Source of the DNA: Eubacteriales bacterium
GTDB lineage: Bacteria; Bacillota; Clostridia; Oscillospirales; CAG-272
Direction of reading: 5' to 3'
Length of the DNA stretch: 34,094 bases
Assembly: GCA_045121195.1 (NCBI GenBank)
Contig: JBGVFO010000174.1
Coordinates: forward strand, 1 to 34,094
Shown: one piece after another, positions 1 through 34,094 of the stretch
Layout of the letters: every line of letters starts with the position of its first letter
Numbering within the stretch: position 1 is the stretch's first letter
Translations under genes and position numbers: made by a program
The notes under the pieces: generated by a model
What the model was told of the DNA's origin: nothing
Database searches by the model: none
Seen by the model: only the letters and a program-made list of their open reading frames with translations

Positions 1-2
1 AG

Positions 3-1958
<1,956 letters not shown>

Positions 1959-2522
1959 TCAAAGATTCAGATACTCCAAGATTCCCTGATAAATTCCCGT
2001 AGCGAATAAGCCGGGATTCTCGTTCATCAGCGCCGCGTCGGAGGGATTGGTGATAAAGCCAAGCTCCACCAGCACCGCGGGCATTGCCGTTTTACGAAGC
2101 ACGTAGAGCCCCGGGCGGGCGAAAACGCCGCGGTTGACAAGCCCCGTGACCTCGGTCATGCGACGCAGAATGTCCTCGGCAAAATCATACGCCACCGACG
2201 GCGCCGCGTAGACGAACGCCTCGCTTCCCGTAGCGGAGGCGGCGGTCGCCGCATTGGTGTGCAGGCTGATGAAATAATCGGCACCCCACGCGTTGGCGTC
2301 GCTCACCCGCATCCGAAGACTGGTGGAATTGGACGTGCCGATCTGGGTGTCCGCCGTTGGACGGGACAGACGCACCTCAAAATTGCCGTTGGCAACCAAC
2401 AAGTCGCGCAAGGCGATCCCCACGCGGAAGACGATGTCCTGCTCCCGCAGACCGTTCCCCTCCGCACCTGCATTGGGGTTTCTCGGATTATGACCCTGAT
2501 CTATGTAAATTTTCGTTGCCAT
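1959..2522 (-). CDS. N-acetylmuramoyl-L-alanine amidase (Amidase_3, catalytic domain only)
   Basis: IYIDQGH, E zinc ligand, FISLHTNA, LYVLRKTAMPAVLVELGFITN motifs. Confidence 0.93.
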   Translation of the reverse strand: MATKIYIDQGHNPRNPNAGAEGNGLREQDIVFRVGIALRDLLVANGNFEVRLSRPTADTQIGTSNSTSLRMRVSDANAWGADYFISLHTNAATAASATGSEAFVYAAPSVAYDFAEDILRRMTEVTGLVNRGVFARPGLYVLRKTAMPAVLVELGFITNPSDAALMNENPGLFATGIYQGILEYLNL

Positions 2523-2605
2523 AGATTCCTCCCTCTCTTATTTTTTCTGTTTTCATTGTATTCCAATTTCCGTATTTCGTTACCGAACCGAAAGGAGATA
2601 CGTCT

Positions 2606-3640
2606 ATGAATTCCATAACGGAAGCCGAATTCCGCAAGCGTCTGCAAGGACCGCTTTCGGGATGCTACCTCTTCTTCGGCGAGGAGGATTACTTAAAATC
2701 ATACTGCTTGAAGGCGGCGCGGGAGAAGATCTGCCCCGACGAGGGACTTGCCTGCTTCAACGACATCTCGGTGGAGTTTCTCAACTTTTCGGTGGAAGCC
2801 CTCACCGACGCCATGGCGGCACCGCCTATGATGTGCGACTGCAAGATCGTCACCGTCAAGTCCTTCAACTTCGGCGAGGTCAAGGCGGCGGAGGTGGACG
2901 GTCTGATCGCCCTGATGGCGGCGTACCGCGACGACCCCTCCAACCTGCTGATCCTTTCGGTCATTCCCGACGGCATCGACGTGGGAACGCCAAAGAAGCC
3001 CTCTGCCCTTTTCAAGCGTCTTTGCGAGGTCTGCACCCCCGTACAGTTTGAGGCGTCATCCCCCGCAAAGCTGGCAGCGTGGGCGATCCGCCACTTCCGT
3101 CACGAGAACATTGACGTAAGCGATTCTATGGCGCGGTTTCTCGTGGAGTATTGCGGCAAAAGCATGTATACCCTTTCCTCGGAGATCAAAAAGCTTTGTG
3201 CGTATCTCCACGCCGCGGGAAAAAGTACCGTGACCGAGGAGGATATTCGCACGGTGTCAGTCCCCGAGGAGGAGTGCGACGCCTTCGCCCTTACGAACGC
3301 CCTGATGGCAGGCGACCGCGCACGGGCGCTGACCGTGCTTTCGGTAATGCAGTTCCGTCAGGTCAAGCCCGAATACGCCATTGCCGAGATCGCCAGAATG
3401 TACTGCGAGATGTATCAGACCAAGCTTTTGATGGAAAGCGGTGTGACGGCACAGTCGGAGATCGCCAAGCTGACCCGCGTGCATGAGTATCGAACGGGAC
3501 TGTATATCCGCGCCGTGGCACGGCAAAGCACCGAGAGCCTCGCCCGCGCGGTGGCGCTCTGCGGCGACGCCGATCTCGCCATGAAATCCTACGGCAAGCG
3601 CAATTACGAGCAGATCGAAAAGCTGGTTTGCTTGCTGTAA
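2606..3640 (+). CDS. holA: DNA polymerase III delta subunit
   Basis: YLFFGEEDYL N-terminus, PPMM motif, EIKKL, 344 aa; AAGGAG RBS. Confidence 0.88.
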   Translation: MNSITEAEFRKRLQGPLSGCYLFFGEEDYLKSYCLKAAREKICPDEGLACFNDISVEFLNFSVEALTDAMAAPPMMCDCKIVTVKSFNFGEVKAAEVDGLIALMAAYRDDPSNLLILSVIPDGIDVGTPKKPSALFKRLCEVCTPVQFEASSPAKLAAWAIRHFRHENIDVSDSMARFLVEYCGKSMYTLSSEIKKLCAYLHAAGKSTVTEEDIRTVSVPEEECDAFALTNALMAGDRARALTVLSVMQFRQVKPEYAIAEIARMYCEMYQTKLLMESGVTAQSEIAKLTRVHEYRTGLYIRAVARQSTESLARAVALCGDADLAMKSYGKRNYEQIEKLVCLL

Positions 3641-3682
3641 CCCCGAGTCTTTACCATCCCAAGCATCACAGGAGGAATCACT

Positions 3683-6073
3683 ATGAAAAAGCTACTGACC
3701 GTTATCCTGATCGTTTCCATCCTTCTCGCCACCGTCGCTTGTGAGAGCGCGCCTGCAGAATCGGAGACCGAAAGCGAATCCATCGAGCTTCCATTGCCTA
3801 CCGAAAGCGAATCGGAATCCGAAACCGAGCCGCCCGAAACCGAGCCCCCTATTCCCGACCATACCGAGGTGGACTGTCGTTCGGTGAAGGATTGGAAGGA
3901 TTTCGGCTTCACTTGGGAGGGCAGCGAGCAGATCCTCGTGATCTCTCTCCCCGCCGACTGGACGATAGAGCCCTATGAGGCAGATACCTATCTTCTCTTC
4001 TGCAACGGATATGAGATCGGCAATATCAGCACCTCCGTCCCCAAGCCCGCTGTCAAAAAGGTCGTAACCGACTATTTTGAGAGCGGCATCTACCAGCTGG
4101 ACTATGAGGTGCGCCTTGTGACCCAGGGTGGCGGCTACGTGTACCGCCACGTCTTTGCCTGCTTCCTCACCACCGAGGAGGAGGATCTCCGCATCTTCCT
4201 TGAGATCGATTACGATCAGTTGGATGCCGCCGCGGCAAAATACGTTGCACAAAGCATCGGGCAGGGCTCGCGGAACGATGTTCCCCTGCGCCTCTCTCCC
4301 ATTGATAACAACGGCTCTAACAAGATCCTCGTCATTGGAAACAGCTTTATTTACACCTCCAAGATCGGTACCATCCTTGAGGAATGGCTGAAAAATGAAA
4401 AAACCTACACGCTGGAGGCCGTTTCCATCGGCATGGCGAGCGTAGAGGATTATACCGCCGCCCCGTGGATAACAAAAATTCACAACGGTACCTACGCCGC
4501 CGTCTTTATGTGCGGCTTCTACGGCGGAAACGACGTGGTTCAATTCCAATGGGCCATTGATTCTTGTGCAGTATCCAACACCGATCTTATTATGTTCCCC
4601 GCTCACAACGAATCGAAAACCCGCGTTCCCGAGGCGCGCGCCACCTATCCCGACGTCTATTTTCTCGACTGGCAGGGTAAGATCAACGCCCTCATCGACG
4701 GCGGCGTAGACTACTGGGATTTCTGTGTCAACGATACCCACAAGCACAGCACCCCCCTTGCGGGCTACGTGGGTGCCCATATGATCTACACGACCCTCTT
4801 CGGAGAGGCACCGCCCGACTACACGGGAACTGCCGTATCCATGTCGCAGGTCCGACAGCTTCTCCCCTCGTCCTTTATTGAAAAGGGACTTGCCAAGGGG
4901 GAGCGATCGTATGATATTTATTCTCTACGCGAGGGGAATTCCGTTCCCCCGTCCGATGAGGATGACGAGGTGATCTTTGACGATACCCTTCCAAACCGCG
5001 GCACCATCAAATGCCGCGCCGTTACCGAATGGCGCGAGGTGGGGCTGAATTGGAAGGACAGCACCGAGGTCATTTCTCTGAGTCTTCCCGCCGATTGGGT
5101 ACTTTGCGAGTATCAGCCCAAAACCTATCGGATCACCTGTGACGGCAAGGAAATCGGCACCGTCAGTACCCTCGTCCCCACCCCCGAAAAGCGGGACGCT
5201 AAAAAGACCCGCACATCAGACGGCATTTCTATGGAATATGAAACCCATCTGGTGAAAACCAAAGCCTCCTACGTGTACCGCCACGTCTTTTCCTTCTCGA
5301 TCAAAACGGTCAAGGAGGAGCTTCAAGTTTTCGTTTCGGTGGATTATGATCAGCTGAACGCCGACGGCATTTCCAAGATAATGTCCTCTATGCGCAAGGC
5401 GGGCTTCTGCCAGGGCAATTTTAAGATCCCCCTGTCCCAATCGGGCGGCGCTGACAAGATCTTTATTATTGGAAACAGCTTCGTCCGCACCTCCGCGGTA
5501 GGCGATTTTCTTGAAAATTTCATTGAAAACGGCAACAAGAACACGGAAGTGGTCTGGGAATCGGTCAGCGGCGCGGTGGCGCGCGTCTACAACGAAAAAA
5601 AGTATCTGGATCCCATTCGTGCGGGAGAATATTCGGTAGTCTTCTTGTGCGGTCTGTATTACGATGAGGATATCCCCATCATCGGCAAGTACCTTGAGGC
5701 ATGTCAGCAATCGGACACCCTTCTTGTTGTATATCCTGCGCACAACGAGCGTCAGCCCCAGATCGACAAAGCCAAGGAGACCTACCCGTCTGTATTCTTT
5801 ATGGACTGGAAGGAAGAGATCAACGAGATCATCGCCACGGGCGTGAGCTTCTGGGAATTCTGCGTTGACGATGCCTGGCACCACAGCAAGCCCCCCGCAG
5901 GCTATATCGGCGCGCATATGATCTATACCGCCCTTTTTGACGAGATCCCACCCGAATATACGGGGGAAAAGATCACCATGAAAAAGCTTCGCACCTTGAT
6001 TCCCGAATCCTATATCAACAGCGGCTTTACGCCTGCCGAACGGCCGATCACCGTCTATCAGCTTTGCAAATAA
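3683..6073 (+). CDS. Lipoprotein with two tandem copies of a module ending in an SGNH/GDSL-like hydrolase domain
   Basis: Lipobox LATVAC, E/T/S/P-rich linker, duplicated motifs KILVIGNSF / KIFIIGNSF, PAHNE x2, DTHKHS / DAWHHS, GYxGAHMIYT x2. Confidence 0.7.
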   Translation: MKKLLTVILIVSILLATVACESAPAESETESESIELPLPTESESESETEPPETEPPIPDHTEVDCRSVKDWKDFGFTWEGSEQILVISLPADWTIEPYEADTYLLFCNGYEIGNISTSVPKPAVKKVVTDYFESGIYQLDYEVRLVTQGGGYVYRHVFACFLTTEEEDLRIFLEIDYDQLDAAAAKYVAQSIGQGSRNDVPLRLSPIDNNGSNKILVIGNSFIYTSKIGTILEEWLKNEKTYTLEAVSIGMASVEDYTAAPWITKIHNGTYAAVFMCGFYGGNDVVQFQWAIDSCAVSNTDLIMFPAHNESKTRVPEARATYPDVYFLDWQGKINALIDGGVDYWDFCVNDTHKHSTPLAGYVGAHMIYTTLFGEAPPDYTGTAVSMSQVRQLLPSSFIEKGLAKGERSYDIYSLREGNSVPPSDEDDEVIFDDTLPNRGTIKCRAVTEWREVGLNWKDSTEVISLSLPADWVLCEYQPKTYRITCDGKEIGTVSTLVPTPEKRDAKKTRTSDGISMEYETHLVKTKASYVYRHVFSFSIKTVKEELQVFVSVDYDQLNADGISKIMSSMRKAGFCQGNFKIPLSQSGGADKIFIIGNSFVRTSAVGDFLENFIENGNKNTEVVWESVSGAVARVYNEKKYLDPIRAGEYSVVFLCGLYYDEDIPIIGKYLEACQQSDTLLVVYPAHNERQPQIDKAKETYPSVFFMDWKEEINEIIATGVSFWEFCVDDAWHHSKPPAGYIGAHMIYTALFDEIPPEYTGEKITMKKLRTLIPESYINSGFTPAERPITVYQLCK

Positions 6074-6124
6074 ACGGCGACGCCCGCCGAAAGCCCCTGA
6101 TAATTTCTTGTGAAAGGATCTCAT

Positions 6125-6982
6125 ATGAACACCGAAACCGAAAAAAACCGTGTAGAAAAAGGTACGCTGTATCTGGTGGCAACCCCCATCGGCAATCTTG
6201 GCGATCTCTCCGAGCGTGCCGTTAAGGTGCTGTCCGAGGTGGACTTTGTCGCCGCCGAGGATACCCGAAATTCTATGCGCCTTCTGACCCATCTCGGCAT
6301 TTCCAAGCCTATGGTGTCTTATTTCGAGCATAACAAGCGGGAGCGCGGCGGCGAGATCGTCGCGCGGCTCAAGAGCGGCGAGTCCTGCGCCCTCGTCACC
6401 GACGCGGGTACCCCCGCTATCTCCGACCCCGGCGAGGATATCGTTGCCCTTTGCGCGAAGGAAGGCGTGCCCGTTTCCTCGATTCCCGGCCCATGCGCCG
6501 GCATCGTGGCGCTTACCCTGTCGGGACTCCCCACGGGACGCTTTTGCTTCGAGGGCTTCCTTCCTACGGAAAAGCAGGAGCGGCGACGCCGCTTGGAGCG
6601 CCTTGCCGCCGAGGACCGAACCATGATCCTCCACGAAGCGCCTCACAAGCTCAAAAATACTCTTGACGATCTGGCAAAGGTCTTTGGCGAGAACCGCCGC
6701 ATTTCTCTTTGCCGCGAGCTGACCAAGCTCAACGAGGAGGCAATGCGTACCACACTTGGCGAGGCAGTTGCATATTATGATACTACCCCGCCCCGCGGCG
6801 AATACGTTCTCGTCATCGAGGGACGTACAGAGAACGCCGATACAGAAGATTGGTCGAGCATCGACATTCCCACCCACGTGGCGAATTACGTCTCCTCGGG
6901 CATGAGTAAAATGGACGCCATCAAGGCGGTTGCCCGCGATCGCGGCGTGCCTAAAAGCGTGATCTATAAGGAAGTACAATAA
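6125..6982 (+). CDS. rsmI: 16S rRNA (cytidine1402-2'-O)-methyltransferase
   Basis: LYLVATPIGNL, AAEDTR, DAGTPAISDPG, RELTK, RGEYVLV; start placed at ATG 6125 after AAGGA. Confidence 0.97.
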   Translation: MNTETEKNRVEKGTLYLVATPIGNLGDLSERAVKVLSEVDFVAAEDTRNSMRLLTHLGISKPMVSYFEHNKRERGGEIVARLKSGESCALVTDAGTPAISDPGEDIVALCAKEGVPVSSIPGPCAGIVALTLSGLPTGRFCFEGFLPTEKQERRRRLERLAAEDRTMILHEAPHKLKNTLDDLAKVFGENRRISLCRELTKLNEEAMRTTLGEAVAYYDTTPPRGEYVLVIEGRTENADTEDWSSIDIPTHVANYVSSGMSKMDAIKAVARDRGVPKSVIYKEVQ

Positions 6983-7155
6983 GAACCTCATAAAAATTCA
7001 CCAATATTCACCAAGTGCAGAACAGAATAGCATACAAAACCGCCAAAATCGGGAAAAGCGGCAACGAAAATGATAAAAAACCTTGATTTTCTTGCATCTT
7101 TATGCTATGATGAATTATTCTTTTTTGAATTTTCAACCGAAAGGATATGTATAAT

Positions 7156-8232
7156 ATGGAAAAGATGAAGGTCGGCGTCGTTGGCGCCACGGGTATGGTG
7201 GGACAGCGTTTTCTGATGCTGCTTGAAAACCATCCTTATTTTGAAGTCGTCGTTCTTGCGGCATCTGCCCGTTCGGCAGGCAAGACCTACCGCGAAGCGG
7301 TTGGCAATCGCTGGAAGATGACCTCTCCCATGCCCGAGAAGTATGCGGATATGGTAGTTTGCGACGCGCAGGAGATCGAGGAGATCGGCAAGAAGGTCAG
7401 CTTCGTGTTCTGTGCCGTTGATATGAAGAAGGACGAGATCCGCGCCCTGGAGGAGGCATACGCCAAGGCGGAGATCCCCGTTGTTTCCAACAACTCGGCA
7501 CACCGTTGGACCCCCGACGTTCCTATGGTGATCCCCGAGATCAATCCCGAGCATCTTGAGGTCATCGCGGCACAGAGAAAGCGTCTTGGCACCAAGCGCG
7601 GCTTCATTGCCGTCAAGCCCAACTGCTCCATCCAGGCGTACGTTCCCGAGCTGACGCCCCTTCGTAAGTACGGCATCAAGGAAGTCGTTGCCACCACCTA
7701 TCAGGCAATCTCCGGTGCGGGCAAGACCTTCAACGAGTGGCCCGAGATGATCGACAATATCATTCCCTACATCGGCGGCGAGGAGGAAAAGAGCGAGCAA
7801 GAGCCCCTTCGCGTTTGGGGTAAGGTTGAAAACGGCGAGATCGTAAAGGCAAACGATACCGTTATCACCACCCAGTGCATCCGCGTACCCGTTACCGACG
7901 GACACACGGCGGCTGTGTTTGTAAAGTTTGAGAATAAGCCCACCAAGGAGCAGATCCTTGAGGATTGGAAGAGCTTCCGCGGACTTCCCCAGGAGCTTGG
8001 ACTTCCCAGCGCTCCCGAGCAGTTCATTACCTACTTTGAGGAGGATAACCGTCCCCAGGCAAAGCTTGACCGCGATATTTACGGCGGCATGGGCGTAACC
8101 GCAGGCAGACTTCGCGAGGATACCCTTTACGACTATAAGTTCGTAGGTCTTTCCCACAATACCCTGCGCGGTGCCGCAGGCGGAGCGGTATTGATCGCAG
8201 AGCTGCTTTATAAGCTTGGATACTTCGATTAA
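7156..8232 (+). CDS. asd: Aspartate-semialdehyde dehydrogenase
   Basis: VGATGMVGQ, SNNSAHR, KPNCS catalytic Cys, QAISGAG, RVPVTDGH, HNTLRGAAG; start chosen from RBS spacing (7147 is an alternative). Confidence 0.97.
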   Translation: MEKMKVGVVGATGMVGQRFLMLLENHPYFEVVVLAASARSAGKTYREAVGNRWKMTSPMPEKYADMVVCDAQEIEEIGKKVSFVFCAVDMKKDEIRALEEAYAKAEIPVVSNNSAHRWTPDVPMVIPEINPEHLEVIAAQRKRLGTKRGFIAVKPNCSIQAYVPELTPLRKYGIKEVVATTYQAISGAGKTFNEWPEMIDNIIPYIGGEEEKSEQEPLRVWGKVENGEIVKANDTVITTQCIRVPVTDGHTAAVFVKFENKPTKEQILEDWKSFRGLPQELGLPSAPEQFITYFEEDNRPQAKLDRDIYGGMGVTAGRLREDTLYDYKFVGLSHNTLRGAAGGAVLIAELLYKLGYFD

Positions 8233-8239
8233 ATCATAA

Positions 8240-8260
8240 GGGCAGAGATATTCTCTGCCC
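8240..8260 (+). terminator. Hairpin after asd
   Basis: GGGCAGAGA-tat-TCTCTGCCC perfect stem; no U-tract. Confidence 0.5.
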
Positions 8261-8265
8261 CGTAC

Positions 8266-8287
8266 GCGGGCGTGGCGGAATTGGCAG
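8266..8287 (+). repeat. Exact copy of the first 22 nt of the downstream tRNA-Leu
   Basis: GCGGGCGTGGCGGAATTGGCAG identical to 8425-8446. Confidence 0.9.
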
Positions 8288-8424
8288 CTTCGCACACGAG
8301 CGCACCCGGTGGGTGAGTAAGCGAGTGGGCGAAGGCGCAGAAACAAGGAGCACGGCGACAAGTGGAGCCGAGCGACTATGTTTCAAGCCGTTCCGCGGCG
8401 CGGCTGCAAATAAAAACAGAATAT

Positions 8425-8509
8425 GCGGGCGTGGCGGAATTGGCAGACGCGCCAGACTTAGGATCTGGTGGTTTTCACCGTGGGGGTTCAAGTCCCTTCG
8501 CCCGCACCA
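8425..8509 (+). tRNA. tRNA-Leu (anticodon UAG), CCA encoded
   Basis: Acceptor GCGGGCG/CGCCCGC-A-CCA, D-loop GGAATTGGCAGA, anticodon arm CCAGA-CTTAGGA-TCTGG, long variable arm, GGTTCAAGTCC T-arm. Confidence 0.97.
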
Positions 8510-8515
8510 AACAGT

Positions 8516-8563
8516 AGAAATCCGAACCCAAAGCCGATAGGCGAAGGGTTCGGATTTCTTTTT
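8516..8563 (+). terminator. Element-supplied terminator after tRNA (overlaps attL arm)
   Basis: AGAAATCCGAACC...GGTTCGGATTTCT stem followed by T-tract. Confidence 0.75.
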
Positions 8564-8682
8564 GTGTTCGGTGATATGTGATGCTGACTTGCTGTTGTTG
8601 GCATCACGCCCGAGCACCGCCCAAGTAAATATCCTTGATAGTTGATGCCAAACAAACACATTTTGAAGAAAGGATATTTACG

Positions 8683-9039
8683 ATGAAAAACGAAATTACT
8701 TATACCGAACATAACGGACTTTACTACCCAGATCTTGCACTCCCCGAGCAGACGAGTTTCACTCTTGGTAAGTATGCAAACCTGCGCCTTGACTTTATAA
8801 AAAAGCATTGTCGCGGAACTTACACCACCCTGCTCACCGAAGGACGATTAAACGAACACCTACACGCCATTGATATTCATGCTCACAAATTGCTCGATGA
8901 CATAATTCCTCGCCTCGCCAAAGAACGTGGCGTAGACGAAGTTCTGAAGGCTCACAACGCGCTTCGGTGGACTGTCGAGATGAACAACATCAAAGCAAGT
9001 GCAGAAGAAATCGTTCTCAAGGAGGTCGTCTACAAATGA
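8683..9039 (+). CDS. tnpV: TnpV family protein
   Basis: ITY...GLYYPDL, LGKYA.LR..F, YTTLL..GRLNEHL..ID, MNNIKASAEEIVLKEVVY typical of TnpV. Confidence 0.9.
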   Translation: MKNEITYTEHNGLYYPDLALPEQTSFTLGKYANLRLDFIKKHCRGTYTTLLTEGRLNEHLHAIDIHAHKLLDDIIPRLAKERGVDEVLKAHNALRWTVEMNNIKASAEEIVLKEVVYK

Positions 9040-9302
9040 GAGCTATTCTTGAAGAATTATTTTACGGCAACATCTGCCCCAACACCGATTGCAGAAGTCA
9101 CGATAAAGAAACGAAGCAGTTAATGGGATACATAGCCGATCATCACGATAACCTACTCTCCACGCTAAATGATCGGCAAAAGGAAATTCTTGAAAAGTTC
9201 GATGATTGCTATAACGAGCTGACCGATATCAACGAGCGCGAGATCTTTGTGTATGCGTTCAAGTTTGGGATGAGAATAGCAATAGAGGTATTAACCGAGT
9301 AA
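9036..9302 (+). CDS. Small conserved hypothetical protein (DUF6809-like)
   Basis: ILEELFYGNI.P...F..AFKFG.RI..E pattern; ATGA overlap with tnpV stop and GGAGG RBS. Confidence 0.7.
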   Translation: MRAILEELFYGNICPNTDCRSHDKETKQLMGYIADHHDNLLSTLNDRQKEILEKFDDCYNELTDINEREIFVYAFKFGMRIAIEVLTE

Positions 9303-9369
9303 CTACATTGTTAGGCATACAGATTGCAATTTGCGTCTGTATGCCTTTTTATATTAGCGCACACAAAAT

Positions 9370-9421
9370 CCTACAAAAACCTACAAATATACTTGAAAAA
9401 CAACCCCAAATATGTTATAAT
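9370..9421 (+). promoter_or_regulatory. Sigma-A promoter with upstream direct repeats
   Basis: TTGAAA 9393-9398, 17 bp, TGnTATAAT (-10 at 9416-9421); CCTACAAA repeated at 9370 and 9380. Confidence 0.7.
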
Positions 9422-9457
9422 ATTAACTGTAAGATTATATTTTCGGGAGATAAAGAA

Positions 9458-9652
9458 ATGTCTAACAATATTGATTTGTCTGATCGCTGGTATTCCACCA
9501 AAGAAATTTGCGCTTATCTTGGAATTAGCCGCGACACTTTGCTTGTGTGGATTGCAAGCAAAAATATGCCCGCACACAAAGTAGGGCGAAATTGGAAGTT
9601 CAAGGTTAGCGAAGTGGATGAATGGATTAAAAGCGGCAAGGCAGCTGAGTAA
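9458..9652 (+). CDS. Excisionase-family helix-turn-helix DNA-binding protein
   Basis: RWYSTKEICAYLGISRDTL..WI....MPAHKVGRNWKFKVSEVDEWIKSG; GGGAG RBS. Confidence 0.9.
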   Translation: MSNNIDLSDRWYSTKEICAYLGISRDTLLVWIASKNMPAHKVGRNWKFKVSEVDEWIKSGKAAE

Positions 9653-9676
9653 AACGCTGAAAAAGGAAAAGACAGA

Positions 9677-10696
9677 ATGAACATAACATTTTTAATTGGC
9701 AATGGTTTCGATCTTAATTTAGGTCTTCGCACAAGGTATACAGATTTTTATAAGTATTATATGAAGAATAACCCAAACGATTTAATTTCAAAATCAATCT
9801 CAAAAGACTATGAATTGTGGGCTGATTTGGAAATTGGTTTAGGCGCTTTCTTGGAGAAAATCGATGAAACTCAAATAGAGGAATTTCTTGATAGTAAGCG
9901 GAATTTGGAAAAAATGCTTTCTGAATATTTAACTTTGCAAAATCAAAGAATTTCTCTTCCAAACGAGTCGGCAATTGCTGAGGAATTCAAAAAGAAAACA
10001 ACAGGCTTCTTTGATGATTTTAATGCTTCTGACAAAGATGATTATAAAAAAGCAGTTGCAAATATTCGCGAAACTATAAATTATTCATTTATAACTTTCA
10101 ACTATACCGACGTTCTTGATAAGATAATTCTTGCAGCACAACAAAAATGCAAACCTTTCGGTAACCATACGTCTGGTGGTACAGGTCACAATGATGCCGT
10201 GAAATCTGCGCACCATGTTCACGGTAAATTGACCGAAGATTTAATTTTGGGATTAGATAATAAAGATCAAATAATGAACGAGAAGTTGAAAAATAATCCT
10301 CGCTTAACAAATTACATAATTAAGTCTACAGTTAATAAGGCGTTAGGGGAAAGAAAAACAGAAATTGCCAAAGATATTATTGACAAGAGTAGATATATTT
10401 GCCTTTTTGGACTTTCAATTGGGGATACTGATGCTTTATGGTGGACATATATTATTCAATGGTTAAACAAGAGCGCCGAAAACAGATTGGTTTTGTTCGT
10501 TAATGAAAATACAATGGTACAACTTTCGGGACAGGAAAAGATTCGATTTAGAGATGCCAAAAGATCGAATATGTTGGATCGAAGCAAATGTACCGATACT
10601 AAGATTATGGAAACTGTTCAAGATAGGATAATTGTGGTTCCTAATTCCAAAATCTTTACTTTTGAGGACATTGTAGTAGAGAATGAAGTTGAGTGA
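9677..10696 (+). CDS. AbiH family (SIR2-like) abortive infection protein
   Basis: FLIGNGFDLNLG.RT.Y.DF, WADLE..LG, ITFNYT, HVHG, FGLSIGDTD motifs. Confidence 0.85.
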   Translation: MNITFLIGNGFDLNLGLRTRYTDFYKYYMKNNPNDLISKSISKDYELWADLEIGLGAFLEKIDETQIEEFLDSKRNLEKMLSEYLTLQNQRISLPNESAIAEEFKKKTTGFFDDFNASDKDDYKKAVANIRETINYSFITFNYTDVLDKIILAAQQKCKPFGNHTSGGTGHNDAVKSAHHVHGKLTEDLILGLDNKDQIMNEKLKNNPRLTNYIIKSTVNKALGERKTEIAKDIIDKSRYICLFGLSIGDTDALWWTYIIQWLNKSAENRLVLFVNENTMVQLSGQEKIRFRDAKRSNMLDRSKCTDTKIMETVQDRIIVVPNSKIFTFEDIVVENEVE

Positions 10697-10768
10697 ATCT
10701 AAAAAGATCATTGTGTTAATTTTTGAGCCAAAATCAATATGCTACTTGCGTAATTATAAGGATTTACT

Positions 10769-12658
10769 ATGACAGAAAAGAAATATATAACTGAAAACGC
10801 CGAGTTGATGAGGGAATGGGATTGGGGACAAAATAATGCGATTGGGCTTGATCCTCAAAAACTTTCTATCGGATCTCAAAAAGTTGCTTTTTGGATTTGT
10901 TCAACTCATGGAACAAAATTCAAACAAGCAATACGTGCAAGAGAACGGGGGCAAAGAGGATGCCCAGAATGTTTGAATGAATGGAAAAATTCTATAAGTC
11001 GAAAAAGGTATATTGATGGAAAAAAGGTTTTAGCCGAAACTCATCCAAATTTAGTTACAGAATGGGTTAGTTGTGATAACCCCAAATTCACTCCATATAC
11101 TTGCGTAGCTGGTTCAAATATAAAAGTGAAATGGAAATGTCAAAAGTGTGGCGGTGAATATGATGCATATATTGTTAATCGCACAAAGCAAGGTTCATCT
11201 TGTCCTTATTGTGCAAATCAAAAGGTGCTTATAGGATACAATGATTTGCAATCACAAATTCCCGCTTTGGCTGCCGAATGGAGCAATAAAAATACTATAA
11301 AACCGACCGAGGTCACAGCACACTCAAAAAAAGAATTTTATTGGATTTGTCCGCTGGGACATGATGATTATCCCATGTCTGTCAAGCGACGTAGCAATAG
11401 ACAAGGTTGCCCTGTTTGCGCTCAGCAAAGCCAAACCTCTTTTCCCGAGCAAGCTATTTACTATTATCTTAAACAAGTGTTTCCTGACACATTAAATAGG
11501 TACATATCGGATAAACGTGAAATCGATATATTTATTCCATCGAAAAACATCGGATTTGAATATAATGGATATTTTTCGCACAAGAAGAAAGCGGAAAAGG
11601 ATGCCGCCAAAAAGACTTTCTTTCATTCGGTCGGCGTAACTTTATTTATCATCAAAGAATACAAAACAGAAGAAGAAAGAGACAATGCGGATTATTATAT
11701 TCACGAAAGAACGACTTTCAAGAATTTAAATAATTTGATTAGAAAAATTCTTTTGGATTTAAATGTTGAAACGTCGGTTGATGTTGATTGCGAAAGAGAT
11801 GCTATTGCAATTAAAAATCAATATGTTATCTTGCGTAAAGAAAATAGTATCGCTGCTGTCCGTCCAGATTTAGTTGTGTTTTGGGATTACGAGAAAAACG
11901 GCTCAATAACGCCTGAAATGGTCACGCTTGGAACAGGTCAACGCTTCTATTGGAAATGTCGGATTTGTAACAGTTCTTATTTAAATTGGCCGAGCAGAAT
12001 AGCACAAGGAAGCGTATGCTCAAAGCATCGCAATCTCGTAAAGAAAGGTATAAATGATTTAGCAACACTACACCCAGAATTACTAAAATATTGGGACTAT
12101 GATAAAAACGATGTTGATCCGTCAGAAATATATGGTGGCGGAGAACGAGTAGTATATTGGAAATGCGAGAAAGGACATAGCTATCCGAAATCTATTTTAA
12201 AGCATGTGCGTGGTGAGGGATGTCCTATCTGTGCCGGTAAAAAGGTATTGGCAGGGTTTAATGATCTTCTGTCTCAAAACCCAGAACTCGCTAAAGAATG
12301 GGATTACGAACTTAATGACTGCCAGCCGGATCAAATTCACTATAATAGTCAGTCAAAAAAAGTTCATTGGATTTGCTCTGTGTGTGGTCATAGGTGGCAA
12401 TACAAAGTAAGTAACAGAAATAATTGTCCTGAATGCGAAAAAAAGAAAAAACAAATCAATGTGTATGATGCTGTTGATTTAACTTTTATAGGAACATTCG
12501 ATGATATCAAGGCATTATGCGAATATTTGGGGCTGAATTACAAAAAGCAACACGGAAATATTTCTTCAGCTTGCGGTCGAAAGCAGAAAACATTAATGGG
12601 AAAGTACATCTTACGTCACGCCAATGATGATGAATATGAAAATAAAACACAGCGTTAA
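10769..12658 (+). CDS. Multi zinc-ribbon repeat protein with central restriction-endonuclease-like domain
   Basis: Repeats of P.L..EW...KN...P......S...WxC...GH...GCPxC; central TSFPEQ...EIDIFIP..IGFEYNG..H. Confidence 0.8.
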   Translation: MTEKKYITENAELMREWDWGQNNAIGLDPQKLSIGSQKVAFWICSTHGTKFKQAIRARERGQRGCPECLNEWKNSISRKRYIDGKKVLAETHPNLVTEWVSCDNPKFTPYTCVAGSNIKVKWKCQKCGGEYDAYIVNRTKQGSSCPYCANQKVLIGYNDLQSQIPALAAEWSNKNTIKPTEVTAHSKKEFYWICPLGHDDYPMSVKRRSNRQGCPVCAQQSQTSFPEQAIYYYLKQVFPDTLNRYISDKREIDIFIPSKNIGFEYNGYFSHKKKAEKDAAKKTFFHSVGVTLFIIKEYKTEEERDNADYYIHERTTFKNLNNLIRKILLDLNVETSVDVDCERDAIAIKNQYVILRKENSIAAVRPDLVVFWDYEKNGSITPEMVTLGTGQRFYWKCRICNSSYLNWPSRIAQGSVCSKHRNLVKKGINDLATLHPELLKYWDYDKNDVDPSEIYGGGERVVYWKCEKGHSYPKSILKHVRGEGCPICAGKKVLAGFNDLLSQNPELAKEWDYELNDCQPDQIHYNSQSKKVHWICSVCGHRWQYKVSNRNNCPECEKKKKQINVYDAVDLTFIGTFDDIKALCEYLGLNYKKQHGNISSACGRKQKTLMGKYILRHANDDEYENKTQR

Positions 12659-12680
12659 TTGTAAATGGAGGTAGGAAAAA

Positions 12681-13727
12681 ATGTTCTTCTTCGAACAACA
12701 AAAGTGGAAAAAAGTTGAGTATTCTCGAAGCAAAATTATTAAGTCGGGAAAAATAATCAAAGATACTTCCGCAACAGAAGATCAAATCAAAGAGGCTACT
12801 GCCGTGATTGATAATTGGCGAGCCGCACATGCATACCCCCTTCACGTGATTTACACTCATTTACGAAGAATGGCAAGTAATAGACCAAACATAATCGTTG
12901 CTGAACGATTGAAACGATTAGATTCAATTATTAACAAGTTAAAGCGCGAGCCCTCTATGAGCTTGTGGACTATGCAAGATTTGGGCGGGTGTAGATATAT
13001 CGTTCCTAAAATTAAAGATGTGTATGGAAGTGCAAATCAATACGAATCCTCACGAAAAAGGCATTTGAAAGTGGATGAATACGATTATATTGAGCATCCT
13101 AAAACATCCGGATATAGAAGTTATCATGTTGTTTATGAATATAAAAGTGATGTCAATGATACATACAACAAAAACATGATGGTTGAGATCCAATTTAGAA
13201 CTCACTTGCAGCACGTTTGGGCAACGGCGGTTGAAACAATGGGCTTATTCACAAAGCAAGCAATAAAATCGGGGCAAGGCTCCGATGATGTCAAGAGATT
13301 CTTTGCTTTAGTATCATCTTTGTTTGCGATTAAAGAGAACTGTCCTTTGGTTCCGGGAACTCCTACTGACATTGACGAAATTGTATCAGAGATTGAGGAA
13401 ATCAACAGTCGGTGCAATTATATAGATATGTTAAGTGCCATTCGTGTTGCGGTAGATGACCAAGATAACAAACACTTTCAACAACAAGGATATTATATTT
13501 TGATATTGAATTATAATACCCGTATGCTAAAAGTAAAACACTTTAAGCCGAGTCAACTTGAAGCAGCTACTGAAATATATCAAAGCATAGAGAGAACACG
13601 TGCAGAATCTAAAATTGATGCAGTTTTGGTACGTGTTGATTCCTTCAAGACATTGAAGTCGGCTTATCCAAACTACTTTTCTGATATTGGAGAATTTATC
13701 AGCTTGGTGAAATCATATCTTTCGTAA
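12681..13727 (+). CDS. RelA/SpoT-domain toxSAS with C-terminal antitoxin-like region (CapRel-like)
   Basis: NWRAAHAYP, RLKRLDSI..KL, QDLGGCR, GYRSYH, EIQFRT..QH.WATAVE, C-terminal AYPNYF.D (YxxY). Confidence 0.8.
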   Translation: MFFFEQQKWKKVEYSRSKIIKSGKIIKDTSATEDQIKEATAVIDNWRAAHAYPLHVIYTHLRRMASNRPNIIVAERLKRLDSIINKLKREPSMSLWTMQDLGGCRYIVPKIKDVYGSANQYESSRKRHLKVDEYDYIEHPKTSGYRSYHVVYEYKSDVNDTYNKNMMVEIQFRTHLQHVWATAVETMGLFTKQAIKSGQGSDDVKRFFALVSSLFAIKENCPLVPGTPTDIDEIVSEIEEINSRCNYIDMLSAIRVAVDDQDNKHFQQQGYYILILNYNTRMLKVKHFKPSQLEAATEIYQSIERTRAESKIDAVLVRVDSFKTLKSAYPNYFSDIGEFISLVKSYLS

Positions 13728-13751
13728 TAATTTGGCGACATATTTGGCAAT

Positions 13752-13803
13752 AAAGCCGTTATCAAAGCGTGATTGACACGCCGCGATAGCGGCCTTTCCT
13801 TTC
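13752..13803 (+). terminator. Probable terminator of defence operon
   Basis: GCCGTTATC..GCGTG / CACGC..GATAGCGGC stem followed by pyrimidine tract. Confidence 0.55.
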
Positions 13804-13823
13804 TAAAAATTTCGTAAAGCCTA

Positions 13824-13874
13824 TTGACAAAATTTCATTCGTATGCTATAATTACTACGCGGTACAAATGTACC
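13824..13874 (+). promoter_or_regulatory. Consensus sigma-A promoter with downstream palindromic operator
   Basis: TTGACA 13824-13829, 17 bp, TGcTATAAT 13844-13852; GGTACA-aa-TGTACC at 13861-13874. Confidence 0.85.
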
Positions 13875-13895
13875 TCGAATAAAACGGAGGCATTT

Positions 13896-14501
13896 ATGAA
13901 TAAGTGGAGTCCCGAGAGGGCGGAGGCGATCCGCCAATTTATAGACGACTATTTCATGGAGAACCGCAAGTCTCCGACGGTGCGCGACATTGCGGCAGGT
14001 ACGGGTATCTCCAAGACCTCGGTGCAGAGATACCTCACCGATATGAAAGAGCACGGAGAGATCGAATACAACGGTCGACGCAGCATCGGAACAAATCTTT
14101 CTCGAAATATGTTTGAAACTACGCCCGCGATTCGATACGATTCCACCGTGTCATGCGGGTTGCCGAGTGAACCGAACGTGGAAGAAGCAGACATCATTCC
14201 ACTCCCTACCGCGCTTGTTGGTGACGGAAAGTTTTTCATACTTACTGCTAAAGGTGACTCAATGACGGGCATTGGAGTTGACGATGGCGATCTCGTTATC
14301 GTGCGCGAGCAGAACACTTGCAAGGACGGAGACTATGCTGTTGTCCTTGTAAACGGAACTGAAACGCTGCTCAAAACGATAACCTATCTTCCCGATAAGA
14401 AAGCATATTTGCTTCACGCTGAAAATCCCGATTACGATGATCGTATTGAGCGCAACGTGCAGATTCAAGGAATTGCTACACAAGTTATAAAGAAACTTTG
14501 A
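13896..14501 (+). CDS. LexA-like repressor (winged HTH + S24 peptidase)
   Basis: SPTVRDIAAGTGIS HTH, VSCG cleavage site, GDSM Ser, TLLK Lys; GGAGG RBS before ATG 13896. Confidence 0.88.
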   Translation: MNKWSPERAEAIRQFIDDYFMENRKSPTVRDIAAGTGISKTSVQRYLTDMKEHGEIEYNGRRSIGTNLSRNMFETTPAIRYDSTVSCGLPSEPNVEEADIIPLPTALVGDGKFFILTAKGDSMTGIGVDDGDLVIVREQNTCKDGDYAVVLVNGTETLLKTITYLPDKKAYLLHAENPDYDDRIERNVQIQGIATQVIKKL

Positions 14502-14514
14502 CAACTCTCTGCTT

Positions 14515-14870
14515 GTCTATCAGTCTTAGCAAGCACTGCTTTTGGATATCCAAAAGCCATTCTTGCTAATATGTCCGTTGGTCTTAGCAAGCATCGCGTT
14601 TGTCATGACAAACGGTCCAACGGTCTCAGCAAGCATCGCCGTTGTGTCCCAAATCCCAACGGAAACAAAAAAATGTATTCAATGTGTCTGCTTGTCTTAG
14701 CAAGCATCGCGGTTGGACGCCCAAAGCCAACCGAAAGAAAATACATCAGTCGCAGCAAGCACTGCCTTTGTGTACCAAAGCTGTCTGTCAGTCTTAGCAA
14801 GCACTGGATTTGGGCGTCCAAATCCGTCTATTAGTCGCAGCAAGCACTGCTTTTGTCATGACAGACAAAA
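14515..14870 (-). repeat. Array of 7 units: variable inverted repeat + conserved core (candidate oriT-mimic array)
   Basis: + strand core GTC(T/G)(T/C)AGCAAGCA(CT/TC)G at 14523, 14581, 14623, 14694, 14749, 14791, 14834, each followed at fixed distance by TTG-N5/6-CA(A/G)A inside a hairpin. Confidence 0.9.
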
Positions 14871-14890
14871 CCTTAGGAGGTAAATGTAAT

Positions 14891-15214
14891 TTGAAGGTCA
14901 AAGAAATGTTAAATAGAATGATCGACATTCTCAAAGATAAGCACACCACGTGGGTTTATTTAGAGCTTCCACAAATTAACGTTGAAGCACTGCGCAAAAG
15001 AATCATTGCGATTCTAAAGGACAAGCACGGTGGTGCGAATATGGGATTGGATATCCCCGATGATGAAATCGAAGCTCTCGCTGATGTGCTCCTTCCCGGT
15101 GTTATAAAATTCTTCTCCTCTGATGAATGGCGCGCGGAGCTTGACGCGTGGAGGAAAGAGCAAGAATTATTAGCGCAGAATAAGATTCAAGCTGCCGAAA
15201 ATAAAGTATCTTAA
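14891..15214 (+). CDS. Small hypothetical protein upstream of recombinase, with internal duplication
   Basis: AGGAGG at 14875-14880, TTG start (ATG 14906 alternative); ILKDKH...L..P....EAL occurs twice. Confidence 0.65.
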   Translation: MKVKEMLNRMIDILKDKHTTWVYLELPQINVEALRKRIIAILKDKHGGANMGLDIPDDEIEALADVLLPGVIKFFSSDEWRAELDAWRKEQELLAQNKIQAAENKVS

Positions 15215-15246
15215 TCCTCACGTTATCGTGACAGAAAGGAGAGTCA

Positions 15247-16725
15247 ATGACAGGAGTAATATACGCTCGATATTCCTCGGACAATCAGCGAGAGGAATCG
15301 ATTGAAGGTCAGCTCCGTGAATGTCAAGCCTTCGCCAAGAAGAATGACATCACCCTGCTTGAACCTTATATAGACCGCGCCCTATCGGCAAAGACAGACA
15401 ACCGCCCGAACTTTCAAAAGATGATCAAAGATAGCGCGGCGAAAAAGTTTGACATTGTTATAGTTTGGAAGTTGGATAGATTTGCCCGCAATCGTTTCGA
15501 TTCGGCACACTACAAAAGTGTTCTCCGCAAGAATGGCGTGAAGGTCGTATCCGCAACCGAAGCGATCTCCGAAGGCGCAGAAGGTATCCTTCTTGAATCA
15601 ATGCTCGAAGGTATGGCTGAATACTACTCTGCTGAGCTCTCTGAGAAAGTGGTACGAGGTCTGACCGAAAACGCGCTCAAATGCAAATACAATGGCGGTA
15701 CACTTCCCATCGGATATACAGTTGATGAAAATCAATTCTTCCAAGTTGATCCCGTCACCGCACCTGCTGTTCTTGATGCGTTCAAGAAATACGCCAAGGG
15801 CGCAACGATGCAAGAGATCACCGACGAGCTAAATATCAAAGGTATTCGCACAGTCAGAGGAACGAAGATTAGCCTTAACACCGTGACAAGAATGCTACAC
15901 AACCGCCGATACATAGGTGAGTATCAATATCGTGATGTGGTTGTTCCCAACGGAATCCCCGCTATCGTTCCTGCTAAGTTGTTCGAACAAGTCCAAGAGA
16001 GAGCCGCCGCAAACAAGAAGGCTCCCGCCAAGCACAAAGCCGAGGACGAGTATCTGCTGACAACAAAACTGTTCTGCGGTTATTGTAAGTGTCTGATTAC
16101 GGGAGAAAGCGGAACGAGTCATACGATGGAAGTCCATCGCTATTACAAATGCCGAGGAACTCGTAAGGGTGGAACGTGTAAGAAGAAAACCATCAAGAAG
16201 AAATGGATCGAAGAAGTAGTGATTCTGCTCATTCAGAAGTTCATCTTTGACGATGAATTGCTCGACAGACTTGCAGATATGCTGATCGCCAAGCTCAATG
16301 CCGAGAGCAGCACGCTCCCGATTCTTCGCAAGCAGCTTGATGAAATCGAAAAAGGCATTGACAATCTTGTCAACGCCATTCAAGCGGGAATTCTCACCGC
16401 ATCAACCAAGCAACGTCTTGAGCAACTCGAAGCCGAAAAGAGCGAGATCTCGGTGCAGATTCTCAAAGAAGAAATTGCTAAACCCACGGTTACAAAAGAC
16501 GATATACTCGCGTATCTTATCAAGTACCGCAAGCTTAATATGAAACAGCTTGACCACCGCCGCCGTCTGATCGATAGCTTCGTCAATGCGATCTATCTGT
16601 TCGACGACTACTTGGTCATTGCATTCAACTATAAGGAAGGCACAAAAACAATCACCTTTGCCGAAATTGAGGAGGCATTTGGTTCGGATTTATCATCACT
16701 CACTGCACCAAATAAGGAACAGTAG
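15247..16725 (+). CDS. Large serine recombinase (resolvase + recombinase + Zn-ribbon + coiled coil)
   Basis: IYARYSS catalytic Ser, DRALSAK...RPNFQKMI, KLDRFARNR, YLLTTKLFCGYC, YYKC; C-terminus runs through attR. Confidence 0.96.
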   Translation: MTGVIYARYSSDNQREESIEGQLRECQAFAKKNDITLLEPYIDRALSAKTDNRPNFQKMIKDSAAKKFDIVIVWKLDRFARNRFDSAHYKSVLRKNGVKVVSATEAISEGAEGILLESMLEGMAEYYSAELSEKVVRGLTENALKCKYNGGTLPIGYTVDENQFFQVDPVTAPAVLDAFKKYAKGATMQEITDELNIKGIRTVRGTKISLNTVTRMLHNRRYIGEYQYRDVVVPNGIPAIVPAKLFEQVQERAAANKKAPAKHKAEDEYLLTTKLFCGYCKCLITGESGTSHTMEVHRYYKCRGTRKGGTCKKKTIKKKWIEEVVILLIQKFIFDDELLDRLADMLIAKLNAESSTLPILRKQLDEIEKGIDNLVNAIQAGILTASTKQRLEQLEAEKSEISVQILKEEIAKPTVTKDDILAYLIKYRKLNMKQLDHRRRLIDSFVNAIYLFDDYLVIAFNYKEGTKTITFAEIEEAFGSDLSSLTAPNKEQ

Positions 16726-16757
16726 ATTGATACAATCGTATCGACCTACTGTTTTTT
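16718..16757 (+). terminator. Intrinsic terminator just beyond attR
   Basis: AACAGTAG-a-TTGATAC-aatc-GTATCGA-c-CTACTGTT then T-tract. Confidence 0.75.
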
Positions 16758-17087
16758 ATTTCACCGTCAGGTGAAATGTTTTATCGTTAAAAATTAGCCG
16801 AAAGTCCTTGATTTACAAGCGCTTTTTTGTTTTCGTGGTGCATTTCGGTATATGTGGTGCCTATATCTTGTGTCTCGGACGTCCTAAAATGCAGAAAAGC
16901 ACTACTCCCCGTCAAGGTGTAGTGCCTTCCTATCGTTAAAAGACCGCTATTCGTTAAATTACTGATTTTAATGGAAAGATTTATAAAAATTCTTTTGTTT
17001 CTTATTGACATCGCATAAAAAGTGTGATGTGCTGTTAGCAAAGGAGCGAACAAGCGAACAGCTATCGCTTTTTAAGGAGGTACGACT

Positions 17088-17459
17088 ATGAATTTCGGAG
17101 AATTTATTAAGCAAAAACGCACGGAAAAAGGGTTGAATCTTCGTAAGCTTGCAGAACTGATGGATATCGCTCCCGCCTATTTAAGCGATATTGAAAAAGG
17201 CAAACGCAACTCTCCTTCACCGGAGAAAATGTCAAAGCTTGCAGAACTGCTGGAACTGACCGAAGAAGAGGTTCTTTTGATGAATGACCTTGCAGCAGAG
17301 GCTCGCACTAATACCGTTGCTCCAGACATTTCTGAATACGTAATGAGCAATGGCTCCGTACGCATTGCGCTCCGCAAAGCCAGAGAACTCAATCTCGGTG
17401 ACAAAGAGTGGATGCAAATTATTGAATCTATGACAAAGGATGAAACAGAAGGTACTTAA
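17088..17459 (+). CDS. XRE-family HTH regulator
   Basis: FGEFIKQKR..KGLNLRKLA....IAPAYLSDIEKGKR; AAGGAGG RBS. Confidence 0.92.
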   Translation: MNFGEFIKQKRTEKGLNLRKLAELMDIAPAYLSDIEKGKRNSPSPEKMSKLAELLELTEEEVLLMNDLAAEARTNTVAPDISEYVMSNGSVRIALRKARELNLGDKEWMQIIESMTKDETEGT

Positions 17460-18149
17460 ATGATCTACACCAAGGAAAAACTTGAAGAATTAGCCGATTC
17501 CATAAACAAAGAATATTTTCCCGCAAGGCTTACTTCTGCAAGCCCTTTGGATTGTTACGACCTTTTGGACGCATTAGGATGTGAGGTTGAATGGAAGTAC
17601 ATTTCCCCCGACGATAGCATTCTTGGTGCCACATTTTTCGATGACGGTTATTGGTATATATGGCCCGATGGAACTTTTCATAAAGGTGATATGTTTACTA
17701 CTGAATATTTTCCCAAAGGCACTATTCTTATCAATCAACGTGTTCTGGATTCAAAGGCAAAAACTGCTCGTGGAAGCGAGAATTTTATAGTCGGTCACGA
17801 ATGTGCGCATTGGATTAAAGACCAAGAATATTTTAGCAAACACGCTGCAAAAGATGTTTTCCACGTTTGCAAGAAAAATGACTTTGGTTCTACATGGTGG
17901 AATAATTCTATGAGCAAACTTGAAATAATTGAGCGTCAAACGAATTATCTCGACGCTGCCATCTTAATGCCACGTGATGTGATTCGATCTGAATTTTTTA
18001 GAATTTCTCGTTATAAAAACATTCCAAACCAACCGCTCGAATTCAAAAATTATATGAAGAAATGGATTGCCGTGCTTTCGCAGAAGTTCGGAGTAAACTT
18101 CAACCCGGTAAAATACCGTCTTCAAGATTTAGGAATCATATCGAGGTGA
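17460..18149 (+). CDS. ImmA/IrrE family metallo-endopeptidase
   Basis: ENFIVGHECAHW (HExxH), E.QTNY..AAILMP, LSQKFGV...V.YRL..LG; coupled to XRE gene. Confidence 0.88.
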   Translation: MIYTKEKLEELADSINKEYFPARLTSASPLDCYDLLDALGCEVEWKYISPDDSILGATFFDDGYWYIWPDGTFHKGDMFTTEYFPKGTILINQRVLDSKAKTARGSENFIVGHECAHWIKDQEYFSKHAAKDVFHVCKKNDFGSTWWNNSMSKLEIIERQTNYLDAAILMPRDVIRSEFFRISRYKNIPNQPLEFKNYMKKWIAVLSQKFGVNFNPVKYRLQDLGIISR

Positions 18150-18338
18150 GCAATTTTATCAAAAGGGGTGATGCTTATAATTTTGTATGCGGCATAAGAA
18201 ACTGCTACCAACGGTGACTTATGCATTTCGGAAAACTGAATATTCAGGGGATATAAGAGTTCTTCAGTAAGCCGTTGTATTCTTATCCCCTACCTTTACT
18301 ACTATTTTAAATTTTTCAGAAAGGTAGGTGAATAACCT

Positions 18339-19025
18339 ATGATTAAAGGTCTCACAGAGTTTGAGAAGTATAAGGTTATTCGTCCTGTCATCGGGGATTG
18401 CGAATATGACAAATACGGTTTCCCCTTGATTCGGCGTTTAACTCGCAATTTGGATTACGAAAAATTAGAGGTTCGTAATTTCAAGTGTATGAAATCGTTG
18501 GCTGACAATGACAACAAGCTGTTGATGATGTTCTGCTACGACAAAGATTTACTGCGTTTTTGGAATGACCCATTGAAGCGAATTCCTACTATGCAAACAT
18601 ATGCCGCCGTGGCTACTCCCGATTTCAGCATTTATCCCACAATGAATATCAATGAAATTCGTCATAATATTTATATAGGCAGATGGTTGGGGCGCACGTG
18701 GTAAAATTACGGCTTGTCCGTAATACCTACAATCGGTTGGGCGTCGCCCGATACTTACGATATGTGCTTTAGTGCCATAGAAAATGGAACTCCCGTAATC
18801 ATATCTACCTTGGGGTGTACTGATTACCAAGAAGATTTTTTGCGAGGCTTTAACCAAATGAAGGCGCGTATCAATCCGCCTATCATAATAGTGTTCGGCA
18901 ATATGATACAAAGGATGACAGGAACATTCCTGAATTTCAAGTATACCGAGTCCTTTGCTGTAAAAAACAAGCAGTTGAAAATTGAGGGGATTCCTTCAAT
19001 GTTCACGATAAAGGAGGCGGTATAA
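18339..19025 (+). pseudogene. DUF4417 family protein interrupted by an in-frame TAA at 18702-18704
   Basis: F.YD..L.RFWNDP, TPDFSIY..M, NIY..RWLG.TW*NYGLSVIPTIGW continue in the same frame across the stop. Confidence 0.8.
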
Positions 19026-19414
19026 TGGGTTCTCGTGGCGCATTTGTTGATGTCAACACCGGAAATTTTAGTTTTGTGCAAGGTGGGCAACATTATATGT
19101 CATTGGGGTCTTTAAGTAGCAATCCCAACGTCAAAGTTATCATTCAAGATTCCAATGCGGTGAAAGCTCCCGAATACTCTCATACCCCAGGAAGAATCTA
19201 TGCCGTTGTTAAAAATGGCGAGCTGAAGCATCTCGCATATTATGACGAAGCTCATAAACAAGCGGTAAGCATTGACCTTGCGCACGACCATAAAGGAGTG
19301 CAACCGCATCGTCATGTTTATCTCAGTCACAATAAAAACGACCCTGGCATTCCCCCAACGCCAGAAGAATCTGCTTTAATAAAAAAGATAAAGAAGGAGT
19401 TTCATTTACGATGA
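19025..19414 (+). CDS. MGSRG-leader protein with His-rich nuclease-like C-terminus (candidate toxin)
   Basis: N-terminus MGSRGA, C-terminal SIDLAHDHKGVQPHRH; AGGAGG RBS, overlaps upstream stop. Confidence 0.6.
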   Translation: MGSRGAFVDVNTGNFSFVQGGQHYMSLGSLSSNPNVKVIIQDSNAVKAPEYSHTPGRIYAVVKNGELKHLAYYDEAHKQAVSIDLAHDHKGVQPHRHVYLSHNKNDPGIPPTPEESALIKKIKKEFHLR

Positions 19415-19758
19415 GAAAAAACGAATTTAATTCCCTTGAAGAGTTTACATCACAATATATCGGTGTTTGGGGGCCTTCGGACGGTCATTGGTTTGGCTTG
19501 GATTTTTCTTATAACGGCACAGAATATAGATTTAACACAGGGTCTATATATGAAAAGCAGGATACCATTTTACCTAACGGCAAAGAGGCTCTCTTCGGTA
19601 TCTATCGTAAAGACAGCAATCCTAAAACAAAAAAGAAGTATATTTTGCTTGAGGAATTTGCTGATATGGAGGATGCCTTAAATAGCACGTGTATTGAGGG
19701 TGTTGCTTTTAGAGAAGTAATAATGGATGACAATACCGAGATCTTAGGACAAGATTAA
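19411..19758 (+). CDS. Small acidic hypothetical protein (candidate immunity protein)
   Basis: ATGA overlap with preceding gene, AAGGAG RBS, 115 aa. Confidence 0.65.
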   Translation: MRKNEFNSLEEFTSQYIGVWGPSDGHWFGLDFSYNGTEYRFNTGSIYEKQDTILPNGKEALFGIYRKDSNPKTKKKYILLEEFADMEDALNSTCIEGVAFREVIMDDNTEILGQD

Positions 19759-19829
19759 AAAAAGCCCGGCAAGTGCTACCAACACTTATCGGGCGACTTT
19801 CAAAGGATATAAGAATCCTTCAGTAAGCA
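19757..19829 (-). ncRNA. Putative ~72-nt small antisense RNA
   Basis: Minus-strand TTGATT (19862-19857), 16 bp, TGaTATAAT (19840-19835); two hairpins, the second GCCCGATAAGTG-TTGGTAG-CACTTGCCGGGC followed by a U-tract. Confidence 0.6.
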
Positions 19830-19977
19830 CTATCATTATATCATATTTTGCAAAAAAATCAATAGCTTTCGTGTAAAAAAGACGAAAGAATTACTGATTT
19901 TTCTGCATTTATGCTCTTGAGATGATATTTCAAGGTAAAAAGAAAGAGTCGGCTATATTAGTCGGCTCTTTCGTTAT

Positions 19978-20085
19978 TTATATCATCACCGTCTCTTGGC
20001 TGCCGTTGCGGAAGGTGAACACAAGCCGTCCGTCACCCAAGACGATGATTCGGTCAACAGTGACGCGGAATCGGTCATCTGTCTT
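19978..20085 (-). pseudogene. C-terminal remnant of a serine recombinase
   Basis: Manual translation KTDDRFRVTVDRIIVLGDGRLVFTFRNGSQETVMI*, resembling the final beta-strands of large serine recombinases; no start codon or upstream frame. Confidence 0.6.
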
Positions 20086-20320
20086 CTATGCACAATTTCC
20101 ACTTTCAAGGCTTCATTGTATTAATGAGTGAGTCCCTACACAAGAACATCCCATCACCCTCCGGTGGTGGGGTGTCTTTTTGAATCGGATGAAGAACCTT
20201 GGAATTTCCTTTTTCTTCCATAGATATTGATTTTCACCCTCTCATATGGTATAATAAATCAAACGATATGCTTTCAACCCGCTCCGCACTTGCGTGGAAT
20301 ACCCCCCCAAAGGAGGACTT

Positions 20321-22513
20321 ATGAAGAAATTTTTTGCATTTTTGATTGCTTGTGTTTTACTGATCTCTACTATGGTCGGTTGCGCCCGTCAGCCCATCGT
20401 CGGCACCGAGGCGGCAAAGCTTCTCCTTGCCGAGGAGCGTCTGAACGCTTCCCTGCTCCAAAAGAAGGGAGATATTTTTGAAAACGGCACTGCCGTTATG
20501 AACACCCTTGCCGAAAAGGCACTTGCCAACCTCGGCGTGCAGTATGTGGGAACCGATGCCGCTATGACCAACCTTTCGGCAATGATCAACACCTCCACCG
20601 TCCTGAAGGGTAACTACATCGGTCGGGTCGAGGTGGACGGTGACACCTTCACCTGGCGCGACTTTGAGGAAAACAACAATTCCTACGATTATTTCAAAAG
20701 CATAACCGACAGCATCGTTTCCTCCGCAAAGATCGCAGGCGATCTTATCGACAGCATCAAGAAGAACGTGCGCGTTGTGGACAAGTGGGTGAGAATGGGA
20801 GACACCGAGTACCATCTGCAGGTGGATGAAAATTCCGAGACCCTTTGCGAGCGTGGGGATTCCTTCGTCACCGTTTGCCGCCGTTACAAAAACCTCGGAG
20901 GCGAGGACGTTTACGAGCTTTATCGCAAGCAGGACGACGTTGAGGAGCGCATGACCTATATCCCCGGAGAGCGCTACGAGCACACCTTGATCATGAACGG
21001 CGATGGACTGTATTTCGTCGCCGACAGCACGAAGGGCTACTGGGAAACCTACATCGTAGGCGAAGCCCCCCAGCATTTCAACGTTTCCTACTTCATCATG
21101 AAGGACGACATCTGCTACGATGCCATCTACGATCCCAAAAGCGGACTGATCAACGTACTGAAATTTATGAGCGCTGACCGTGCCACCGATATTCTGAACT
21201 TTTACGATCACGGGGACAGCATCGCCGTCGATCTGAAATTCAGCGGCTTCGACGGCGTCGAAAGCGTTGTAGCACCCGCCGGTGCGGTGGAATATACGCC
21301 CGGTGAATACGCCAATCTGACGAACGGTGACGGTGCGGAGGTTCGTCTGACGAACGGAAAGGTCTTTCGGTACGGCGACGTCTTTTACGACGGCAAGCTG
21401 ACCGTTAACGCCGTTCACGTAATCTTCGGTGCCGCTGGCTATACGGGCGAGGCGATGCTCGCCATCAACGGAGAGACCTACGAGGAGCGCATTGCCCTTC
21501 TTGGCGCCTTTCTTTCCGATATGGGGCTTCGTTGTCGAAGAGATTTTCCCTCGGTGCTTCGCGGCATTGACCGCGCCTACATTGAGCTGGAAAGCCTGAT
21601 CCGCTATTACAAGTGGAACGGCATTTCCGTTACCGATGAGAGTGGAATTATCGCCGCCGCAAGCGTGGAGGACGAAAGACTTGCCGCTATGGAGGCGCTT
21701 TATACCGATGTCAAGGATGACGAGGTGCTGGATTACGCCGACACCAAAAAGCTTCATCTCAACATCAATTTTGCACCCATCACGCTGGCTTCCACCGACA
21801 ACGCCCACGCAAACGGCACGGCGATGGCGCTGGGAAGCATCTCTCTCACCGTGGAGGACACCACCCTGTTCGTAACAAACGAGCCTTATAAGATCGCTCT
21901 GGCTATGATCGATACCGCGGAAGCGAACGGACTGGTTCATCTTGACTCCGCTACCGAATCCACCGTCGTGTATACGGGCGAGGACACCTTTACCGTAAAC
22001 GCCGACGGGCTTACCGCCACCCTCCCCGTCCTTTCCGCGGGAAGCTACACCGTAGTCGCTTACATTTCCACCGCGGACGGCATCCGCGCGTCGGACTATA
22101 TTGAGGTGGATTTCCACTCTGTCGAAGGCACCTCCCTGCCGATGAGCGGCGTTGCGATGTCCACCGTCCTTTCGGAAAGCGGTGCTCTTACAGTATCCTA
22201 CGAGCCGGTCACCGACTTCTTCGTGACCCTTACCACCGATACGGCGGTTGATTACGCGTCCTTCTACGGGCTCCTTGCCGCCGAGGCATTTAACCACGGC
22301 ACCCCCTCCGAGGGCACGGTCGAGCGCAAGACCGAGGACGGCTACGAGCCCCTTGTCGGCGACGAAACCGTTATTGCCGACGGCACCTACCGTATGGCAT
22401 ACGTAATGCAAAACGGCGAGACCACGGTGGAAGGCTTCCTTTACGCGGACTACACGCGTACCGCCGAAGAAGATCCCGCAACAGAAGAATCGGAAACGGC
22501 CGAGCCGAGCTGA
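20321..22513 (+). CDS. Large acidic lipoprotein of unknown function
   Basis: AGGAGG RBS, MKK + hydrophobic stretch + MVGC lipobox; host-like codon usage. Confidence 0.8.
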   Translation: MKKFFAFLIACVLLISTMVGCARQPIVGTEAAKLLLAEERLNASLLQKKGDIFENGTAVMNTLAEKALANLGVQYVGTDAAMTNLSAMINTSTVLKGNYIGRVEVDGDTFTWRDFEENNNSYDYFKSITDSIVSSAKIAGDLIDSIKKNVRVVDKWVRMGDTEYHLQVDENSETLCERGDSFVTVCRRYKNLGGEDVYELYRKQDDVEERMTYIPGERYEHTLIMNGDGLYFVADSTKGYWETYIVGEAPQHFNVSYFIMKDDICYDAIYDPKSGLINVLKFMSADRATDILNFYDHGDSIAVDLKFSGFDGVESVVAPAGAVEYTPGEYANLTNGDGAEVRLTNGKVFRYGDVFYDGKLTVNAVHVIFGAAGYTGEAMLAINGETYEERIALLGAFLSDMGLRCRRDFPSVLRGIDRAYIELESLIRYYKWNGISVTDESGIIAAASVEDERLAAMEALYTDVKDDEVLDYADTKKLHLNINFAPITLASTDNAHANGTAMALGSISLTVEDTTLFVTNEPYKIALAMIDTAEANGLVHLDSATESTVVYTGEDTFTVNADGLTATLPVLSAGSYTVVAYISTADGIRASDYIEVDFHSVEGTSLPMSGVAMSTVLSESGALTVSYEPVTDFFVTLTTDTAVDYASFYGLLAAEAFNHGTPSEGTVERKTEDGYEPLVGDETVIADGTYRMAYVMQNGETTVEGFLYADYTRTAEEDPATEESETAEPS

Positions 22514-22530
22514 CCGACACCCATACCAAG

Positions 22531-22566
22531 CAAAAAAGACGAGGTGAAATCACCTCGTCTTTTTTG
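22531..22566. terminator. Bidirectional intrinsic terminator
   Basis: CAAAAAAGACGAGGTGA-aa-TCACCTCGTCTTTTTTG perfect inverted repeat. Confidence 0.85.
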
Positions 22567-22609
22567 CCGTTATTTGACGCCGCCGATTTTAGAAAATTAC
22601 CAAAACCGC

Positions 22610-22662
22610 TTGACACACGTTCTGATATATGCTACACTTATATATCCCCCCACGGGGGATAT
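22610..22662 (+). promoter_or_regulatory. Promoter and CsoR/RcnR-type operator
   Basis: TTGACA 22610, 17 bp, TGcTACACT; palindrome ATATCCCCC-cac-GGGGGATAT 22642-22662. Confidence 0.75.
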
Positions 22663-22676
22663 GAAGGAGGCGCAAA

Positions 22677-22940
22677 ATGGAAAAACACGAGCATACAAAA
22701 GCGGTACTGAACCGAATGTCACGGGCAATCGGACATATGAGTGCCGTCAAGAAAATGATCGAGGAGGGGCGGGACTGCAGTGACGTCCTGATCCAGTTAT
22801 CTGCGATCCGTTCGGAGATCACCAACGTCAGCAAGGTGATCCTGAAGGATCATATTGACCATTGCGTGGTGGACGCGGTAAAGCAAAACGACGATGCGTC
22901 TATCGAAAGCCTGAAGGGAGCGATTGAAAGATTACTATGA
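22677..22940 (+). CDS. CsoR/RcnR family metal-sensing repressor
   Basis: H.H..AVLNRMSRAIGH..AV..MIE..RDCSDVLIQLSA...L.DHIDHC. Confidence 0.92.
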   Translation: MEKHEHTKAVLNRMSRAIGHMSAVKKMIEEGRDCSDVLIQLSAIRSEITNVSKVILKDHIDHCVVDAVKQNDDASIESLKGAIERLL

Positions 22941-23836
22941 ACCGATCTGCGAAAAACGGTATTTTTCTCGCCGTCCTTGCGGCGGCGCTATACGCTCTTA
23001 ACTCTCCGCTGTCCAAGCTCCTTTTGGATTTTATGTCTCCCACCCTTATGGCAGGCTTTCTTTACGTAGGCGCGGGACTGGGAATGGGCGTGATCGCCCT
23101 CCTTCGCCGTACCGCCAAACGGCAAACAAAGGAAGCAAGGCTCTCCAAAAAAGAGTTGCCCTATACCCTCGCTATGATCCTGTTGGATATTGCCGCCCCC
23201 ATTTTCCTGCTGATCGGTCTTAGTCGCACCACGGCGGCAAACGCCTCGCTGCTGAACAATTTTGAGATCGTGGCGACGGCGACCATAGCGCTTGCAGTCT
23301 TCAAGGAGCGCATCAGTCCCCGCCTCTTCGGCGGTATTCTGTTCGTGACCCTTTCCTGTGCCCTCCTCTCCTTTGAGAGCGTTGCCCAGCTGCAATTTTC
23401 CGTCGGCTCTCTTTTCGTTCTGCTCGCCGCGATATGCTGGGGCTTTGAAAACAACTGCACGAGAAAGATCTCCTCAAAGGATCCTATGCAGATCGTTCTA
23501 CTTAAGGGTATCTTTTCGGGGCTTGGCTCCATCATCATCGGACTTGCTATGGGAGAGCGGATCTCCTTCCCCTGGAGCATTCCCGCCGTTCTCGGCGTTG
23601 GCTTTGTGGCGTACGGACTCAGTATCTTTTCCTACGTATACGCGCAACGGCTCTTGGGCGCGGCGCGCACCAGCGCGTATTACGCCGTCGCCCCCTTTAT
23701 CGGCGCCCTTCTCTCCCTTGTGATCTTCCGTGAAATGCCGCCTTACACCTATTTTATCGCCCTCGGTCTTATGATCGTCGGCGCGTGGCTATGCGCCAAC
23801 GACGAGCCGCTTTTCAAGAAAAGAAACAAAGAATAA
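22937..23836 (+). CDS. DMT/EamA family transporter
   Basis: About 10 hydrophobic segments, ASLLNNFE, FKERI, two EamA-like halves. Confidence 0.9.
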   Translation: MNRSAKNGIFLAVLAAALYALNSPLSKLLLDFMSPTLMAGFLYVGAGLGMGVIALLRRTAKRQTKEARLSKKELPYTLAMILLDIAAPIFLLIGLSRTTAANASLLNNFEIVATATIALAVFKERISPRLFGGILFVTLSCALLSFESVAQLQFSVGSLFVLLAAICWGFENNCTRKISSKDPMQIVLLKGIFSGLGSIIIGLAMGERISFPWSIPAVLGVGFVAYGLSIFSYVYAQRLLGAARTSAYYAVAPFIGALLSLVIFREMPPYTYFIALGLMIVGAWLCANDEPLFKKRNKE

Positions 23837-23841
23837 GGCAA

Positions 23842-23869
23842 AAAAGACGCAAGCATACTTGCGTCTTTT
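23842..23869. terminator. Intrinsic terminator
   Basis: AAAAGACGCAAG-cata-CTTGCGTCTTTT. Confidence 0.75.
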
Positions 23870-23878
23870 CATTTTCAA

Positions 23879-24034
23879 ATTTTGATTTATCGGTGGGTTT
23901 GATGTGACGAAACGGCGACGCACAAACCCGTAGGGGCGATCATTGATCGCCCGTTCGTTGGGTAATTGTCGTTCATGGCGGGCGAACACTGTTCGCCCCT
24001 ACGATAAAGACATCAAACCGATAAACTACAATTT
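23879..24034. repeat. REPIN/MITE-like element with inverted GTAG-type REP pair
   Basis: GTAGGGGCGATCATTGATCGCCC (23930) and GGGCGAACACTGTTCGCCCCTAC (to 24002); outer TTTATCGGT / ACCGATAAA; left arm matches reverse complement of 33741-33792. Confidence 0.8.
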
Positions 24035-24881
24035 ACTGACTACTCCAATCCGCCTTGAATCTTCCGGGGGAGATACCCACCTGCTGCTTGAACTGCTTAC
24101 AGAAGGCGTAGGTGTCGCAATAGCCGAGCTCCGAGGCGATCTCCTTGAGAGGCATATTCCGATCCAGCATCATGGATTTTGCCTCATTGATGCGAAGCTG
24201 GATCCGATACTGCTCAAGAGAGCATCCAAACACGCGGCGAAACTGTTTGCGGAGGGTTTCATAGCCGATTCCGCACTCCGCGGCGATCTCCTCAAGGGGA
24301 ATTCCCACCCGAAAATTACGCGCCAAAATCGTTCCGATCTCCTGTGCCCAGCGATCGGCTTCGGTGCTGACGCCGCAGAAGTTCAAATAGCACAAAAGCT
24401 TTTGAAATTCTATCAAAAGGTCGGAAGAATGAGCGTTGTCCGTCCTCTCAAACAGGGCGTGATACTCTACCAACCGCCGAAAAACGTCCGTACTCTCTCC
24501 CACATAGAAGACCGGCGCGTCGGTCACGAGTCGCATTCCCACAAGGGTTTCAAAAACACGGGCGCCCGCGCAAAAATAAAACTCCAGCCAATCCTCGCCC
24601 TTTTCTATATAAGAATGGTGACAAACGCCCGGCATCCGCTGTACTACACAGCCCGGATAAACGGGATAGGTCTTTCCCGTTGCTACGTCCACGTAAGTAC
24701 CCCTGCCACTGATCACGTACAGCCCACCGTAATAGTGAAACAAAATATTTTCCTGCACAATTCCCTCGTCCTTCCTATACAAAAAACCGCAGGAAACGAT
24801 GCTGTTGGCAGGATCGTCCGCGTTGCCAAGAAGGGTTCGGTGAACCGTTCTCGTCTGATAATAAAAATCGTCTACCCTCAT
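24033..24881 (-). CDS. AraC family transcriptional regulator
   Basis: LEEIAAECGIGYETLRKQF, LKEIASELGYCD.YAFCKQFKQQVGISPGRFK. Confidence 0.93.
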   Translation of the reverse strand: MRVDDFYYQTRTVHRTLLGNADDPANSIVSCGFLYRKDEGIVQENILFHYYGGLYVISGRGTYVDVATGKTYPVYPGCVVQRMPGVCHHSYIEKGEDWLEFYFCAGARVFETLVGMRLVTDAPVFYVGESTDVFRRLVEYHALFERTDNAHSSDLLIEFQKLLCYLNFCGVSTEADRWAQEIGTILARNFRVGIPLEEIAAECGIGYETLRKQFRRVFGCSLEQYRIQLRINEAKSMMLDRNMPLKEIASELGYCDTYAFCKQFKQQVGISPGRFKADWSSQ

Positions 24882-24981
24882 GTGACACCTCCCAAATTTT
24901 ACATTTAATATACCACAAAATACATTTCAAATCAAGTGTTTTTCTGTTACAATGAAAAAAACGACCTAAGGAGGATTTCTT

Positions 24982-26037
24982 ATGACCGGCATTGAAAACT
25001 ATAAATCCATTGCACGCCGACAAGGCTTCAAGCAGATCCCCGTTGAATTCGAGATGTGCCCCTCCCTGCGAGATAAGTTTGCCGCTTATCGGGCGGAAAC
25101 CGGCTTCTCGTACAAAAGCGCGGTGGTCAAAATTTACGATAAGCCCACGTGGTGCGCCGACAGCGAGACCTTTCTCAAATATTACAATCGCGACTTTAAG
25201 GAGGGTACCCGGATCGACCAATACGGAGTCGCTCACGAGCCGGGAAGCGCCGCCGCCTTTCATATGAAGAAGATGCACTATCCTATGGCGGATTTTGATA
25301 GCGTGAAGCAGGTGCTCGCCTATCCCCTTCCCACGTACAGTGCGGATGCGCTTGACGCCACCGTCGCCGCCGTCAAACGGGCGCACGACAACGATCAGAT
25401 CGCCGTTGGCGGTCTTGGCTGCACCGTTTGGGAGCGCTCCTGGTACCTGCGCGGCATGGAAAATCTTATGACCGATATGATGATGGAGGATCCCCTCGCC
25501 GAGACGCTTCTTGACCGCATCACCGATATTTCGGTTCGCCGTGCGGAATCCTACGCAAAAAGCGGTGTTGACGTTCTGCTGCTCGGTGACGATATCGGTA
25601 TGCAGCATTCCATTATGATGAGCGAAGCCCTCTACTGCGAGTGGCTGAAGCCTCGCCTTGCCCGCGTCATCCGCGCCGCGAAGGCGATCAATCCCGACAT
25701 TATTATTACCTACCACTCCTGCGGCTTCGTCACGCCTATGATCCCCCACCTCATCGAGGCGGGCATCGACGTTCTCGACCCCGTTCAGCCCGAGTGTATG
25801 GACTTCCAAGAGATCCACGATCAATTCGGCGACGTTTTATCCTTCCACGGCACCATCGGCACCCAGACCACCATGCCCTTCGGCACGCCCGAGGACGTGC
25901 GACGCGAGGTCTTCAAGAACCTTGAGATCGCGGGTGATCGCGGCGGTCTTTTCGTCTGCCCCACCCACCTGCTCGAGCCTGAGGTTCCCGTAGAAAACGT
26001 GGTCGCCTACATCAAAGCTTGCGAAGATTTTATGTAA
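24982..26037 (+). CDS. Uroporphyrinogen decarboxylase-fold protein (likely methyltransferase)
   Basis: LRGMENLM.D, GDDIG.Q, YHSCG, FHGTIGTQ, PFGTPEDVR, PTH. Confidence 0.88.
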   Translation: MTGIENYKSIARRQGFKQIPVEFEMCPSLRDKFAAYRAETGFSYKSAVVKIYDKPTWCADSETFLKYYNRDFKEGTRIDQYGVAHEPGSAAAFHMKKMHYPMADFDSVKQVLAYPLPTYSADALDATVAAVKRAHDNDQIAVGGLGCTVWERSWYLRGMENLMTDMMMEDPLAETLLDRITDISVRRAESYAKSGVDVLLLGDDIGMQHSIMMSEALYCEWLKPRLARVIRAAKAINPDIIITYHSCGFVTPMIPHLIEAGIDVLDPVQPECMDFQEIHDQFGDVLSFHGTIGTQTTMPFGTPEDVRREVFKNLEIAGDRGGLFVCPTHLLEPEVPVENVVAYIKACEDFM

Positions 26038-26164
26038 TTCTTTGGTTTTCTTGCAAACAAATTGCAAAAAAACACGTTTTCCCTATTTATTTTTGTCGGG
26101 CGGTTTGTTATAATGAGTACAATGAACACAGTAGGAGATTCGTTATGAACAACCGCAATCGTGC

Positions 26165-27727
26165 ATGGATTCTAAAAGTAACATGATAAACGATACGAAA
26201 AAGCAGAGCAACGGCACGTCCTTGCTCCTGGAGACCCGCGTTTACGGTACGGTCTACAATCCGGAAACCATCTATTCTCAGCTATCGCTTTCCTCCCGCG
26301 TTGAGATCGGATTCGTTCTGTCGGGAAGCGGCGTCCACCGCATCGTCAATCAGGAGATCCCCTGCCGAGAGGGCGATATCTTCATCGTAAACGCCAATAT
26401 TCCTCACGGGTATTTCACGAATGAAAAAGGCACCTCGCTGGAAGTGCGTCTTGTTCGCTTCGAACCCCGAGAATGGCTGGAGGGCGAGATTGCCTCCATA
26501 GATACGCCGCGCTTTTGCTACGGCGTGTTCCACGAAACGACCACCACGGCGTACGCTATGCTAAACACCAAGACCCAGCAGGAGGTTCATTTCCTATTTG
26601 AGGCGTTGGAAGCCGAGCTTGCCGAGCAAACGGACGAGTGGGAAAACGCTGTCAAAGCGCACCTTTCCCTTCTTCTTATTACGGTTGGGCGGTATATCAA
26701 CAGCGCCATTAAAAGCACGCCCGCGGCGCGCCCCAAGGACTGGGCGCTGATCGCTTCGGCGATCAGAACCATCTCCAAGCGCTATGGGGAAAACACCCTC
26801 ACGCTGGACTCGATCGCGGGGGATCTGTTCGTCAGCCCGTCCCATCTCAGTCGCGTGTTCCAACAAATGATGGAGATCTCCTTTTCCAAATACCTTCGCT
26901 CGGTCCGCATAGACAATGCCTGCCGTCTGCTGAAGGATACCGAGATGACGGTCGAGGAGATCGTTGCCGCCATCGGTCTTCGGGATATTCCCACCTTCTA
27001 TCACTCCTTTGGTGTGCAGGTCGGAATGACCCCCAATCAATACAGAACCGAACAAAAAAATAAAGCTATAGAAGAATTGAAAGGAAAAAGAGCTATGATT
27101 ATTCTCTCCGAAATTTCCGCACAACTGCAGGCAGGCAAGGCAAAGCTGGTAAAAGAGATGGTTCAGCAGGCCATTGACGAGGGCATTCCCGCCGAGACCA
27201 TCCTCAAGGAAGGTCTTGTGGCAGGCATGAACGTCATCGGTGAAAAGTTCAAGAACAACGAGGTCTTCGTTCCCGAGGTTCTGGTTGCCGCACGCGCTAT
27301 GAACCAGGGTGCCGCACTTCTTAAGCCCCTTCTCGTACAGGAGGGTGTTAAGTCGGCAGGTAAGGTTTGCATCGGCACGGTGCTTGGCGACCTTCACGAT
27401 ATCGGTAAGAACATCGTTAAGATGATGCTGGAGGGCAAGGGCTTTGAGGTGATCGACCTCGGCACCGACGTTCCCCCCGAATCCTTCGTTAACACTGCCA
27501 AGGAGCAGGGCTGTCAGATCATTTGCTGCTCCGCCCTTCTTACCACCACTATGGGTGTTATGGCAGACGTTGTAAAAGCGGCAGAGGCCGCAGGCATCCG
27601 CGATCAGGTTAAGATCATGGTCGGCGGTGCTCCCATCACCGAGGACTTCGCCCGTGAGATCGGTGCGGACGCTTATACTGCCGACGCAGCAAGCTGCGCC
27701 GAGCTGGCTCTCACTCTCGTAAAATAA
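26165..27727 (+). CDS. AraC regulator fused in frame to a corrinoid (B12-binding) protein; internal start likely at 27095
   Basis: Cupin + double HTH (SPSHLSRVF, GMTPNQYR), then GLVAGMNVIGEKF..NEVFVPEVL, GDLHDIGKNIV (DxHxxG), SALLTTT, VGGAP. Confidence 0.85.
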   Translation: MDSKSNMINDTKKQSNGTSLLLETRVYGTVYNPETIYSQLSLSSRVEIGFVLSGSGVHRIVNQEIPCREGDIFIVNANIPHGYFTNEKGTSLEVRLVRFEPREWLEGEIASIDTPRFCYGVFHETTTTAYAMLNTKTQQEVHFLFEALEAELAEQTDEWENAVKAHLSLLLITVGRYINSAIKSTPAARPKDWALIASAIRTISKRYGENTLTLDSIAGDLFVSPSHLSRVFQQMMEISFSKYLRSVRIDNACRLLKDTEMTVEEIVAAIGLRDIPTFYHSFGVQVGMTPNQYRTEQKNKAIEELKGKRAMIILSEISAQLQAGKAKLVKEMVQQAIDEGIPAETILKEGLVAGMNVIGEKFKNNEVFVPEVLVAARAMNQGAALLKPLLVQEGVKSAGKVCIGTVLGDLHDIGKNIVKMMLEGKGFEVIDLGTDVPPESFVNTAKEQGCQIICCSALLTTTMGVMADVVKAAEAAGIRDQVKIMVGGAPITEDFAREIGADAYTADAASCAELALTLVK

Positions 27728-27736
27728 GAGGTAACT

Positions 27737-28729
27737 ATGAACATTCGTGAATTTCTTTGGAACGAGGCTCGCTCCGAAGCACACCGCGGTCTTCCCATCC
27801 TTTCCTTCCCTGCCGCCTCCAAGCTTGGTGTTACGGTAGATCAGCTGGTAAAGGACGCCGAGACCCAGGCGCGCGCCATCTCCTACGTTGCCGCCGAGAC
27901 CCCCTCGCTCGCCGCCATCAGCCTGATGGATCTTTCGGTAGAGGCGGAGGCGTTCGGCGCCGACGTCCGCTTCTCCGAGAACGAGGTCCCCGTCGTTGTG
28001 GGGCAGTTGGTTTCCGACGAGGACGAAGCCAATGCCTTGGCGGTTCCCTCTCTTGACGCAGGACGCGCTCGCGTTTGCATCGAGGGCATCCGTCTTGCCA
28101 AGGAGCGCATCACCGACAAGCCTCTGCTTGCGGGTATGATCGGTCCCTACTCTCTCGCGGGACGTCTGATGGACGTCACCGAGATCATGTATCTCTGCTT
28201 CGACGAGCCCGAAACGGTACATACCGTGCTTGACAAGGCGACCGAGTACCTGATCACCTACGGTGCCGCTATGAAAGAGGCAGGCGCCGACGGCATTATG
28301 ATGGCAGAGCCTCTTGCGGGCATTCTCTCTCCCGCTATGGCGGAGGAATTTTCGGTTCCCTACGTCAAGCGCATCATCGATGCCCTTCAGGATGACGACT
28401 TCGCCGTGATCTATCACAACTGCGGCAATGCCGTTCCCGATATGCTGGAGGAAATCTACTCCCAGGGCGCCGCGGCTTACCATTTCGGTAACGCCGTTGA
28501 TCTCGCCGCCATTCTCGAAAAGACACCTGCCGACATTCTTTGCATGGGTAACATCGACCCCGTTTCGCAGTTTGCCGAAGGAACTCCCGACTCTATGCGC
28601 GCGGCGGTCAAGTCCTTACTTGACACCTGCGGCGGCTATCGGAATTTCATTCCCTCGTCGGGCTGTGATATTCCCGCTCACGCAAATTGGGATAACATTC
28701 ACGCCTTCTTTACGGCATTGGAGAACTGA
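27737..28729 (+). CDS. MtaA/CmuA-like methylcobamide methyltransferase (URO-D fold)
   Basis: MDLSVEAEAFG, GPYSLA..L, YHNCG, GNIDP, GTP, SSGCDIP Zn ligands. Confidence 0.88.
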   Translation: MNIREFLWNEARSEAHRGLPILSFPAASKLGVTVDQLVKDAETQARAISYVAAETPSLAAISLMDLSVEAEAFGADVRFSENEVPVVVGQLVSDEDEANALAVPSLDAGRARVCIEGIRLAKERITDKPLLAGMIGPYSLAGRLMDVTEIMYLCFDEPETVHTVLDKATEYLITYGAAMKEAGADGIMMAEPLAGILSPAMAEEFSVPYVKRIIDALQDDDFAVIYHNCGNAVPDMLEEIYSQGAAAYHFGNAVDLAAILEKTPADILCMGNIDPVSQFAEGTPDSMRAAVKSLLDTCGGYRNFIPSSGCDIPAHANWDNIHAFFTALEN

Positions 28730-28730
28730 A

Positions 28731-29270
28731 ATGACACATCAAGACATGATCGACACCGCTCTTGACCTCGGCTTGAGCGGTGCCGTCGTATTCCCCGCAT
28801 CCGAGATCGTCACCGACCGCGCCTTTCGCGAGGCGTGTGCCTCCAATCAATGCGGCAAGTACGGAAAATGCTGGACCTGTCCCCCCGACGTGGGGGATAT
28901 TGACGCGCTCATCGCCTCCCTCGGCGAGTACAAAACCTGCTTGCTGTACCAGTCCATCTCAACGCTGGAGGACAGCTACGATTTTGAAGGAATGCAGGCG
29001 GCAGGAACGCGGCACGCGCAGTTGAGCCGCGCTCTCGGCAAAAAGCTATCGCCCTATCTCGGAGAAAAGGCCCTCCATCTGGGCGCGGGCGGCTGCCGCT
29101 TCTGTCCGCGGTGCGCCAAGCTTGACGATCTTCCCTGCCGCGCCCCCGAGGAAGCCCTTTCCTCCCTTGAAGCATATGGCATCAACGTATATCAGACCGT
29201 GAAAAAAACGGCGCTGAAGTATATCAACGGACAAAACACCGTGACCTATTTTGGCGCGATCCTCTTTTAG
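28731..29270 (+). CDS. DUF2284 family metal-binding protein
   Basis: C..NQCGKYGKCWTCPP, GAGGC..C..C, PC..PE.A..SLEAYGINV. Confidence 0.85.
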   Translation: MTHQDMIDTALDLGLSGAVVFPASEIVTDRAFREACASNQCGKYGKCWTCPPDVGDIDALIASLGEYKTCLLYQSISTLEDSYDFEGMQAAGTRHAQLSRALGKKLSPYLGEKALHLGAGGCRFCPRCAKLDDLPCRAPEEALSSLEAYGINVYQTVKKTALKYINGQNTVTYFGAILF

Positions 29271-29279
29271 GAGATAACT

Positions 29280-30740
29280 ATGTATCAGCTGACCGTTCTT
29301 CGGGACAAAACCGTCACTACGATCCCTTTTGAGGGGGAACAGCCCCTCGACGCCGTTCTTATCGGGGCGGGTCTTTCCGTCGCGCATCCCTGCGGCGGAA
29401 GAGGAACCTGTGGCAAGTGCGCCGTGGAGATCACGGGCGCCATCTCGCCTCCCGACGAAGCCGAGCAAAGAGCGGGAACGCGTCTGTCCTGCCGCGTGAT
29501 CCTTCGCGGTAACGCCACCGTTACCCTGCTGAATACCGACGCGGGCATGCGGATCGAATCCGAATCGCGCGCCGACACCGTGGCAAACCGCCCTATGGCA
29601 GGTCGCTACGGCGCGGCGGTGGACATCGGCACCACCACGGTTGCCCTTCGCGTCTACGATCTTGAGAACGGAGCCCTTCTGGGGCAAGCTGCCGCTCTCA
29701 ATCCCCAGCGAAGCATCGCCGCAGACGTGATGGGGCGCATCGACGCCGCCACCCACGGCGGGCTTTCCCTTTTACAAAAGCAGATCACCGATTGTATTGC
29801 GACACTTCTTGCGGAAGCAACCGCAGACAAGGATATTGCCGTGGACGCCTTGGTTCTCAGCGGCAACACTACCATGCTCTATCTTCTTGTGGGACGGGAG
29901 CCCTCGTCCCTTGCCACCGCTCCCTTTGCGGCAGACACCCTGTTTGATACCGAAACCGAGATCTTGGGCATCCCCGCCTACCTGCCCCCCTGTATGGGCG
30001 CCTTTGTGGGCGCGGACATTACCTCAGCGCTCCTCGCAAGCGGCGTGTGCGATAAAAAAGGAACCTTTCTGCTCTGCGACATCGGCACCAACGGTGAGAT
30101 CGCCCTTGTTCGCGACGGAACGCTTCTCGTCACCTCTACGGCGGCGGGCCCTGCCTTTGAGGGCGTAGGCATCTCGTCGGGCTGTATGGGTGTTTCGGGT
30201 GCCATTGACCGCGTGTGGGCGGAAAACGGCGCGCTTCGCTTTACCACCATCGACGGGAAGCCCCCCATTGGCATTTGCGGATCGGGTCTGATCGACGCCG
30301 TCGCCGCAGCCCTCTCTCTGGAGCTTGTTGACGAAACGGGCGCCATGGAGGAGGACGAGATCGATCTTGGTGGCATCAAGCTCCTGCCGAAAGACGTTCG
30401 CGCCCTACAGTTAGCAAAGGCAGCCATCGCGGCGGGAATCGCAACCCTCCTCGAGGAAGCCGAAATTACGGAAGCCGAGATCGACGAATGTGTGATCGCA
30501 GGCGGCTTTGGAAGTCATCTGTCCCCTGTGAGTGCCGCCGTCATCGGACTTCTTCCCACGGCGCTGGTTCCCCGTATCCGAACCATCGGGAACGGGTCTC
30601 TGGACGGTGCGACCCAGGTGCTTCTTGACACCGAAAAACGCGACACCCTCCGTCGGATCGCCGCCTCTGCCACGTCAGTCAGCCTCGGCGGCAACCCCAC
30701 CTTCAACGACTACTATATTGAAAAAATGATGTTTGAATAA
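29280..30740 (+). CDS. ASKHA-domain reductive activator of corrinoid proteins with N-terminal 2Fe-2S ferredoxin
   Basis: CGGRGTCGKC...RLSC, DIGTTT, GNTTM, FVGADI, DIGTNGE, AAGPAFEG, GICGSG, QLAKAAI, AGGFG. Confidence 0.92.
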   Translation: MYQLTVLRDKTVTTIPFEGEQPLDAVLIGAGLSVAHPCGGRGTCGKCAVEITGAISPPDEAEQRAGTRLSCRVILRGNATVTLLNTDAGMRIESESRADTVANRPMAGRYGAAVDIGTTTVALRVYDLENGALLGQAAALNPQRSIAADVMGRIDAATHGGLSLLQKQITDCIATLLAEATADKDIAVDALVLSGNTTMLYLLVGREPSSLATAPFAADTLFDTETEILGIPAYLPPCMGAFVGADITSALLASGVCDKKGTFLLCDIGTNGEIALVRDGTLLVTSTAAGPAFEGVGISSGCMGVSGAIDRVWAENGALRFTTIDGKPPIGICGSGLIDAVAAALSLELVDETGAMEEDEIDLGGIKLLPKDVRALQLAKAAIAAGIATLLEEAEITEAEIDECVIAGGFGSHLSPVSAAVIGLLPTALVPRIRTIGNGSLDGATQVLLDTEKRDTLRRIAASATSVSLGGNPTFNDYYIEKMMFE

Positions 30741-30744
30741 CGAA

Positions 30745-30780
30745 AAAGCCCCCGACAGACTTTGATCTGTCGGGGGCTTT
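30745..30780. terminator. Terminator between convergent genes
   Basis: AAAGCCCCCGACAGA-ctttga-TCTGTCGGGGGCTTT. Confidence 0.85.
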
Positions 30781-30787
30781 CCCCATA

Positions 30788-31213
30788 TCAGGTAAAATCA
30801 ATCTCGAAGCGGACTCCGTTTGAAAACAGGATTCCGCTTGTCAGCTTAATACAAAGAATGCAAGTATTTACGTCGCTAAAATCATTGTGCCCGTTGTCGA
30901 TCCACACGGAAAACACCTGTCGCATTTTATCGGCAATACGGGAATTTTCCGCCTTACCGAAGTAGCCAAGATTCGCCCCTCGTCCCTGCGCGGTAAACCA
31001 CTCTCCCGCCACAGACACCGTCGGATTTTGCTCGATCTGCTTCATTTTGCCCGACAGAGCGTGGGTCAGCACGTAAAAGGCGCCGTCCTCATAGAACGCG
31101 TCCACCGTGCGAACGTAAGGAATACCGTTGACGGCAGTCGCGAGGGCGATCAGACTGTCCTTCCCAAATCGCTCCGTAAGAATTTTCTCTATTTCCTTCG
31201 ACAGTTTCTCCAC
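30788..31213 (-). CDS. Pyridoxamine 5'-phosphate oxidase-like FMN-binding protein
   Basis: IALATA..GIPYVR.V, T...S.KMKQIEQNP.V; GTG start with AGGAGG. Confidence 0.85.
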   Translation of the reverse strand: MEKLSKEIEKILTERFGKDSLIALATAVNGIPYVRTVDAFYEDGAFYVLTHALSGKMKQIEQNPTVSVAGEWFTAQGRGANLGYFGKAENSRIADKMRQVFSVWIDNGHNDFSDVNTCILCIKLTSGILFSNGVRFEIDFT

Positions 31214-31235
31214 AGTGCTTCCTCCTATGCCCGTG

Positions 31236-32462
31236 TTACCGCTCTACGTCGGCGTAGATCGTCACAAGCTCCATAAGGATCTCGGTCGCCTTCTCCATTC
31301 CCTCAACGGTAATGTGCTCATAGGGACCGTGGAAGGCATAGCCGCCCGTTCCAAGATTGGGACAGGGCAGTCCCATATAGGACAGCCGCGCGCCGTCGGT
31401 ACCGCCGCGAATAGGCTCTACGCGCGCCTCCACGCCGCAACGCTCACAGGCGAGCTTCGCGTTTTCCACAAGGTGAATGCAAGGCTCCACCATTTCCTTC
31501 ATATTGCGGTATTGCTCACGGATAGTAAGCGTCGCCGTTCCTTCGCCGTATTTTTCGTTTACCGTCTTTTCAATGTGGCGAAGGATGGTCTTGCGCGCCT
31601 CGAACATTCCGAAGTCGTGGTCGCGCACGATATAGTCCAGACGCGCCGCGGAGCAATCTCCCCGCATATCGGTCAGGTGATAAAAGCCCTCGTAGCCCTC
31701 GGTCTTGGCGGGAATATCCGCAGCGGGAAGCATGGCGTTGATCTCCATGGCTACCAGCGCCGCATTGATCATAACGTTCTTGGCGGAGCCGGGATGAACG
31801 TTCATTCCCTTGATGTCAAAGCGGGCGCCGCAGGCGTTGAAATTCTCATATTCAAGTCCGCCCTCGGCACCGCCGTCCACCGTATAAGCGTAATCGGCGC
31901 CGAAACGTACCACGTCAAAATGATCTGCACCGCTTCCGATCTCCTCGTCGGGGGTGAAGCCGATGCAGACGGTTCCGTGAGGGATCCCAGCGGTAAGAAT
32001 GCGCTCCGCCACCGTCATGATCTCGGCAACGCCCGCCTTATCGTCAGCGCCGAGAAGGGTGGTACCGTCGGTGGTGATCAGGGTGCGTCCCGCAAGGGTC
32101 GGCAGATGGGGGAACACGTCAAGGGACAGGGTGCGTCCGCTCTCTCCAAGCTTCACCTCACCACCGTCGTAATTCTCAATGATCTGGGGGGTAACGCCCT
32201 CGCCCGAGAAGTCGGGGGAGGTGTCCATATGGGCGATCAAGCCCAGCCGTACACGGTTCTCATAGCCTTCGGTGGCAGGGATCTCGGCATAAACGTAGCA
32301 TTTGTCGTCCACCGTCACGTTGGCGCAACCAAGTGCCTTCAGCTCCTCGCCCAAAAGCCGTGCAAGATCAAACTGACAGGAGGTACTGGGCACCGTTCCC
32401 GTTTCGTCGTCGCTCTTGGTATTGATCGCAATATATTTCAAAAATCGTTCGTAAGCCTTCAT
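31236..32462 (-). CDS. pepT: Peptidase T (tripeptidase)
   Basis: ERFLKY, AHMDTSP, DGTTLLGADDKAG, FTPDEEIG, YENFNA, HPGSAK, IRGGTDG, FHGPYE; start from AGGAG RBS. Confidence 0.97.
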   Translation of the reverse strand: MKAYERFLKYIAINTKSDDETGTVPSTSCQFDLARLLGEELKALGCANVTVDDKCYVYAEIPATEGYENRVRLGLIAHMDTSPDFSGEGVTPQIIENYDGGEVKLGESGRTLSLDVFPHLPTLAGRTLITTDGTTLLGADDKAGVAEIMTVAERILTAGIPHGTVCIGFTPDEEIGSGADHFDVVRFGADYAYTVDGGAEGGLEYENFNACGARFDIKGMNVHPGSAKNVMINAALVAMEINAMLPAADIPAKTEGYEGFYHLTDMRGDCSAARLDYIVRDHDFGMFEARKTILRHIEKTVNEKYGEGTATLTIREQYRNMKEMVEPCIHLVENAKLACERCGVEARVEPIRGGTDGARLSYMGLPCPNLGTGGYAFHGPYEHITVEGMEKATEILMELVTIYADVER

Positions 32463-32572
32463 AACCGTCTCCTTGTTTGTTTTCTTCATTGTACCACATC
32501 ACAAGCGCAAAAGCAAGAAAAACTTGCATTCACGAAAAAAACGTGATACAATGAAGAAAAGGCGGTGAGAAT

Positions 32573-33541
32573 ATGGCAGTAGGCAAGCAAAAATCGGCAC
32601 GGAACAAAACGATCGATCTGTCCCTGGAGGAAGGAAGGGCGTATCTTGACGCCGTTCTTGACGGGAAAGGAGCGCTTTCCGAGTCCCCTATTGACCGCGT
32701 GATCCTTGGCGACACCCTCACCGTGCTTCCAAGGCTCAAGCGAGGCTCGGTCGACCTTCTCATCGTCGATCCGCCCTATAATCTCAAAAAGAACTTCGGT
32801 GCCGTCAAATTCAAGGTCACCGACAGCGAATCCTACCGCGCGTACACCCGTGCTTGGCTGGAGGCGGCATTACCCCTTCTCTCCCCCACCGCCAGCGTTT
32901 ACGTCTGCTGCGACTGGCAATCGGGGCTGATCATCGGCGAGGTGCTGGGGGAATATCTCCACGTACGCAACCGCATTACCTGGCAACGGGAAAAGGGGCG
33001 AGGCGCGGCAAAAAATTGGAAGAACGGCATGGAGGACATCTGGTTTGCTACCGTGTCGGAGGAGTATACCTTTGACCTTAACGCAGTCAAGCTTCGCCGT
33101 CGGGTGCTGGCGCCGTATACCAAAGACGGACAACCCCGCGATTGGCAGGAGGATCCCGAGAGCGGCGCCAAGTTCCGCGACACCTGCCCCTCCAATTTTT
33201 GGGACGATATTTCTATTCCCTATTGGTCTATGGCGGAAAATACCGCACATCCCACGCAAAAGCCGGAAAAGCTGATAGCAAAACTGATTTTGGCAAGCTC
33301 CAAGGAGGGAGATCTTGTTCTTGATCCCTTTCTCGGTTCAGGCACCACCGCCGTAGTCGCCAAAAAGCTGGGGCGGCATTTTATCGGAATCGAACAGGAT
33401 CCCACCTACTGCATATGGGCACAGAAGCGTTTGGAAGATGCGGAGCGCGACCCCTCCATCCAGGGCTACGTGGACGGCGTATTTTGGGAAAGAAACACCC
33501 AGGCGGAGCAAAAAAAGGCGAAAAACAGTAAAGGAAATTGA
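32573..33541 (+). CDS. DNA N4/N6 methyltransferase (beta class), no cognate endonuclease nearby
   Basis: DPPYN precedes HPTQKP and LDPFLGSGTT. Confidence 0.92.
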   Translation: MAVGKQKSARNKTIDLSLEEGRAYLDAVLDGKGALSESPIDRVILGDTLTVLPRLKRGSVDLLIVDPPYNLKKNFGAVKFKVTDSESYRAYTRAWLEAALPLLSPTASVYVCCDWQSGLIIGEVLGEYLHVRNRITWQREKGRGAAKNWKNGMEDIWFATVSEEYTFDLNAVKLRRRVLAPYTKDGQPRDWQEDPESGAKFRDTCPSNFWDDISIPYWSMAENTAHPTQKPEKLIAKLILASSKEGDLVLDPFLGSGTTAVVAKKLGRHFIGIEQDPTYCIWAQKRLEDAERDPSIQGYVDGVFWERNTQAEQKKAKNSKGN

Positions 33542-33548
33542 TGTTTAT

Positions 33549-33792
33549 CGGTGTGTTATGGCTACGCCGAAAACGAACGAAACCCTCTAACACCGTAGGG
33601 GGCGACGTCCTCGGCGCCCCGAAAGCCACCAAATTTGATTTTGTTCATGGCTACGCTCAAATCCTCACCACAGACGGCTTTCACCAATTTTATAATCGCA
33701 AATCCTTTCGTTTCGGGGCGCCGAGGACGTCGCCCCCTACAAGGTTTGTATGTCGCCATTTCGTCACATCGAACCCACCGATAAATCAAAAT
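33549..33792. repeat. REPIN/MITE-like element with perfect 30-bp inverted GTAG REP pair
   Basis: GTAGGGGGCGACGTCCTCGGCGCCCCGAAA 33595-33624 and exact reverse complement 33711-33740; outer TTTATCGGT / ACCGATAAA. Confidence 0.85.
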
Positions 33793-33808
33793 GTGAAACG
33801 CTTGAAAA

Positions 33809-34094
33809 ACGGGAATTGACCGCACGCCTTGCGGCTCGGTCAGGCTCGGGTCTGACACCACACTGTGGTGTCATTCAAGACCTCGCCTTGTACGTTTTCT
33901 GTTTTTTCGACAGAAAAACGGCGGTGTTCAGCCGCCGAGAAAAACGTATCGGAGAACCAAAGGTTCTCCAAATTCCCTCCATATTCAAGACCAAAACAAA
34001 AGAGGAGCACGATGTGCATGGAGACGGGAATTGACTCTCGCCTGCGGGCTCGGTCAGGCTCGGGTCTGACACCACACTGTGGTGTCATTCAAGA
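33809..34094. repeat. Two direct copies of a ~70-bp intergenic repeat
   Basis: 33833-33880 identical to 34047-34094 (48 bp), both preceded by ACGGGAATTGAC; internal palindrome TGACACCACA-c-TGTGGTGTCA. Confidence 0.85.

Follow-up and report, generated by a model that had tools for sequence, protein, structure and literature searches.

Seven tandem units resembling minimal transfer origins on a relaxase-less serine-recombinase element from gut Clostridia

For many genomic islands, including defence islands, it is not known how they are transferred. The locus described here raises the question of how an island of 8 kb, whose sole conjugation-related content would be a short cassette of seven origin-like units, could pass from one cell to another. 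The window, that is the whole stretch of DNA that was analysed (34,094 nucleotides, contig JBGVFO010000174.1 of assembly GCA_045121195.1, from a bacterium of the order Eubacteriales), includes this cassette at nucleotides 14515 to 14870. The initial annotation had read it as tandem variants of an origin of transfer (oriT) that would be served by several helper elements, and this reading is supported by the sequence comparisons presented here. The array is a concrete, sequence-defined candidate mechanism for the transfer of such islands in gut Clostridia.

The carrier of the array is an 8.2-kb relaxase-less serine-recombinase element, located at about nucleotides 8504 to 16712 and inserted in the 3′ end of a tRNA-Leu gene (8425-8509, plus strand, identified with ARAGORN). 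These limits, which had been proposed beforehand, agree with the homology breakpoints, found on the left at 8413-8424 or 8502 when compared to other copies of the element and on the right at 16710-16715 when compared to other elements, as well as with an 8-bp direct repeat, GCACCAAA, present at the left (8504-8511) and right (16705-16712) junctions. One DNA contig (Logan, run X1) joins nucleotide 8503 to nucleotide 16705 with 8 letters shared, but because one of its sides is only 22 nt long this joint hints only weakly at an empty site. A search for the empty insertion site in 13 genomes of the same genus through the right flank yielded no usable orthologue.

All genes of the element discussed here are on the plus strand. 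The backbone includes a TnpV-family gene (8635-9039; PF14198, E 9.9e-35) that is kept in related elements and a DUF6809 gene (8967-9302; PF20648, E 7.6e-25), and a gene for an excisionase-type helix-turn-helix protein of the HTH_17 family is found next (9308-9652; PF12728, E 9.2e-16). A variable cargo block (9677-13727) follows, in which Pfam recognised AbiH (9677-10696), a DUF4379 zinc-ribbon repeat protein (10769-12658) and a RelA/SpoT-domain protein (12681-13727); by homology comparison this stretch is absent from the other array-bearing elements. The RelA/SpoT protein also gave one weak RAMP match, under the Pfam cut-off. A predicted sigma-70-type promoter, TTGACA-17-TATAAT (12/12 consensus match), and a palindrome (13824-13874; the palindrome, GGTACAAATGTACC, at 13861-13874) lie upstream of a gene for a LexA-like repressor with a winged helix-turn-helix and an S24 peptidase domain (13896-14501; PF00717, E 7.7e-20), for which the ATG at 13896 was picked from the sequence as the start and whose product matches the NCBIfam lexA model at E 9.6e-22, under its cut-off. 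Beyond the array the sequence reads as a ribosome binding site, AGGAGG (14875-14880), with a start-stop pair, ATG TAA (14884-14889), together spanning 14875-14889, followed by a small ORF (14891-15214, starting at TTG 14891 or ATG 14906) with no match in Pfam or NCBIfam and falling in unnamed clusters of the protein atlas at 0.81-0.83. The last gene encodes a large serine recombinase (15247-16725; Pfam Resolvase, Recombinase and Zn_ribbon_recom), and its final codons run across the right junction.

The element includes its own integration module, the serine recombinase, and among the ORFs chosen for Pfam analysis no relaxase, coupling-protein or mating-pore genes. The initial annotation had stated that neither a relaxase, a T4SS nor a cas gene lies in the element; Pfam analysis of the main ORFs from 8635 to 16725 likewise revealed no relaxase or T4SS domain and no cas family above the cut-off, and rep and par families were equally absent above the cut-off among the scanned ORFs. 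Blastn analysis of nucleotides 13824-16725 revealed no match to plasmids and, among phages, nothing beyond distant matches to recombinases in records that have no annotation. A phage cos or pac site with small and large terminase genes was considered and ruled out as the 492-amino acid protein is a serine recombinase.

The array consists of seven units, all on one strand (14515-14870). Each unit combines the core GTC-N5-GTC-KYAGCAAGCA-YYG with a variable hairpin behind it. The pattern GTCNNAGCAAGCAYYG, allowing up to one mismatch, matches the plus strand at 14523, 14581, 14623, 14694, 14749, 14791 and 14834, with no further match in the window: 7 matches versus 0.04 expected, and 0 of 100 shuffles gave 7. 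Beyond the window, the 1.94-Mb assembly includes just two one-mismatch matches to GTCNNAGCAAGCAYYG, neither inside an array. Taken on the minus strand, unit 1 (14515-14557) has its core at 14523-14538, its hairpin at 14538-14557 with the centre GGATATCC, and its proposed nick at 14530/14529; unit 2 (14573-14614) has its core at 14581-14596, a hairpin at 14597-14614 centred on GTCATGAC and a proposed nick at 14588/14587; and unit 3 (14615-14662) has core 14623-14638, hairpin 14639-14662 and proposed nick 14630/14629. In unit 4 (14686-14733) the core is found at 14694-14709, the hairpin at 14710-14733 with the centre GGACGCCC and the proposed nick at 14701/14700. Unit 5 (14741-14780; core 14749-14764, hairpin 14766-14780, centre GTGTACC, proposed nick 14756/14755) is the one without the first GTC. 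Unit 6 (14783-14825; core 14791-14806, hairpin 14806-14825, proposed nick 14798/14797) has as its centre GGGCGTCC, the reverse complement of the unit 4 centre, and unit 7 (14826-14870; core 14834-14849, hairpin 14851-14870, proposed nick 14841/14840) has the same centre as unit 2. The pattern search thus returned all seven units where the initial annotation had placed them, and its irregular spacings (58, 42, 71, 55, 42 and 43), its list of variable hairpin centres and its constant 15-nt stretch, which opens with the CAA of the hairpin arm and closes with TGCTTG (7/7 units, minus strand), were reproduced; the predicted nick coordinates derive correctly from the core positions. The N5-GAC said to be usual after the core on the minus strand corresponds to GTC-N5-GTC in six of the seven units.

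The irregular 42-71 bp spacing, the location of the variable part as a hairpin inside the unit and the lack of a cas, rep or par family above the Pfam cut-off among the scanned ORFs do not fit a CRISPR array or iteron or centromere repeats. Tandem att sites of the recombinase were discarded since the units are not palindromic about their centre and are also found beside relaxases, and neither sigma-54 nor ECF promoters fit the array sequence.

Folding as single-stranded DNA produced a hairpin of 5-8 bp in all seven units, ending 8-10 nt before the proposed nick, with Z-scores of −0.9 to −3.2 for single units, modestly better than shuffles. Across the family, a perfect stem of at least 5 bp within 6 nt of the core is found in 80% of 115 distinct post-core tails, versus 6.8% of shuffles. 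In each of the seven units an inverted repeat lies 5′ of the nick region on the proposed nicked (minus) strand, and TGCTTG followed by C is present 8-10 nt from it. Because the array sits between genes that apparently form one operon with no good internal promoter, such hairpins could have an RNA or regulatory role instead, and a structured RNA might, in the stretch from the LexA-like gene to the recombinase operon, affect attenuation or the processing and stability of the transcript. The intergenic location within a probable operon would suit such an RNA, unit 1 has a weak score as a terminator-like hairpin, and contigs from an RNA library cover 14205-14535, with the binned depth of that library continuing across the array (14340-14973), a signal that DNA carry-over could also produce and that does not by itself demonstrate transcription. 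On the other hand, the stems are short and A+T-rich, the 16-nt core is common to origins outside such operons and to plasmid origins, and the Rfam search (E up to 1) found no family in 13000-17000 or in four related loci, aside from chance-level leader matches; a structured RNA is very unlikely.

The initial annotation had asked for single copies directly upstream of mobC and MOBP relaxase genes, and these were found, with a single unit in each of 57 relaxase-linked loci. In a scan of one genome per species, which gave at least 120 loci, a MobC-like ORF is the first downstream gene in 44 among those listed and a relaxase was detected by tblastn at 27 of the listed loci, with a single unit in 27/27; a metagenome scan gave 67 loci, of which 30 are relaxase-linked, again with a single unit in 30/30. 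Among the loci listed, both scans together amount to the 57 relaxase-linked loci; a MobC-like ORF is present at 85 of the loci collected, and the search patterns bias which loci appear. Chance 16-mer matches that have no hairpin, at L010, L014, L016 and L017 among the relatives and in Jiulongibacter, Bacillus, Methylomonas, Pirellulaceae, Acidobacteriaceae and Bacteroidales records in the large scan, were kept in the denominators. The usual gene order at MobC-linked loci is Toprim/PcfM, unit, MobC, relaxase, DUF3801, and what lies upstream of the helper origins, namely genes for primase-like Toprim proteins and PcfM, is consistent with a leading region. In genomes G004 and G007 the genes that directly follow the 16-nt core and its hairpin encode NikA/MobC-type proteins and PF03432 relaxases, and contig C9 of G004 also carries a coupling protein. 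The same core, at the same distance from the repeat, is located upstream of mobC in an Enterococcus faecium conjugative plasmid and in a pC221-like plasmid. The relaxase of locus L029 matches 911 plasmid records, and the two inspected (H16 and H20) were typed MOBP.

These locations also bear on the idea that the units are operators for the LexA-like repressor or for the product of the small ORF, with no role in conjugation. The LexA-like gene is always immediately upstream of these arrays, as such operators would lead one to expect. Yet units are also found upstream of mobC and relaxase genes in elements that have no LexA-like gene, and GGTACAAATGTACC, the sole good promoter palindrome, is not repeated in the array, so that this explanation appears highly unlikely.

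The position of the presumed nick can be compared with that of characterised origins. The pRS01 oriT oligonucleotide has the layout inverted repeat, TA, TGCTTGC, which the window units share, and counting from the published 96-nt substrate and 61-nt product, with the position of the label assumed, its nick falls at TGCTTG|C, 8 nt past the repeat. The nick site of pC221 has the context GCTTG^C. The units are homologous to the oriT found in conjugative and mobilisable clostridial elements of the Tn1549 family (MOBP7). Every MobC-linked origin inspected has the minus-strand core; the palindromic partner of this core on the plus strand, GCTTG, is absent in L031, L030, L050 and L054. A plus-strand nick at GCTTG before the second hairpin was ruled out since the arm is not conserved. 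This second hairpin (TTAGGGG-loop-CCCCTAA-ACCCC) follows the nick module in the canonical origins inspected; the window has no copy of it behind unit 7, nor do 13 related array loci, and the units would be incomplete if it were required for relaxosome assembly. For pCF10, a 40-bp fragment with repeat and nick is reported to be enough for PcfF binding (PMC6514445).

For five of the seven variable hairpins, counterparts were identified in helpers, upstream of mobC and relaxase genes. A nearly identical core and hairpin corresponding to unit 1 occurs in L169, the counterpart of unit 2 in L216, and hairpin centres identical to those of units 4, 5 and 7 in L289 (genome G005, on a contig that also has a coupling protein), in L183 and L205 (with compensatory changes in the stem) and in L029, respectively. 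Units 3 and 6 had no helper counterpart among the sampled loci, the nearest to unit 3 being L072 and L078, and scans of viral contigs with the unit 3, unit 4 and unit 6 hairpin types gave 0 matches. The Logan contigs gave a hint of a helper-type context joined to unit-4-like sequence; L289 was found independently of it. Among helpers whose relaxases are 56-90% identical, the C-terminal two thirds of MobC is near-constant and the N-terminal DNA-binding part varies with the hairpin: in 111 MobC pairs with C-termini at least 70% identical, the N-terminal identity is 0.87 for pairs with like hairpins (88) and 0.50-0.54 for those with unlike hairpins (23). The expectation that hairpin type would track the MobC clade is thus borne out with a refinement: it is the N-terminal ribbon-helix-helix that co-diverges with the hairpin, and the rest of MobC and the relaxase stay alike.

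Comparison with related elements, another check proposed in the initial annotation, showed that 14 array-bearing loci from other assemblies have 3-7 units in the same order, and this order is kept across many hosts and several animal gut sources. Multi-unit arrays were seen only in elements without a relaxase among the scanned loci, and 13 of 16 relaxase-less small-ORF/serine-recombinase loci carry 2-7 units, although these counts are not independent because the arrays are mostly from one element family. The small ORF accompanies the units in relaxase-less elements, with homologues at 14 of the at least 120 scan loci. The array is 95.3-97.4% identical to three other 7-unit arrays, versus 83-92% for the flanking coding sequences and about 65-80% for their third codon positions, and judged by these identities the non-coding array is under stronger constraint than the neighbouring genes. 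This conservation, higher than at third codon positions in the genes on either side, and the constant order across arrays of many hosts make it extremely unlikely that the units are decayed, now functionless remnants of repeated origin insertions or duplications, despite the variable number of units (3-7) and the 6-unit arrays of L051 and L161, in which unit 5 is kept but its hairpin is lost.

The same conservation is also compatible with an operator array that senses helpers, in which MobC from a helper would bind the units and control the small ORF and the recombinase, so timing excision, with transfer initiation secondary or absent. The array takes the place of mobC directly upstream of these two genes, in one apparent operon that has no strong internal promoter; the origin of canonical elements lies in the mobC leader, and accessory proteins autoregulate at oriT. 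Nevertheless, conservation of the nick core and of the 3′ GAC-N5-GAC equals that of the repeats; a pure MobC operator would need neither the core nor this motif, and timed excision would be useless to an element lacking any origin. We consider a purely regulatory array of this type unlikely.

PF03432 relaxases and coupling proteins were detected in 4/5 array-bearing genomes tested, and G004 and G005, from the same genus, each harbor an array and a matching helper; in the assembly of the window itself (91% complete, 215 contigs) neither a PF03432 relaxase nor a PF02534 coupling protein was found. With seven sites of several specificities on an island with AbiH and other defence-like cargo, and with multi-unit arrays confined to relaxase-less elements among the scanned loci, the array could be imagined as a decoy that titrates the MobC and relaxase of conjugative elements and hinders their transfer. 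We regard such an anti-conjugation role as very improbable: seven sites per chromosomal copy are few for titration, the array genomes tested show no sign of helper depletion, and a nicked decoy would itself be mobilised and hence be hard to tell from a hitch-hiker.

Taken together, the array is probably a cassette in which seven minimal transfer origins stand in tandem, derived from the oriT of one clade of Tn1549-family (MOBP7-type) conjugative elements from gut Clostridia, on an integrative element that has no relaxase. Each unit would be laid out on the minus strand as an inverted repeat, 8-10 nt and a nick core TGCTTG|CTAAGAC-N5-GAC, and we infer MobC binding, nicking, the transferred strand and mobilisation from its relatedness to helper origins. 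The element would excise as a circle, the ribbon-helix-helix MobC protein of a co-resident helper would bind the inverted repeat of the unit that matches its specificity, and the relaxase recruited by this MobC would nick that unit. The minus strand would then be transferred 5′ to 3′, with the LexA-like repressor gene as the first to enter the recipient, the defence cargo also early and the recombinase operon last. Units of non-matching specificity would be ignored, sparing the array from collapse. The persistence of both units 2 and 7, which share the centre GTCATGAC, counts against this scheme because origins in the same orientation recognised by one relaxase should recombine.

Seven different repeats would apparently allow the use of helpers from several MobC specificity classes. 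It is an even question whether, in an arms race, helpers keep swapping the DNA-binding head of MobC together with the matching repeat, thereby shedding hitch-hikers, and islands answer with a selectively maintained "key ring" that holds one origin per helper specificity. If this were true, the unit content would record the helper classes circulating in a community, and multi-origin cassettes would be a general mark of minimal hitch-hikers that move defence genes between species. The array and the modular divergence of the MobC head make both the coding of origin specificity and the widening of helper range by origin stacking directly testable, and the tandem core plus hairpin, with no relaxase, provides a search signature for minimal hitch-hikers in metagenomes.

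The array would be a variation on an oriT mimicry that is already known. A close likeness is to the MOBP7-type oriT of Firmicutes (Tn1549-family ICEs and IMEs; pRS01, pCF10, pC221; MobC/PcfF/LtrF), where the repeat is found beside the core TGCTTG-C at 8-10 nt and where the leader ahead of mobC and the relaxase gene contains homologues of the array units; those origins have a single unit, unlike the seven in tandem here, in an element that lacks mobC, the relaxase and the second hairpin before mobC. The element also resembles the clostridial mobilisable transposons Tn4451 and Tn4453 in the large serine recombinase at one end and the TnpV gene. The relaxase of Tn4451 is TnpZ, which acts at the RSA site; the array element has neither, and is integrated in tRNA-Leu. 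According to PMC5704250, that family excises as a circle and has very short end repeats, and Tn4451 carries a MOBV relaxase gene of its own. Relaxase recruitment in pCF10 and pRS01 depends on an accessory protein that binds to the repeat (PMC6514445, PMC7947834). The staphylococcal oriT mimics of the pWBG749 and pSK41 families obtain a relaxase in trans through copies of the helper origin; they share a common core, the diverged repeat sets their specificity, and some plasmids combine mimics of several subtypes, thought to widen the choice of helper (PMC4993578, PMC8136818). They are plasmid-borne, with no tandem array described in the accessible part of PMC4993578, and they differ in relaxase family and host group, whereas the carrier here is an integrative serine-recombinase element and its units form one ordered, conserved array. 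Origin-only integrative elements, such as MGIs (e.g. MGIVflInd1, with an integrase, an origin like that of a helper ICE and no conjugation proteins; PMC5704250), the "iOriT" islands (bioRxiv 10.64898/2026.01.13.699239) and three Faecalibacterium MGEs with a MOBP7-like putative oriT (PMC12084326), resemble the array element in having an integrase, a helper-like origin, no conjugation proteins and defence genes near the origin. Serine integrases make up less than 1% in the Proteobacteria set of 10.64898/2026.01.13.699239, and the three oriT-only Faecalibacterium elements of PMC12084326 may overlap with the array family. Tandem arrays of origins are not described in the accessible text of PMC5704250, 10.64898/2026.01.13.699239 or PMC12084326, and it is in this tandem arrangement that the element of the window differs from these origin-only relatives.

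The low-G+C island adjoining a tRNA-Leu gene (8425-8509) holds seven units at 14515-14870, all in the same orientation. The pattern GTCNNAGCAAGCAYYG, with at most one mismatch, matches at 14523, 14581, 14623, 14694, 14749, 14791 and 14834, its sole matches in the 34-kb window (7 observed versus 0.04 expected, with 7 reached by no shuffle); the 1.94-Mb assembly (215 contigs, completeness 91%) adds just two one-mismatch matches, both outside arrays. The + strand sequence of a unit is GTC-N5-GTC-KYAGCAAGCA-YYG-N and then a short hairpin, TTTG-N5/6-CAAA with additional flanking pairs; in unit 5 the first GTC is missing. The pattern positions confirmed the unit spacings of 58, 42, 71, 55, 42 and 43 bp reported in the initial annotation, and re-reading bore out its minus-strand span of 15 nt in every unit, beginning with CAA and ending with TGCTTG, its hairpin centres and the placement of its nick coordinates relative to the cores. 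The centre of unit 6 is the reverse complement of that of unit 4. When folded as single-stranded DNA, the units all give hairpins of 5-8 bp ending 8-10 nt before the proposed nick, with modest single-unit z-scores (-0.9 to -3.2). A perfect stem of at least 5 bp within 6 nt of the core is found in 80% of 115 distinct post-core tails versus 6.8% of shuffles; family-wide, the hairpin clearly departs from chance.

The gene order defined with Pfam is TnpV, DUF6809, HTH_17, AbiH, DUF4379 (zinc-ribbon repeats), RelA/SpoT-domain, a LexA-like repressor (winged helix and S24 peptidase) directly before the array, the array, a small ORF and a large serine recombinase (15247-16725). Relaxase, coupling-protein and secretion domains were absent from all ORFs scanned with Pfam around the array, in agreement with the earlier description of an element without relaxase or T4SS. 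Homology to related elements spans 8413/8424-9039 and 13750-16710/16715 and ends there, and the 8-bp direct repeat GCACCAAA is located at 8504-8511 and 16705-16712; because of these homology limits and the repeat, the element is an insertion of about 8.2 kb in the 3' end of the tRNA-Leu gene, with the limits 8504-16712 proposed before. One gut-metagenome DNA contig links 8503 to 16705; as its shorter side is 22 nt, it hints only weakly at an empty site. The recombinase ORF extends over the right junction (16702-16725; left end 8504-8580), and in an excised circle its last codons would change to left-end sequence, giving a longer, different C-terminus. The sequence AACAGTAGA is present at 8510-8518 and 16718-16726. 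The cargo (9040-13750) differs among element copies; here its 9677-13727 portion looks like a defence set, coding for AbiH, for a protein of 629 aa that has six treble-clef zinc fingers of the DUF4379 type, and for a RelA/SpoT-domain protein of 348 aa whose RAMP-like match is weak and below cut-off. A second low-G+C stretch adjoining the element (16730-20200), with an HTH_3/M78-peptidase-like pair (ImmR/ImmA-like) and a DUF4417 gene in two pieces (ORFs 18339-18704 and 18714-19025), is probably another island or remnant. Another contig of this genome includes an unrelated mobilisable element (L180, G000:C34:994-4989) with tyrosine integrase, NikA-like, AAA_25 and Mob_Pre (MOBV) relaxase genes.

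The architecture LexA-like gene, array, small ORF and recombinase is shared by many human- and ruminant-gut assemblies, assigned to Oscillospiraceae, Acutalibacteraceae and other Clostridia. Comparison of unit number and order among these elements, as suggested earlier, showed 3, 4, 5, 6 or 7 units and an order 1-2-3-4-5-6-7 that is always kept. Unit losses are deletions with junctions in the conserved core, leaving the left flank of one unit followed by a later unit's hairpin, a structure that relaxase-mediated joining and ordinary recombination could each have produced. The six-unit arrays L051 and L161 keep unit 5 minus its hairpin; in arrays without a full unit 5 (these two, L121, L027, L028 and L061) the remnant is CAGCAAGCTG and the hairpin is cleanly gone. 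The loops of units 1 and 6 vary freely in sequence (ATAT, GCAT, ACGT, GCGT, GCAC) among near-identical arrays, the stems and cores being fixed. The array is 95.3-97.4% identical to three other seven-unit arrays, and in the same comparison the LexA-like, small ORF and recombinase genes are 83-92% identical, with 68-80% identity at third codon positions. Since conservation is higher in the non-coding array than in the adjoining genes, the comparison argues for selection acting on the whole cassette; array exchange between elements could contribute to this conservation. Applying one detector to all loci, a single unit was counted at 27/27 relaxase-linked loci among those listed from a genome scan and at 30/30 from a metagenome scan, versus 2-7 units at 13 of the 16 listed relaxase-less loci with the small ORF or an adjacent recombinase, numbers that are descriptive only because the loci are mutually related. 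More multi-unit relaxase-less loci with other backbones were seen in G434, L049, L053, L055 and L054.

Single units upstream of mobC and MOBP relaxase genes, which the initial annotation had proposed to look for, were found in both scans and in two genomes of the same genus. In the latter (G004:C9 and G007:C230) the unit lies directly upstream of a NikA/MobC-type ribbon-helix-helix gene (PF21983/PF05713), followed by a MobA/VirD2-type relaxase gene (PF03432) and DUF3801, with PcfM and DUF3991-Toprim genes ahead of it; a VirD4-type coupling protein is also encoded on G004:C9. By our own comparison this gene order resembles that of the Tn1549-family conjugation module (PMC12084326). The genome scan (one genome per species) gave at least 120 loci; among those listed the first downstream ORF was MobC-like in 44/120 and of the small-ORF family in 14/120, and another unassigned family (115-aa; 100-121 aa ORF) directly followed the unit in 14/120, the remaining ones being singletons that include evident chance matches in unrelated phyla. 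Members of the 100-121-aa family (L060, L069, L090, L115, L128 and others) occur at single-unit loci, in 7/14 with a distant serine recombinase 1-2 kb upstream (tblastn), and may represent a further relaxase-less carrier type. Of the 67 loci from the metagenome scan, whose pattern was that of the canonical form, tblastn identified a relaxase at 30 and a MobC-like gene alone at 15 more.

The canonical origin consists of the core, a hairpin of the NATTTG...CAAATN kind, (C)GCTTGTTAGGGG-loop-CCCCTAA-ACCCC and the mobC ribosome-binding site. Its second hairpin, TTAGGGG-loop-CCCCTAA-(A/C)ACCCC, located between nick module and mobC (L029, L031, L058, L059-L247), ranges from Clostridia elements to an Enterococcus plasmid, and L029 and L031 additionally have an outer pairing, CGACGGGG...CCCCGTCG, around the entire origin. 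An Enterococcus faecium conjugative plasmid has the same core, hairpin and second hairpin before mobC, and a pC221-like Staphylococcus plasmid has repeat-GAC-GCTTGCC at that position. The G004 relaxase matched 911 plasmid records, chiefly from Enterococcus, Staphylococcus and Lactococcus, with MOBP typing in 2/2 examined. It is nearly certain that the window units derive from this mobC-relaxase-linked origin family.

The pRS01 oriT substrate of Novikova et al. 2014 (PMC4256276) is 96 nt long, includes an inverted repeat, TA and TGCTTGC, and gives a product of 61 nt. By our own count, assuming a 5' label, the nick would be TGCTTG/C, 8 nt past the repeat, and the window units share this exact repeat-to-nick layout on the minus strand. 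The G004 origin is nearly palindromic and thus the + strand also has GCTTG past the hairpin; this + strand arm is absent in L031, L030, L050 and L054, and the minus-strand core was seen in all MobC-linked origins examined. Plasmid pC221 is said to be nicked at GCTTG/CC, and the Tn1549 minimal origin is reportedly 28 bp comprising repeat and core. A minus-strand nick in the helpers, the elements carrying mobC and relaxase, would make the primase-like and PcfM genes the leading region with the relaxase entering last, which is the arrangement usually seen. For the window this would put the LexA-like gene and the defence cargo in front, the recombinase being transferred last.

In one helper clade, with relaxases 56-90% identical to that of G004, all origins include the GTC-N5-GTC of the window units and the hairpins differ between loci, with centers GTCATGAC (L029, L216), GTAATGAC (L031), GGATATCC (L169), GTGTACC (L183, L205), GGATAGCC (L190) and GAATATTC (L215). 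The C-terminal two thirds of the clade's MobC proteins are nearly identical and the N-terminal ribbon-helix-helix part diverges; the beta-strand P-(I/V)-Q-x-Y-L is common to the three GT(C/A)ATGAC loci and differs at the others. We compared 85 MobC-linked loci among those listed (80 distinct), which gave 111 pairs at or above 0.7 identity in the C-terminal part. N-terminal identity was 0.87 in the 88 pairs with like hairpins versus 0.50-0.54 in the 23 with different ones, and C-terminal identity was 0.87-0.91 in all pair classes. Since N-terminal identity follows hairpin likeness while C-terminal identity is constant, these sequences indicate that the MobC DNA-binding head and the repeat change together; the earlier expectation that hairpin type tracks MobC holds for the N-terminal part, the remainder of MobC and the relaxase staying alike. 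In the staphylococcal pWBG749 system (PMC4993578) the DNA-binding head of the accessory protein and the repeat likewise change together. The centers of units 1, 2, 5 and 7 recur in the helper clade, and that of unit 4 is found upstream of MobC-relaxase genes on a contig of the same-genus relative G005 that also carries a coupling protein, an origin missed by the pattern scans because its core starts with CTC instead of GTC. Array and matching helper are both present in G005 and in G004.

The units are probably origins of different specificity through which several helpers could mobilise the island, a proposal drawn from sequence comparisons. Against it count the absence of the second hairpin from window-type arrays, the lack of counterparts of units 3 and 6 beside a relaxase, and of a helper for these two, among the loci examined, the coexistence of units 2 and 7 despite their common center, and the absence of a PF03432 relaxase and a coupling protein from the window's own assembly. 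The array also lies in a probable operon driven by a sigma-70-type promoter ahead of the LexA-like gene; no good internal promoter was found in the LexA-like-to-recombinase stretch, and therefore the array may instead have a regulatory or RNA role. The promoter region (13824-13874) has a perfect match, TTGACA-17-TATAAT with TG, followed by the palindrome GGTACAAATGTACC and, just after it, the ATG of the LexA-like gene (13896). This looks like a candidate self-repressed, damage-inducible switch, which could drive the entire stretch from the LexA-like gene to the recombinase. Past unit 7 there is a strong ribosome-binding site, AGGAGG, and a start-stop pair, ATG TAA (14875-14889), and the only possible starts of the small ORF are TTG 14891 and ATG 14906. 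A different sequence (AGGAGGTATGTA...) follows the ribosome-binding site in related arrays. The small ORF product (14891-15214; alignment A1), of about 100 aa with invariant P, P, F, E and W positions, gave no lead in Pfam, NCBIfam or the protein atlas. The ORF goes with units in relaxase-less elements, ahead of the recombinase or next to TnpV, and its product is possibly a recombination directionality factor or an origin-binding factor.

Taking the units as origins, the reading we prefer, relaxase-less integrative elements with a helper-like origin are known as MGIs (PMC5704250) and as the 'iOriT' islands of Proteobacteria (2026 preprint), and three Faecalibacterium elements without relaxase have a MOBP7-like putative origin (PMC12084326, whose Supplement S7 may include related sequences). 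A single staphylococcal plasmid can bear several origin mimics of different specificity (PMC4993578). The literature searched contained no account of diversified origins arranged in an ordered tandem array.

Follow-up and report, generated by a model that had tools for sequence, protein, structure and literature searches.

A predicted small RNA encoded behind a mobile DUF4417 operon and its two co-varying complementary sites in the operon's own leader

The window, a 34,094-nt stretch of DNA from an Eubacteriales bacterium, carries a three-gene operon whose 5' leader and 3' flank hold copies of one sequence, and this raises the question of whether the two copies are partners at the level of RNA and, if so, what their pairing does to the operon. 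An earlier note on this DNA had proposed that a small RNA (sRNA) read from the minus strand behind the operon represses it by pairing with the leader at two sites. The features concerned are collected in Table 1.

Table 1. Features of the operon, its leader and the predicted sRNA in the window
Feature	Position	Strand	Basis
XRE-type HTH regulator (CapH-like), opens conserved module	17088..17459	+	Pfam HTH_3 E 4e-14; PADLOC capH E 1e-11
ImmA/IrrE (Peptidase_M78)-like protein (CapP-like)	17460..18149	+	Pfam Peptidase_M78 E 6e-4, below cut-off; PADLOC capP E 2.6e-7
Leader hairpin 1; 7-nt loop CUACCAA (18205-18211) complementary to sRNA terminator loop (interaction site 1)	18192..18224	+	RNAfold
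Upstream repeat copy, predicted leader target of sRNA 5' arm (interaction site 2)	18243..18272	+	repeat comparison, cofold, co-variation
Proposed switch element; pairs with 5' half of repeat (18247-18259) or, via CCCCTACCTTT, with Shine-Dalgarno region	18280..18297	+	folds; inverted repeat
Shine-Dalgarno region AAAGGTAGGTGA of DUF4417 gene	18320..18331	+	sequence; sequestered in predicted folds
DUF4417 gene, with in-frame TAA at 18702-18704	18339..19025	+	both halves matched by Pfam DUF4417
129-aa protein, strongly conserved, mainly beta; Ntox24-like below threshold	19025..19414	+	homologues, Pfam, AF2 model
115-aa protein, no known family	19411..19758	+	placed after 129-aa gene in most loci
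Predicted antisense sRNA, 72 nt: 5' arm with stem-loop 1, then terminator stem-loop (loop UUGGUAG), U7 tail	19757..19828	-	promoter/terminator prediction, folding
Hairpin common to operon end and sRNA; minus-strand terminator; loop motif at 19774-19783	19764..19794	.	A7 at 19757-19763 = U7 on minus strand
Downstream repeat copy, template of sRNA 5' arm	19799..19828	-	repeat comparison
sRNA promoter TTGATT, 16-nt spacer, TG-extended TATAAT	19835..19862	-	sigma-70-like, 10/12 matches

A repeat and a loop motif at both ends of the operon

The 24-nt match on which the proposal had been built (18249-18272 against 19805-19828, 22/24 identical) was recovered at these coordinates with its 2 differences and was found to be part of a direct repeat of 30 nt, the copies of which are 26/30 identical and lie 1556 nt apart. 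A degenerate pattern of the 24-mer matched just these two sites in 34 kb and gave any match in 0/100 shuffles. When upstream and downstream flanks were compared with each other, the window scored 24.0, whereas 35 repeat-negative loci reached at most 16 and the reverse-complement control at most 13.5. At all 4 differences within the 30 nt the leader has G or T where the downstream copy has A or C, so that each becomes a G.U pair in a duplex of plus-strand leader and minus-strand sRNA, as had been claimed for the two mismatches of the 24-mer, and in a cofold of leader and sRNA 30/30 nt were paired. The downstream copy also holds an 18-bp palindrome, AAGGAT-N6-ATCCTT.

The loop motif TGCTACCAAC, also described in the earlier note, occurs exactly twice in the window (18203-18212 and 19774-19783) and was placed by RNAfold inside a hairpin loop at both sites. 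Taken alone this 10-mer is not significant, at least two hits being obtained in 33/100 shuffles when 1 mismatch was allowed.

The sRNA gene sits tail-to-tail behind the three-gene operon, and prediction of its ends agreed with the proposed transcript of about 72 nt. Its promoter ties for the best among the 10 sites of a 4-kb promoter scan. On the minus strand the downstream hairpin folds with -18 kcal/mol (RNAfold) and is followed by U7; the 4-kb scan did not list it as a terminator because its stem has an internal mismatch. On the plus-strand side only TTT follows the hairpin and there is no U-run, so that transcripts of the operon may extend into the sRNA gene and bring in a component of antisense pairing in cis.

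Co-variation of leader and sRNA across related loci

As blastn searches with leader and sRNA reached only the five closest relatives, repeat detection was run locus by locus. Both repeat copies were detected in 15/52 related loci scanned, in addition to the window, with scores of 23.5-31.5, and conservation of the pair around homologous operons, by which the earlier note had suggested to check its proposal, is seen in these loci. In the other 37/52 loci the best score anywhere in the locus, on either strand, was 20 or less, and the scan turned up no other antisense partner of the leader.

The repeat copies agree within a locus and differ between clades. In a pairing core of 28 columns, aligned for 10 non-redundant loci from 5 sequence clades, 272/275 cells pair, compared with 39-53% when the register was slid by 1-3 columns and an average of 78% when leader and sRNA were taken from different clades. 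About 20 core columns have changed on both sides, and pairing is lost sharply beyond the core. The differences between copies comprise 32 G.U-compatible transitions, 0 of the A.C type and 3 transversions, and counted as distinct column events the ratio of G.U to A.C differences is 13 vs 0. Such one-sidedness would not be expected unless the RNA made from the upstream copy were plus-strand and that from the downstream copy minus-strand. The internal hairpin of the repeat points the same way, the upstream copy folding better on the plus strand in 10/10 loci and the downstream copy on the minus strand in 10/10. Cognate duplexes have energies of -37 to -52 kcal/mol, cross-clade ones of -12 to -36 kcal/mol. 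The loop motif alters in step at both sites as well, reading CTGCCA(A) in two loci (L019, L032), CTACCAA in a close relative (L034) and CTACCGG in the Saccharibacteria loci; leader hairpin 1 shows compensatory changes in 8/8 consensus pairs, with its register broken in the Saccharibacteria loci.

The sRNA itself is conserved as a structured RNA. Across loci 94.7% of the cells in its structure are paired vs 41-59% when slid, and its covariation score of 0.68, vs 0.09-0.26 when slid, was equalled in 0/500 shuffles. Compensatory changes are found in 11/13 pairs of the terminator stem, and in 16/16 loci a promoter matching at 9-12 of 12 positions lies on the minus strand at the same offset, giving predicted RNAs of 65-73 nt. 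A covariance model (R1), which scores the window sRNA at 88.3 bits, detected 3 further sRNAs (L014, L035, L068), each with its upstream leader region cut off or rearranged, and a leader profile matched only the 16 sRNA-bearing loci. The cassette tree needs 2 (possibly 1) origins only for the sRNA-bearing class, so the co-variation is drawn from few lineages, and gene conversion between the copies could contribute to their matching, though not to the G.U bias.

By sequence comparison, two complementarities between sRNA and leader and their co-evolution are established, as is the conservation of the sRNA promoter, terminator and hairpins. On this basis the RNA of about 72 nt, with which the two leader sites have co-evolved across distant bacteria, very probably does act as an antisense regulator of the operon, and the earlier note's minus-strand RNA with two pairing sites is upheld by the site co-variation, the G.U-compatible transitions and the conserved sRNA elements.

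The same data bear on other explanations of the repeat. That the leader was duplicated long ago and the copy has no function is hardly credible: the sRNA gene does resemble a copy of the 5' part of the leader that has since diverged, loop motif and repeat following in the same order, yet the flanks have diverged beyond recognition between clades while both sites are still matched within each locus, and the co-variation contradicts such a history. We also regard it as very improbable that the repeats are DNA-level sites, either recombination sites of the cassette or XRE operators at both ends, instead of RNA partners. Although they bracket a mobile three-gene cassette, and the palindrome in the downstream copy is of the type bound by HTH dimers, DNA sites predict no strand asymmetry, whereas 32/32 transition differences are G.U-compatible and none is of the A.C type. 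In addition, the hairpin of each copy is sound only on the strand from which that copy is predicted to be transcribed, the downstream copy is flanked by a full promoter and by a terminator with compensatory stem changes, and recombination would homogenise the copies, whose fixed differences persist across clades.

An action of the sRNA chiefly in cis, where the operon ends, by convergent transcription and a read-through duplex, with the leader copy secondary or a decoy, seems quite unlikely. It would be favoured by the lack of a plus-strand U-run, since read-through would give a fully complementary target, and by the best duplex of the window, for the best targets of the sRNA arm in the whole window are its own antisense site (-63 kcal/mol) and the leader. 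In cis, however, complementarity is automatic and a second copy needless, yet the leader copy and the loop have been kept, their co-variation spanning 28 + 7 positions and stopping sharply at the edges, and two loci (L029, L030) retain the leader match despite an extra gene inserted ahead of the sRNA.

Leader folding and the direction of control

We consider it likely that a par/Fst-like antisense sRNA pairs at two leader sites and represses the three-gene operon through release of an anti-Shine-Dalgarno sequence. One lineage of the module would carry at its 3' end a convergent sRNA of about 70 nt, whose gene would repeat the 5' part of the leader in direct orientation, with some divergence, and be transcribed from the opposite strand. 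The sRNA would offer two collinear complementarities, its terminator loop UUGGUAG to the loop of leader hairpin 1 and its 5' arm of about 30 nt to the leader. A loop-loop kiss would nucleate binding, after which the arm would zip along the leader and displace the leader's own partner segment, which carries the anti-Shine-Dalgarno sequence. The segment set free would close the ribosome-binding site, so that DUF4417 and the downstream genes, which are probably translationally coupled to it, would not be made, and the 30-bp duplex could serve as a substrate for RNase III.

The leader contains an inverted repeat (18286-18297 / 18320-18331) suited to such a switch. The repeat lies upstream of the start codon, with 65 nt between its end and the ATG in the window and 30-71 nt in the other loci, so any effect on the Shine-Dalgarno region must be indirect. 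When the leader was folded locally, Shine-Dalgarno accessibility fell in 9/10 loci upon blocking of the repeat, whereas with a longer leader (about 165 nt) accessibility went down in 4, was unchanged in 2 and went up in 4, with no consistent direction. The repression claimed in the earlier note is backed by the local model and left mixed by the longer one. Members of the window's clade have a largely paired Shine-Dalgarno region even without the sRNA (free 0.17-0.45), so that only a modest gain from sRNA binding would be expected there.

It is unlikely, in our estimate, that the sRNA pairs as described and activates or stabilises the operon mRNA, by opening an inhibitory fold or shielding the mRNA from RNases. 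The 4/10 loci in which accessibility rose in the long-leader model and the sequestered Shine-Dalgarno region of the window's clade would suit activation, but the local model speaks against it, an anti-Shine-Dalgarno sequence is found, in all clades inspected, within the segment that the sRNA would free, and par, the closest known architecture, is repressive as described in a review of such loci (PMC7472228). Production of the sRNA, its repressive rather than activating effect and the mechanism are points that we infer. A search ahead of the leader brought up no convincing plus-strand promoter, the candidates matching at 6-10 of 12 positions and lying in differing places, so the leader may be intercistronic.

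The mobile module and its relation to known systems

The window carries one copy of a horizontally mobile module in which an XRE regulator and an M78 peptidase are followed by a structured leader of about 190 nt, DUF4417 and two proteins of 129 aa (Ntox24-like) and 115 aa. This gene order recurs in many of 79 related genome loci, and carriers are found among gut and rumen Bacillota, Saccharibacteria, Succinivibrionaceae, Bacteroidota and Spirochaetota. In blastn searches with 18150-19900, plasmids gave no match and phages a single unannotated contig (MT837061.1), which has the five module genes and no sRNA according to model R1; tblastn of the 129-aa protein against plasmids gave no match either.

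An HTH gene occupies the equivalent position in 7/8 loci tested, and Peptidase_M78 was above its cut-off at the homologous position in 6/8. By profile match this XRE/M78 pair is like the CapH/CapP regulators of immune operons; it adjoins the operon and is present upstream in repeat-positive and repeat-negative loci. Unlike CapH/CapP, the pair in the window is transcribed in the same direction as the operon that it would regulate, and a long leader and a predicted antisense RNA come after it; the abstracts on CapH/CapP make no mention of an sRNA layer.

Both halves of the first operon protein match DUF4417 (PF14386), with 45.2 and 53.5 bits at profile positions 9-97 and 103-175 and a gathering cut-off of 28.9 bits. 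The codon equivalent to its stop encodes Q (TWQNYG) in nearly all translated homologues and is a stop in none. In Foldseek the top matches of the DUF4417 model were tRNA-guanine transglycosylases (E about 0.02-0.07, TM 0.40-0.45), a likeness that may be taken as a lead only. PDB sequence searches with the three operon proteins gave nothing usable, PPR matches to DUF4417 being without a significant stretch.

The 129-aa protein has 391 homologues, with 74-96% identity among the 120 matches listed. Ntox24 (PF15529, gathering cut-off 24 bits) matched it below threshold in the window (16.5 bits, E 0.01) and matched 14/25 homologues, with a best E of 2.9e-4; the toxin label given to the operon in the earlier note is in this respect weakly founded. 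Ntox24 has been described as an all-beta fold with conserved Y, H and H (Zhang et al. 2012, PMC3482391). The AF2 model of the 129-aa protein (pLDDT 80.9) consists mostly of beta strands with one C-terminal helix, and several His and Tyr are invariant in the family. Foldseek found no PDB fold match for this model (best hit E 0.5), and the ESM Atlas returned unnamed clusters only, with Ntox24 on 22% of one cluster (score 0.89). The 115-aa protein, without a match in Pfam, PADLOC, PHROG and NCBIfam, is a candidate antitoxin or immunity protein; prediction of its complex with the 129-aa protein gave 0.53, 0.00 and 0.01 in separate runs, which counts neither for nor against this.

The layout of the locus had been called unusual for its bracketing. 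Its organising principle is, however, already that of type I loci of the par/Fst group, in which, as a review describes them, the promoters converge, repeats lie in direct orientation and the terminator is shared (PMC7472228), while the scale (1.5 kb, 3 genes) and the second copy of the loop are unusual. According to the par/Fst account of that review, par of pAD1 and the Fst/Ldr loci (RNA I / RNA II) resemble the window in having a convergent target mRNA and small RNA across direct repeats with 5' complementarity, and in an intramolecular leader structure over the Shine-Dalgarno sequence, as is also predicted for the window leader. The par/Fst loci have a shared, bidirectional terminator hairpin whose loops begin contact; in the window one hairpin physically ends both transcription units, with a U-run on the minus side only. 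The two differ in their targets, a 1.5-kb operon for 228-, 129- and 115-aa proteins in the window and an mRNA of about 230 nt for a 33-aa membrane peptide in par, and in their repeats, a single long one of about 30 nt against DRa and DRb. Pairing of the par repeats covers the start codon, whereas the window repeat stops upstream of it, and the window, unlike par, has the loop motif additionally copied into a 5' leader hairpin. The toxin of par/Fst is a small hydrophobic peptide of about 30 aa, and none of the three products of the window is Fst-like. At the RNA level, Rfam 15 gave no hit at gathering score for the window or 18 related loci and noise only at E up to 10 in 18100-19950; the window sRNA matches no Rfam family in sequence or structure and so has no RNA homology to curated par/Fst families.

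The SprA1/SprA1AS pair of Staphylococcus aureus is like the window in that an sRNA encoded at the 3' end of its target acts on the 5' ribosome-binding region, although its toxin is a small peptide of the Fst family, unlike the products here.

The loop had also been likened to that of ColE1 RNA I, and this holds, as GTTGGTAGC is present twice in RNA I of ColE1 (NC_001371.1; Rfam RF00106, 645-749, minus strand), both times in a predicted hairpin loop. RNA I and RNA II recognise each other through fully complementary 7-nt hairpin loops, as is predicted for the window, and the loop with its closing bases, GUUGGUAGC, is identical between the window and the two ColE1 RNA I loops. Only this 9-nt loop motif is common, and ColE1 RNA I, which is cis-encoded, overlaps its target fully and controls primer formation, differs from the window RNA in these respects. 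The RF00106 model gave no hit in 18100-19950 at E up to 10, whereas it finds ColE1 RNA I at 73.8 bits. The best reading of the common loop is that the two RNAs have converged on an efficient kissing loop, rather than that they are homologous.

Regulation at this locus is no new principle. If confirmed, it would mean that the par design of oppositely read direct repeats and a kissing terminator loop scales from peptide-toxin loci to mobile protein operons, and that an RNA layer has been added to XRE/M78 control of the CapH/CapP type over candidate defence or toxin cargo. It is possible, though doubtful, that the module is a doubly locked abortive-infection or addiction device in which transcription is gated by a CapH/CapP-like damage sensor and translation by a par-like antisense RNA, the cargo being a phage-derived DUF4417 (possibly transglycosylase-like) and an Ntox24-like RNase with its antitoxin. 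If true, this would be the first type-I-style RNA antitoxin over a multi-gene protein operon, with a kissing loop converged on that of ColE1 RNA I. The RNAs form a new predicted sRNA family with unusually clean intermolecular co-variation, over 28 + 7 positions and, apart from the 3 transversions, with wobble-compatible differences. The family includes members from Saccharibacteria, in which, to our knowledge, regulatory RNAs are little characterised. As cognate duplexes are far stronger than those across clades, it would also provide a natural set of orthogonal sRNA/leader pairs.

Repeat, loop motif and predicted antisense RNA gene

The matching 24-mers described in the earlier note (18249-18272 and 19805-19828) were confirmed, with nothing else similar in the window, and belong to a repeat that extends to 30 nt (18243-18272 and 19799-19828, 26/30 identical). 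The sequence TGCTACCAAC occurs exactly at 18203-18212 and 19774-19783, in hairpin loops at both places as had been reported, and is by itself statistically unremarkable. The order of loop motif followed by repeat is identical in the leader of the DUF4417 gene and at the downstream site, so that, with the downstream copy read backwards, the 3' loop and 5' arm of a small RNA (sRNA) could pair with the loop and repeat of the leader in one antiparallel arrangement. A minus-strand promoter and terminator yielding an RNA of about 72 nt had been postulated, and a 72-nt RNA (19828..19757) is indeed predicted. The downstream hairpin was missed by the consensus terminator scan, owing to an internal mismatch in the stem, but is clear on folding. 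On cofolding, the first 30 nt of the sRNA pair with the leader without a gap, and the mismatches that had been said to become G.U pairs in the sRNA-leader duplex do so for all four differences within the 30 nt.

Features of the leader, the predicted sRNA gene and the five-gene module
Feature	Position	Strand	Remarks
XRE-type HTH gene	17088-17459	+	first of the island's last five genes; PADLOC capH match
ImmA/IrrE-like (M78 peptidase) gene	17460-18149	+	second of five; PADLOC capP match
Mini-ORF candidate	ATG 18175, stop 18199-18201	+	read in AGGGGTGATGCTTATAATT block; stop within leader hairpin 1 stem
Leader hairpin 1	18192-18224	+	upstream loop-motif copy in its 7-nt loop
Repeat 5' half	18247-18259	+	complementary to 18280-18290
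Partner of repeat 5' half in leader	18280-18290	+	sequence complementarity
Anti-Shine-Dalgarno segment	18286-18297	+	can pair with Shine-Dalgarno region 18320-18331
DUF4417 gene, two pieces	18339-18704 and 18714-19025	+	third of five
129-aa ORF	19025-19414	+	fourth of five
115-aa ORF	19411-19758	+	last of five
Downstream hairpin	19764-19794	shared	loop holds downstream motif copy; A7 before it on plus strand is U7 on minus
sRNA promoter TTGATT-16-TATAAT preceded by TG	19862..19835	-	10/12 matches

Just upstream of leader hairpin 1 (within 18166-18200) lies a conserved block, AGGGGTGATGCTTATAATT, open to two readings, either as a -10 box whose -35 is poor or as a Shine-Dalgarno site followed by a mini-ORF. 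A minus-strand promoter-like site (TTGATA-16-TATGAT, 10/12, 18162..18135) faces into the M78 peptidase gene. An inverted repeat (16 nt, 88%, 19849-19907) overlaps the -35 of the sRNA promoter, and a plus-strand terminator-like hairpin (19942-19972) lies at the edge of the low-GC island; weak Rfam microRNA matches at these two places were dismissed as noise.

The loop GUUGGUAGC has, as had been pointed out, its exact counterpart in ColE1 RNA I, where two loops share the sequence; the RNA I covariance model gave no match in the window, and the shared loop is read as convergence. The bracketing layout, which the earlier note called unusual, stands as a layout but is not unprecedented, being the architecture of the pAD1 par locus and related members of the Fst family (PMC7472228). 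The window locus differs from these systems in that its Shine-Dalgarno site and start codon lie outside the repeat and its cargo is not an Fst peptide. No Rfam model matched in the window or in 18 related loci, and the sRNA locus is not a member of the par/Fst family. A search of limited extent in Rfam 15 and the literature found no description of the sRNA.

Conservation and co-variation across loci

The 129-aa protein has 391 homologues; among the matches listed (120 of 391) identity is 74-96%, almost all are 129 aa long, and many of the contigs bearing them are just 1-3 kb. Scanning one genome per species gave 79 loci from Bacillota, Saccharibacteria, Succinivibrionaceae, Bacteroidota, Spirochaetota, a Planctomycetia MAG and others, with cassette protein identities of 44-99% and the order of DUF4417, 129-aa and 115-aa genes kept in 52 of the 79. 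This points to a very wide horizontal spread of the cassette in gut and rumen communities.

The 230-260 nt upstream of DUF4417 were compared with the rest of the locus on both strands in 52 loci. A direct repeat was found in 15 of them and in the window (score 23.5-31.5), the remaining 37 scoring 20 or less, and its second copy always lies directly after the last gene of the cassette; in these loci both copies are kept around homologous operons, the check that the earlier note had proposed. In two loci, L029 (4735-5094) and L030, the 115-aa gene and the sRNA are separated by an additional 119-aa ORF without a Pfam family, and the downstream repeat is thereby shifted to +418.

The repeat sequence is matched within each locus and differs between sequence clades. 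Pairing between leader and sRNA holds at 272 of 275 positions over a 28-column core (10 non-redundant loci), compared with 39-53% after sliding the register by 1-3 columns and a mean of 78% when leader and sRNA are taken from different clades; about 20 core columns have changed on both sides, and immediately beyond the core pairing is at background level. Duplex energies of cognate pairs are -37 to -52 kcal/mol, far more favourable than those across clades. The loop motif co-varies as well, reading CTGCCA at both sites in L019, CTGCCAA at both in L032, CTACCAA at both in its close relative L034 and CTACCGG at both in Saccharibacteria loci. Matched repeats might also be DNA-level sites instead of RNA pairing partners. 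However, copy-to-copy differences comprise 32 G.U-compatible transitions, no A.C-type transitions and 3 transversions (13 versus 0 as distinct column events for the two transition types), and the repeat's internal hairpin has its greater stability as plus-strand sequence in the upstream copy (10/10 loci) and as minus-strand sequence in the downstream copy (10/10). Such a one-directional bias and strand-specific stability are predicted by RNA pairing and unexpected for DNA-level sites, which makes the latter very improbable.

The predicted sRNA itself is conserved. A minus-strand promoter matching the consensus at 9-12 of 12 positions is found at a constant offset in 16/16 loci, predicted RNA lengths are 65-73 nt across these 16, and the consensus structure is a 5' stem-loop followed by a terminator stem-loop, with 94.7% of cells paired against 41-59% in slid controls, compensatory changes in 13 of 18 pairs and a covariation score reached by none of 500 shuffles. 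A covariance model of the sRNA detected three further copies (L014, L035 and L068), each of which lacks the matching leader region or has it rearranged, and every leader of this type detected by a leader profile was accompanied by an sRNA. The L068 homologue (158-227, minus strand, 60.2 bits, promoter included) sits downstream of another gene, a cysteine-rich one, roughly 3 kb away from the cassette of the same locus, its target leader lying beyond the start of the locus.

In a tree of DUF4417 and the 129-aa protein (50 rows, leaving out those with DUF4417 below 200 aa or the 129-aa homologue below 115 aa, e.g. L019), sRNA-bearing rows fall in two clades, so that the lineages supplying the co-variation are limited in number, though deeply diverged; the sRNA-bearing class might still have one origin instead of two. 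The reading of the locus as a predicted two-site antisense RNA on the operon leader is well supported by the co-variation of repeat and loop sites.

In loci lacking the sRNA, the 220 nt upstream of DUF4417 hold long structured leaders of other kinds, at least two in number (L006-L008, L011, L012, L017 and L020; L009, L016, L058 and L061), none with an Rfam match. One contains a 10-12-bp hairpin, GGATATGCTA...TAGCATATCC, resembling the repeat paired in cis. In some repeat-negative loci a repeated motif, TTGTTAGAAAT(C/A)AGCGAACAAGC, occurs upstream of the cassette (L013:2056 and 3227; L045 leader) and may represent operator sites.

The island, the module and its cargo

The leader and sRNA lie where a low-GC island ends on the right (GC 0.34-0.47 across about 9000-20000, versus 0.50-0.61 on both sides), which adjoins a tRNA gene (8425-8506). 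The island also encodes TnpV, DUF6809, an HTH_17 protein, AbiH, a LexA-like S24 protein, a large serine recombinase, a six-repeat DUF4379 zinc-finger protein and a RelA/SpoT-like protein of the same family as PADLOC PDC-S33 (E 8e-122), and has the appearance of an integrative element rich in candidate defence genes. As the XRE and M78 peptidase genes precede the cassette in repeat-positive and repeat-negative loci alike, the unit is taken to be a five-gene mobile module.

The window DUF4417 gene has an in-frame TAA (18702-18704) where homologues nearly all have Gln (motif TWQNYG) and no translated homologue has a stop; judged from its sequence, this copy is broken by a nonsense mutation or mis-sequenced, with leader and sRNA intact. 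DUF4417 is an uncharacterised domain; the papers found mention it only as an annotation or as a partner, enriched in phages, in fusions with ParB-like domains. The best PDB neighbours of an AF2 model (L003:3315-3998, pLDDT 86.8) were tRNA-guanine transglycosylases (E ~0.02-0.07, probability up to 0.96, TM 0.40-0.45), a weak lead towards a base-exchange or TIM-barrel-like enzyme. The 129-aa protein is modelled as predominantly beta (pLDDT 80.9), and no fold in PDB matched it. Fourteen of 25 homologues match Ntox24 below threshold; Zhang et al. (2012, PMC3482391) describe this as an all-beta domain with conserved Y, H and H, found also in apparent toxin-antitoxin pairs and maybe an RNase. The "DUF4417/toxin operon" of the earlier note thus holds for DUF4417, with the toxin a hypothesis at this sub-threshold match. 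The 115-aa protein has no known relatives outside the module in Pfam, PADLOC, PHROG, NCBIfam, PDB or ESM Atlas. Streptococcus phage A25 (L082; NC_028697.1, 10704-11767) carries DUF4417 adjacent to a distant 129-aa homologue (26%), directly upstream of its small terminase gene, and neither the 115-aa gene nor the sRNA; this position indicates that the pair is phage-derived. Relatives of the 129-aa protein also occur in other streptococcal phages.

Proposed action on the leader

The 5' half of the leader repeat has, in every clade, a complementary partner segment that lies further downstream in the same leader and includes an anti-Shine-Dalgarno sequence. When the repeat was blocked in a local fold, Shine-Dalgarno accessibility was lower in 9 of 10 loci and unchanged in the tenth, L038, whose block is shortened by a mismatch; with a longer leader it was down in 4, unchanged in 2 and up in 4. 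Of the repression claimed in the earlier note, the predicted antisense pairing is well supported, whereas the direction of control is what we infer from folds that agree locally and are mixed for the longer leader. No consistent plus-strand promoter was found upstream of the leader, which may accordingly be intercistronic and part of a longer transcript. A U-run is lacking on the plus side of the shared hairpin, which makes a degree of cis-antisense overlap likely as well. From the anti-Shine-Dalgarno segment and the accessibility folds we propose that a loop-loop kiss would be followed by release of the anti-Shine-Dalgarno element, leading to repression of the operon, which cleavage of the 30-bp duplex may possibly aid.
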